A stretch of 57,399 nucleotides of DNA, counting the filler, from Basidiobolus ranarum (taxonomy: Eukaryota): assembly GCA_040143965.1 (NCBI GenBank). It is 4 parts of 4 records of this genome, joined end to end, with 100 filler letters (N's around TTAATTAATTAA, not from the genome) between each part and the next. Parts side by side here need not be neighbours in the genome. Positions count along the whole stretch, not along the records: positions 14,421 to 28,720 come from JASJQH010007307.1; 3 more parts are not named here. One strand, 5' to 3'. A program made the translations under genes and the position numbers. Position 1 is the first letter of the stretch, and each line of letters starts with the position of its first letter. Under the pieces are notes generated by a model. It was not told the origin of the DNA. It searched no databases and saw only the letters and a list, made by a program, of their open reading frames with translations. Of the stretch, positions 1 to 57,399 are shown one piece after another.

Positions 1-2122
1 ACGAAACTTATTGGGGCCTGTAACTGGGAGTTTGCCAAGAATTTCATCTCCAAACAGCTTCGTAATATGCGGGTCTACGCTGGATACAGCCTCTGATATG
101 GAACGTAAACAAAATAGGGTTGACTCCAGGTCCTAGTATTTAAGTAAGATGAATGTATGAAGGTTGAACCCAGAAGCACACAAAGCTCATACCTGCCAGT
201 GAGAAGCAGCTCTATCACTGTTTAATTGAGTAGAGGCCAGATTTAATAAATACTCCAGCATTTCGCCGTGCAGCACAAGGTAGGAGTTAATTAACGTGTC
301 TCCAACATCGCGTCGGTAGATTTTGAATCGATCCCTAACATCTAGTACAATTCAGATATCACCTCCATGTACAACATGCCTACAACACATACCTTTACTC
401 CAGGATGCCCACTCTTCCTCGCTGGGATATTCTATTTTCTGTCGAAGAATTTGAACCAACTTCGAGAAGACCATCGAGGCGACTCTCTTGGTATTCTGAA
501 TAATGCTAGGGTCATCGCATTCCATAGTCAAATCGAGTATCCCTTCTTGCAGCAAGTACCAGAAATTCAAAGGGATCTCACTAATGTAACAGAAAGTCAA
601 GAATAAGATGGTGCGTAAAGAGCGTTGAAAGTAAAGAGTAATATTATAGATAAAAAGGATATCTCTTGATCTTCAGCAAAATACCCGGGAAAGCCTATGA
701 ACCCAATCATCATCTCCAAATATATACTAGTATCAGGTTTTTCCAGGTGTTGAACTATATATTCGGTAAACTCTTCGCCATACGTAGTAAGAAGTCGAGC
801 CAGATTTGCAGCAACATCCTCGTTGCTCTCTACATAACTTTGTTCAATAAGCCAAACTAAACACACCACAGTAATATCAAGATATTTACCTCTGATACAT
901 GTGTCAACCATACTTTTCATCCAAGGGCTGGTTATACACTGAAAAAAGCTCTCACTTAAGGTATTTCCATATTGTGAATTCCCTTGCCGAGTCAGCAATT
1001 CAATGAGGACCTCAGTAGCGGCTTCAAAGGTAGATTCCCTCTGGAGTAGAATCAATACTCGATTGAAAATAGAGCCCAAAGATCTAAATTTTGATTGACT
1101 AATTAAAATCCACTCATATAAATACTATGGATAGGAGTGTAGCAAACAGCACTTACTCGGATGGAATTCCATACTGTATCCAACTTTGCAAGCATCTGAG
1201 TGATTTCTGGCGCAATAATTCATAAGCAATATCTGTTCGAGAGTCGTTTGACAAGAAAGTTCCGACGGTGTTGAGTACGAGGGGGATTGAATCGAGGAGC
1301 TCTTGGTTAAATTGACTCCTGTTGAAAAGTTAATACTATAGTCAAAGCAGTGGCAGATAATTTCAATCCTACCTCTTAGAGCCGATTAAATCAGCTCGGT
1401 TAAGTTCTTCCGGAATGAGAGTCAAGATCTCCAAAAAAGCGTTCTCAGTGTTCACAGGTCTACCATGTGGCTTCTTAGATTCTACTTCCAAAGCTTGTAA
1501 AGTGGCCGGAATAAAGTTTGTCCATGTATCAGGAACAGTTCGTAAGGCATAGGTAGTTAGCTACGAAGCAAATTTAAACAGGAAAATTAGTCGACCAGAC
1601 TTGTAGTCTCAAAAAAATCCAACATTTGCATACTGCTAGACATAGTTTTGTTAAAACTAAGTTCGGTCCGTTACTGAATTCTACTATCCATTTGATTATC
1701 TCGTCACGTAGCTGTTCAACTTGTCCTTCGGGTAAAGTATTCCTAAATTATAAAAGCTCAAGAACAAATTATCTAACACTTAAGTATTAAGGTTTACCCA
1801 CCAATCTCTGGAAATTTTAATTTGAAATGTATGTGCGCCGAAGAATTGATTTTGTGAAGACTATGTAGAAGTGATACGATTAGTTGGTAGGTAACCTAGG
1901 TAATATTTACTTTAAAAGTCTTACGCTATTCTCCAGGAGAACAGAAGCTAGTTGCCAACCATTAGGTTCTTTTTGAAGGTTATGAAGTACATCAACAGCG
2001 GTTGGAGTTGGTATCTCTAGTTCGGATAGAAAACTTCCCAAATCTGGGTAGAAACCGTGGTTTCCTATCGTCTTTTGTGGAATACTTTGACCAGGAAACT
2101 TTGGCGAGTTGTCGAAATTCAT
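1..2122 (-). CDS. Importin-13/transportin-3-like karyopherin-beta (multi-exon, 3' end outside window)
   Basis: Spliced translation gives LQKEPNGWQLASVLL..QFFGAHTFQIKISRDW, then HEAT-like helices (GYFAEDQE|ISEIPLNFWYLLQE) typical of IPO13/TNPO3/Mtr10 family. Short introns separate the exons. Confidence 0.8.
586..662 (-). other. U12-type AT-AC intron in the importin gene
   Basis: Minus strand: 5' ATATCCTTTT, branch-like TTCTTGAC, 3' end TGTTAC. Removal joins EDQE|ISEIPLNFWY in frame. Confidence 0.85.
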
Positions 2123-2364
2123 TTGACGATATTTACCGAAGTTTCGGTCTCTCTGTACAAGAGTTCACTTGATAGTATAGGACTAACGTATACTTTGCTC
2201 ACTATAGCAACATACGTTGTATGATCACGTGATCTCAAAGAATTTTTAGTATTTGTTTATGGGCCTAACTACAGGGTTTTAACCTAAAATTAGATGATTG
2301 CAAAAAACAACTAGACAATCATAGAAAACCATTCAGACGAATATTTAACCAAAATGATAGCAGA

Positions 2365-3700
2365 ACGACTGACAATGTCGAACTGTCAACAAAAACTATC
2401 TATTTCCTACTGAACTCAATCTCTGAAGATAGACAAGTATTATACAACTTGGTTGCAACACCAATCAAGAACGTGGAGAAGCTCGGTGAAATAGTATCTC
2501 CTGGAGACACTTGATTTTGTTGTTACTAACTATCTAGCCAATGGTCGACTTGAGAGACTTCCTTTACTAGTCTTATCTCATAAATTCCATGTAGAAGAGC
2601 AGTGAATGGATTTCCACATTGAATTATGCTTTAAAGCCATAAATCATCGAGTCAAATATAAATGAGCACTGCCCATCAACCTATACATCTATTTCCCACT
2701 AATCTTCATATAGAACCGAAAGTTTTCCGTTTTCTTTTGATACCTTGATTTATCTTGCCACACATTCTTCTAACCCATTCTTCCCAACCCCAACCCTATT
2801 AGTAATCATGAGTGACATAAGTCCCCCTAAATATGAGCAACAATCATACTACAGTCCATATCCTCCATCACCTACTCAGAGTTACCCTGGTGATGGAAGT
2901 CAAGCCCCCAATTATCAGGGCTCTCAAGGGCCCTACGCTCCACCACCACAAGGTGATAACATACACACAACCTCTGTCATCATAAATACCACTAATCATA
3001 CCTTCTCTCAATAGGCTACTACCCCCCTCAACAACAACAGCAACCCCAAACTATAATCATTCAACAACAACCACAGCCATCAGTAGATAAAGGAGAAGAA
3101 TTATGCGTAGGCTGGTGAGTTCATCTGTTTCATTGTAGTTGAGGTATCTTCTAACAAAATTTTTGAAATGTTAGCGCTGTGGGTGCTACCCTGTGCATGC
3201 TGTTTGACATGTGCTTAATGTAACATATTATTAAATAAATGAGTCTTTGGAGTTATATAGTTATATACTACATCACTTTATATCAAATTATTTCCATGAT
3301 TCAAAACCAGAAATCAGTTGAAACAGATCAATATTAGAGTGAGAGAAAGGAGTTAAGAGTGGCTAATTCAACACTATACACTTGACTTTCTACTCTATGT
3401 TTACGTAATCTTCGTACTTCAATGCAAAATTTCAACCAGAAAGCACTACCCATCTTGTATTGAGAAGACTGACAACACCGAACTGTCAATTAAGGTGGGA
3501 TTAAATTCGATTTCCTTCTTGACCCAACCAAGAAGCTCGGTCAAATAGTATCTTCTGGTGATATTTCTTGATTTTGTTATTGCTAACTGATAATCCAGCC
3601 AATGGTCTTTAGAGACATCTTTTACTAGTCGTATTTTACAATATCTATATGGAAGACACTAGATTTAGAGCTGTGACTAGATTTTCCGCATCGACTTGTG
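2365..3700 (+). repeat. Duplicated CYSTM upstream region (~2365-2630 vs ~3465-3700)
   Basis: Shared blocks gactgaca..gaactgtca, agaagctcggt.aaatagtatct.ctgg, cttgattttgtt.tt.ctaact, agccaatggtc, tttactagtc. Confidence 0.8.
2808..3223 (+). CDS. CYSTM-family Pro/Gln/Tyr-rich tail-anchored protein (copy 1)
   Basis: Exons 2808-2952, 3015-3114, 3175-3223 give MSDISPPKY...YYPPQQQQQPQTIIIQQQPQPSVDKGEELCVGCAVGATLCMLFDMCLM*. Confidence 0.8.
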
Positions 3701-3840
3701 TTTCTTAATATTCAGTTCACTGCTATATGGCTACAAAACACATGTATTTCTCACTTGCTTCCATATAGTCAATCAAATCGGTTTTCAGCCTTTATTGATT
3801 TTGCTATTCGTTCTTATCGGATAAAATACTATAAGAAATC

Positions 3841-4200
3841 ATGAGTGACACTCCCAAACAACTTTCCTACAGTCTATACCCTCAATCGCCTACTTAAAGC
3901 TACCTTGGTGACTGAGACCAATGAGCTTACGCTCCTCCACAAAGTGACCACGTGCACACAAGATCCGACATGTACTAAATATTATTTCTCTGGCTAGGCT
4001 ATTTCCCTCCTCCGCCGCAGCAGTATCCCAACATATATTATATATTGCAACAATAGAAACCAGATGGCCTTGAAACTCAGTATAGGCTGGTGAGAACTTA
4101 CTACATTGTCTTGTCCAGGTATCTTCTAACAAACCTTTTAAAACGTTCATGATATTCGTCTTACCCTGTGCTGGATGTGCCACAGATGTTGGATGTGATA
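3841..4200 (+). pseudogene. Degenerate CYSTM paralogue (copy 2)
   Basis: MSDTPKQLSYSLYPQSPT* aligns with copy 1 but has TAA where copy 1 has CAG. Remnant exon/intron boundaries (taggctat, ataggctggtgag) and a duplicated upstream region are present. Confidence 0.75.
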
Positions 4201-4213
4201 TATTAAACAAGTG

Positions 4214-4260
4214 ATTATGCGCTTCATTATACGTTTTATTATACGCTTCATTATACGCAT
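4214..4260. repeat. 12-bp minisatellite (ATTATACGCTTC-like, ~4 copies)
   Basis: attatgcgcttc attatacgtttt attatacgcttc attatacgcat. Confidence 0.7.
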
Positions 4261-4646
4261 ATCGGTTGATTCTCATGACTAGATTCGTTGGAAAATAAGC
4301 AAATCACTTTCTTATATAGATCAACACTATTCTAACACTACATATATACTGCTCCATCTGCTGATCCAATCGCGGGATTTCTATTTAGAAGAGCTGTGTG
4401 CACTAGATTTTCCAGAAATTCCCAATTTTCTTTTCAATGCCAAGGATCATCAACATTTGCACCCGACAGAATATTACCGAACAGAATATAAATAAGCATT
4501 CACCTACTCGCTCCTCTGAATATTTCTCTCTCATTTTCGTATAGATCAATAGCCAATAAGCTCCCACGTCCGCCTTTCATCTTAGTCTCAACCTTTCACT
4601 TTCGCTCTTTCCCTTACTACTTGTTTAAATAATCTTCTTTTGAGCC

Positions 4647-5120
4647 ATGAGTGAATACAACCAAGACAAAGGATACGCTCCTCAGCAGCCCTATCCCGCC
4701 CAAGCTTATGGTCAGCCTCAGTATGGCCAACAGCCTCAATATGGCCAACAACCTCAGTACAACCCATATCCTCAACCACCTGCCCAAGGTTACTACGGTG
4801 ATGGTGGTCAGGCTGCTAACTACCAAGGCGGTCAAGGTGCTTATACCCCTCCTCCACAAGGTAGTCCAGTACATAACCTGCTAGTTATCATCAGTGTATA
4901 CTAAACAATTGCTCTATCTCTAGGCTACTATCCTCCACAACAGCAACAGCAACCTCAAACTGTAATCGTCCAACAGCAACCAGCTGACAAGAACGATGGC
5001 TTATGCATGGGCTTGTAAGTGGACCAGTCTCTTTATCTTCTGGACAGAATTTCTTCTAACATTTATCTTAATAGTGCTCTTGGTGCTTGCTTGTGCTGCT
5101 GCTGCGACATTTGTTGTTAA
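4647..5120 (+). CDS. CYSTM-family protein (copy 3, canonical Cys-rich tail)
   Basis: Exons 4647-4860, 4924-5014, 5075-5120. QPQYG repeats, then DKNDGLCMGFALGACLCCCCDICC*. Confidence 0.9.
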
Positions 5121-5547
5121 ATCTAATATTCTTATAATACTTCCCATGCTCATCTACGTATTAATAGTACACTGTAGTGATCAATCATATTAACACTTGA
5201 CACTCAGTTTTTTATTTAAACCGCTCGCTATATAAAAAAATCAATAAATTTTCAGTTTATCGCTCGGTAGAATCATTTAATAATCTTGTGGGAGCATCCG
5301 AGTCATTTCCTAATATCGAACCACTCGCTCTTACCTCCATATGGTGTCTGCATATACCCATATGTGGTCCAGGCTATTTAAAGATCGAGTGATTGGAGCT
5401 TGTGCAATCGGATAAATCACGTTTTAAGACCACGGTCCAATGGGATTGGTTGGATTTAATTAAGTTTATAACACAAACATAATAATCTAGATATGTATAA
5501 GTTGTGCATAGCACCAAAATAAAGAGGGTAACATTTCTATCGAGATC

Positions 5548-6876
5548 TCACTTGCTAAATATTTCTCTCAATAATCTGTGTCTTTTGCTTAAAGTGAGTA
5601 ACTCATTTTCATTAACGTCAGTGAATAATCGAATAGACTGTAGGAGTTCTTCTTCTTTACTAGGTGAGACGTCGAACATGGTTCCCGTCACTATCTTCAT
5701 CAACTCTCCATAATCCGTTAAATTCAACAAGTCTGGCAGATATTGGTGCATTAAAGCGAGTCCCATTCGTATCACCGTAACGGTTATACCCTCCAATAAC
5801 ATCACATCGAGCAAACGGAATATTATGCTCTGGGGAAGAACATTGGTAAACAGAGTTAAAAACCAGGGAGTCGTGTACATGGGTGTGCGAACATTATACG
5901 CATCTAGATGGTGTACTAATTTCGGAAAGTGTGCCGCTAAAAGGCAGCGAAATTGATAAACTCGACATTCTAGATTTTGGAGGTCTGGCATGAACATCTC
6001 TCGAAGATTATGCGACTGCATGAGTCTACAGAAGTATTTGGATAATATGTTAATTATTCCCTACGTTAGCTATGTATTAATGGGAAGTAATTCTTTACCT
6101 TACGAATACGCAAAATGCCTCGCTCTCAGACATCTTAAAAAATGGAAGTTAATGCAACTGAGAGGCTATCAAATAATGAATGTATATCTTACATGAAGTA
6201 ATAAAACTGCTACGATATAACCAAATCCTTGAGCATAACCGATTTCCGGATCGTATACAGAATATGCCTTGAGTACATTAAACAAACGAGTTTGACCTTC
6301 ACCGCTCTTTCTTTTGAACATTTCTATTCTAGGGAATGTTCTCGGTAAATCCAAAAGTATATCCGCTTCGAAAGGGGAGCTTTCAGTCAACAACTGCGAA
6401 TACAATGTGTCGAGATAAGTGGTCTTCGATTGCGACATGGACTGCCACATTTTACCTCTATAATATTCTGGGATGCCCTGATAGATTTTGTCAGTCACTT
6501 TATTCCGATTGTGAGCTAACATGGTCGGATAGTTGTCAATCAGGTAATTCCAGAATTCCGAGTCAGAAAGGAAATCGGAGGTGAAGTGCGTGTAAGATTG
6601 GGTAGTGGGTTTTTCGTGCAAATGTGAGTTGAACGGATATTCAGGTCCGTCCTTACCAACATAGCATGGCGTGACTGGGGAGTCGGTGTTGAATTCTATC
6701 GAGTCAATGTCCGAGTCGCAACAGGTTGAGTTACTATCACTGATTAAAGTAGGACTTGTAGCCACCGAAATAGGGGAATTCAAGCATTCTTCAAATATGG
6801 GACTTTCGTTCTCGGAACCAAGCTTCGACGAGGTAGTGGCTGAATTCATAAATAACCGATTGAGTTGGGCAGGCAT
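5548..6876 (-). CDS. TBC-domain Rab GTPase-activating protein (EVI5/Gyp5-like)
   Basis: GIPEYYRGKMW, ILLDLPRTFP (Arg finger), LKAYSVYDPEIGYAQG, WFLTLF. A possible short extra last exon extends to ~5457. Confidence 0.9.
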
Positions 6877-7404
6877 TTCTATATAATCACAAAATAGTGG
6901 GCTCCTTCAAGAAGTCCAATCTATATTCTAACTGCAAGAGGTTTGTTCGTTCAGGTGAACTAGCACCTAACTCACCTATAAACAAAAGTCGATGAAGAAA
7001 ACAAACAAAGCCTTGCAAGTAGACAATAAAGTAACAAAGCAATCAAACAATATCGGAGAAAAGCTACTCATTCATTTTGATACAATTGTCATTTCAGAAT
7101 GGCCAAGTTGGTCGCAACCGAGCAGCCCAAGAGTACAATCTATTCAATTTGAATGGATTATTTAAAACGCAAATCTCGCCACATGTTGTTGACACATGTG
7201 ATTGATGCAGTTATATTGATCGGATAATTCCAACAGGTTTGCTATGCTTGTGGATTCATTATTCAGATGTACCGTTCCTTCTAATCTACTAGTACATACA
7301 CTATTCAGTCTACAAAACAAAGTATTGTGCAAAATCATTTATTTGCAGTCACCAAATATGTTTCGTATCAATGCAAAGTGTACATGTCGGAATAGTTTGT
7401 TATT

Positions 7405-8215
7405 CTATTCTTGAGGTGATGAGGTAGCCTTTTCTTTCAAAAGACGAGCCATTGCGTTTCTAAGGTTGGTTTCAGCTCTCTCGATACCGAGTTCTTTGGC
7501 TGCTCTGTATTTTTCAACAGCGTCCTCAAGCTTGCCTGAGGCATCGAGTAATACGCCATAGTTGTAGAAAATTTCTCCATCATAAGGGGATAATTTGGAT
7601 GCCTCCTCGATATGCTCAAGTGCTTTCTCCGGATTCTTCAGGTGCATATAGTACACACTGGCAAGGTTAAGGTGCAAATCAGAGTGAGAAGGTGATAAGT
7701 TTAGGGACTTTGTCCAAGCATCGACGGCTTCTTGGGGCTTTTGGAGTTGGTAATAGCATACACCAATATTGTAATAGCCAGTTGCCGTAGGCTTGGCATC
7801 TACGGACTTATTGTAGCTTACAATAGCCTTTTCAAGTTCACCGTTGTTTAAGGCTTCGGTACCTTCTTCGAGAAATTGTTGAGCTTGTTCCTCGGCTTCG
7901 CTGAAGGTTCCACTAGCATTGTTGTAAAGAGGAGGGGTCGCCACGAAATGAGCTACATTACATTGAAGAAAATGAGTAGCCGATATAAAGTATAAAGAAA
8001 TAAAAACGAACTCACCTTGACGAGCAAAACATTGCTTAGTGATGGGTAAGATACAGGGTCTCAAGCTAGCCTGTTGAACTACAAGTTTATAATAAGAAAG
8101 GTTAGGTTAAAAAAGAAAATAAAGAGTCCTTTTTATAAGTAGCACCTCTGAGAGAACGGAGGGCGAGGGGAGCAATGCGCTTCAAAAGACCAGAGTTGGC
8201 AACGAGACGATTCAT
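7405..8215 (-). CDS. TPR-repeat protein, probably mitochondrial
   Basis: N-terminus MNRLVANSGLLKRIAPLALRSLR is Arg/Leu-rich and acid-free. Consecutive TPR motifs follow (GYYNIGVCYYQLQKPQEAVDAWTKSLNLSP). Confidence 0.8.
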
Positions 8216-8384
8216 TTTGGTACAAGATAAGGTATTGAAATTCTCAGCAATATTGTCTAATTTATGATGCCCTGACCATAGATACTAGAAATTTTTATTC
8301 GTTCATCTTATCAGATATCCCAAATACTATATTTTACCATTAAGAGATACTCAGAATATAATTGAGGTTATCCTTGGTGTACTC

Positions 8385-9411
8385 ATGATGAATTCTTATT
8401 TCTTGCCTCTTTTAATATCCTTGGCCATTCCTGCCTTCTTTATATATGCTTTTTGTGTAGCGCGTCCACCCTCGGCCTCGATTCCTTTCTTTGCCACTGG
8501 AAGGAAAAACATTTTACTCGTTACAGCGCATCCCGATGATGAGTGCATGTTCTTTGGGCCTACTCTATTGAACTTGCAAAAAACGTCACAAGTTCACGTT
8601 CTCTGTCTATCAAAGGGTATTTCATATAAAAACTATATTTTCTCACGTTCTCCCTGACTCAACTGAATATTTATCCAGGGAATCATGACAAATTGGGAGC
8701 GATTCGTGAGAAAGAACTCGTCGACAGTTGTAAAGTCCTGGGTGTTAAGCCAGAAAACGCCTATTCTCTAGATCATCCGTACGTATATCAAGTGTTCAAT
8801 TTAGACAACAGCATTCGACTAAAACTTTATAAAGAGAGCTACCAGATCATCCTACTAAAGTATGGCATGCAGCCGTTGTCGCTAAAACTGTTGAAGAATA
8901 TGTTACCAAGCACAAAATTGATATGGTGATTATTTCAGTTAGAGTGTTTGTTTCTCATAAATTACTCATGATTTTGTAGATTTTAACCTTCGATACATAT
9001 GGTATCTCCAGTCATGTCAACCATATCTCCACTTATTTTGGTATCAAGTGAGGCTAAATCGTATGCATTTTAAGCGAATACATCAGACTCATATGAACAT
9101 CACTATTTAGGTACATGTTGGCCAGCTCCGCAAAATACAACTTCGATAACTTGCCCACATACACGTTGACCACGGTCCCATTGGTCAGAAAATATATATC
9201 CTTTATCGATGTTCTTTTCTCCATCAGCTCCATATTCCAAGAACCAAGCGCAGTCCCACAGACCATGACCTTTGTGAGCAGCCCAAAGGAGGTGATGAAA
9301 GCTCGTGAGGCTATGACTTGCCACAAGAGCCAGTTGGTATGGTTCCGACAACTATACATTATTTTCTCTAGATACATGTTTGTCAATGTCCTAGAGAAGC
9401 TAGAGAAATGA
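8385..9411 (+). CDS. GPI12: N-acetylglucosaminyl-phosphatidylinositol de-N-acetylase (PIG-L)
   Basis: N-terminal TM, LLVTAHPDDECMFFGP, TFDTYGISSHVNH, CHKSQLVWFRQLYIIFSRYM. Confidence 0.93.
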
Positions 9412-9672
9412 TTCACCAATAAAATATATTGATCCATGCACTTTGCTGAAACCCGTTGGCTCTGGTGTACAGTGTTTTAGTCTAAAAGGTGTAAGAGAAG
9501 ACACTTGAAACTCTAAGGAAACTAGAAATATACCGGCTCAATAGAGGTTCATGATTAATATTATTCCGAGGTGAATGGGAAACGAGAAACCGGAATGTGG
9601 AGTGAGAGTGCTGCCATAAATAGATGCCCATTTCTTCGACTCAAACTATAGTTTAGGGATTTAAGTCTCATA

Positions 9673-10640
9673 ATGAAGGGGACTGCTGGCTTGTTACTTT
9701 ACACCTTCCTATTGAGTCAATCATGCTTATCTTCGTTAGTCCAGCCGAGTGATACGAAATCTACTCCAAGAGTTGAAAGTTTACCTGATGCTTCGGGATC
9801 ATTATCTTCAATGAGACCGGAAATTCAAAAACGTCCCACGCCTCCGACTCCACGTGTGTCCATTGTTAGGGACAATACAGAGAATCCCCCAGCTCCGCGA
9901 ATCGTGGAGACGGGAACGGTTCCACCGCCCGACCAACCGACACTAACACCAAGTCAACCCCTTCATCCACCACCGCGTATACTATCATCAAAACATAGGC
10001 CTATGTTTTTCAATGGTTGGTTTGATAGAATTAACAATTGGATGCATTACACTAACTAACAAATGAACTCCCACAATAACTAGATTCCCCCTACGATTTC
10101 ACCATTGTGAACCCGACCGATGGTACCCAGTGGGAGATTGGAACGAAAGTGGTAATTCGTTGGGAGTTGTTACGTACGTTAGGCAGTCCACAAAGCGATC
10201 GGAAAGTACGCTTACAACTTCTTCTCAAAGAAAAAGTTATAAGCAATCTGACCGACTCAGTTGACACTCACGATAATCAGTTTATTTGGTTAGTACCGAC
10301 CAATTTAAGGACCAACAAGAATTACTACCTTCGTATCGGTACAAGACAACATGACTACAGCTATTCCCGTATCTTCGAGATACGAGGGTTACCATTTGTT
10401 GAAGGTGAGCTGAGTGAACCTGAGACCCTAGATGAACCAAGCGTGAACATGAAATCCCTGGGCGATAACAAACCATCCAAATCATCACCTCCGGGAAATA
10501 ATAATTTGATAAGCTTTAGTGTGAGAATCTCCCCAGGTGGGATTCCTACCTTACTTATTCTTTTATTAATGCCATTATATCAAAACCACTTTATTGCGAT
10601 TGTCCCATTGATTTTTTTAATTCCTCTCATTTTAGATTAA
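9673..10640 (+). CDS. Secreted/GPI-anchored Ser-Thr-Pro-rich protein with Kre9/KNH-like Ig-type domain
   Basis: Signal peptide, Pro-rich linker, TIVNPTDGTQWEIGTKVVIRW..QFIWLVP..YYLRI..YSRIFEI, hydrophobic C-terminus. One intron at ~10015-10083. Confidence 0.7.
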
Positions 10641-10754
10641 AACACAGTAAACATGCAACGCACGTCATTATGTATCACGTGCTCATTGCTATCACAAATA
10701 CAAATATTGTATACAACTTTTTCGCAGCAAGGGCAACTTGAGCTATTATTGTCA

Positions 10755-11625
10755 ATGCAGAATACAGTTACATTCAATCTTAACTACGAAGGGGAGATTC
10801 CTTTATATTCCAAGGTTGTTCTGGGATTTCCTGACAACTGTATAGCTGGAACTCGTCTATTGAATTCAATTGAAGATCCAACCGCTAGCTTCAGTTTAGA
10901 CTTTGATGGCTTCGACAAAGAACAACCAATCATCACCAATCTGGATACCCAGGGAAGACTTGTGGTTAAAAATTTCGACCACCTTGAGGTTAGTTAGTTT
11001 TTTTTAAGGGCTACTAGTTGAAAAACCAACTGAGACTAATATATTCTTTCCATAGACTAGTGTTGTTATCGTCAATGTACTACCTTCCGATAAGAAGCTT
11101 CTTGGTTTAGCTGATGCTTTAGTAAGCCTCATATCGAAAAGTACGGTCCAAACGCTCTACATATTGGGAACCTTTGATTTTACTGCTTCGAAAGAAGAGT
11201 TGCACACTGCTTGTTTGAACTCTGGTTAGTAATGGTTAGCCATATACGTATGCATATTCAGAGTCGTTAATTTCCTTGTGTACTAGAAATTCAACTTGAT
11301 TATCCGAAACTTAACACCTCAGCTCCTCTGAATAACATATTCCTTAATACACTAATCACGCTATTAAGAATGGAGAATCTTCCCACTCAATTCCTTCTAT
11401 ACCCTTCCAAGAAGTTCAAAGTGAACTCCAAGGATGATATTCAGGTATTCGATTCATTTAATCAATCCAGACCTCGTCACCAACTAACTCCATTCTCTAT
11501 AGATGTTGACATATTTTTCTGAACAACTAAAGCAATCATTCGGCTTCTCTATTGCTCGCTCCAAACTGGATTCTTTAGAGTTGAGAACAGATGAAGATGA
11601 TAGATCATCAATGATGTATTTGTAG
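10755..11625 (+). CDS. Hypothetical protein ending in an HbYX-like motif (possible proteasome assembly chaperone family)
   Basis: Four exons splice into a continuous alpha/beta-type ORF ending DEDDRSSMMYL*. Confidence 0.6.
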
Positions 11626-12030
11626 ATAAATTTCACTGTTGCCAAACTAGTAGTGTGACGCAATAAACGATCATTCCGTTCTCGCTTAAAAAAAGCTTTA
11701 CTGATTATTACCAAATGGAATGAGTAGCTGATATTAAGCCATGCCAATCTGCTAAACTATCAGTTCATGTTGCATCATCTACCTTTTACCAATACCCTGG
11801 TTGCAAGTATCTTTAACTGCATAACATATATACACGTAATGATCGAGATTAAGGTTGGGATTATGTAGATTCGGTGGATCCAGTGACAAATATCGATCGA
11901 GAGTTTTTTCCACTTAATGAAGTGTAACTTGATTAGGCTTGTTTCACCATTATCCATTTGAGATTCGCACACGAGGTTGAAACAAATGAATTAAATATCT
12001 TAACTTTCTACACATAACCGGAAAGTGATC

Positions 12031-12865
12031 ATGTCTTCAACAGTACAGCGATCTGAAAGTGGTGGGTCTGAGACGCAACCTCTTATTGCTCCTTCCGATA
12101 TTGACCAAAGCACCTAATTCGAAAACAAACCTTGAAAATACAAGGCCATCGCTCTACTCTGTGCTATACTGCTTTCTGGTAAGAAAAATGCTCCTCTCAA
12201 TTCATTGTACATCTTGCTTATATCATAACAGTTGGGAGTCACTACGCCGCGCATACCCTCGGTGCTTTGAAAAACACAATTAAAGAGGTAAGAGATGGTC
12301 TCACATACTCACACCATTAAAATGGTATATTCAAGTGTTATTAAAGGAGCTGGGAATATTCAATTCTGAGTATGGAGTTCTTCAATCCTTGGTGGAGTAT
12401 TTATCGACGCTCTTGGTACGAACATGGGCTCTATTCTTTCTACTACTCTTATTGCCATTGGCAATATATTTGTAGCCTTCTCTGCATCATACTCTTCGCT
12501 CCCTATGATGATTATTGGCCGTATTCTATATGGATATGTAAGTCTTTCCGTATCACTGGCAACTCATCTGTTGATGTTTTGCTTTTATAGAATCGGGTCC
12601 GGAGTCCGGAGCTATCGTGATAATCCAAGAGACAATTATTAGTCATTGGTTCCGTGAAAAAGCACTCGCCATTACTCTCAGACTTCATATCGCTACTTCA
12701 AGATTGGTTGGTAGGAGGATTGTGGGTCGTAGTTGTAGGAGTATATGGAGTGAGCTAGCCACCTTAATGCAATTGGGCTGCTTATCTAGCTTTTGTAATT
12801 GCTGTGCCACCTAACAAGGCAGATGGGTTCTACGGGGCAACTTTTTGAGTAGCATTCACTATCTA
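12031..12865 (+). pseudogene. MFSD1-like MFS transporter pseudogene (N-terminal half)
   Basis: VGSHYAAHTLGALK, GGVFIDALGT, MIIGRILYG, QETIISHWFREK. In-frame stops (QST*FENKP*KY), a deletion and frameshifts. Confidence 0.8.
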
Positions 12866-12874
12866 ATTCACTGC

Positions 12875-13410
12875 ACAACCTTTTCTGAATCGTCAGTTGC
12901 TGATAATAGTTGTCTGTATTATGCATTCTTTCCGTGTTGGTTTATCTTCGCCTCAAGAAGCTGGAGTTCAAGATCTTTGGATTTGAGGACATAGGTGTGA
13001 TGTTGTTCACGAAGCTCATACTGCTCCAAGAAACTTTTGAACTTCTCCTTCAACCTGTTAAATAATTGAATTTTAACTGACAATAAAGTGATGAAACATT
13101 TCAATACATACATATTATTATCCTCCACACGCTTTTTATTCTCTTCCGAATCCAAATCCATCTTTACTCTGATATCCTCAATTGCTTTTTCAAATTTCCC
13201 CGAAATTTGCTCTCGTTTTTTCTGCTCTTCATGGGCGATACGTGAACTCTCTTCCTTATGAAAAGAAGAAGTTTAATAAACTTGAATTAGTACAATTCAA
13301 ATAAGGCATTTTTACTCTACTTTGACTCGTATATTCTTGTTGTAATTCTCTATAGAAATTTTCAAGTTTACTTTTCATTTCGTTCGCTTTTTTGGTTTCG
13401 GTTTTCACTC
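12875..13410 (-). pseudogene. Taxilin-like coiled-coil gene fragment
   Basis: KSKLENFYRELQ.., LKEKFKSFLEQYELREQH..LKSKDLELQLLEAK. A frameshift lies in the ELQ-ENIRVK segment, there is a premature stop, and no 5' or 3' end is present. Confidence 0.7.
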
Positions 13411-14041
13411 AAATAGTTGATTGACAAAAAAATATCCCAGGTCAAATATAGTTCTCTTAACTTAGTTTGAGAGATAGTACCATTTCCTCGCCTTTAACTT
13501 ACAGAGATTTAAAGAGGGAAAGGATATAGGTGAGGGTGTGTGGAGGTATTTAGCTCGAGTTTCATTGGAGGGAGAGATAAAGTTTGCGATTCTTCACACC
13601 AAGTTGGATATTAAAAGAAATCTCGTGTTCATACCAAAGTAAAATATTTTTATTTTAACAAGGCCACCGGTTCCCCTTTCTCTAGGCCAGGTTGAAACAT
13701 ATCCTCCACCTCTTTCGTCACCTTTTTTTATCTTTTTAGCTAAAAAATAAAGTATAGTAAGGATAGAGAGTATAGATGGTTGTGGTCAACATTTTCCTTG
13801 ACACCCTTCTCATTTCAAATAGGTTACTAAAACTGAGTAAGTACCTAGAACTCTTTCTTCGTTTGCAACTATAGTAGAAATATTTTCAAATTGGACAATC
13901 TTGTATTGAAGTAGTTCATATTGGACTCGTGTGATTTACTTGAGAGTATCCCCCTGGTTTCTAGGTTGAATGAAAGGATTCTCTATTACGGAATGATTTA
14001 TTATGGATTGGTTTGTGGTTGCCTGTCTATGCAATGACTTG

Positions 14042-14320
14042 CTATAATAAGTAGTTTAATGCAACTATGAGCAATACGGAGTAACCAGTGATGATCGGAA
14101 TTTGTTGGGCATCGTTGGGACGAGAAGGATCATTAACACCAGACTGAGATGGTTGGTGGGTAGAACTTGACGATACAGTAGGGTTTAGAGTGGCTGTTGG
14201 TCCATTGGTAGAGGTAGTGATCCTGATACAATCGGCATTCACCACCGTCTTTTGAATCTCCCCTTGTGCCTGTACCGCTTTATCTTCTGGGCATAAATTA
14301 TAACAATTCAAAATATCCTT
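14042..14320 (-). CDS. C-terminal part of a Cys-containing, Ser/Thr-rich GPI-anchored protein (truncated by gap)
   Basis: CYNLCPED..C, Ser/Thr tract, hydrophobic tail ITGYSVLLIVALNYLL*. Confidence 0.6.
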   Translation of the reverse strand, partial: KDILNCYNLCPEDKAVQAQGEIQKTVVNADCIRITTSTNGPTATLNPTVSSSSTHQPSQSGVNDPSRPNDAQQIPIITGYSVLLIVALNYLL

Positions 14321-14420
14321 NNNNNNNNNNNNNNNNNNNNNNNNNNNNNNNNNNNNNNNNNNNNTTAATTAATTAANNNNNNNNNNNNNNNNNNNNNNNN
14401 NNNNNNNNNNNNNNNNNNNN
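14321..14420. other. Assembly spacer (N with TTAATTAATTAA linker)
   Basis: 100-nt N run containing a six-frame stop linker. Different genes are truncated on each side. Confidence 0.97.
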
Positions 14421-15152
14421 TGTTTGATGAGCTTGAGAGGGCAACAGTACGATAACCAAATTTATTGGCATATTGAATGGCCAGATGACCGAGACCACCA
14501 ATTCCCACAACAGCACATACATCTCCAGGTCTAAGATTGTTCATATTCCTCATGGAGTTATAGACAGTAATTCCTGCGCAAAGCAGAGGAGCAGCTTCTG
14601 CTGAGCTAAGCTCTTCGGGAATTCTACAACAAGCACTTTGTCTTGCAACCATGTATTGTGCGTAACCTCCGTCTTGGTATATTCCGGTAATCCAGTGTTT
14701 ATCACAATCAATGAAAGATCCACGACGGCATGCTTCACAATTTCCGCAATAACCGCCACTCCATCCCACACCAATACGCATACCTTCCTTATAAAGTGAA
14801 CAGACCTACATAATTAAAACAATGTAAATCTCAGTTCAAACTTTATACCAACTTCTCCTAAGCTACTTACATTTTCACCTAGTTTTTGAATTCTTCCAAC
14901 AACTTCATGACCAGGGACTCTAGGATAGCTCAATCCAGGCATAAGACTGTGCTTCAAAATACAATCACTAAAAGTACAATTTGTAAGCAACTATATATAA
15001 AGCAGCAAAGGATGGATGGCAGCATACCTATGACAAACTCCACATGCTTCTACTTTGATCAAGACTTCATCTGGTCCCGGTTGGGGAATGGGTCTCTCTA
15101 CCACTTCCAAGTCACTCTCGGGTTGATTAAAAACGGCACACTTCATAGACAT
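14421..15152 (-). CDS. Zinc-dependent alcohol dehydrogenase (MDR family), 3' end lost in gap
   Basis: EACGVCH, PGHEVVG, CGNCEACRRG..C, APLLCAGITVYN, GIGGLGHLA. Confidence 0.93.
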
Positions 15153-15309
15153 ACTGCGAGAAAAAGTTGTTGGAAATTTTCGCACAAGCGTTAGGATTAT
15201 ATGCAGGTGGCAAAAATACCGCAGCCGTCACCGCTTAGCCTTGTTTAGTCGTAAGCGTTTGGAAAGAGAATTTTTATGTGGCGCTCGACCTGGCAACGTA
15301 GCCCTGGAA

Positions 15310-15600
15310 AATAGCAACTGCGGAAGCCCAGCAACCTATCACTACGCATATGCCAATTTTTAGGCAAACTCCGCGCTTGGTAAATTGTCCGGAGTGCCGT
15401 ACCAAAAGTATTACGCGGACTCATACTACCATAGCAACTGTTTTTCTTACCCAGCTTATCAGTTCTTTTTCCATCTTATTCGGCGTAAACTTACCAAATC
15501 CAGCAATTCGGTCTCTTTGCTTTACTGATCGGTTATGTATTCGTGTTGATTAAACTAACTGGGCTATCATGTCGATGTTTCCCTGATAAGTAATCATAAC
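15310..15600 (+). pseudogene. Possible LITAF-like zinc-ribbon remnant
   Basis: PIFRQTPRLVNCPECRTKSITRT followed by a hydrophobic stretch and SCRCFP. No intact second HxCxxC knuckle. Confidence 0.3.
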
Positions 15601-17599
15601 ATGCATCAGGTACTAGCTTTATGCCATGTATAGTAAGCAAATATCCACGTGATACGCGAGTTTGATATACTTGAATAGCATGTGTGTCGGGGTTTCAACT
15701 ATATTATGATTCTTCTGATACAATGTATCATCATCTCTGCACCTCATGTTACGTTTCAATATATCAAGTCTTAAAGATGGTTACAATATTACATGCACTT
15801 TATCAAGGGAGCCCAAGGTTAATATACTACCTCTAGCCACCGCCTTTCGTCACTTGATGATTTACTAGCCATTTCGATCTAGTGGATGCTTCTTACAGAT
15901 TCATTAGACCACATGATGTTAACATGAATTTGGACTATCCAGGGTTAACGAACTGCCGAATTATTAAAGAGAAATAGCACCTCCAGAGTTGAAGGTTTTT
16001 TTTACTAGTTGACGAATTATCTACTGGATTTAGCCTTTCCGAAACATTCTATTCAGGATAGACCATCTATTTTGATTATATCTAATCGACTATACACTAA
16101 CTGTGGATGGAAAAAAAGCTTCAACAGGTTTGAACCCAGTCAGGATGCCCAGCTTCTTGGCGAGGCCAGAAATGTCTATAATAGGGGAATTTGGCACCTT
16201 GAAACCCGGAGCAGTGGTTACACAATACTCCAGACACCTCATACATACCTGGACATAATGCTTGAAACTAACCTCATGATGAACTACGACTATATTGCTA
16301 ATATTTCTTTTCTTTCCAATTCCTAAGAGACTCAGACCCAAGACAGCAGTAGTCAATAGCCCAACGAAGCGCACCTTTTTGAGAATAAAAATATAAAACA
16401 AAATACTCATTCCTGGCAATCAGGTTTTCTCTCCTTTGTGCCAGATTTGTTACATGATTGTATGTGTGGGTTTCTCAGATGACGATACTAGTGGAATTCT
16501 AGTCACTAAGATATCTTGAATTTGTGTTATATTGCGCGTAAATTGGATATAGAACTGATGAATTGTATCCTTCATGTATAATCTGATGCGTTGCAGCACA
16601 TATTTCAAACTAGTGACAGAATGATAGTTCAATTACGTAATAGCTCTTATTTTCTATGATGCAACAGCTCTAGCTCTGAAGCGCGATGGAGATTATTTAC
16701 TTGGATGCATTGATGTAGGGGATCCTGAAACCAATTATAGTTGATCAGAGAATTCAATACTTAGCAGATAAATGCATTCCTTGCGTTGGTTGATTGAAGG
16801 ATGTATGGACCTTCGCTCTATTTTGTTAGAACTACTATTAACAGAGGTACTTGGAAATAGACGGGAGACTGCAAACACCTCTGGGCTGAACAGCTCTTGT
16901 GCTCGATTTAACATGTTGGGCTGTTCGAAGATCACCAAAAACCATATATATATCAAAACCATCTCGTGGACATGATGTAAGTGTTACAACTTCAAACCCT
17001 CGGCGTGAGATATAGATTGGCGTCCTGGGCGCACCTCTACCCCTTGCAGTAGGATTTGCATGATTATATTCCCGATGTAGGGAGCTAGCTAGAAATTGAT
17101 TGATCACGGTTTGAGGACATCAGATTCGGTGTGATGGTCATCGTTTGGTTCAACAGCTTTTTTTGATCTACGCTGAAAGCGATTAAATCCATAGATTGCC
17201 TAAGCTATCCAATGGCTCAGTATCTGAGTGCTCTAGCGTTTCAGGAAGCGTTCAATCCGATCCGTCACTTGCAAGCAGAACCAAATCTATAGGCCCTCAC
17301 GAGACGTCTATGTATCCAATCAAAAATAGTACTTCCAATCACCAATTGTATTTTAAAGAATATTTCCTCCGACGCAGCATCATGTATGCTGAAGTAATAC
17401 TAATTTCTGGCATAACCGCTACTATTGTGCTCAGCTAATTCCCCCGTAAAATAAATCGCTTTATTAGACATATTAAGTGAAATCAATTCGTAAATATTAG
17501 GGGAATGAAGGATTCCGCAACACAAATATATATACAATGTATCAGACTTGAAAATGAGATGGCTGAGCACCAAGATCGACTACAGGAAACTCTGGCTAT

Positions 17600-19220
17600 T
17601 TACATACTGGTTAGAACCTTTTTATCATCGCGCAAAGGACATTCAGTAAACTGCTTCTGTGTTTGTTCGTACTGCGCTAGGAGCTCTGTTTCCCAATTAC
17701 ATTTATTAAACCAACTCTTGATTTTGTTAGGCCAAGTGACGTTCTCTCTTGAATAGGAGAATAGTAAGTCCAGTTGGCATTCGAAACTCCGGGGCAAGAT
17801 TGTTCGGTCTTTAGAAGAAGCTAATTCAGAATCCACTTCATACACCAACTGCCAAGATGAGCCTTGAGATATACTTTTCACATCCACATCTCTGATATCG
17901 AGATTAACAGTTCTAGAGAGTAAATTCGTTTGTTCATATTCCATTTGTATAGCGATAACTTTAGGTTTTGTAGTGTTCATTTGTAGGAGTATTGGCAGCG
18001 AGTGGTCTTTGCTTTCGAATTTGGTATACTGTAAATCCTGTATCTCTTTGAAGTCAAATTCCAAAGTTCGTCTTGAACCTTCTTGTTCAAGAATCACATG
18101 AAGTCGCTGCTTCCTCAGTCTTTTAGACAAAATTTCGATCGCAATATCTTGACAATCTGGGAAAGCACCAAGAACCGATACTAAATGATGAGATTCAGTG
18201 CGCTCCAGGACGTCAATAATCGTCTCTTTGGAGTATTTTTGGGTCACCTTTAGCAAGTGGTTACACATGTGGCGTGGCAGGATGTTATCAAAGAATAGGA
18301 AAAAAGATGAGTGTTCAGGTAAAGTCTTATTGTAGTCATTGTTTCCGAAATGTGGGTCATTTATACGTTTCGAAATCTGAAAATGGTCTATGAGCTGATC
18401 AACAGAGAAGGCGTAATATATTGATTTGGCTGAATCTATGAATATTTAAGTGTTCCCACCAAATCCAACATTATTTAACACATTATATCATGCTATACAA
18501 ATAGTGGAATCTGCATGCCTCATTTCACATCAATAAATGCTACATTATCGTATTTGCTCACATTCAAGTGATTTGACGATGAGGATTTCTTGATGTGGTA
18601 TGCATTGATGTACAGAGTCACACTTGACTGATTAACTGTGTATAGGTCTCAGAGGTCATCACATTGAATGTTGTACTTAGATGCACTCCTGAAGTAGTTA
18701 CACGGAGTACTGTCCAACCATCAAATAGGCTAATGAACCCTGGAATGACAAGTGAACCCCCCCCCACAACCAGTTCCACACCGCAGACTCAATAGACTGG
18801 CTTCTATTCGAACAGATATCACATGTCCTGTCGATACTTCAACCTTTCCTACGAACTCTGGTTTATTAAATCTCTACGTCTGAGTATATTCTGGATACTT
18901 GATTGGTTCCATATGCATTCAGCCATCTTACTTTATGTAACGATTGACTCTTGTCCCTCCACCTCTTTATGGAGAAGTGTTTGAGGTAAGATTTAGCATC
19001 TATCGAGCTAGCTTGAAAGCTCCACCAACGCGCATCTTCAGATCAATCCTAGGTTGGCGAAGTGGAAGGAGAAGCAAGCGGGATAGACGAATCAGAAATG
19101 TTCAAATAAACAGATTCATATATTATTCCAGAATCGTTGTTACCAATGGAGTGAGTATTTTTTGATTCACAAAATATTCGTTTGTTTCGTTCAATTTCAT
19201 CCTGTTTGATCCGCCACATA
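17600..19220 (-). pseudogene. Decayed multi-exon gene of unknown family with an intact ~280-codon last exon (17600-18435)
   Basis: The long stop-free frame is preceded by a YAG acceptor. Upstream coding-like frames are interrupted by TGA/TAG (..ARWWSFQASSIDAKSYL..; PI*WLDSTPCNYF..DDL*DLY..). Confidence 0.45.
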
Positions 19221-21164
19221 GATTATTAGTCCCATCTATCATAAATCTTATATCATTGGAGTGATTCCGCAGGCGCTTGATATCATTGTTTCTCCTTGAA
19301 CGGATGTATGCCCTTTACTGAGGACTAAGGAGAGTAGATAGAATTCCTCCAACTATAACATCAACAAAGACTCAAGTGCAGTCGAGATGACCGTATGTTC
19401 CAAGGGCCCATTAGTTTAGCCCATAGCCCATGGCGTAAAGTGTCAAGATGGCATAGTATTTTACATGGGATATCTCACGAATGGTCAGATCCTAGTGTAA
19501 ATTAAACAAATCAGGGGTTGATTGGGTGATTTTGACAGTCTCTTTGCATGAATGAATATCATGAGGGGTTTGATCCGGAACATATCACGTGATTATTACC
19601 ATGACTCACGATGGAATCTATGTAAGTTTCAGTCATCCACTTTGGGGACGCGATTACTATTGGCGCGATATTTAGTATATATCAAGATTTTTCTCGAAGA
19701 TAGTACTTGTTTCATCCAGCCCAAGGCTATCAGACCATGCCTCATATATTGTATTATATTAAAGCCTGCTGAAAGTGATCAGGTCAGATGGTGATTGCTA
19801 TATCCAATACCAAATATCCAAGTCTACGATTAAATGAAACAAAATTTATTGAATTGGAGTACTCACATGATGAGTCAGCGTCTCTGATCAATATAGGTTC
19901 TTAATGATCAATGAATATTTTAGTCGTCAGATCACAATCAGTCCCCTGGGAATATTGATCGATTTACATATGACCACGGGATATTGTGTGAAGTGCCTAA
20001 CCAAGAATAATCTAATCAGGTTCAATCTATTTATGGGTGGGTACAAGCTGGCTAGTATGAGCCAAAGAAATCCTGTATATTGCCAAGCTTCTGCATTGGT
20101 CCTGATCACCACGAGTTGGTCTAGAACTAAGGGCTATTATGTCAATTATCTTTACTATGCTGGTTCACGAATGCCGAGTCTACTAATTTGTTACCTAATC
20201 GCTACTATTAATAGAAGAAATCCTTGCTATAGGAGGCACAAATCAAGTGATACGAATTCCAGCTGTCATTACATATCGCCTTGCTAGTCCATCATCTCTC
20301 CAGCTACAACCACCTCCTTTTGATAAGGCAGTGTGGAGTTTTCCCACGCTAACTTACCCGGAAGCACAATGGCGTATTTGGGTTGGAGTAAAGGAACATA
20401 TATTTGTATCAAAGTTGAATATACATTGTCCACGAACAACATTCAATATCTAAGAGTTTCATTCAAACAGCACTAGTTTCTTCCAAACCATTATGTTCTA
20501 AATTAATCAAAGATATGTGAGAAAATGTTGTACGATAATTAAAGCAATAAATGAGAATTTCGTATCTAACAAATCATTGGTATCATGAGGGAAATTAAGG
20601 AGAATATATAAAACTCAATGGATATGGAATCAAATAACAAATAAATGTTCACTATCAAAAGTATTCCACAACCTCGGATTTTTTACAATTTACATGAGGC
20701 TAGCTTTACTTAGTTAATGTTACCATGAAGTTCTCCATCTTGATGTGCCAACTTCAAGTCGTTTACCTAGGGCGTGGGACTAATATTATCAAATCTAGCT
20801 GAATATTTGGTGTCACATAATATTGTTGATGTATTGATAAATGCTACTCTATATCAGTGTTATTGAAGCAGTGTAGCACATATGGTCAGTATTTTACTCG
20901 GGAAATATTTCGATGAAGTGAAGAAAAAAAGGTCGCATAACTATCTTGACCACATAAAACCTATACGATGGGTTGATTGAGTCTAGCATCCAAGTTCAAT
21001 GAAATAGAGCAAGTCATAATGCCATGATCGATAACAGCTATTAGAGTACCAGATAACATTGTTAAGAGGCATCTTTTCGTCCACGTTAGCAAGACACTAC
21101 GTCAACAAAATACGAGAACGAATTAGGAGGTGAGCGTGGAAGAATACCGAGAACTGAAGATTTA

Positions 21165-22673
21165 TCAATTAGAGATTTCTAACGAGTCGTAATGTACTAA
21201 AGCATTCATCACTGCGTGGTAATCTTCTTGGTTTACCTATAATGTGGTACATGTTAGTTTGAAAGTTCTCCAAATAAGAATAATCACAAAGTCTTACCAA
21301 AAGGTAATCGGTGTGATAGGTGGTAAGATAAAAGATAGAAATTCCCAGATTTTTGAGTCTTTCAGTGCAATCACGTACGATACCACATTGTTCTTGAAAT
21401 CTCTAGAGTTAGAGTCGTTTAAATAATATTCCATGTTAATGTGCAGAACATACCAAAGGCAAATGCCACATCTTCGATCTTAAGGATTGACCATGCTCCA
21501 CCGCAAAAGTTAAGACTACCGGGTGGAAACAAAGAAAGGCACGGTTCACTTAAAATTAGTGAAGCATTCTCCGAGGTACGTGTAAATGAGAAAAATCGAT
21601 CCCCCCGTTGTCTAAATATTAATTATATCATAAATGAACAATGCTAAGAAGAGTTGACACAAATGATGTGAATACCTATCATCACTAAAGAACAGTAGAT
21701 TGATCAATGGGATGGACATGGTGTCTTGAACCGCTTCTACACTTCCTGCCAATGATGTAACATACACTGGGCAGTCAGGAAAACTTACAACACGACGTAA
21801 GTTGGTAATCTGTTCAGAGGTAGCGATCTTCGATAGGAATTCCGAATCCGTCCATTGCTTTTCATTTGTAGCATCGCCATCTTGGAACTGATGAATTTGC
21901 ATAGATAAACTAGAGCCATTTACACTATTCCTTTTGGCTGTTCATTTTTCCAAGTTAATTTTTAGATGGTACTTAGGATATGGTATATAATTGCTTGGTA
22001 CCGTTAAAAAAAGGCGATTGAATATTGGATATCGCATCTTCGAATAACTGTGATTCGTCTCTAATGACAAATGTTGGAGGAAAACACGACAACGCTTTTT
22101 TAACAAGTTCTTCTGGAATCTAAACCACGTCAAGATATAAGTTATTGAGGTGTATATTGAGAGTAGAAATGTTAAATGACTAACCAAGGTATAATCTGTT
22201 TCGTACGTAGATAATTGAAGTATAGAAATGCCGTTATTAGCTAGTGGAACAGCAATAGAATGCAGCACGGGGACTTGTTGAGAAAAAAATCGGTTAATAA
22301 CAAAGATAAAGATATTACTACAGTGACTATGATTTGTACCAGTTCCACTCTGTCCAGTTTGAATTTGAAATGGAATGAATACTGTCGAGGAGACACCTAC
22401 TTTAGCTTCTGCAGGAAAGGTCTCAATCGCTGCTTCATCTATGATTAGGGAGATACTCGAGGGAGTTTCTGTAAAACTAAAAAACTCCTTCCCTCTAAAA
22501 AAAAGGAAAAAGTGTTATTTGTTTGACGAACGATGCAGGTATATCATTCAGCGTTACTCGTTGGGGAATAAAAGCAATTTGATGATCGTATGTGCGCATA
22601 TAGAGAGATTTTCCTTCGCGATTGAAGCGAGTTTGAGTCGATAAGGTAAAATACACACTTCTAAGTCCGACAT
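21165..22673 (-). CDS. CASTOR/GATS-like four-ACT-domain protein
   Basis: LEVCILPYRLKLASI..HTIIKLLLFP..FFSFTETP..ISLIID, SIAVPLANNGISILQLSTYETDY, PLINLLFFS..FFSFT, AFEQCGIV..ISIFYLTTYHTDY are colinear with human CASTOR1 motifs. Splices without stops. Confidence 0.85.
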
Positions 22674-22761
22674 TTGACTGAAAACATAAACTATTAGAAA
22701 GTTGACAGCTTCTTGGAGGCCTAAACTTAATTTTACACCCAACCCAAATTTGAAGCTGCGT

Positions 22762-22771
22762 ATCACGTGAT
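22762..22771. promoter_or_regulatory. ATCACGTGAT E-box palindrome upstream of the CASTOR-like gene
   Basis: Lies ~90 bp upstream of the start. The same 10-mer occurs at 2224-2233 and 19584-19593. Confidence 0.45.
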
Positions 22772-25700
22772 TTTAGGATTAATATGAGCTTTAGATATAT
22801 ATTGTGGTCATTTCCACAAATGAGAGAGAAATAAAGCTTCTAGATCCTGGAGTGGAGAAAAATCGGTTTTCTGATTATCGCGATTTGATATTACTGGGGA
22901 TTCTAATGTTTGAGTAACATAAAAAGCTTAATTAGAGCACATGGTTGAGGAATCGAAAAAAGTAATACTCTGGGAAAATATATGCTAAATGAAACTCTTG
23001 GCTTTCACACCTCAAATCTATGAGTTCATTAATTAGACTGACAAATGATCCTTCACCATCAAACTACATGTGCTTTATCGTGATAGTGTGGAGGCAAACT
23101 CAATAGTGAACAAAGGCAGGTGATGAAGTTTTTCTACCCAAGTTCTGCGGATTTGTCTTTTAGTTATTTCAAATATATAACCTTCATATATTAATTGTAA
23201 TTGGCATAAAGGGTCTGAATGTTCGAATTTTGTTCGTTTAGACACGAATTTAATGCTGTGACCATGCAAAGTATCCTCGAATTATGTATCATCTTTAGAT
23301 GCAACAACTTAATTTTTGTAGCAATATTGCGCATTATTGGAGTCACTCTGATTTCATCATGAGAATGTGAAGTTATATTTGATCAAAGTGCGCTTCAAAC
23401 GTTATTCTACGAGATACCAGAACAGCGACTGATCTATATAGAGCTGAGGGTCTAACTCCAGAGTAGCATCCTGCTATGAATCTTAGCAAACCTAATACCT
23501 GTGGGTAAGACTGTCCTTACCTAGTTGGAAAGTTTGGGAATTTCAACCTGACCATTAAATAGGTTTTAATGATATGTATTGACACATGCACACATCTTAA
23601 GCATACATATATTGTGTGAAATCAATAGTATGCAGATTCATAAAGTAAGCATGTATATCAATTTTCTATAAACTAACCAGAACTACACAGAACCTGAATA
23701 TTCACCTGGTAAATGTCAAGAATCATCAATATAAGTGTAAAAACACCATCTGAGGAGATTTTAGGATACATATGGACGGAACTCGCTTAGTGTAAATACT
23801 ATTGTAAACCTGATTGCTACTCTCTATCACTGCGAACTGAATGTGAGAGCGATATGGGGAACTTCAATCAATTTTCTAAAAGAAAGCATGAGATCATTGC
23901 CTATCTATGCCAAGGTTAAGAATATAGGAAAGAATAGTGCCAGAATCTAGTATTAATTATCAATCAACAGTCGCATCTGACCGGAAACGCTGATTGAGTA
24001 AAAATCCACATGTAACTCCAAAACTGACGGATACATATTTCATACATCACAAGGTTTTCACTATTTACCATGGCACTAGTTGTCACAAACACGCGATACG
24101 ACCAGCTCTCGTCCAATTTTAGAAAGTATACCGTTTTCTTACTGATCACAGTTTGCCTTAAAGTTGGCACATTTGTTTTGTTACACCTGCCCATAGGCTT
24201 TCACAACATTGCAGGCTAGTTTGATGGACAAGCTGTGATCGGAGCACAAACTCTGTATGTTAGTTAAGAGACAATATTTAATACTTAATTTGTAGCGAAT
24301 AAGCATGTGTGGTCGGAACGCTATACCGATTGCTTAACTCCCTTACTTAAAACTGATACTCAATATTTGAAACTTTTCAAATTCTGTATTAGGAGTATCC
24401 ATATCTGAAAATTAGAAAAAGTAGCCAGAATGCCGAGCTACTGTATCACATCACGATTGATTGGAGTAATAAATCCAAAGTTAACCTGGTAAGTTGACTA
24501 ATCAATCTATGCTAATATGGATTTGATTCACGGCTTGTGCCACCTAAAATTTATGATTTGATAGTTACTGGTTATGGGAGGGTGAAGAATTTGAAGTAAC
24601 AAGGTAATAATGCGATGATCTCGTGGTGTCACTATCTTGATCACTGAGAATCAGTAAATCTTCTGTGCGCCAAGAGGGTTCAACTATGGAATAAGCGTAA
24701 TGCCCAGCCGATTTCTGGAATCGATTAAGCCCCATGGCCCTCCCCCACCTTACCCCCTCACTCTCCTCCTATCGCCTACCCCGCCCCACATTCTTTCATC
24801 TCCGTTTTGGCTTACTTTCAAGAGGTATGACACGATTAACTTGTTCCAGCCGGAAGGTTTCTTGCAAATGACCCTCAATCTCAGATGGCTTGGCTTGATT
24901 ACCTCCATGCTATCACCTGCACATTCTATCATGTCATTATCTGCAGTTATGATTTTACTGAGGTGTGAGCGCTTTCAAATCACAGGTTACATGCTCTTTG
25001 AGCAACAAAATCAGCCAATGTTAGTCTCGATACTGGGCGGGAGATGATACTATTTCTAGTCATCGGACCCCATTCTAAAACTCGCCTTGTCAAAATGAGA
25101 AGCTTGCCTAAACCAGATTTCGCCGGGCTTGAGGAGGGTAGGGTGCAGTGATGAGGGGGTTGGAGGAGAAGAATGAGGATGAGGTCATACAGATTAATCA
25201 TAGTCAATATTTGCCAGCAGGTTTACTTAGAAATGGATTAATCATGTGATCCGTAATTGATTATGAAATGGAGTAGGGGAGGGGAGGGGAGTCAAGGGAC
25301 CTGTTAAACCCAGGTTGATTGTAAACACAACTGACTTCACTAGTGTCACTGTGCCGAGCTTTAGTGTGAATTGTGATCTCGGATGCAAATCATGTTCACC
25401 ACTTCGTAGCCACTAAGCAGTCGACATAGTCATCGTGGCCATTTTTCCAAAAGCAGTGGATGCATCGTGGTGTCCTTTATGGGTCGCATTAACAGCCAAA
25501 AGCACAAACAAAAGTTACATTTAGCACGTAACTCGTGCTCCGCAGCGGCTGAGTTCTGATCAAGGGTGTATCTGTTGAGAAACCAAAGCACAAACACTCC
25601 AATTTTATCTCATCGTTTTACAAATTCGCTAGCAAACGGAGACCGAGTATTTGGATGATCTTGGGGATCAGCATTCGCAGCGATGATTCTCATTCATCTT

Positions 25701-25962
25701 GTGCTCAACTCCAAGGCGAATGGGTAAATCACGAACCAGTTATCTACCAATCTATATCATTATTGTAGTATTAGCAGGATGTTGATATTGACCAAGCCAA
25801 TATGCCCTACTAACGATCTAAAGCCCTGAAGCTACGGTATTGAAGCTACGGTATGGAAGTGAGTTCTGAATTAGGAAAATCGAAAGCGATCAGTGTTGGG
25901 GTTTATCTCTGACGGGCAGCGTTGTACCGGAGCCTATGCGAATTGGCCGCTGGACTGAAAGC

Positions 25963-26126
25963 AGCGAATTTCTGTTCCAGGAAGGTCACGAGCCTAACTC
26001 TTTTCGTAAGTGATTGAGCTGAGACTGAAAGCTGAAGTGTAGAGTAAATACGCGAATACGTGCCTAGCTTGAGCCAGATATGTTTCAAATTCATTGGGCT
26101 CAAATTGTATACTACCAATCCTTATC
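25963..26126 (+). repeat. Left arm of inverted repeat flanking the HMG gene
   Basis: Reverse complement of 28561-28720. The first 111 bp are identical; mismatches follow inward. Confidence 0.95.
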
Positions 26127-26751
26127 GTTTGTGAGTCTAATGATTCGGCACACATTGGTATCGTGGTTGGGTTAGTTTCAAGTTAAATATAGACATTGAA
26201 AATCTGGTGCTCTAGACTATTACCTGGCTCAGAAATAGATATCCGGAAATAATTTGAATCATTACTCAGTGCACAGGTTACGATTGTGACATACTGGAAC
26301 TTAAGAGTTGTATTCATGCTAACGTTATTAAGTGCTCAAAACCTGTCGAGCGATCAGTTACATGAAAAAATCATCCTAATGTAAAATATCCCCTCGATGT
26401 ATAAAGGGAGGAGGGTTAATCACAGTAATTCGTTTATATAAAAAAGAATCTATATCATAATATATAAGTTTAGAATATAATCAATAATATGCACATTTAT
26501 GAGAAAGAGTATACAGGTTTAAAAGTGGGTAAAATACAAATATACCAATGAGTGGAGATGTATTTTGCAAAACGATTATGGAAACGAATTATGGTCAACA
26601 TACAATCTTTCCATCAATCAATGTTGATATTCGGTTAAAACCCATGCAAAATGCAATGCTATGAAGTATGCACAAAATGGCACCTGTCGATTTATCACAC
26701 CTTGAACACTTCAAATTTAAGACTTTAGACTCAGTGCCTTGTAATATTTTA

Positions 26752-27783
26752 TCACATCTCAAAATTATCGGTGTTGTCGTTTTGATAACTAGTCTCGCCT
26801 GACCATGACTGATCAACAGATGACGGGGTTGATTGGGAAAACTGGGACGTGGTGGTAAGATTCGTACTCAGAGGCCAGAGTCCAGTATCGAGTAGTGTTG
26901 TATTGTAAGGGTACATCGAGAGCTGATGGTCACAATAGCCTCCTTGAGTAATTGAGGATGTTAAATTCAGTAGCTCTGACGTTAACACATTCTCATCCGA
27001 TGGCAATGGGGCTATGATTTCGAATTTTGAGTTTTGCCCAGTGGTTCCATTGATTGATAGTTGTGGGTTTTCCGAATATTGCAAAGCATAAGTTGATTTT
27101 TGCGGAGTCTGCTGATCTTGTTTACAATTACTCACTGGTGTACCACGAACTTGAGTGGATTTCTTTGAATTTTTTCGCTTGTTAGATCTTTCTGGCGCGT
27201 ATTTATAGTTTGGATACATTTCTTTGTGAATGCGCTTTTTGTCCTCTGCTGATAGTTGATACCTCTCCTTGACATCAAATGGTGCATCTTTCCACATTTG
27301 TCCGATTACTTTGGACACTTCTGAATTGGAAATCCCAGGGTTTTGGGCAAAAACACTAGCCTGAACATCTTTTCGAAAGAGCAAGAACGGGTTCAACGGT
27401 CTTGGAGGCTTTAAAATTCTCTTCACAGTTTCTGTATCTTCTTCAATGTGAGTGGAGGATCGTGGAGAGTTGGACTGTGACGTGGTTGCAGCTGTGATCT
27501 CACATTTGGGAGTTGGGATAATATTCACTGCTTGGGATTGGAGTTCTTGATAATGACAATGAGGAATAAGAACGGGAATGTAGCCCTGGGGAACCACACA
27601 ATATGAGTAGTTTTGCATAGCTATGGATTGTGATATGTCTTGAAAGGTGCTACTGTAGAAAAAACTCAATGGTATACTGTTGGACACGTTCAATACAAAA
27701 GGGTTATTTGGATATAGCATTGATATTCCTACTAACGAAGGCAGCGGATACTTCTCGTTTGTAGTAGTGAAAACTGAATCCAT
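26752..27783 (-). CDS. Intronless MATA/SOX-type HMG-box transcription factor (sexM/sexP-like family)
   Basis: KPPRPLNPFLLFRKD..NPGISNSEVSKVIGQMWKDA..KERY..HKEMYPNYKYAP plus a basic tail. A TATA-like (TA)n run lies ~110 bp upstream. Confidence 0.92.
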   Translation of the reverse strand: MDSVFTTTNEKYPLPSLVGISMLYPNNPFVLNVSNSIPLSFFYSSTFQDISQSIAMQNYSYCVVPQGYIPVLIPHCHYQELQSQAVNIIPTPKCEITAATTSQSNSPRSSTHIEEDTETVKRILKPPRPLNPFLLFRKDVQASVFAQNPGISNSEVSKVIGQMWKDAPFDVKERYQLSAEDKKRIHKEMYPNYKYAPERSNKRKNSKKSTQVRGTPVSNCKQDQQTPQKSTYALQYSENPQLSINGTTGQNSKFEIIAPLPSDENVLTSELLNLTSSITQGGYCDHQLSMYPYNTTLLDTGLWPLSTNLTTTSQFSQSTPSSVDQSWSGETSYQNDNTDNFEM

Positions 27784-28560
27784 TCCAATACTATCTGTAA
27801 GCTTTCTTCAAAGATATAGAAACAGAGTAGAAGGAAGAAATTGAATCTTAGTGGAAAGAATATGATTGCTGTATCGGTAGGAGTCTGATGTTAATATATA
27901 TATAGATTGAAGCTTGTACTACTCTAAGATGATCATTCACCTACCATCTGATTTGCTTAATCGAATATTAATGATGATAATTTAAACAGTATATAAAATA
28001 TAATATTGCAAGACATGAAGAATCAATGGAAAGTATAGTGGGCTGCAAAAAATCCGAAACATATTCTTAGTTCCACTTCCCTTGGTACGTGGCACGAATT
28101 GAGTCTAATTTGGGAAGGCATAAATTTTGATATCCCTTTTTAGTCATTCAAGTCCAAATTCTTGAAGCCTGTTTGAATTGAAGGCATGTTGACGTCATTC
28201 GAAGTATACTCCATAGTATTATAAAGTTGTGTGGTACAACAAAGAGTACTAACAACGACATAGAGAGTTAATAAACTCCGCGATAACCGAGCAGCGGTTG
28301 TTGTTATCGTGGATATCAGCCCAGTGGTTACATTATCATCAGAGATCATCGACCGTCACGATATATTTCTTGAAGTAACTGAATGCGTATCACACTCAAG
28401 GTACACAGGTTGTTACTATCATTTTAGGCTTAACTAGTTTAGCCAAAGTATTTACTATTTTATCTGGTACGTAACAAATCTGCCCTATTACTCAAGTTGT
28501 GTTATTAGCCTCAACTTCCCTAGAACAACTCAGTCCAATAATTTCCGATTAGCCGCATAT

Positions 28561-28720
28561 GATAAGGATTGGTACCGATTAAAGCCTGATGAATTTGAAA
28601 CATGTCTGACTCAAGCTAGGCACGTATTCGCGTATTTACTCTACACTTCAGCTTTCAGTCTCAGCTCAATCACTTACGAAAAGAGTTAGGCTCGTGACCT
28701 TCCTGGAACAGAAATTCGCT
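28561..28720 (-). repeat. Right arm of inverted repeat, truncated by contig end
   Basis: Matches 25963-26126 in reverse, and identity is still perfect at the last sequenced base. Confidence 0.95.
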
Positions 28721-28820
28721 NNNNNNNNNNNNNNNNNNNNNNNNNNNNNNNNNNNNNNNNNNNNTTAATTAATTAANNNNNNNNNNNNNNNNNNNNNNNN
28801 NNNNNNNNNNNNNNNNNNNN
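28721..28820. other. Assembly spacer
   Basis: N run with TTAATTAATTAA. Confidence 0.97.
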
Positions 28821-29201
28821 GATGAGCTTCTTGTTCTTGTTCAACTTCTTAAGATCCTCGACAGACATGGATTCCAAACCTTGTTCCTTGGCTTGATCGC
28901 AGTGATGGGCATCACCAAGAACGCAGACGGACATCTTAGGACGGGGGACATGGGGGAGCTTGATGGTTCCCGAGAAACGTTTATCACGTTGGGGATCGTA
29001 GTTCTTGAGACCAATTTGAAGTTCGCAAGTTTCGGTGAACTTACGAGCCTTCTCTTGGGACTCGGACAAGACGGTGCGGACACACTCTCTTACGGCGGCG
29101 ACGGAGATTTTGCTACTGTAAGATAGAAAAGAAACAATAATTAATGGATGTTCATTGATGGATGGATAGAAGATCTATAGATCCATATTCACATACCTCA
29201 T
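28821..29201 (-). CDS. RPL1: 60S ribosomal protein uL1 (5' half; rest in gap)
   Basis: [49 protein letters not shown], with an intron after ATGAG. Confidence 0.96.
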
Positions 29202-29493
29202 GTTATGATCAACTGTCGAAACAGAAAAGGAGATCGTTACAAATCCCAGAGGAGAATATTTAATATTGGATTGACCCACCCCAGAATTGCATATTTCCCT
29301 AGATTATTTTGGATAATTTATTTCAAACCCTGGAAATCAAATGTGTTAACATAGATCGATTACAATGCTACTTTCGAAATGTCTGCTTAATCTATTCGAA
29401 AAAAAAGAAAAAAATCATGATGTTTCAAACTAGCAACGACTGCTTGGACAAGTTACTACCTTTTCATACACCTACTCATTTCTCTTATACGAG

Positions 29494-29952
29494 ATGTTAT
29501 TCTGCCCGTCCTGTTCAAATCTGTTACTCATCTCTAATGACACAGGATCGAATCACTTTTATTGCCAGACATGTCCTTACATGTTTCCAGTAACTAGAAC
29601 CGTGAGTGGCCATTACTAAGGAAGATAACACATTGTCAGTTGACGTGAACTAATTTTTTGTTTCCTAGCATGCCACTAGAAACGTGTTAAAACGTAAGGA
29701 AGTGGATGACGTACTTGGTGGTGCCAAGGCTTGGGCTAACGTAGATTCTATCGAAGGTAATCATTAATACATATTCAACCTCATTATAGTACAATGGCTC
29801 TAAGATTGGTTATTTATGTAGCTACCTGTCCTAAATGTGAGCATCTTCGTGCCTATTTCTTACAAATCCAAATTCGTTCTGCCGATGAACCCATGTCCAC
29901 ATTTTACAAGTGTTGTAACCATGAATGTCAATACCAGTGGAAAGAGAAATAA
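29494..29952 (+). CDS. RPC11: RNA polymerase III subunit C11
   Basis: Three exons: MLFCPSCSNLL..CQTCPY|KRKEVDDVLGG..W|CPKCEH..QIRSADEPMSTFYKC..C..W. Not in the ORF track. Confidence 0.95.
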
Positions 29953-30493
29953 TGCAACCAATTTACCACCAGCTAGGGTAACATTTAGAAAGGCTATGCT
30001 ATGTCATACATCTCCTACACCTACGCCTACTGCATTCAAAGTTACTAATAGCCTGAACTATGTAGTGGTTATTTAAGTTTAATATATTGTAATAAAATAG
30101 AACATATATTGTGAACAGATCAGATATATGCACTAATGCAGGGCCATTCTATTACAATATTACTGAGAAGTTCAAACAACGGTAGCTGGAAATAATCACA
30201 TAAAACATACCAGTTGTGCGAATTTGTGAGTTAATATCTTTTCCAGGGTACTACACCACCCGATTGGATTTGGAAATACTAATTTGGCTTGTGTAAGATT
30301 GAATCTACAAGCCTTTGAAGACTTCCTTTCTGGGACTTAGAATTAACATATGAGCTTTAATTGCACCTCATAAACCTTCATCTTTTTGTCCATCACATCA
30401 TATCAGTTTATATAGACTTTAGTGTTATTATAGAGTTTGTCGCTGCAGTAAACATTTTGATTGTTTAACTGATACTACGCGGAGTTATCTTCT

Positions 30494-33076
30494 ATGTCTT
30501 CTTCGAATAGACTGCAGGCCGGGACTGCTTCCTACAGCTTTGATGAGGATAATGGTTAGGATTCATTAGTTATATATCTATTTTACTCTCAAGAGTTTAC
30601 TTCTCCCAGGTGGTTTTTTACCGATAAAATATTAACACTAAGGTTTTTTTAATTGTTTCCACAAAAGAAATATCGAATTGTCATGTTTGTCATGAACCTG
30701 CCTTATTCATGTGTAGTGCTTGCGGATCTTCCGTTCAATATTGTTCTGAACAGTGCCAAAAAGACGATTGGCCAAAACATATGGGGATATGTGTGAGAAC
30801 AGTTTCTTCCTATGTAAATCGAGATAGTGGTATAACATTCAAAGTTTTTGGTTTCTCAAAATGTAACTATACTCACTGTAGCATCTTCATATTAATTAGA
30901 CATTTCGGGTATTAGTCAGGTATAAACTATTAATTTACCAATTATCACTTTGTTCAAAGCACTTTTTGTTGTCGATGGCCCTCTCTAACATTCTCACTTG
31001 GTTTTAGATATCTTACGGTGACAGTCGACATAGTCAGGCTCCTTTCAACCCTACTACAACTGCGGAAGATTCTCATGAGAGTCTAGAAGAGCAAAGATCA
31101 GAACTTCAGTTTTATACCGCGCAGATTTATCAAATTATAAAACCAGTTCTTTGTTGTATTATTCTTTCGATTCTTTGGGTTAAAATTTCAATGTCCGGAA
31201 GTGACTATCGGTACGTATGTATTGACTGGAGTATGTGTGTAAATAGAACAAGTGTAACGGTTTTATCTGTAGTCCAGCACCATCTGGCTATGCCGTATAT
31301 AACGAATCTGGAACCGGGTCAACCTCCGATCGGTTTCTTGGGTCCTTGCTGAATGCATCGATAATTATTGGCCAAGTGGTGGTTTCAACGTTCATTATTG
31401 TATGCTTGTTCAAGTTTGGATATATCAAGGTAAGAATATTCTTGAATCTGTACTGGGATCTGCTATTGATGGCTTCATCACTTTAGATTTTAATTGGATT
31501 CTTCATTTTGGTTGTCACTACACTTCTCGGGTTCATGGGATACTTGCTTGCTTTGTAAGAACTCTTAAATCGACCATTACAATGTCACTTGTGCTAACTC
31601 TTTCATCCACCAGGAATCTGTTACAGGTGTTTAATTTCGGACTTGATTACATTACTCTTGTATTTTGCCTGTATAATTTTGCAGCCGTTGGACTAGTAGT
31701 GATTTTTTGGAAAGGGCCTTTATTACTTCAACAAATATATCTGACAGTAATGTCCTCATTAATGGTGAGTGCAGTGATGCTCTATTCAGCGTGAAGTATC
31801 CTAGTCTGACAGTATCCGCCATTATGAATCTATAGGCATTTTCTTTGACTGGGCTGCAAGAGTGGACAACATGGATGTTACTGGGACTTTTGGCTATCTG
31901 GGGTAAGTCGCAGGTTGGGTAGCGATTTTGATTAGTTGTATATCAACCCATTTCCCCACATTACAGATCTTATTGCCGTATTGTGCCCTTTCGGACCTTT
32001 AAAGATCCTCGTTGAGTCTTCAAGAGAGCAACAGAGAGATGTCCCCGCTCTACTCTATTCTGGTAAGTAGGGACTTGAAGCCTTTGACAGAGCTTGATGT
32101 AAACCTATTTCTCATCTCCGAATTCCCACTTTCTAGTTGGAACTATAGTTTGGTTGATGGCAACTAATTTATCCGGATACGAGCCAGTTCGAACCGCTAG
32201 TGACGCTTCAGATAGTATCAACACTCCACCTTCCGAATTAGAATATCAGTATAACTCGGATTCTTCCAGTCATTCACGTTCAGATCAACATTTGCATTTA
32301 TCGCCCAACCCATCACCTGCTGAATTAACTACAAACCGTCCGTTTGGACAAACTTCAACGACAAGACTAGAGAATCCCTTTTCCAATACCGATGATCATC
32401 CTGATCGACGTGCAATTAATAGCAGCTCTACCAGCTCTTCAAGTTTCAGATCCAATATAATTCCCTCCAGACAGTCATCCTTACTTCCTCTAGATGGCGA
32501 AGAGGTTCCAATGCAAGCGCGGATAGAACCAGAAGATGGTCCGTCCTCTACACCTGGCTTTGTTCCCACGGGGGAAAGACAGGAATCAAGAGCAATTGCA
32601 ACCGAGGAAGATGAAGGTAATCAGCATTTAACAACTACCATCGGTGTACAATCACACTAATGTTGATTGATTCTCCTAGATGAGCGAAGTGGATTGAAGT
32701 TAGGGTTGGGAGATTTTGTATTTTACAGCGTACTTATAGCCAGAGCATGTGTGTATATTCATGAATACATTTGATATGCATCCACACTAATTCTTGATGG
32801 ATTAATCTAGCAATGTCTGACTGGATAACGACAGTGGCATGTTTAGTGGCAGTAATGACGGTTGGTACACTTGGTTATTGCTTAGTAAACACCCAATGGC
32901 TAACATTCACTCTAATGCAGGGACTAAATGCTACAATCTTTTTACTGGCCATCGCAAGAAAGGCTCTACCGGCTCTTCCGATCTCCATAGCATTCGGGAT
33001 GTTGTTCTACTTTGTGTCCAGCTTCATGTTGGTGCCATACATTCAGTCACTCTCCATTGCTCAAATAATGGTATGA
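30494..33076 (+). CDS. PSEN: Presenilin with N-terminal MYND zinc finger
   Basis: KGPLLLQQIYL, EWTTWMLL..AIWDLIAVLCPFGPLKILVE, PALLYS, LKLGLGDFVFYSVL, KALPALPISI. The MYND exon is joined in frame via GT-AG introns. Confidence 0.92.
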
Positions 33077-33371
33077 TTATTTTTGGTAATTGGCCTTCTT
33101 CCACGTGAGACTACCTGTCTGCAAAGCAAATACGATCATATTAAAGCAGACTTCGGTTTCAGTCGACAACTTAATTATTCCAGTCGAACTCACCCCTCTG
33201 ACTCTGGATTCTCCTGTGTGGTATCAACTGTAGTATTTATATATATCAGACTGCTTTTATTTATTAGCTTAATAAAGTACAAAGCGCTATCGAGCTCGAC
33301 TGACATCACAAACAGCGCGTATATGTGTCAGGATAGACAAATAATATTCGTTAGGAAGAGACACTGGTATT

Positions 33372-34734
33372 TTAGTTACGTGTGCGGATACGGGCGCGGG
33401 TGCGGGTGCGAGTACGGATACGATGATATCGACAAACAAAGCACACTTGTATCAGACAATTCTGGCACTGGAAGCAATAATTAGTCATTAAGAAATCCGC
33501 ACAATAGCCACATGGACGCATCCGCCTTAGATCTCTATGTTCCCAATTATGTTGGCAATCCTCATGGTCTCTTAGTTGCACAGCCAAACGATTAATTTCA
33601 AAATGAAGTTGGCATCCTCTAAGGTTGGGATTCGCTGCTTCGAGTCTCGCGTGAGCCACATCCAATAAACGTCCTTCGTCCCAATTACGACATTGACAAC
33701 CTTTCCAGCGAGTGCCACATAAATAGCAGAATTCATTTCCACAGGTACAGGTGATATGATAGCACCCAGATCTCAATTCAACAAGATTGCGGCATTTTGT
33801 ACACCTTTGCCAATGTTGTTGTGAGGCAAGATCCAGTACTGTCTTCGTGCCAAGGTCTTCGGGGCAATCTTCTTCAACATGTGCATAATTTTTACAAGTA
33901 ATACAGATCTTACAGCCACAGTATTTGCAATTAATGCATCCATCAGAGATACCCCTTGATGGGATTTCATTGAACTTTGAACACGTGGGAGTAGGACAAT
34001 ACAATTTATCTTCGGTGCTGAATTCTAACCACGCCTGAAGATACTCTTGCAAGTAATTATTTGAGAGTACTTGATGCGCCACATTTGAGTCGATAACGTT
34101 GTTGCAACAGCGAACAGGTAGAAGTGAATCATCTTTTGTTGCGGCACGGAAAAGTCGAGATAGACAATGAGTACAATATCCATGATGGCAGTATGGAAAA
34201 TGATATAAATCGACTTTTTCTTCCATACAACTGATGCAAGTAAAGAGTGATTTACTAGATCCTTCTTGAGCCTTCGTTGATGCTTCATTAGTATCTTGGA
34301 TAAGGCTCTTCTCTAACGTGCTATACAACACAACAATATGGTTAGAAGCAGGTGTGGACCTGACTATTGGTATAAACTCACCTAAATGCCATTTCAAGGT
34401 TAATTGATGGATTTGATTTGTTGTTGAGAGATGGCTTTGCTATTTGGTCTTGAGAAAACAATGTTGCTACTTCTCTGTCTCTAGCTTCAGCCATTTCTAT
34501 CTGGGCAAAGGCGTCCAATAATGGGCCATCAGCCTCATCAGCTAATTCTAAAGACCTCGCCATTACCATATCACTACATGTTATCTTCATTCTAGCAAGG
34601 TCGTATTCGAGAAGCTCAATGAGTAAATCATCACTTTCGGGAACTTTTCCCTTTCCTTTTGTACTCGAAAGAATATTGTTCAAGTCTTCTTCTATCAATT
34701 TAATCACCAAACGAAAGCTCTCTAAGTCGTTCAT
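33372..34734 (-). CDS. RBR (RING-IBR-RING) E3 ubiquitin ligase
   Basis: CISC..CHHGYCTHC..PVRCC, YCPTPTC..CKYC..CITCKNYAH..C, CTKC..GCYHITCTCGNEFCYLC. One intron at ~34322-34382. Confidence 0.9.
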
Positions 34735-34911
34735 TTCAAATGATCCGATGAAGGTAAAGAGAAGTGAAATCAAGCATTATTTATTGAAATTACTAGATAA
34801 GAGCTCCTTAACTGATCATCGCAATCATCACTAAGACCTTTGATTCATTAAAGTTAGGCAGTATATTTGCTGCTCTTGTAGGCTATATATTTGTTATCCT
34901 TATTGGCCGAT

Positions 34912-35853
34912 TCAATTTCCTTTGGGTTTAAAGTCTGAATGATCTTTATGGGCTATAAGGAGAAAAATTTATGTAAAGAGATCATCATCGGTAGGCAAAG
35001 ACGTAATCTAAGATGGAACTTATATACCTTTATAATAGGTGGCTTGGAACTCCATATCCTTGACTGAATGCTTGATTTTTTGGAATACACCGGTTTCATT
35101 CATATACCTAGCATTGCTATTCCAAATTTGAATGATATCAGCATTCCAACGGGAGCTAACTGAAATACCACAAATTTCGTCCTCTAAGATGTAAATTTAA
35201 TGGAGTGAAAGTACTTTTTCAAAATGGGATTTCTTCTCACCTCCGAGTATAGTTTCTTCAAACTGTTCACCTATGATAAGCATCAATAGTTCCCGCCAAA
35301 CCAAGGTAGAATCCTCCTTTTTTACTCGGAAACAATAAGAGCCACCATATTCATTCTTTGGGTCTTCCCTAGGGGGTGAGAAGTGCGTGTTAATTCCTGT
35401 TGATGGGAAAACTGGAAACTCCTCTAATATCGACTTACCAGATAGGCTTGATTCCTTTCTTCATAAAATGGAGACTGTTTCTATTTTGTAGCTTGTCCGG
35501 TGTGAATAGATTATTGTAGACACTCCAAAATTCCTAGGGTTTAGGACTGTTTATTTCTACCGAGAAAGCGGGGTAAACCCAGATAGCGAAGTAACCTACC
35601 TGGACAGTACTGACGGTATATAGGTCTTTTAAGTTGGTCTCATATTCTGAGGTATTTTGGGTGTAGATAAATCTGGGCAAAGAAAGGGAATAAGTGTAGG
35701 TTAGGTAGAATATTTCGAAAGGGAAAGTCAAGGTTCATACTTGTCATGCCAAAAGGTCCATTCGTGTTGTAAGGGAATGGCCTCTTTCAACAGTTTCGAT
35801 GGATTTTGGGTGATATTCTCCCCAGTGGTGTCTTGAGAAACGAGGGTTGTCAT
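34912..35853 (-). CDS. eIF4E family cap-binding protein, class III (eIF4E3-like)
   Basis: PLQHEWTFWHDK..EYETNLKDLYTVSTVQEFWSVYNN..KPIWED..WRELL..IGEQF..YYKAHKDHSDF. Confidence 0.88.
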
Positions 35854-36242
35854 ATTGATTCTCTCGTAACAGAACGAAGAAAGACTACACTGTAATATCT
35901 GGACACATCTCTTCTCTCTCCATGACACCCCTGGATCCAAGAATTTAGAGTCAAGTTGCCCTAATTTAGTTAATTCAAACCAACTACAATCTTGTGTTTC
36001 TAACGTAATCGTATAATCACATAATCAATCAAATCACTAGTAAAACAATCAAATTTACACACCGGAGCATAAGATCGGCTTCGGAGTAATAGTTATCTCA
36101 TTCAAATTTAGCAACGCTGTGATTTGGTCAGTCGGTCCATATTGTGCAGCGATTAAGCAAAAAGTTTGATTGCAAATTAAGTAGTTAATGGGTAAAGTAC
36201 TCCTAGAGATTATCAAAGCTAAAGCAACGTTGAACCTACGCT

Positions 36243-37653
36243 ATGTTTCGTGTTCTGTGCCATAAACCACTTATCGAAGCTAGAAGCTTGTCTATTGCTA
36301 AGCAAGTATGCCTCAAAACGAAACAAATTCACTTGAGGTTCAAGCCACTATTATTTGAGTGCCTGAAGTTTTCTTACTGATATTATTCTTTTTCATTATT
36401 GTAGAAACCATTCAACTCAACTTGCCAGCTTTAAATGGGTTTCTAAATCCTTGTCTCTACCTCAACTGTCTCAGAAGAGTATTTTCGCTAAGGCTGGGTA
36501 TTTAATTTGACATTATGGAATTACTCATGCTCTACGTTCTAACCAATGTGATATTTCAAGCTGTTCTTACTTGCTTTCTTCCTCACGATCATACACCAAC
36601 ATGTCGTCAAATACTGACAAAGAAGATACCCCCAGTAAATCAAACGATAACCCTCTATTTAAAAAAGTACATCTTAATTGGCGATTTTCTCTCAATCTTA
36701 AATACTTATCCCATTCTTTGAAAGTTGAAGGAGATTCCTTTAAAGGAGGAAGTATTTAACATTCCTAATGTGCTCACTTTATCGCGTCTTGCTGCATCAC
36801 CGTTCATTGGATATTTGATATATCAGCAACAGTACACTGTCGCACTTATTGGTTTTGCTATTGCTGGTTTCACAGACATGGTACTTTTCTACTGGAAATT
36901 TCCATGCAAAGACGTATGCTAAAAGATTGCATTATATTCATGAACAGCTTGATGGCTATATAGCTAGAAAATGGAACATGAAGACATTCGTTGGCTCTAT
37001 CATCGACCCCATGGCAGATAAAACCCTAATGACAATATTGACAGTGACTCTTGCTTCTCAGAACCTGATTCCAAGTAGAGAATAACCGCCTTTCGCCTTA
37101 TGTTTTTCTTCTATTCACATCATTCAATTCAACTTTTAGTGCCATTAGCGGTGATAATTCTTGGACGGGATATTGGTCTCGTTATTTCAAGCTTCTATTA
37201 TAGATATATATCTCTACCACCTCCGGTACATCTCTGCACTCATATAATTGATTTGATTTCTCAACTGATGGCGCATTTTGACAGAAAACCTTAACTAGAT
37301 ACTTTGACTTTACGCTCCCTTCAGCCGAAGTCAGGCCTACCCAGATTAGCAAAGTAGACTATTTTCAAACCCATTCTTTCTCAGCCTCCAATTGACTTGT
37401 ATTTCATCCAGGTCAACACAGCTCTGCAATTGCTTCTGATGGGGTCTTCTCTTGCCGGGCCAGTGTTTGGATTCAGTGAAAGCATAGCCCTTACTGCACT
37501 CCAGTTCGTATGGCCAATTCATTCTTTGTAGTGACTTTGTTCTAATTGATTTTCATTAGATATACTGTGGGTGCCACAACCATTCTCTCCGGTGCAAGCT
37601 ATGTTTATTCGAAAGATGCAGTACGGATTCTGCATCAGCAGAAAAAAGAATGA
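36243..37653 (+). CDS. CRD1: Cardiolipin synthase (CDP-alcohol phosphatidyltransferase)
   Basis: NIPNVLTLSRL, AGFTDM|LDGYIARKW..GSIIDPMADK, IILGRD, RYFDF..EVRPTQISK|VNTALQ, after a mitochondrial-type presequence. Confidence 0.92.
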
Positions 37654-37827
37654 TTGGACATTCCACACTTTAGTCTAAATGTTACAGGGGCAGCTATTCT
37701 TCATTCTATGCTCCGGCACAAATAAAACTACATACACTTTATATACAAATGTACCGTATCCATTCATAAATCAACTAGCAAATATGAACAATCGATGATT
37801 TTATTATCAACAATAACCTTGGAGATG

Positions 37828-37860
37828 CATCACACATCACACATTACACATCACACATCA
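37828..37860. repeat. CATCACA heptamer microsatellite (~4.7 copies)
   Basis: catcaca catcaca cattaca catcaca catca. Confidence 0.7.
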
Positions 37861-37974
37861 TTCAGAGAGTAGCTAAATTTAGATTATGTCGATCAATTTA
37901 GAAATATTTCGAGTGAATGAGTCAAGTTCACCCATCCATTAAATTAGGTTCCTTGAACACTTTACCTTATCATT

Positions 37975-38400
37975 ATGGGGAACTCTTATCAACAAAGAAT
38001 CGCCGAACTTGAACGTTTAGAAAAAGTTAATTCCGAGAAAGAAAATAAAACCACAGTATTACATCAACTTAACCTACAAGACCTGGATATTTCTTCTCAC
38101 TTTAATGAGAACTCTTCCGACGAGGACCTTAATGTGGAACAAGAAGAAACCAATGAACGAATGTTACGTCGTTTTCAGGACGCTTTAGAAAGTCGTCAAT
38201 TTCACCAGCAATTATTGGTATCCCAAGCGGTACTGCGTAACAGAATTCGACAAAGATTGGAGGTAAAGTGAGCCTTGATTGAACGTGAAAATCCTCTCCC
38301 AAAATACTCATTTTTTACTTAGAGCCCTTTAAGGCCGGAGAATAGCTTAATGGAGATATTGGCTCGTTATTCTGGTGACATAGAAATGGACGAGGTTTAG
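37975..38400 (+). CDS. Small hypothetical charged helical protein (2 exons)
   Basis: The 98-codon ORF has a GT donor near its end and an in-frame second exon SPLRPENSLMEILARYSGDIEMDEV*. Confidence 0.5.
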
Positions 38401-39560
38401 TCTGAACCTGAAGTAAGTTGGTTGAAACTCCACTCTCTTATTATATTCTCTCAATTGAAAGTTGGGTTATAGTTCTCATTTAGGACACAGTTGCTCTCTA
38501 CTCCTTCAGCACTTTTTGTTTGGAAATGATAATCAAAATTGATATTTTGTATTTTGTTGTAACATTTTTCTTTTCTGTGTATCAATTCATTTATCGATTT
38601 CTTTCCATTCATTGCCTCTCTGGATACTCTTCTGCTGAGTTTACTTTTGGTCTCAATATTATGTTTATCAGTAATAAAAGCAAAGTCAACATCATGGACA
38701 GAAGGTGCTTAAACCAGTTAATAATAGGGATTGTTATATACATAGCATATATTGAGCAGAAAGAATTTCAGATAGCATTCACAGCTTATTAACCTTTTGG
38801 TGGTATTAGAGAATGAATGAAATGTTGAAATATAAATCTAATGTAATCCATACAGAGAACTAGAAACATTGTTCACTAAAGTCATTTGCGGTGTGACAAA
38901 GATATTTATCGGTATCGGGATTTCGAATACCACTATTTGAAGTAGAGCTGATATCAATAATCTCACACGAACCTAGAAATACTTTGTAAGCATTGGATTC
39001 AAGCATTATCCAGCTTCTATTTAGACCATTCGTTGTGACTTCAACAAAACCTTCATCTCAAAGCAGTAGAGATTGAGATCAAATTCCCACATTCAACATT
39101 TAGCCGGGACTGAAATAGAAAAGCGAGACATATAGTGAATTTGGCCATATTACCAACTACCAGTAGTGCCAAATAAAGCTTTGATACTACTGTGACCTGT
39201 CTTACACTAAGCTGGATAGACAGTTTGGAAAGAGATTTGCCTTCGACCTAACAAATTACCCACACTAGATTTGATAACATAGACGAATGACCTTGGCACG
39301 ATCGTTCTAAGACCTGGTAACATTATAGACATACACCTCATATATGGACGGAATTACTGGGGTAAATCACTAGCTTGTTGGTGTAACTTTACCATATTAG
39401 AGTTGACCTGTTCCATGCTCAATAAAGTTAATCCTCTCGTCCAGTGCAGAAAATCTCTGCACTATGTGAAACTTTAGGTCTTCTTTAATCTAAGATTTTG
39501 CTATAAAAATTCACCTCTCCTTCATAGTGAGTTAAAAAAAACTCAACCCTTTCTTAAATC

Positions 39561-40947
39561 ATGACTGAACTATCCTCGGCGGTTTTCAATGAGAAGGATG
39601 GATTCAAGCCCGCATTTACCTCTACTGAAGATAGCCCCACCAAAATAGGAGACCAAGATGTAGAAGTTTTGCAGCAGAGTGAAGGCACCACTACCGCCAA
39701 GAAGGCCTTCTTGTTGTTAATAAAGGCCTTTGTGGGAACTGGCGTTCTCTTTCTGCCAAAGGCCTTCTCCAACGGTGGGCTGATATTCTCCATGATTGTC
39801 TTGTCTGTAGTAGCTTCGGTAACAGCGGTAGCCATGTTGCTCTTGGTTAAGGTGAGACTTCAGGTTCCCGGTGACTTTGAGGATATCGCTTATAAAATCT
39901 ACGGAAAACCCTTGAAAATCATCGTGATGTCCTCCATCACCATCTCACAGGTATTTACAATCCATACATATAGTTCCTAGTGTTTCATCCTAACCGCAAT
40001 CTCTTTTCTAGATGGGATTTTGCTGTGCTTATTTTATCTTCGTGGCGCAGAATCTGTATGACCTCACTCATTCTTTATCTAATTGTACCGTAGATATTCC
40101 TGTCATCTATTTCATTCTCCTCCAGTTAGTGGTATACATGCCTTTCTCACTGATCAGAAAGATCAAAGCATTCTCTTACACAGCCCTGTTGGCCGATGTT
40201 TTCATTCTTATTGGGATCGTGTATATTCTCTACCGAGATATCGAGAAGTTAGCCACCATTGGTACCGGTACAATTCAACTATTTAATTCCAAGGACTATC
40301 CACTCTTCATCGGTACCGCACTATTCAGCTATGAAGGAATCGGCTTGGTACTGCCAGTTGTGAATTCCATGAAAGAACCGAAGCGTTTCCCAGCTGTTCT
40401 CGCCAGTGTCATCGTGGTTGTAACAGTAGTGTTTGTCTCGGTTGGTGCTATCTCCTATGCAGCATTTGGTGACGTAACTGAGACCATTGTTCTTCTGAAT
40501 ATGCCAGTGGGACATTCGATGACCATCGCCGTGCAATTCTTCTACGTCTTTGCGATCCTTTTAACTCTACCCTTGATGTTATTCCCAGCCATCGATATCC
40601 TTGAGAGTGGATTATTTGGTAGGAAATCTGGAAGAGGAAGTAAGATGGTTAAATGGCAGAAGAATCTCTTCCGTGTTCTACTCTGTTTATCTTTGTCGAT
40701 GATTGCTTGGGGAGGTGCCTCAAACTTGGATAATTTCGTTGCTTTGATTGGTGGATTTGGATGTATTCCACTTCTGTTCATTTATCCAGCTATGTTTCAT
40801 TACAAAGTGGTGGCTACCAAACGATTATACAGAATTGGAAATCTGGTGTTCATTGGGTTCGGTTTCATCGTGATGGTGTTTGTAACCTACATCAGTATCA
40901 AGAGTTGGTCCACAGCAGCCGTGGTAAATCATTGTACCGCTCATTAA
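39561..40947 (+). CDS. Amino acid transporter, Aa_trans/SLC36 (Avt3/Avt4-like)
   Basis: LLIKAFVGTGVLFLPKAFSNGG, SQ|MGFCCAYFIFVA, FIGTALFSYEGIGLVLP, multiple TM helices. One intron at 39951-40011. Confidence 0.93.
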
Positions 40948-42272
40948 TATCTTCGTAGAGAGTGAATTCATCATGTATAAACATAACCTGTTGTAAAGTA
41001 ATAAATCATCATCCAACATATTCAGCTTAAGGTTAGGTAAACACGATACACCAATATTTCGACGAATCATCTTCTAGTAATACACAGCGAACCAGTTATG
41101 ATGATCTGGTCACCAAACCCAAGTCTAACCTAACATGGTGATACAGGTTTTGACAGTTCGGATTAGGAATTTCCCGGGCCATGAGAATATTTGGCAACCC
41201 CGCTTATTGGTCACAAGCTTAATCAGCTGCTACTTCGAAGGATTCCTTTTTTGTCATTCATTCACTAGTTTAATTATTACCTATCTAAATTGGGAAAGCA
41301 AGTTGAGCAAAGATTGTTACCAGTAGTTGGGTTGGGTAGTTTCTAAGTGTACGTGGGATTATGGTCAGAAGCAACCCGGTTGATTCTATCCAGATATTCG
41401 TACCATGAAGTGTGAGGTGGTACACATGTTTGGCAGGTTGCTTTCAATTCAATCAATATTTTAGTATCAAAACCTTCAGTTTTCTTGTCCCCCAATAATA
41501 GAAACATTATCGATATTCTCTATTCCATTCCCTATTCCCTATTTCCCCAATGAACTACTGTACAAATCAAAATTCTCATCAAGTTCGGTGGTTCACTAAC
41601 TAGTGATAAGAATTGGGTTGGCCTATTTGATAGTCTCTGTGAGTTGCTTTGTATTAGTAAGTTGCAGTAGAATATCGTTTGCCACTCACCTTGCGTAACA
41701 AGTACATGAAACCGCTCTTTTCGGGTCTAATCCATACACTGCCAGAATCGCTTTTAAAAAATTGAATTCACCCATTGTATAGAAAAATGTCTCATATCAG
41801 TAAGGATCCAATCGTGCTCAATTGGGATAGAAATTCACAGTTTGGATTTTATCTAATTTTGTACGATTCATTCATTTGATTATGGAATTTTAAGCGCTAA
41901 TCAAATGGATGTACCTTCTTCTCACTATATTTCCATGTTGCTTTCAACTAGTTTTTTTTTCAACCATACTGACTAAGGTTTCGAAACTTCAACTGAACCA
42001 AATATACAGATATAAACCAAGGACACCATGAAGTTTCCTTGTGAATAAAACATGTAATAGAAAGATAAAAAAACCATGAAAAGGCTAGAATTATATTGCA
42101 TGCAATATCTGATACCATGCACACGCTTACTTCTGATTAGGCTAGAACATATTTGACTATATAAATGGGCACTCAAGCTTGAGCACAAAATCATCTTTTC
42201 ATAATATGCAACAAGTATATGTAATTTCTGTAAATCCAGTATATGCAATGGACTTGGGCCAGAGGCTGTTGG

Positions 42273-43058
42273 TGTTGAAATTAGCATAGCCTAAACACCT
42301 ATATAGGTATATTTAGCTTAGTATTTAGTTACCCTATATCTCACTAATATATTACCCATTGTTCTCAATAGGAATTTACATAGAATATTGACACCAAATT
42401 AGAAGCTCTTAGATATATAGATTTTTCAACCTTGTTCCAGAAGCCCCAAACTTTGCACACATTTCTCTAATTCTCCAAACCACATCCAACAGGCTCCTAA
42501 GTACTTTAAAAAGTGTTGGAGGATCTTGACATAATGGGGGTAGACTTTATATATTAGAGGCAACTTTTGATAGTGTTTTAGGTTACTTTATTCTTAAGTG
42601 ATTATGGTGACCTATATAGTAGAGAAGTAAATCAATTGTTTGAGATATTCAGGAGTTTGGGTAATAAGCTATAATAGATAAGTGGGGGTATTAAGACATA
42701 CTTGTTATTGTTGAAATTAGCATTGCCCAAGCACCTATATAGTCATATGTAGCTTAGTACTTAGCTATCTTATAATTCACTAAGTTATTATCTATTATCC
42801 TCATGAGGAATTTACTTAGAATATTTTTACCAAATTAAAAGTTCTCCGATATATAGACTTTTCAAACTTGTACTAGAAGTCCCAAACTTTGCACACATGT
42901 TACTGCGACTTTCCTTAACATATTCTACTTGCTATATTGTTTACATCTTGACAAAACTATATATGTTAACTTTCTACTCAATAAATCAATAAGTGAAACC
43001 CACCAATTCCTCTAATTCTCCAAACCACTTCCAACAGGCTGCCAAATACTTTAACAGG
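42273..43058. repeat. Two diverged direct copies (~42273-42510, ~42709-43058) of a CpG-poor, AT-rich element; probable decayed transposon
   Basis: Shared tgttgaaattagcat..cacctatata..aggaatttac.tagaatatt..cccaaactttgcacacat..ctctaattctccaaaccac.tccaacaggct. Copy 2 has a ~110-bp insert, and the contig ends here. Confidence 0.75.
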
Positions 43059-43064
43059 TTATGA

Positions 43065-43164
43065 NNNNNNNNNNNNNNNNNNNNNNNNNNNNNNNNNNNN
43101 NNNNNNNNTTAATTAATTAANNNNNNNNNNNNNNNNNNNNNNNNNNNNNNNNNNNNNNNNNNNN
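43065..43164. other. Assembly spacer
   Basis: N run with TTAATTAATTAA. Confidence 0.97.
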
Positions 43165-43246
43165 ATCTTACTCTTATCCTCAATGTGCGGTCTTTCAAAC
43201 TTGACGGTTTGTGCTTATGTGCTCTAGTGGCATATCAACGAAGGAT

Positions 43247-43584
43247 TTAGATCTCAGCTACGGTAAGACTGGGAGGGAGAGATTGCTTCAACTTCTCGGC
43301 CTTCTCAAGATCGGCAACGACCAAAGTATAAAGGTACTTTGAGCATCTGATCTTGAACTTGACTTCGGCTCCGTTCTTCTTGATACGAGCAGATTTGGCG
43401 TCCTTACGACGAGCGATCTCAAGGAAGTTCTTGATGTCCTGAACTTGTTTAGGCTAGAATGAGATTATAAGCATTAGTGATGTTAATTACTTTAAGGGGA
43501 TATCGACAACGCGGGTATAGCGTTAAAGATCATCCATTAGATCCATACAGGTACATCCATCAACCTGCATTGTCAACTCACCAT
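43247..43584 (-). CDS. RPL38: 60S ribosomal protein eL38
   Basis: ATG|intron|[54 protein letters not shown]. Not in the ORF track. Confidence 0.96.
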
Positions 43585-44415
43585 TATGAAGAACAACCAC
43601 TGATTAGGTGTTGAAAGAAAGGACTGATAATTCCAAACGTTGGTCACTTTATTCCTCCATTCAATAAATTGAAATCATAGGTTTTAGGGGGAATCAACTC
43701 CACCCCCAAATTCCTTCTTAGATCCTCGGCAAAAAAAAATATTTGTAACCATTTGATAGTTGATTAAGTGGTGTACTGGAATACATTCAAACGTTCAGGT
43801 AATCCTGGTGGTAGTTACGGTTCAACTATCTGGATTAGTTGAATTAAATAATCGCGACTCGATCTACAGTGCCTCAGGTTTTACCAACTCACTGTTACTA
43901 TGCTGACAACTTGGTGCCACATATGCCTATGATGTTACTGATCGGTTGCTAAGAATCTGTCAATCACATCTACTCTAGGTACAGTGGTAGCAATACCGAA
44001 ACCTATAGTTGCATTCACATTTATCACTTTGGGTTAAAGCTACTTCTATAGAAGATAGAGAAAGTGGATCAAATCGAGCTTTCTGTTAATTTGCGACGAG
44101 TAGCATTCGAAAGAATAAACGGATTGTAGTGGCCACATGTATATCAAAAATCACACAATGAGCAGTGTCAAAGTTTCCTACTTTCCGTCCTGAGATTTCC
44201 TTAATAGCGCCCCTACTACGTCCTTTGGAGCGAAAAGATTGGATTACAATAAATCCATATGGAATACTCCATTGAATGCGTCGCTTTTAGAGTAGGTTCT
44301 GGTAGGTGGAAGGAAAGGACGTGCCGCTGCGGCTCCGTGATCTGTCGTTATAATTCTGACTACATAATGAAGCGTGAGGGCTTGGTGATTAACAATTAGC
44401 TGTATTTTACCCATC

Positions 44416-44620
44416 ATACAGATATTCATCAAGACGCTGGAAGAAAGTAATGTGGTCGAATCGTGTGATTACATTGCCAACGTCAAACAGAAGGTTCAAG
44501 ATAAGGAGAGTATTCCACCAGATCAACAACGTCCCATCTTCATATGTAAGCAGTTAGAAGATGACCATACCCCAAGTGACGACAACTAGAAAGAATCTAC
44601 TTTGCGCTTGGTACTACGCT
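44416..44620 (+). pseudogene. Ubiquitin pseudogene (single unit)
   Basis: [64 protein letters not shown] is mutated to ATA, there is an internal stop, and no C-terminal GG. Confidence 0.88.
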
Positions 44621-44936
44621 ACGAAACATCTTCAATAAAGAGAAATGCTGAAGTATATTTGATTCAATAATATTTATTTCGTTACATAAGTATATATCAA
44701 CGTAGTACTACCACTCCTATACTCCAATGAATACTGCTGCTAAATTACTAGCCACGAAGGTATTATGCATCAATAAAGTTGACCCTGATTAATGGAGAAG
44801 AAATTCCGGTACTTACACCCAAACTTATCTGCCGAAGATGATAGAAGTAAAAAAATTCACAGAATATAATATAAAACAATACACGAAAAGATGGTGAGCT
44901 CTTAGTAGTTAGTATAGAAACCATAGCTTGTTCAAG

Positions 44937-46255
44937 TTAAAAATTTTGAAATAGATTTTTGTAAGGATCATCAAAGCTGCCACTATCAATTGGTTCTTCC
45001 GGATACCGATCGAAGTTTGATGTATCTCCAGGATGACGGAATAGAGGAACAATAGGTGCCTAAGTTATTAGTTAGTGGGGTAATCAATATAGAAATAAAC
45101 GATCTAACATACTGGGACTTTACGATCTTGAACAGTTTGCCAATTGATCCCGCGAAACCACTTATGATTTTTTACATCTTCGGAGCCACCTTTTAGATTT
45201 CCAAGTCGTTTTGTTCGATCGCTTGCTAGTAGTTTTTTGATCAGATCTCTAGCAACTGGGTCGATATGTGAGGGGAACATGATTCGACCATCCAAAATCT
45301 TCTCATAAATACCGAATGGATTATCGTCGAAGAAAGGTGGGTATCTACGATAGATATAATTAATATACTTCGCAACAAAGAGAAGACCAATATTTACATT
45401 AAACATACCCAGCTAACATTTCGAATATTAAAATCCCCAATGCCCACCAGTCAACTGCTTTCCCATGGCCTTTACTTTGTATAATTTCGGGTGCAAGATA
45501 TTCGGGTGTTCCGCAGAGTGTCCAGGTCCTATCTTCGACAATTTTAGCAAAACCAAAATCGGTTATTTTGATGTGTCCATGTTCATCAAGAAGTAAATTC
45601 TCTGGCTTAAGGTCACGATAGATAATATCTTTGGAATGTAGATATTCAATCGCAAGAATAATTTCTGCGGCATAAAATCGAGTCATATCACCAGTGAAGC
45701 GACCGGCTCGTCTCAGATGAGAAAATAATTCTCCACCGATTACATATTCCAGCAACATATACAGATTACGGTCATCTTGAAATGCGCAAAACCTTCAATA
45801 TATATAATAATCATTAGTGGGCTGACGAACTATATACACGCAATGTAGTTTGAACTTACAAATTTACTGCAAACGGGAAATCGATTAATGTTAAAATTTG
45901 CTTTTCTGAAGTTATATGTTCAACCTGCTTTAAACGAACGACTACTTCCTTCTTAAGTACTTTCATTGCGTAATAATTATCAGTTCCTTTATGTCTCGAG
46001 AGGTATACCCTTCCAAATGTGCCAGTACCTAGTATAAATATCACAAACAAATATTAGCTTTAAGCTATATCAATTGATATTTTTATGGGTACCTAGAGTC
46101 TGCTCCAGTTCAAAATTCGAAAGGGTAAACGGTGCGGCGGTTGCTCCTTTTGCTTCTCGTTCGACTTTCATCTCGGGTTTGCTATCGCTTTTGGCTAGTA
46201 GAGGTGTGACTTCATGATCAAGTGAAGATACAGAAGCAGTCATTGCTGTGGCCAT
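44937..46255 (-). CDS. cAMP-dependent protein kinase catalytic subunit family (PRKX-like branch)
   Basis: [66 protein letters not shown]-terminal FQNF. Confidence 0.95.
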
Positions 46256-47093
46256 TTAAGGTATGAAATGTGTGCAAAGTAGCGCAAAGAATGACTTGCT
46301 TATACTTGATTCTTTTATCAGGGCAGTTTAAAGAGTATGGTAGAGCTTAAGCGTAATATCTCTTCTCCTTTCTGTAAGGTATGATAGTGCTCAAGGTCAA
46401 GAAAGTGAAATGATGGAAATTAATGCCTCCACAAGGAGTTACTCAAAAGTAAAACCATGAAAATGCTCAATTTGAAGTTTTAACCACATACAAGTCAAGT
46501 CCTATAATAAAATGCATTGGATCTATTGGTAACTTTATTACCATTCCATGGTATTCTAAGGGTTAGCATGTATGCATATACAATCCCGGCAATACTTAAC
46601 ATGTTTGACGAAGATTATACATTTGTCTCCTGTTTATATATTTCTATATAAGTGATTAGTATTACTTGATCTCATTTCAGCAAACCGCCCCCTTAAACAT
46701 ACTCACACTTGGACAGAATGTCTAATGAAGTAATTGCGTTGTGACAGCATTAGCTAATGTAGTTTTATGTTATATCACAGTAAATAGAAGTATACAGGAT
46801 CAATCGTGACTGACTAAGCTATCTTTCTTGATTATATTTATATCTAATTCCAGGTGATTCCAACATCAACCCAACTAGTAGAAATCTTCCATTAAATTCC
46901 CATTAAGGCTTGACATCAACATTATTAATCAGCACACGAATTGCTGGCCTTTCCATTTTTCTATCTATCTCAATCATTCTGCCGTAGTACCATTTTACTT
47001 AAAGCGAACTGATGCTTATGTAATCTATTATAGCAATCATGGTAATATAAATGGTGAAAAAATTGTCAGAATCTAATTACGTTTCTCTACAAC

Positions 47094-47393
47094 ATGCCTT
47101 CCACTCAAGACCTCGTTAAAAAGTACATTGAAGACAATGTTGTCATGGTCTTCTCCAAATCTTACTGCCCATACTGCCATAGGGCTAAGGATGCTTTGGC
47201 CAAGGTTTACCCTGACTTCACCGCTATTGAACTCGATAAACTCCCTAACGGTAGTGACATCCAAGCCACTTTAATGGATCTCTCTGGACAACGCACAGTT
47301 CCAAATATTTACGTTAAAGGTCAACATCTTGGAGGTTGTGATGATCTTTTAAAGGCTATTAGCTCCGGTAAACTCAAGAATATGTTAGCCTAA
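47094..47393 (+). CDS. Dithiol glutaredoxin (CPYC)
   Basis: VFSKSYCPYC, GQRTVPNIY, GGCDD. Confidence 0.95.
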   Translation: MPSTQDLVKKYIEDNVVMVFSKSYCPYCHRAKDALAKVYPDFTAIELDKLPNGSDIQATLMDLSGQRTVPNIYVKGQHLGGCDDLLKAISSGKLKNMLA

Positions 47394-47700
47394 TGTCTTC
47401 ATGTATCCTTAGTCTGCAAGCAAAGTCATCTCATCATTTATTTCGCAATAAACATCTTTCAGTTGTATACTGCATTCATTCTTACTAGACTTATTATGTG
47501 GGTATAAGTGATTTTGAATTGTCTTTGTTGATATCTAGTAGAAGCTTAAATTATCGAAATCGATTGTTTTGCATGATACCATCTAATATCTTCGGGGAGA
47601 AAGATAGAAATTCATTCTGAAGTTAAATTTGGGGGCGAGTTATAATTGTCTAATTAGCAACCAATGAATTTGATGGGTTTTCTTGAAATTTCTAGTAAAA

Positions 47701-47985
47701 ACGCGAGAAGCGCGCGAAAATCAATCGTGCTTTAGGTGCATTAAATGGATGAATAAATATATATGGGCGATTAAACGTGAATTAATAATGATGAAATACT
47801 CAATCAACAGATATGATAGGTTGCTGGCCCGAGTCGGATCGTAATTCAGGATAGGTAGGATCTTATTCTAAAGCAAATCAAACCACGGTTTTAATGCTTT
47901 TCTATCTTTGGTGAAAACAGCTCAGTCGGTAACGTAGTAAGGTAGTAAGGTAACGTAAAACATTCGAGTGTAGCCTAAAACGCGT
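47701..47985 (+). promoter_or_regulatory. Cluster of E2F/SCB/MCB-like CGCG elements upstream of the PWWP gene
   Basis: acgcga (47701), gcgcgcgaaaa (47710-47720), aacgcgt (~47979). CGCG is otherwise sparse. Confidence 0.35.
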
Positions 47986-48093
47986 CAAGAGTTTTTACAC
48001 TTCAATTAACGATTCTTAAAGTTAAATAACATTCTGATTCTTTTTTTAAATTTTCTTTTAGTATTCTCTTTTAATTTCCCCATACACATAAAT

Positions 48094-50547
48094 ATGAGTA
48101 GCAAACACGCGCCAGGCACAGTTGTTTGGGCAAAGATTAAAGGCTATCCTTGGTGGCCTGCTAAAGTACGTGTTCATGATATTAATACGTAACACTTCGA
48201 CTTCTAGTTGAGAATATCTTCTAGTGACAAAAGTTGCTTAATAAACGCGATGCCTGAATCATATACTCATATTTTTCGCTATTACATTTAGATCAAGAAG
48301 GAAGAGGAAGTTCCCGCTGCTGTACTCAAGCAAAAACCTAGCCGACCCGTACCTATTATAGCAGTAAAATTTTTTGGCACCAAAGATTAGTAAGTACTTG
48401 TTCTGCGTTAATAGCTTGGTTTTTCTCCATTCCCTTAACGCGTTTCTATTAACTCTGAAATAGCGGCTGGATTAGCTCAGATAATCTGAAGCCTTTTGAA
48501 GAGCATCTCCAAGAATTCAATAAGGGTAGACGAGGTGTTCAATTTGACAGAGCAGTTAAGGAAGCTTCTGATCCTGACGCTCAAGCTTCCGGCTCAGAAG
48601 AAGAGATGAACGAAGTTGAGGAAGATGAGCTGGTCAGCGAGGAAGAAGAACCTCCAAAGAAGACACCAAAGCGAAGTGCACGTAAGAAAGCTGAAACCCG
48701 TAGGAAGAGTAGGAGCAAGGCTGATTCCGACGATGCTTCAGACAGTGAACCTGAGCCAGAGAAAGAAAAGAAAGTCCGAAAAACTCCCAGTAGAAGGGCC
48801 TCTTCAGGAAGACGCTCATCGAGGATTAAACAAGTAGAAGAGGATGAAGAGGAGGAGGAGGAGGAAGACCATCAAGAACGTCCTACTACTCGTAAGAGAA
48901 AATCCCCTCCTATCGAAGAGTCTACACCTAAAAGAAGAAGAACTTCACGTAAAAGTAAATCAACTGAAGAGCCTGTAGAAGAAAAGGAAGAAGAGCCGGA
49001 GCCTTCTACTCCACAGCGTGCTAAACAAAAGTCCAAGCCTCGTAAGTTAATTATTCAAACTTTCATTTTTATTTGCGCGATGTGTTAATCTTCGGAGATG
49101 TCTAGGGTCTCCTGGTGAAAAACTTATGTACCTTCGCCATAAATTGCAGAAGTTGACCATGAAAGACGTCATTGGGGTTAGTTTCCTGTCGATTTGTAAT
49201 CGTGTTGGTATATAATTATTGATCTCGCAAATTACATGTAGGATATGAGCACAATAGATTCTCTTATGAAGGAGGTTGAAGACTTTGACATGAACCTTTC
49301 CCTTTTGAGAGTGAGTATTAAAAACATATTTGGTGTATGAAATGACCTGACTCTGTAACTAATTCGAATACAATACAGGAAACAAAAATTGGCAAATTAA
49401 TGAAGCGAGTCTCTCAACTTGATATAGACGACGATCCCTGCGACATTAGAGATAGAGCCTATACACTTACAAAGAAATGGAGATCATTACTCATTGAAGA
49501 TGTTCTTTCAGATAAGCAGCAAGCAAATGAAGATGAAGGTGAAAAACCAGATGATGACGCTGACACTATTCCCATGGATGTAGATGTAGAAGAATCAAAG
49601 GCAGAGGCAGATAAACTGGAAGAAAATGACGATAGTGGTTCTGAAGCGGAGACAGAGATTGAAAATCAACTTAGCTCTGGTAGCCCGGATGACGACGACA
49701 ACAAAGATCAAATTTCTGATATTGAGAGAAAGACGTTCAAGATAAACCTAAAAACGCTGATACCGAGCTTCACGAAGTCGATATGGGAGATAAAAAGATT
49801 GCTTCCGAACAAGTTGAATCCACCACTAAGCCTGAGTCCGTTAGCCAAACCACCATTTCTGAAGCTGAGGAGCCTACATCTAAATCAGTCATTGAAGATA
49901 TCAAACCTAAATCTGAGGATGAACAAGAAGCCCTGGTTGAAAATGAAAATAACGATTCGTCTCTTGATAGTAAAAATGAAGAGCAAAGTAATACTGAAGT
50001 AGCCCAACCCAAACAAGATGAGAAAATCGAAGCAGCCACTCAAATGGAGATTGAACCCACGCACACCGATGTCATAGATGAACCAACGCCGTTAGAGAAA
50101 ACTAACTCTTCTGAGGCTGAGGAACAAAGTTTAGAGAGCAAGTCCGAGTACAATGAAGACCCCAAGTTAGATATTACCAATGGTGAAGTTAATCATATGG
50201 AACCTGCTGTCGAGGAAACAGCCTCGCAAGTTGATCAGCTTATATCCGAAACAAATGTGACCGAGGATATGCCTGTGGAAGAAGTATCAGATAAACCAGA
50301 AAGTATCTCACAAGTAGAGAATGAAGCTTCCTCATCAAAGCCTGATCAGAATATAACAAAATCGGAAGACATTGCTCCCGCAGTAGAAGAAACCAAGCCC
50401 GAACCCACTGAGGATGCAGTGAAGGAAACTCAGGTTGAATCCTCTGCATCACAGGTAGTAGAAGAAGTGAACACCAAGTCTGTGGAAACTGAGGATGAAA
50501 AGCCGGAGGAACCTGAGCTTAAAGGAACTGAAGAAAAGACAGATTAA
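48094..50547 (+). CDS. PWWP + TFIIS-N/LEDGF-like domain chromatin protein with long acidic tail (frame break at ~49725)
   Basis: VWAKIKGYPWWPAK, VKFFGTKD, LRHKLQK..ETKIGKLMKR..IRDRAYTLTKKW. Confidence 0.85.
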
Positions 50548-51319
50548 ACTAGATGTTTGATGGTTTTATTTCTCGTGTCGATGTTAAAATTTTCTGTTTC
50601 TTCCGCATCCTTCCCTTTTTCCCAGTTAATTTGATGTATATGAGCTGAAAAGTAGATTTCTACCTTTTACTACGTTGTTTTTAGTCTTTTCTTTATTTAC
50701 ATTTTTTTCTATGCATAGCTAAGTATTGTAGCGTGAAAATCTCTAATTACGAGGAACGACTCTTTTGACTTGGTCCATTCTCAGTCGCGTGATTTACATG
50801 CTACTTTTCTCTTTGCCTTTTAATTTCCGCTTTAGAAAACAAAAACAAATGCAAGGTGTTGAGCAAAATCTCTGATCTCAAGCTATTATTTTGTCATTTT
50901 AAAACAATCAACACATCAAAACCTATTATGTGTACGATAATAAATAACTTTAAAAGTAGTCGAATGAGGAATTTTGAACTCCAAGTCTTAGGATTCGTCA
51001 TGTATTTAACTGAGAATCTAATTTTTTACATAAATAAGAAGCATATTTATGTAATTAATATATTCTAAACACTCAGTTTATTGTGGATTTTTTTCATCCA
51101 GGTTACTATTGTTGTTGGAGGTTGTCTTTACTCTTTGGCGTGTTGGCGTCACGTTGAATATTTTTACACATATTATCAACCTATACTTTTAACTTTAACA
51201 TAGATTCCATTCGAAATTGTATTCGTATTGTACAAACTATCTTAGATAATATAACGAGAAAATCACTATCATAGTATATTTAACGAAGATTTGTGAACCG
51301 ATTCACGGCATCTTACAAA

Positions 51320-54300
51320 ATGCACAAGTTAGATGCACCTAAACGCGCGTTTTATTTATAAGTATTTTCGATGTATTTGTCGAATGACAAATTGAGAGAA
51401 ACTTTTTACTTATTTCATCCTTTTTATTTTGTTCGGACCAACACAAATCATCAAAAATTTGTACTTGACATCGACATCAAGGGAAGAACTTTAAAGGTAG
51501 ATGTAACTTTTATTATTTAACTATTTGTCTGAAGATGATTTTTTGCTTCAATCTCTATTATTTCTTTCTAATTTTGTTCTATATTTCCGTTATTGGTAGG
51601 GATTTACTGAGCTTCATATAATTCCAACTACAAATTCTTTGTCACATGTACGCATCAATGCACGGCATTGTGGTATCCTTAATATTATTCATAGCATCTC
51701 TTCTATTCTTTATTACGCGTAATATACGAATTCCTTAACGCATATTCCTAAGATATACATAATGTCACGGTTAATGGAGTAGTAACTTCTCACGAATATA
51801 TCGATATCATCAGAAATTCACTACTGCCCGAGAGTACTAAGGATAAAAATATATTTCAGTACCACGAACTAAAGCGAAGCTACCACACAGCTTTATATGA
51901 GGCCGAAGAAGGAGAGTTATTAATCCATATCCCCGAAGTAATAGATATTGTTCAGGTAAGCAATATTTAATATAACTTCTGGCAAACGTTCAGGCTTCAT
52001 TCTTACTATGTATTTATCCATTCAATCATAGTTCCAAGAAAACGAAGCACCATTACTTGATGACTCGAACGAAGGTATTTTCATATTTCATTTAATATTC
52101 CGAGTTGATAGCATAGATATATTGTACTCACTATTATTGCTGTAGCATACAACGCGATGTTTGAGGGCCGAGTTATGTTCACCCCACTTGTTATACGCAT
52201 AGACTTTGCGGTAGTAAACCCGAAAGCTGGTGTAAATTTCATACTACCCGATCCACAAGTTAACCCTTATGTAAGTTGAAACACCTTTTACATTGATGCT
52301 CTAGCTATCATAGCATCTAAACAAATATTTAACATAGCGATTTCCCCACGTTTATACGTGCAATGAAACATTCCCCGGTCAAGTACGTCTTTGGCTGCCA
52401 TGTATTGACCGAATGCACGAGCGGTGTACTTGGGAGATGGAGTATATTGTCGATCAAACTTTGGATTCTAATGGCGAGACTGCAACTGAGGAGGATGAGG
52501 CGTTGGAGATGGTGGTGGTTAGTAGCGGTGAATTGATCGAACAGGTAATGTTTCTATGTAGCTATTTATTGATATCGAGCTTTAATAATTCTTACGTTGT
52601 TGCTAGACCTCGCATCCGATTGAGCCAACCAAGAAAATTTTCCATTATATTCTTGCAATACCATCGCCAGCATTTTCCATATCTTTTGCTGCTGGCCCGT
52701 TCGAAGTTGTTAAATTGAGCTCTTCTGATGGTCAAGTGGAAAGGAGCTCAGAGGATACTACTGGTAAAAGTACAAGAGAAATATTTATGAATACTGATGA
52801 CAGTGAAGGAACTAGTGGCATGTTTGCATTCTGCCTTCCAGGCTGGATCGATGAAACCGCGAACTCTTGTGAGTTTCTAAACAAGGTAATACAACCTAGT
52901 CTTATGAAAGCATCAATGCCTTTTCTTATTCGAATTTATTTAGGCGCTGGAGTTCTATGCTCAAGAGCTTGGATCATATCCGTATTCTTCATTCAAGCTT
53001 GTATTTGTTGAAGATTCACCTGATATAATGATGTATAGTGCTACCATGACTATAGCAAGGTAATTCTGTCGTAATTAATTATTCTATTCCAAACAACCAT
53101 AAAATGTATTTAAATATATGTAACTTCAGTACGCATCTCTTACACGGAGATGATATTATCGATCAAGCATATGAAACCCGAAGACACCTGAGCTTAGCGT
53201 TAGCAAAGCAATGGTTCGGTATCCACGTGGTTCCAAAATACGGGCAAGTCGATTTCATTCATTACTGTCTTCCTCTCTTGTGAAAGCTAATGTAGCACTT
53301 TCTTTGAATATTAATAGAGCTGATTTGTGGTTGACTGTTGGATTGGCCAATTATGCTACAAGCTTGCTCATTAAGCATCTGCATGGTAATAACGAATATA
53401 GATTTCGAATGAAAAAGGTAGTCAATTGTTTTCATATGTTATTTGAAGTTGGTATTTACAATATATTCCTAACCTTCGATATTTCATGATAGGATATTGA
53501 TAAAGTCTGCGAGCTAGATGTTGATCGTCCTCCTCTTTATAATGTAAACCTTGCGTACCCAGTTGACCCGGACGACTACAATTTTATGCAATTGAAAGCT
53601 CCTTTGGTACTGTTTGTTTTGGGGAAAAGAATGATGAAGGGTGGTCCTTCGCTTGGAATACATCGAGCAATACCCAAAGTTCTTGTTGCTGCAATGAGTG
53701 GCGAGCTAGGAAGTGGTAATGCGCTTAGTACAAACTGGTTTCTTAAAGTGTGTCGAAAAGTCAGCGGAGTGGACAATAAGCCATTCGCAGAGCAATGGAT
53801 ATATCCTTTACGTGTGTTTTTCTTAAAGTTTTGGGATATATGCTTCATTCAACTGTACGTTGCGACTTGCCTTACCTTTAGAGATTTCCTTAACTTTTCA
53901 ATACTTTTGGCAGCGGATGTCCGATATTTCGCTTTACATATTCGTTTAATCGAAAGAAGATGGTAGTAGAGATTAACATGGAGCAAAGATCTACCAACTC
54001 GAATGGACTAGCTAATAAACACGGTGAACGTGCGATGTACCCAAGCACTAATATGTTCACGGTAAGTTTATTCCTGATATTAGTATCAACCAACAATACA
54101 TCATTTATCTAATTTCATACACATAGGGACACATGACTGCTCTTATTCGTGAGGCCGATGGAACTCCTTATGAGCATGTGTTAGATATACAAGACTTGAA
54201 TAAAAAGTATGAAGTCCAATTCAACACTAAATACAAGCGTATCAGAAGGTTGACGAAACGCTTCCAGCAACGTCAGGCGGCCGCGGCCGCAGCGGAGGCG

Positions 54301-57300
54301 AGTGTTGGGGCTGAGGAAATGCCAGAAGCAGTCATGGAGGATCTTGAGGATGTGTTTGGTTATGGTATGGATGAAAAAGAAAAGGAGGAATGGAGAGTTG
54401 TAGAATGGGGAGAGGTTGATGAAGAGAGTACCGCCAGGTAGGTTTTATTACTGTCAATAGATGTTCGAAAGCAAATACTAATAATGATAATCAATTTAGT
54501 GGTACGTTTGAATGGATTCGACTTGATTCGGACCTTGAGTGGATTTGTGTTATGCAATTTGAACAGCCTGACTACATGTGGGCTTGTCAATTGTTGAACG
54601 ATCGTGATGTTGTAGCTCAGATCGAGGCGATCGAAGCCCTCTCGAATTGCCCATCGCCTGCCACCTCTACTTCATTAATGAGAACCATGATGGACCCCAA
54701 GTGTTTCTACAGAATTCGAATGGAAGGTGCATTTGCCCTGGCGAAATGTGCCATCCCCCAGTTAGACTGGATTGGTCTGCATCATCTTTTCAAAATTTTC
54801 CAAAAGAGATACTGTTATGCTTCCACAACTTCTGATGGCGACGGAGATATTGCTATTGTTCCCAAGCCAAATAATTTTTCTGGCTTCACTGAGTACTTCG
54901 TTCAAAAAGCCATTGTTGCCGCTTTCTCGACAGTCAAAAACTCCAAAGGCCATACCCCCATCAAAATCAAACAATTTCTGTTAGAGCTCCTTCGGTACAA
55001 TGACAACACTGGGAATCACTTTTCTGATAATTATTATATTAGTGCGTTAATTAATGCTCTCGGAAATGCGCTTATCCCTAACGAGAGGTCAAACCAAAGC
55101 GAGCAGGAGGGTGAGAGGGAACTTTTTGCTGACGCAGTACAAGAGATAGAACGCTATCGAACATTGGATTATTTAGTTCCATCTTATCACAATACTGTCA
55201 CTATCAGTGTGTTGCAAGTAATGATGAAGCTTATGATGGCTAATCTCCTGGCCCCAAATCTGAAGTTATTTCTAGGATATACTAGATATGGCAACTTTAT
55301 GCGAGTACGTTTAGTTGCATTCGAAGCGTTGTTGCTTTTAGATGGCCTTCGTAATGACTCGATAGCACATTATATTTTTCAAGTTATCGCCCACGACCCT
55401 TGCCACTATGTCCGATATTATTTAGCCAAATGCTTATCTGAGATGTTAGGCGTTCATATAGCTCGTGCCAGTTCAACTGAGCATGATACTACTGAAGAGA
55501 TGGTTTTCGAAGAAGTGGGCCAGCCAAGAGCAATTCCAGAGAAAACGTCTGACGAGGAATTCATTCATACTCCGGGTTTAGAAGCAATTCATAAGGAATT
55601 TTCCGGTAGAGAGGATTTGCAAACACATACCTGGGAGATCTTAACATCTAACCCTGAGCAGGACTATCGCGTGTTTCGATATATGTTTCTTTTTTGTGAG
55701 CTGCTCTACAAACCTATCGATACAATACCCAAACTGAAGATCAAGATGCCCGTGGTGATTCCATCAGAGCCTCGAAATGATATACATTCAAGGATATCTG
55801 GTAAAGCTTCAGAGCCTACTAGAGCAAATAGTAAAGCGGATCCAATCGTGTCTATGCGAAAGGATAATACGAAAGCTAGTCATGATATCCCTATGTCAAG
55901 TGCAATGGAGGATGAAGATATCGAAATCGAAGCTGGAACAGTAGCTTCTTCTGTAAAATCAACCTCTACGCCTGCTATCAAAGAGGATAAGAAAACCAAA
56001 GTCACTAGTACTGCCAAACCACGCAAAGAGTCCAAACCTACAGACTCTCGTAAAGAGTCGCGAGACAAAGATTCTGCGAAACCATCTCAGAGTGAGCCAA
56101 CCGTGTCGGATGTTTTAGTCAAAATAGAGCCTGAGGATGTGAGCACACCTGTTCTTGCTACAATCACTACTCCCACTAATAAGACTAAACAGCCATCAAA
56201 ACAAACGCCTCAACCAATACAGCAACCTAATCTAGCTATATCAACACACGACGAACTAAGGCCGGAAGAGATAAAAGTCTGCAAGCGAATTCTTCGAAAG
56301 ATGATGACTCACAAGTCAGCCTTTTACTTCCTTCAACCAGTGGATCCAATTAGAGACGGGTGCCCTACATACTTTAATTTAATCAAGCATCCCATGGATT
56401 TGCGAACTGTTAAGCTGAAGCTTGATGAAGGCAATTATCATAGCCTAAAGCAGTTTGAGGATGATGTTAGATTGATGCTGAATAATTGTTTTATTTTTAA
56501 CCCGGTCGGATCCTATGTTTATAACGAAGGCCAAGAGTTGGAAAGCGTATTTGAGAAAGAATGGAGTGAACAGAATGCACAAAAACTGGTTGGCCGAGAG
56601 CCAGAGTTTAATATGACCATTGTGGAGTCTCCTGTCACGAAGTCTAAACCATTACCATCGGAAAAGTCGGATGTTGAATCGGAGCCACCGAGAAATGAAG
56701 TAGAGAAATCCTCTTCTAAAAGCCTCTCGCCTGAACTTCATAAATGTAGAACCATCCTGAAGAAGATAGCACAACATGAATCTGCCTTTGAGTTTTTAAG
56801 AGCTGTGGATCCTATTAAGCAAGGAATTCCTACGTATTTTGAAATGATCAAGAATCCCATGGACCTTGGAACAGTTAATAAGAAATTGAAATCCGGCCAG
56901 TACCAAACAAAAGATAATTTCCGTGCAGATGTTGAGCTTATGCTTAACAATTGTTTTACCTTTAACACTCCTGGTACCTTTGTGTATGACCAAGCAAAAA
57001 ATCTCAGTGAAGTATTTCAGCGAGAATGGGAAAATCAATTTGGAAATCCATCTACATCCAACTCGGTGGAGTCTACTCATGTCTCTATCAAAGCAGAACC
57101 TGCATCAGAGCCAGTGGTACCCCGCATGCCTGACTCATCTAGAAAGCCAAAGATGGATATACCACAAACTGCTACTGGTGTCAAAACCTCCAAACCCTCT
57201 ATCGAGAAAGACTTGAAGGAAAGTAAGTCTACAGGATTCACGAAGCCTGCACCATCGATTGCTAGTCCGAAACCACTGTCACCCGTAGTCCGAACACAAC

Positions 57301-57399
57301 CTCCTACCTTAAGTAGGGAAAATAGTGGTATACGAACACCAAAGGCTACTGCTTCAACGAAAGATTTACTAAAATCTTCGACACCTAATCCATCACAGA
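51320..57399 (+). CDS. TAF2: TFIID subunit 2 with C-terminal tandem bromodomains (runs off window)
   Basis: HQKFVLDID..GFTELHI, RLWLPCIDRMHERCTWEME, LKAPLVLF, READGTPYEHV, FEWIRLDSDLEW, LRYNDNTGN. Bromodomains at ~56280-56565 and ~56744-57030. Confidence 0.95.
51358..51444 (+). other. AT-AC intron with U2-type 5' site (ATAAGT...CAC) in TAF2
   Basis: Removal joins MHKLDAPKRAFYL|NHQKFVLD in frame, matching the expected TAF2 N-terminus spacing. Confidence 0.7.
51673..51752 (+). other. U12-type GT-AG intron in TAF2
   Basis: GTATCCTT 5' site and TTCCTTAAC branch shortly before AG. In frame: RHC|DIHNV. Confidence 0.9.
53244..53317 (+). other. GC-AG intron in TAF2
   Basis: GCAAGT..AATAG; joins VVPKYG|ADLWL in frame. 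Confidence 0.75.
53801..53904 (+). other. U12-type AT-AC intron in TAF2
   Basis: ATATCCTTT 5' site, TTTCCTTAAC branch (53885-53894), 3' AATAC. In frame: EQWI|FGSGCP. Confidence 0.92.

Follow-up and report, generated by a model that had tools for sequence, protein, structure and literature searches.

A lone MATA-class HMG-box gene between short inverted repeats at a contig end in Basidiobolus, an early-diverging fungus

The window, meaning the whole stretch of DNA analysed here (57,399 nt), consists of four contigs of 14320, 14300, 14244 and 14235 nt, in descending order, joined by three artificial linkers. At the right-hand end of the second contig lies one intronless gene for an HMG-box protein, enclosed by two inverted copies of a short repeat. 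The features of this locus are listed below, with positions counted along the whole window.

25963..26126, no strand: left arm of the inverted repeat, downstream of the minus-strand HMG gene; its inner part, 26074-26126, is decayed
26127..28560, no strand: spacer of 2,434 nt, made up of 625 nt of 3' flank, the HMG coding sequence and 777 nt of 5' flank
26752..27783 (stop included), minus strand: predicted HMG-box transcription factor coding sequence, MATA/SOX class, intronless, 343 aa, the only convincing ORF in the spacer
27202..27408, minus strand: HMG box, residues 126-194, from Pfam PF00505, AlphaFold2 and PDB matches
27565..27603, minus strand: N-terminal motif YCVVPQGYIPVLI, residues 61-73, from conservation in alignment A2
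27893..27904, minus strand: TATA-like run of (AT)n in the spacer, some 110-120 nt ahead of the ATG, seen in the sequence
28561..28720, no strand: right arm of the repeat, on the 5' side of the HMG gene and truncated where the contig ends; its outer part, 28610-28720, matches the left arm without a difference
28721..28820, no strand: artificial contig joint N44-TTAATTAATTAA-N44, with an unrelated contig beyond

An initial annotation had described a lone intronless HMG factor of MATA/SOX type between the arms, and ORF analysis, Pfam and PDB matches all confirmed it. The protein has one box, which matches the Pfam HMG_box profile PF00505 along its full length (positions 1-69 of 69; E 2.4e-20, 73.2 bits against a cut-off of 25.4) and is modelled by AlphaFold2 as three helices with a pLDDT of about 98 over residues 130-195. 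The leading single-box PDB matches were SRY (9.8e-12) and SOX17/18 (3.5e-11 to 3.6e-10). The two PDB rows above SRY, an SRY/HMGB1 chimera and ABF2, each have two boxes in one chain, and HMGB1 gave a weaker match than SRY and SOX, at about 1e-6 to 1e-7. Judged by its sequence, the box belongs to the sequence-specific MATA/SRY/SOX class and not to the HMGB/UBF type.

In composition (GC 0.413, GC3 0.395) the gene resembles others of the window. The nearest named protein, K7432_004522 of Basidiobolus ranarum, is encoded on a 24-kb contig and has 41% identity, and the alignment with this homologue begins at residue 7, which supports the annotated start codon. Clustering at 90% identity places the HMG protein in a cluster of one member on one contig, so the gene is not a multiplied mobile cassette. 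The (AT)n run upstream of the ATG may serve as a promoter element.

A short motif ahead of the box connects the protein to a wider group of HMG proteins. P65 and G67 are invariant in alignment A2 and P70 and L72 are at least 90% conserved, and the consensus of the module ahead of the box reads (Y/F)F(I/V)PxG(F/Y)xP(V/I)L(V/I). AlphaFold2 places the motif region inside a small folded module with a pLDDT of 70-75. Of the 150 top-ranking cluster representatives at 50% identity, 36 carried the motif, 46-127 aa ahead of the box, and it is the hallmark of an HMG subfamily in early-diverging fungi. The family as a whole comprises 6,617 matches at E up to 1e-3, and the window protein, on the evidence of these relatives, is a member of a large subfamily and not a singular sex gene.

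A tree of 166 HMG boxes (79 columns, FastTree) was poorly resolved, with 13 of 159 inner branches starred, and on it the window protein adjoins P0002 and P0019 outside any starred clade. Motif carriers were grouped on the same tree, with 12 changes against 42.5 in shuffles. The nearest Atlas clusters are labelled Mucoromycota 'MATA-HMG' (0.92) or carry Glomeromycotina-style gene names, and the Atlas match of one family member, P0104, is named 'Mating type protein'; these names are leads only. They and the B. ranarum homologue bear out the early-diverging fungal host suggested in the initial annotation. A profile search with A2, in which 8,000 candidates were scored, gave 19 matches at E up to 1e-10 and missed most A2 members; none of the 19 was named SexM or SexP, and an Ambispora protein was among the named ones. 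A search with the box only (residues 118-205) gave 6 candidates.

The two arms, 25963-26126 and 28720-28561, are reverse complementary over 164 columns with 92.7% identity (gapped BLAST, E 1.5e-65), which is far above chance, and an ungapped repeat search recovered 25963-26105 and 28578-28720 (143 nt, 96% complementary). BLAST thus returned the same coordinates as first proposed, and the contig break that had been placed inside the right arm is where the linker starts, at 28721. Since the joint marks the contig end, the right arm is truncated, and as the arm runs off the contig its length is a lower bound of at least 164 nt. Identity along the arms is uneven. The outer segments, 25963-26073 and 28720-28610, are identical at 111 of 111 nt, whereas the inner 53 columns hold 41 matches, 8 mismatches and 4 gap columns; under a uniform rate of 12/164, the probability of finding 0 differences in 111 nt is 2e-4. 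The right arm still matches the left arm perfectly at the last base of the contig (28720). The step from 111/111 to 41/53 is the pattern expected from ongoing gene conversion between the arms, and ongoing conversion would mean that the arms recombine, in which case inversion isomers may exist. No third copy of the arm was found within the 57 kb window.

The HMG gene is the only coding sequence recognised between or within the arms. No Pfam match was found among the 69 small ORFs (30-59 aa) of the spacer and arms, nor among their ORFs of at least 60 aa apart from the HMG gene, and a transposase domain was absent from all spacer ORFs. As no transposase lies between the arms, an autonomous TIR transposon was rejected. 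The arms are non-coding; mirrored ORFs of 53 and 83 aa that span them have no Pfam match, and a coding arm was rejected for want of evidence. An RNA-type arm was likewise rejected, as fold energies on both strands were not better than those of shuffles (z 0.09 and 1.38) and no Rfam match was found, either in the whole window at the gathering score or in positions 25000-28720 at E up to 1. A tRNA search found none. The two non-coding parts of the spacer have a GC of 0.33 and 0.35, and tandem repeats on the HMG-gene contig amount to four short trivial arrays.

To the left, the neighbours of the HMG gene are an ADH gene, an unknown 281-aa ORF and a CASTOR/ACT-domain gene, from a family scan that took in 43 of the 54 ORFs of at least 60 aa on this contig. 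The 3 kb immediately left of the left arm contain no recognisable gene and could be further arm sequence. A second HMG gene was found nowhere in the window. Another contig of the window likewise terminates in repetitive sequence (42267-43054), consistent with contigs being broken at repeats in this assembly.

The sex locus of Mucorales and Microsporidia is described, in excerpts of PMC3834313 and PMC7490403, as a sexM or sexP HMG gene between genes for TPT and an RNA helicase. The Basidiobolus locus resembles it in offering a single HMG-box gene as candidate determinant in an early-diverging fungus. Unlike in Mucorales, no TPT or helicase gene occurs in the 12.3 kb on the left side of the HMG gene (ORF scan) or on the other three contigs of the window, so that the HMG gene, tested on its left side, does not show the TPT-HMG-helicase arrangement; either neighbour could lie to the right, beyond the contig end. 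The same excerpts (PMC3834313, PMC7490403) describe the SexM-like or MATA-HMG genes of Glomeromycotina as dispersed and not syntenic with TPT or helicase. Our gene is like these in its nearest Atlas clusters, its Ambispora profile match and the common N-terminal motif, and unlike the expanded Glomeromycotina set in that one such gene is seen in this window. The size of that MATA-HMG gene expansion was reportedly given by Riley et al. in 2014.

The explanation we favour, to which we give about an even chance of being correct, is that a native MATA-class HMG gene lies between the copies of a short, passive repeat at which the assembly broke. The HMG protein would most likely be a DNA-bending transcriptional regulator and may, like its relatives, have a role in sexual development. 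Its complete transcription unit sits in the spacer, with a non-coding repeat of 164 bp or more on either side in opposite orientation. The repeat could stem from a short local inverted duplication, or both copies could belong to a short element of dispersed or non-autonomous type. The identity of the outer arms may be kept by gene conversion, or may be apparent through assembly collapse, and the repeat would be what made the assembler stop at 28720. Recombination between the arms could occasionally invert the segment, with promoter, coding sequence and 3' region travelling together, and would shift the HMG gene by only about 150 bp. Because the whole unit would move together over so short a distance, and because there is no second mating-type gene, such an inversion would not be a mating-type switch. 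We infer that the repeat is passive; as a counterpoint, a 250-bp identical inverted repeat drives regular inversion in Sclerotinia, according to excerpts of PMC3574095.

In Sclerotinia sclerotiorum, as described in those excerpts (PMC3574095), the 250-bp identical inverted repeats flank 3.6 kb of the MAT locus that includes the HMG gene MAT1-2-1. MAT1-1-1 contains one copy of the repeat, and the second copy extends over the 3' end of MAT1-2-1; an inversion there consequently leaves a MAT gene truncated and transcripts altered, and the segment has been documented in either orientation (PMC3574095). If the Basidiobolus arms behaved in this way, their recombination would regularly flip the 2.4 kb HMG segment, and its orientation would modulate expression as a developmental or mating-related switch, whether by antisense or read-through transcription or by position effects of the flanks. 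The geometry is similar, at least 111 bp of identical sequence around 2.4 kb compared with 250 bp around 3.6 kb (PMC3574095); the present repeat is identical at 111/111 in its outer part, covers 164 columns and leaves a 2,434-nt spacer around an HMG gene of the MATA class, and in both fungi the arms are not transposon-like. The identity step suggests arm-to-arm conversion, and Basidiobolus is homothallic or heterothallic depending on the species, according to an excerpt of PMC7466969. However, the contig shows one orientation, promoter and terminator would move along with the gene, and the non-coding arms stand 625 nt (left) and 777 nt (right) away from the sole gene instead of lying within or overlapping a MAT coding sequence. 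As the arms are off every coding sequence and their ORFs belong to no family, inversion would truncate no gene, unlike in Sclerotinia. There is also no alpha-box gene or other second MAT gene for a swap of the kind described for Ogataea (Hansenula) polymorpha, where, in excerpts of PMC4238957, two MAT loci about 18 kb apart exchange active and repressed chromosomal positions by inversion. Inversion between inverted repeats is there the switch of a self-fertile fungus; unlike in Ogataea, where a MAT gene set lies at each end of the invertible region, the Basidiobolus spacer holds a single gene in the middle of 2.4 kb, with nothing to swap and a position that would hardly change. Komagataella also switches mating type by flip/flop inversion. 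A regularly inverting segment at the Basidiobolus locus seems to us unlikely.

Other readings concern what the arms themselves are. They could be the terminal inverted repeats of a non-autonomous DNA element of the Pack-MULE type, with the HMG gene as captured cargo; the initial annotation had named such a TIR element as its alternative, and we consider it rather unlikely. The terminal repeats would be long, very similar and best conserved at their outer ends, the interior is free of transposase as expected for a non-autonomous type, and a multi-copy terminus would branch the assembly graph at the contig end; yet outer termini and a target-site duplication are not visible within the contig, the gene has a single-member 90% cluster on a single contig, and it is an intact gene whose N-terminus is conserved and whose composition is native. 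That the 57 kb contain no further arm copy argues weakly in the same direction. Mouse Sry occupies a short stretch of unique sequence enclosed by a long inverted repeat, and the Basidiobolus locus is like it in that inverted arms some 2-3 kb apart enclose an SRY-class HMG gene. The visible 164 nt could accordingly be the innermost part of converted arms that extend over hundreds to thousands of bp. Identity that climbs outward to 100%, a right arm that is perfect up to the final base of the contig and the 3 kb without a recognisable gene left of the left arm are all consistent with such a palindrome, and a long perfect inverted repeat would halt a short-read assembler. Unlike at mouse Sry, however, the visible arm is at least 164 nt and not a demonstrated large palindrome; arm sequence is known only for these 164 nt, and a short two-copy repeat represented as one graph edge would give an identical contig end. 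A long palindrome is, in our assessment, quite unlikely. It is extremely improbable that the right arm does not truly adjoin the spacer and is an assembly artefact. In favour of an artefact, the assembly is fragmented and the repeat forms the extreme end of a contig. Against it, the right arm is diverged over its inner 53 columns (41/53), and these are continuous with the unique spacer, while a fold-back or mis-join would be expected to yield an identical, adjacent copy. Divergence and continuity together show that a real second copy, or at least its inner part, is present here.

The initial annotation had proposed that the locus could be a flip/flop or palindrome-maintained sex cassette. That interpretation found no support in these analyses, given the absence of TPT and helicase genes on the left, the large HMG subfamily to which the protein is assigned and the lack of a second gene. 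The locus is a reasonable candidate sex gene all the same, because it is of the MATA class, has a clear Basidiobolus homologue and comes from a group, the Zoopagomycota, in which an HMG sex locus is not known to have been described. A 2023 review calls the mating genetics of Zoopagomycota 'still not well understood' (PMC10386755, section 3.5, as excerpted), and full-text searches of the literature yielded no paper describing an HMG sex locus in this group, which the excerpt of PMC10386755 states likewise.

It is very unlikely that the arms are recombination-active, whether in the manner of the short Sclerotinia repeat or as the innermost portion of a long palindrome under conversion, and that the HMG gene is also the sex determinant or one of several. 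If this were true, it would provide the first case, outside Dikarya, of an inversion or palindrome system associated with mating type. As it stands, the locus is an ordinary transcription-factor gene adjoining a repeat that broke a short-read assembly, and its value is that of a modest lead rather than evidence for a new switching system. For the classification of HMG genes in early-diverging fungi, many of whose HMG proteins have the conserved N-terminal module, that module may be the observation of wider use.

The window consists of four contigs of one fragmented assembly and is not a single molecule. Its 57,399 bases are divided by linkers into pieces of 14,320, 14,300, 14,244 and 14,235 nt, in falling size order, and neighbourhood across the joints is biologically meaningless. 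As 28721-28820 is a linker, sequence to the right of 28720 is unrelated to the HMG locus, which with its repeat closes the second contig on the right (14421-28720, 14.3 kb). The contig of origin given for the HMG protein in the protein database has the same length, 14,300 nt.

Features of the window discussed in the text
14321-14420, 28721-28820 and 43065-43164: linkers, 44 N + TTAATTAATTAA + 44 N, identical in all three
14.4-15.2 kb: alcohol dehydrogenase fragment, left of the HMG gene
17.6-18.4 kb: unknown ORF of 281 aa, left of the HMG gene
21172-22772, minus strand: multi-exon CASTOR/ACT-domain gene; two ACT_7 domains, start resembling Castor1_N
26752-27783, minus strand: HMG coding sequence, 343 aa, intron-free
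27565-27603, minus strand: N-terminal motif of the HMG protein, YCVVPQGYIPVLI, residues 61-73

The initial annotation described a single convincing gene, an intronless HMG factor, between the arms of an inverted repeat, and the 2,434-nt spacer does hold this gene at 26752-27783. Pfam detects a full HMG box in the protein (residues 126-194, 2.4e-20), which AlphaFold2 models with a pLDDT of ~98; among single-box proteins of solved structure the nearest are SRY and SOX17/18, with HMGB-type boxes behind them. The top relative that has a name is a Basidiobolus ranarum hypothetical protein, with 41% identity across residues 7-218 and 57% within the box; that the alignment begins at residue 7 speaks for the start codon chosen and for a gene model free of introns. 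The gene (GC 0.413, GC3 0.395) is in line with other genes of the window, where coding GC is ~0.41-0.42; a higher value, 0.4865, is given for B. meristosporus genes (PMC7466969), and the host is therefore described here only as an early-diverging fungus related to Basidiobolus.

An exhaustive HMMER search retrieved 6,617 proteins at E values up to 1e-3. Among the top 150 cluster representatives, 36 have the motif (Y/F)F(I/V)PxG(F/Y)xP(V/I)L(V/I) 46-127 residues N-terminal of the box; on the box tree its carriers group together (12 changes, against 42.5 after shuffling), and the structure model makes the region part of a small folded domain at pLDDT 70-75. No description of this module was found in the portions of the literature examined, and it may mark out a subfamily among the MATA-HMG proteins of early-diverging fungi. 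In the Atlas cluster resource the nearest clusters bear 'MATA-HMG' or Glomeromycotina-style gene names and are mostly from Mucoromycota (0.92), a family member designated P0104 falls beside ascomycete 'Mating type protein' clusters, and the few named profile matches include one Ambispora protein. Sequence comparison thus assigns the gene to the MATA-class HMG factors, within a large and widespread subfamily. Genes of this kind are reported from arbuscular mycorrhizal fungi as multi-copy SexM-like genes without synteny to sex-locus neighbours (PMC3834313, PMC7490403). P0019, an unnamed 72-aa HMG-box fragment in the representatives library, shares 67% identity with the box of the window protein and 63% with that of B. 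ranarum, making it a third member of the Basidiobolus-type clade in public data.

The inverted repeat was recovered at 25963-26126 versus 28720-28561, exactly as first annotated, in a gapped alignment of 164 columns (92.7%, E 1.5e-65); the ungapped arms, 25963-26105 and 28578-28720, are 96% complementary over 143 nt. The outer 111 nt are identical between the copies, the inner 53 columns contain 41 matches, 8 mismatches and a 4-nt gap, and similarity fades further inward. Were the difference rate uniform along the arm, 111 clean bases would have P = 2e-4, and the arm therefore has two zones. The contig does break inside the right arm, the linker beginning at 28721, and identity is still perfect at the final base, 28720, so the arm may extend beyond the visible sequence. 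The diverged inner zone passes without a break into unique spacer, which places the second copy genuinely here and excludes a fold-back or mis-join for that zone at least; an assembly artefact is accordingly extremely unlikely. The 57 kb window contains no further arm copies, which says little on genomic copy number. Rfam gave no match for the arm, whose folding is not unusual. Mirrored ORFs of 53 aa (25994-26155, minus strand) and 83 aa (28438-28689, plus strand) lead outward across the arms; both use the same frame and have the terminal ...QARHVFAYLLYTSAFSLSSITYEKS in common. Neither matches a Pfam family, and they are probably non-coding.

The Pfam scan took in 43 of the 54 ORFs of at least 60 aa on this contig, with the HMG ORF scanned separately; the 10 left out are each 60-68 aa and lie left of 22.5 kb. 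The nearest recognisable neighbour is the gene of CASTOR/GATS-like amino-acid-sensor type. No recognisable gene occurs in the ~3.9 kb left of the HMG gene (22900-26750), and none of 69 ORFs of 30-59 aa (22800-26760 and 27780-28720) has a Pfam match. The 22900-26750 stretch, with GC of 0.40 (0.449 for 25001-26000), near coding-sequence level, may be decayed sequence, a domain-less gene or a continuation of the repeat arm. It contains a C-rich tract (~24735-24790) and two G-rich tracts, one at ~25130-25175 and one, an AGGGG x3.4 array, at ~25268-25291. The scanned ORFs of all four contigs contain no transposase, reverse transcriptase, TPT, helicase or second HMG gene. Direct repeats spaced 436-545 nt apart occur at 42267-42462/42703-42898 (82%) and 42461-42509/43006-43054 (90%), just before the third contig ends at 43064, making it a second contig of the window to end in repeats. 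Diverged direct repeats in the first contig, 2826-3073/4734-4982 (71%) and 2477-2598/3531-3656 (78%), may be an old local duplication; two ORFs scanned there gave no Pfam match.

We give about an even chance to the reading that a native MATA-class HMG regulator lies between the arms of a short, passive inverted repeat, which brought the assembly to a halt. The left arm lies 625 nt past the stop codon, the right arm starts 777 nt ahead of the ATG, and a TATA-like run ~115 nt upstream of the ATG falls within the spacer. The gene would be a self-contained transcription unit: recombination between the arms would invert promoter, coding sequence and 3' region together, displacing the gene by only ~150 bp relative to its flanks. 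In Ogataea two MAT loci ~18 kb apart trade active and repressed positions (PMC4238957), whereas the spacer has one HMG gene. In Sclerotinia a 250-bp repeat has one copy within MAT1-1-1 and a second that overlaps where MAT1-2-1 ends, so that inversion truncates a gene and alters transcripts (PMC3574095), whereas the arms here stand clear of the HMG coding sequence. The locus has neither of these two documented fungal arrangements, and the passive repeat is therefore preferred.

Several points count against it. Gene conversion between the arms would be expected to leave just such a step from perfect to decayed identity, which makes their recombination, and with it the existence of inversion isomers, plausible, although bubble-collapsing assemblers can presumably erase sparse differences between repeat copies. 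In Sclerotinia a repeat of comparable size around an HMG gene does drive regular inversion. The HMG contig stops in the right arm, with the right flank outside the window, and the arm may be far longer than its visible part. Three alternatives are retained. A non-autonomous TIR element carrying the gene as cargo is unlikely, and is weakened by the finding of the HMG gene, at 90% identity or above, on a single contig. A Sclerotinia-like inversion of the HMG segment is a little less likely, and arms that are the inner edge of a long palindrome slightly less likely again.

With no TPT or helicase in the scanned ORFs left of the gene or on the other three contigs, a Mucoralean-type sex-locus context gained no support. 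Nor did any test lift the locus, initially proposed as a flip/flop or palindromic sex-determining cassette, above an HMG gene beside a repeat, and it is very unlikely that this lineage has a sex-determining HMG gene set within a recombining repeat or palindrome. The papers searched contained no description of an HMG sex locus in Zoopagomycota, whose mating genetics are not well understood according to section 3.5 of a 2023 review (PMC10386755). As a candidate the HMG gene fairly merits study, and with the repeat on either side an orientation test would be cheap.
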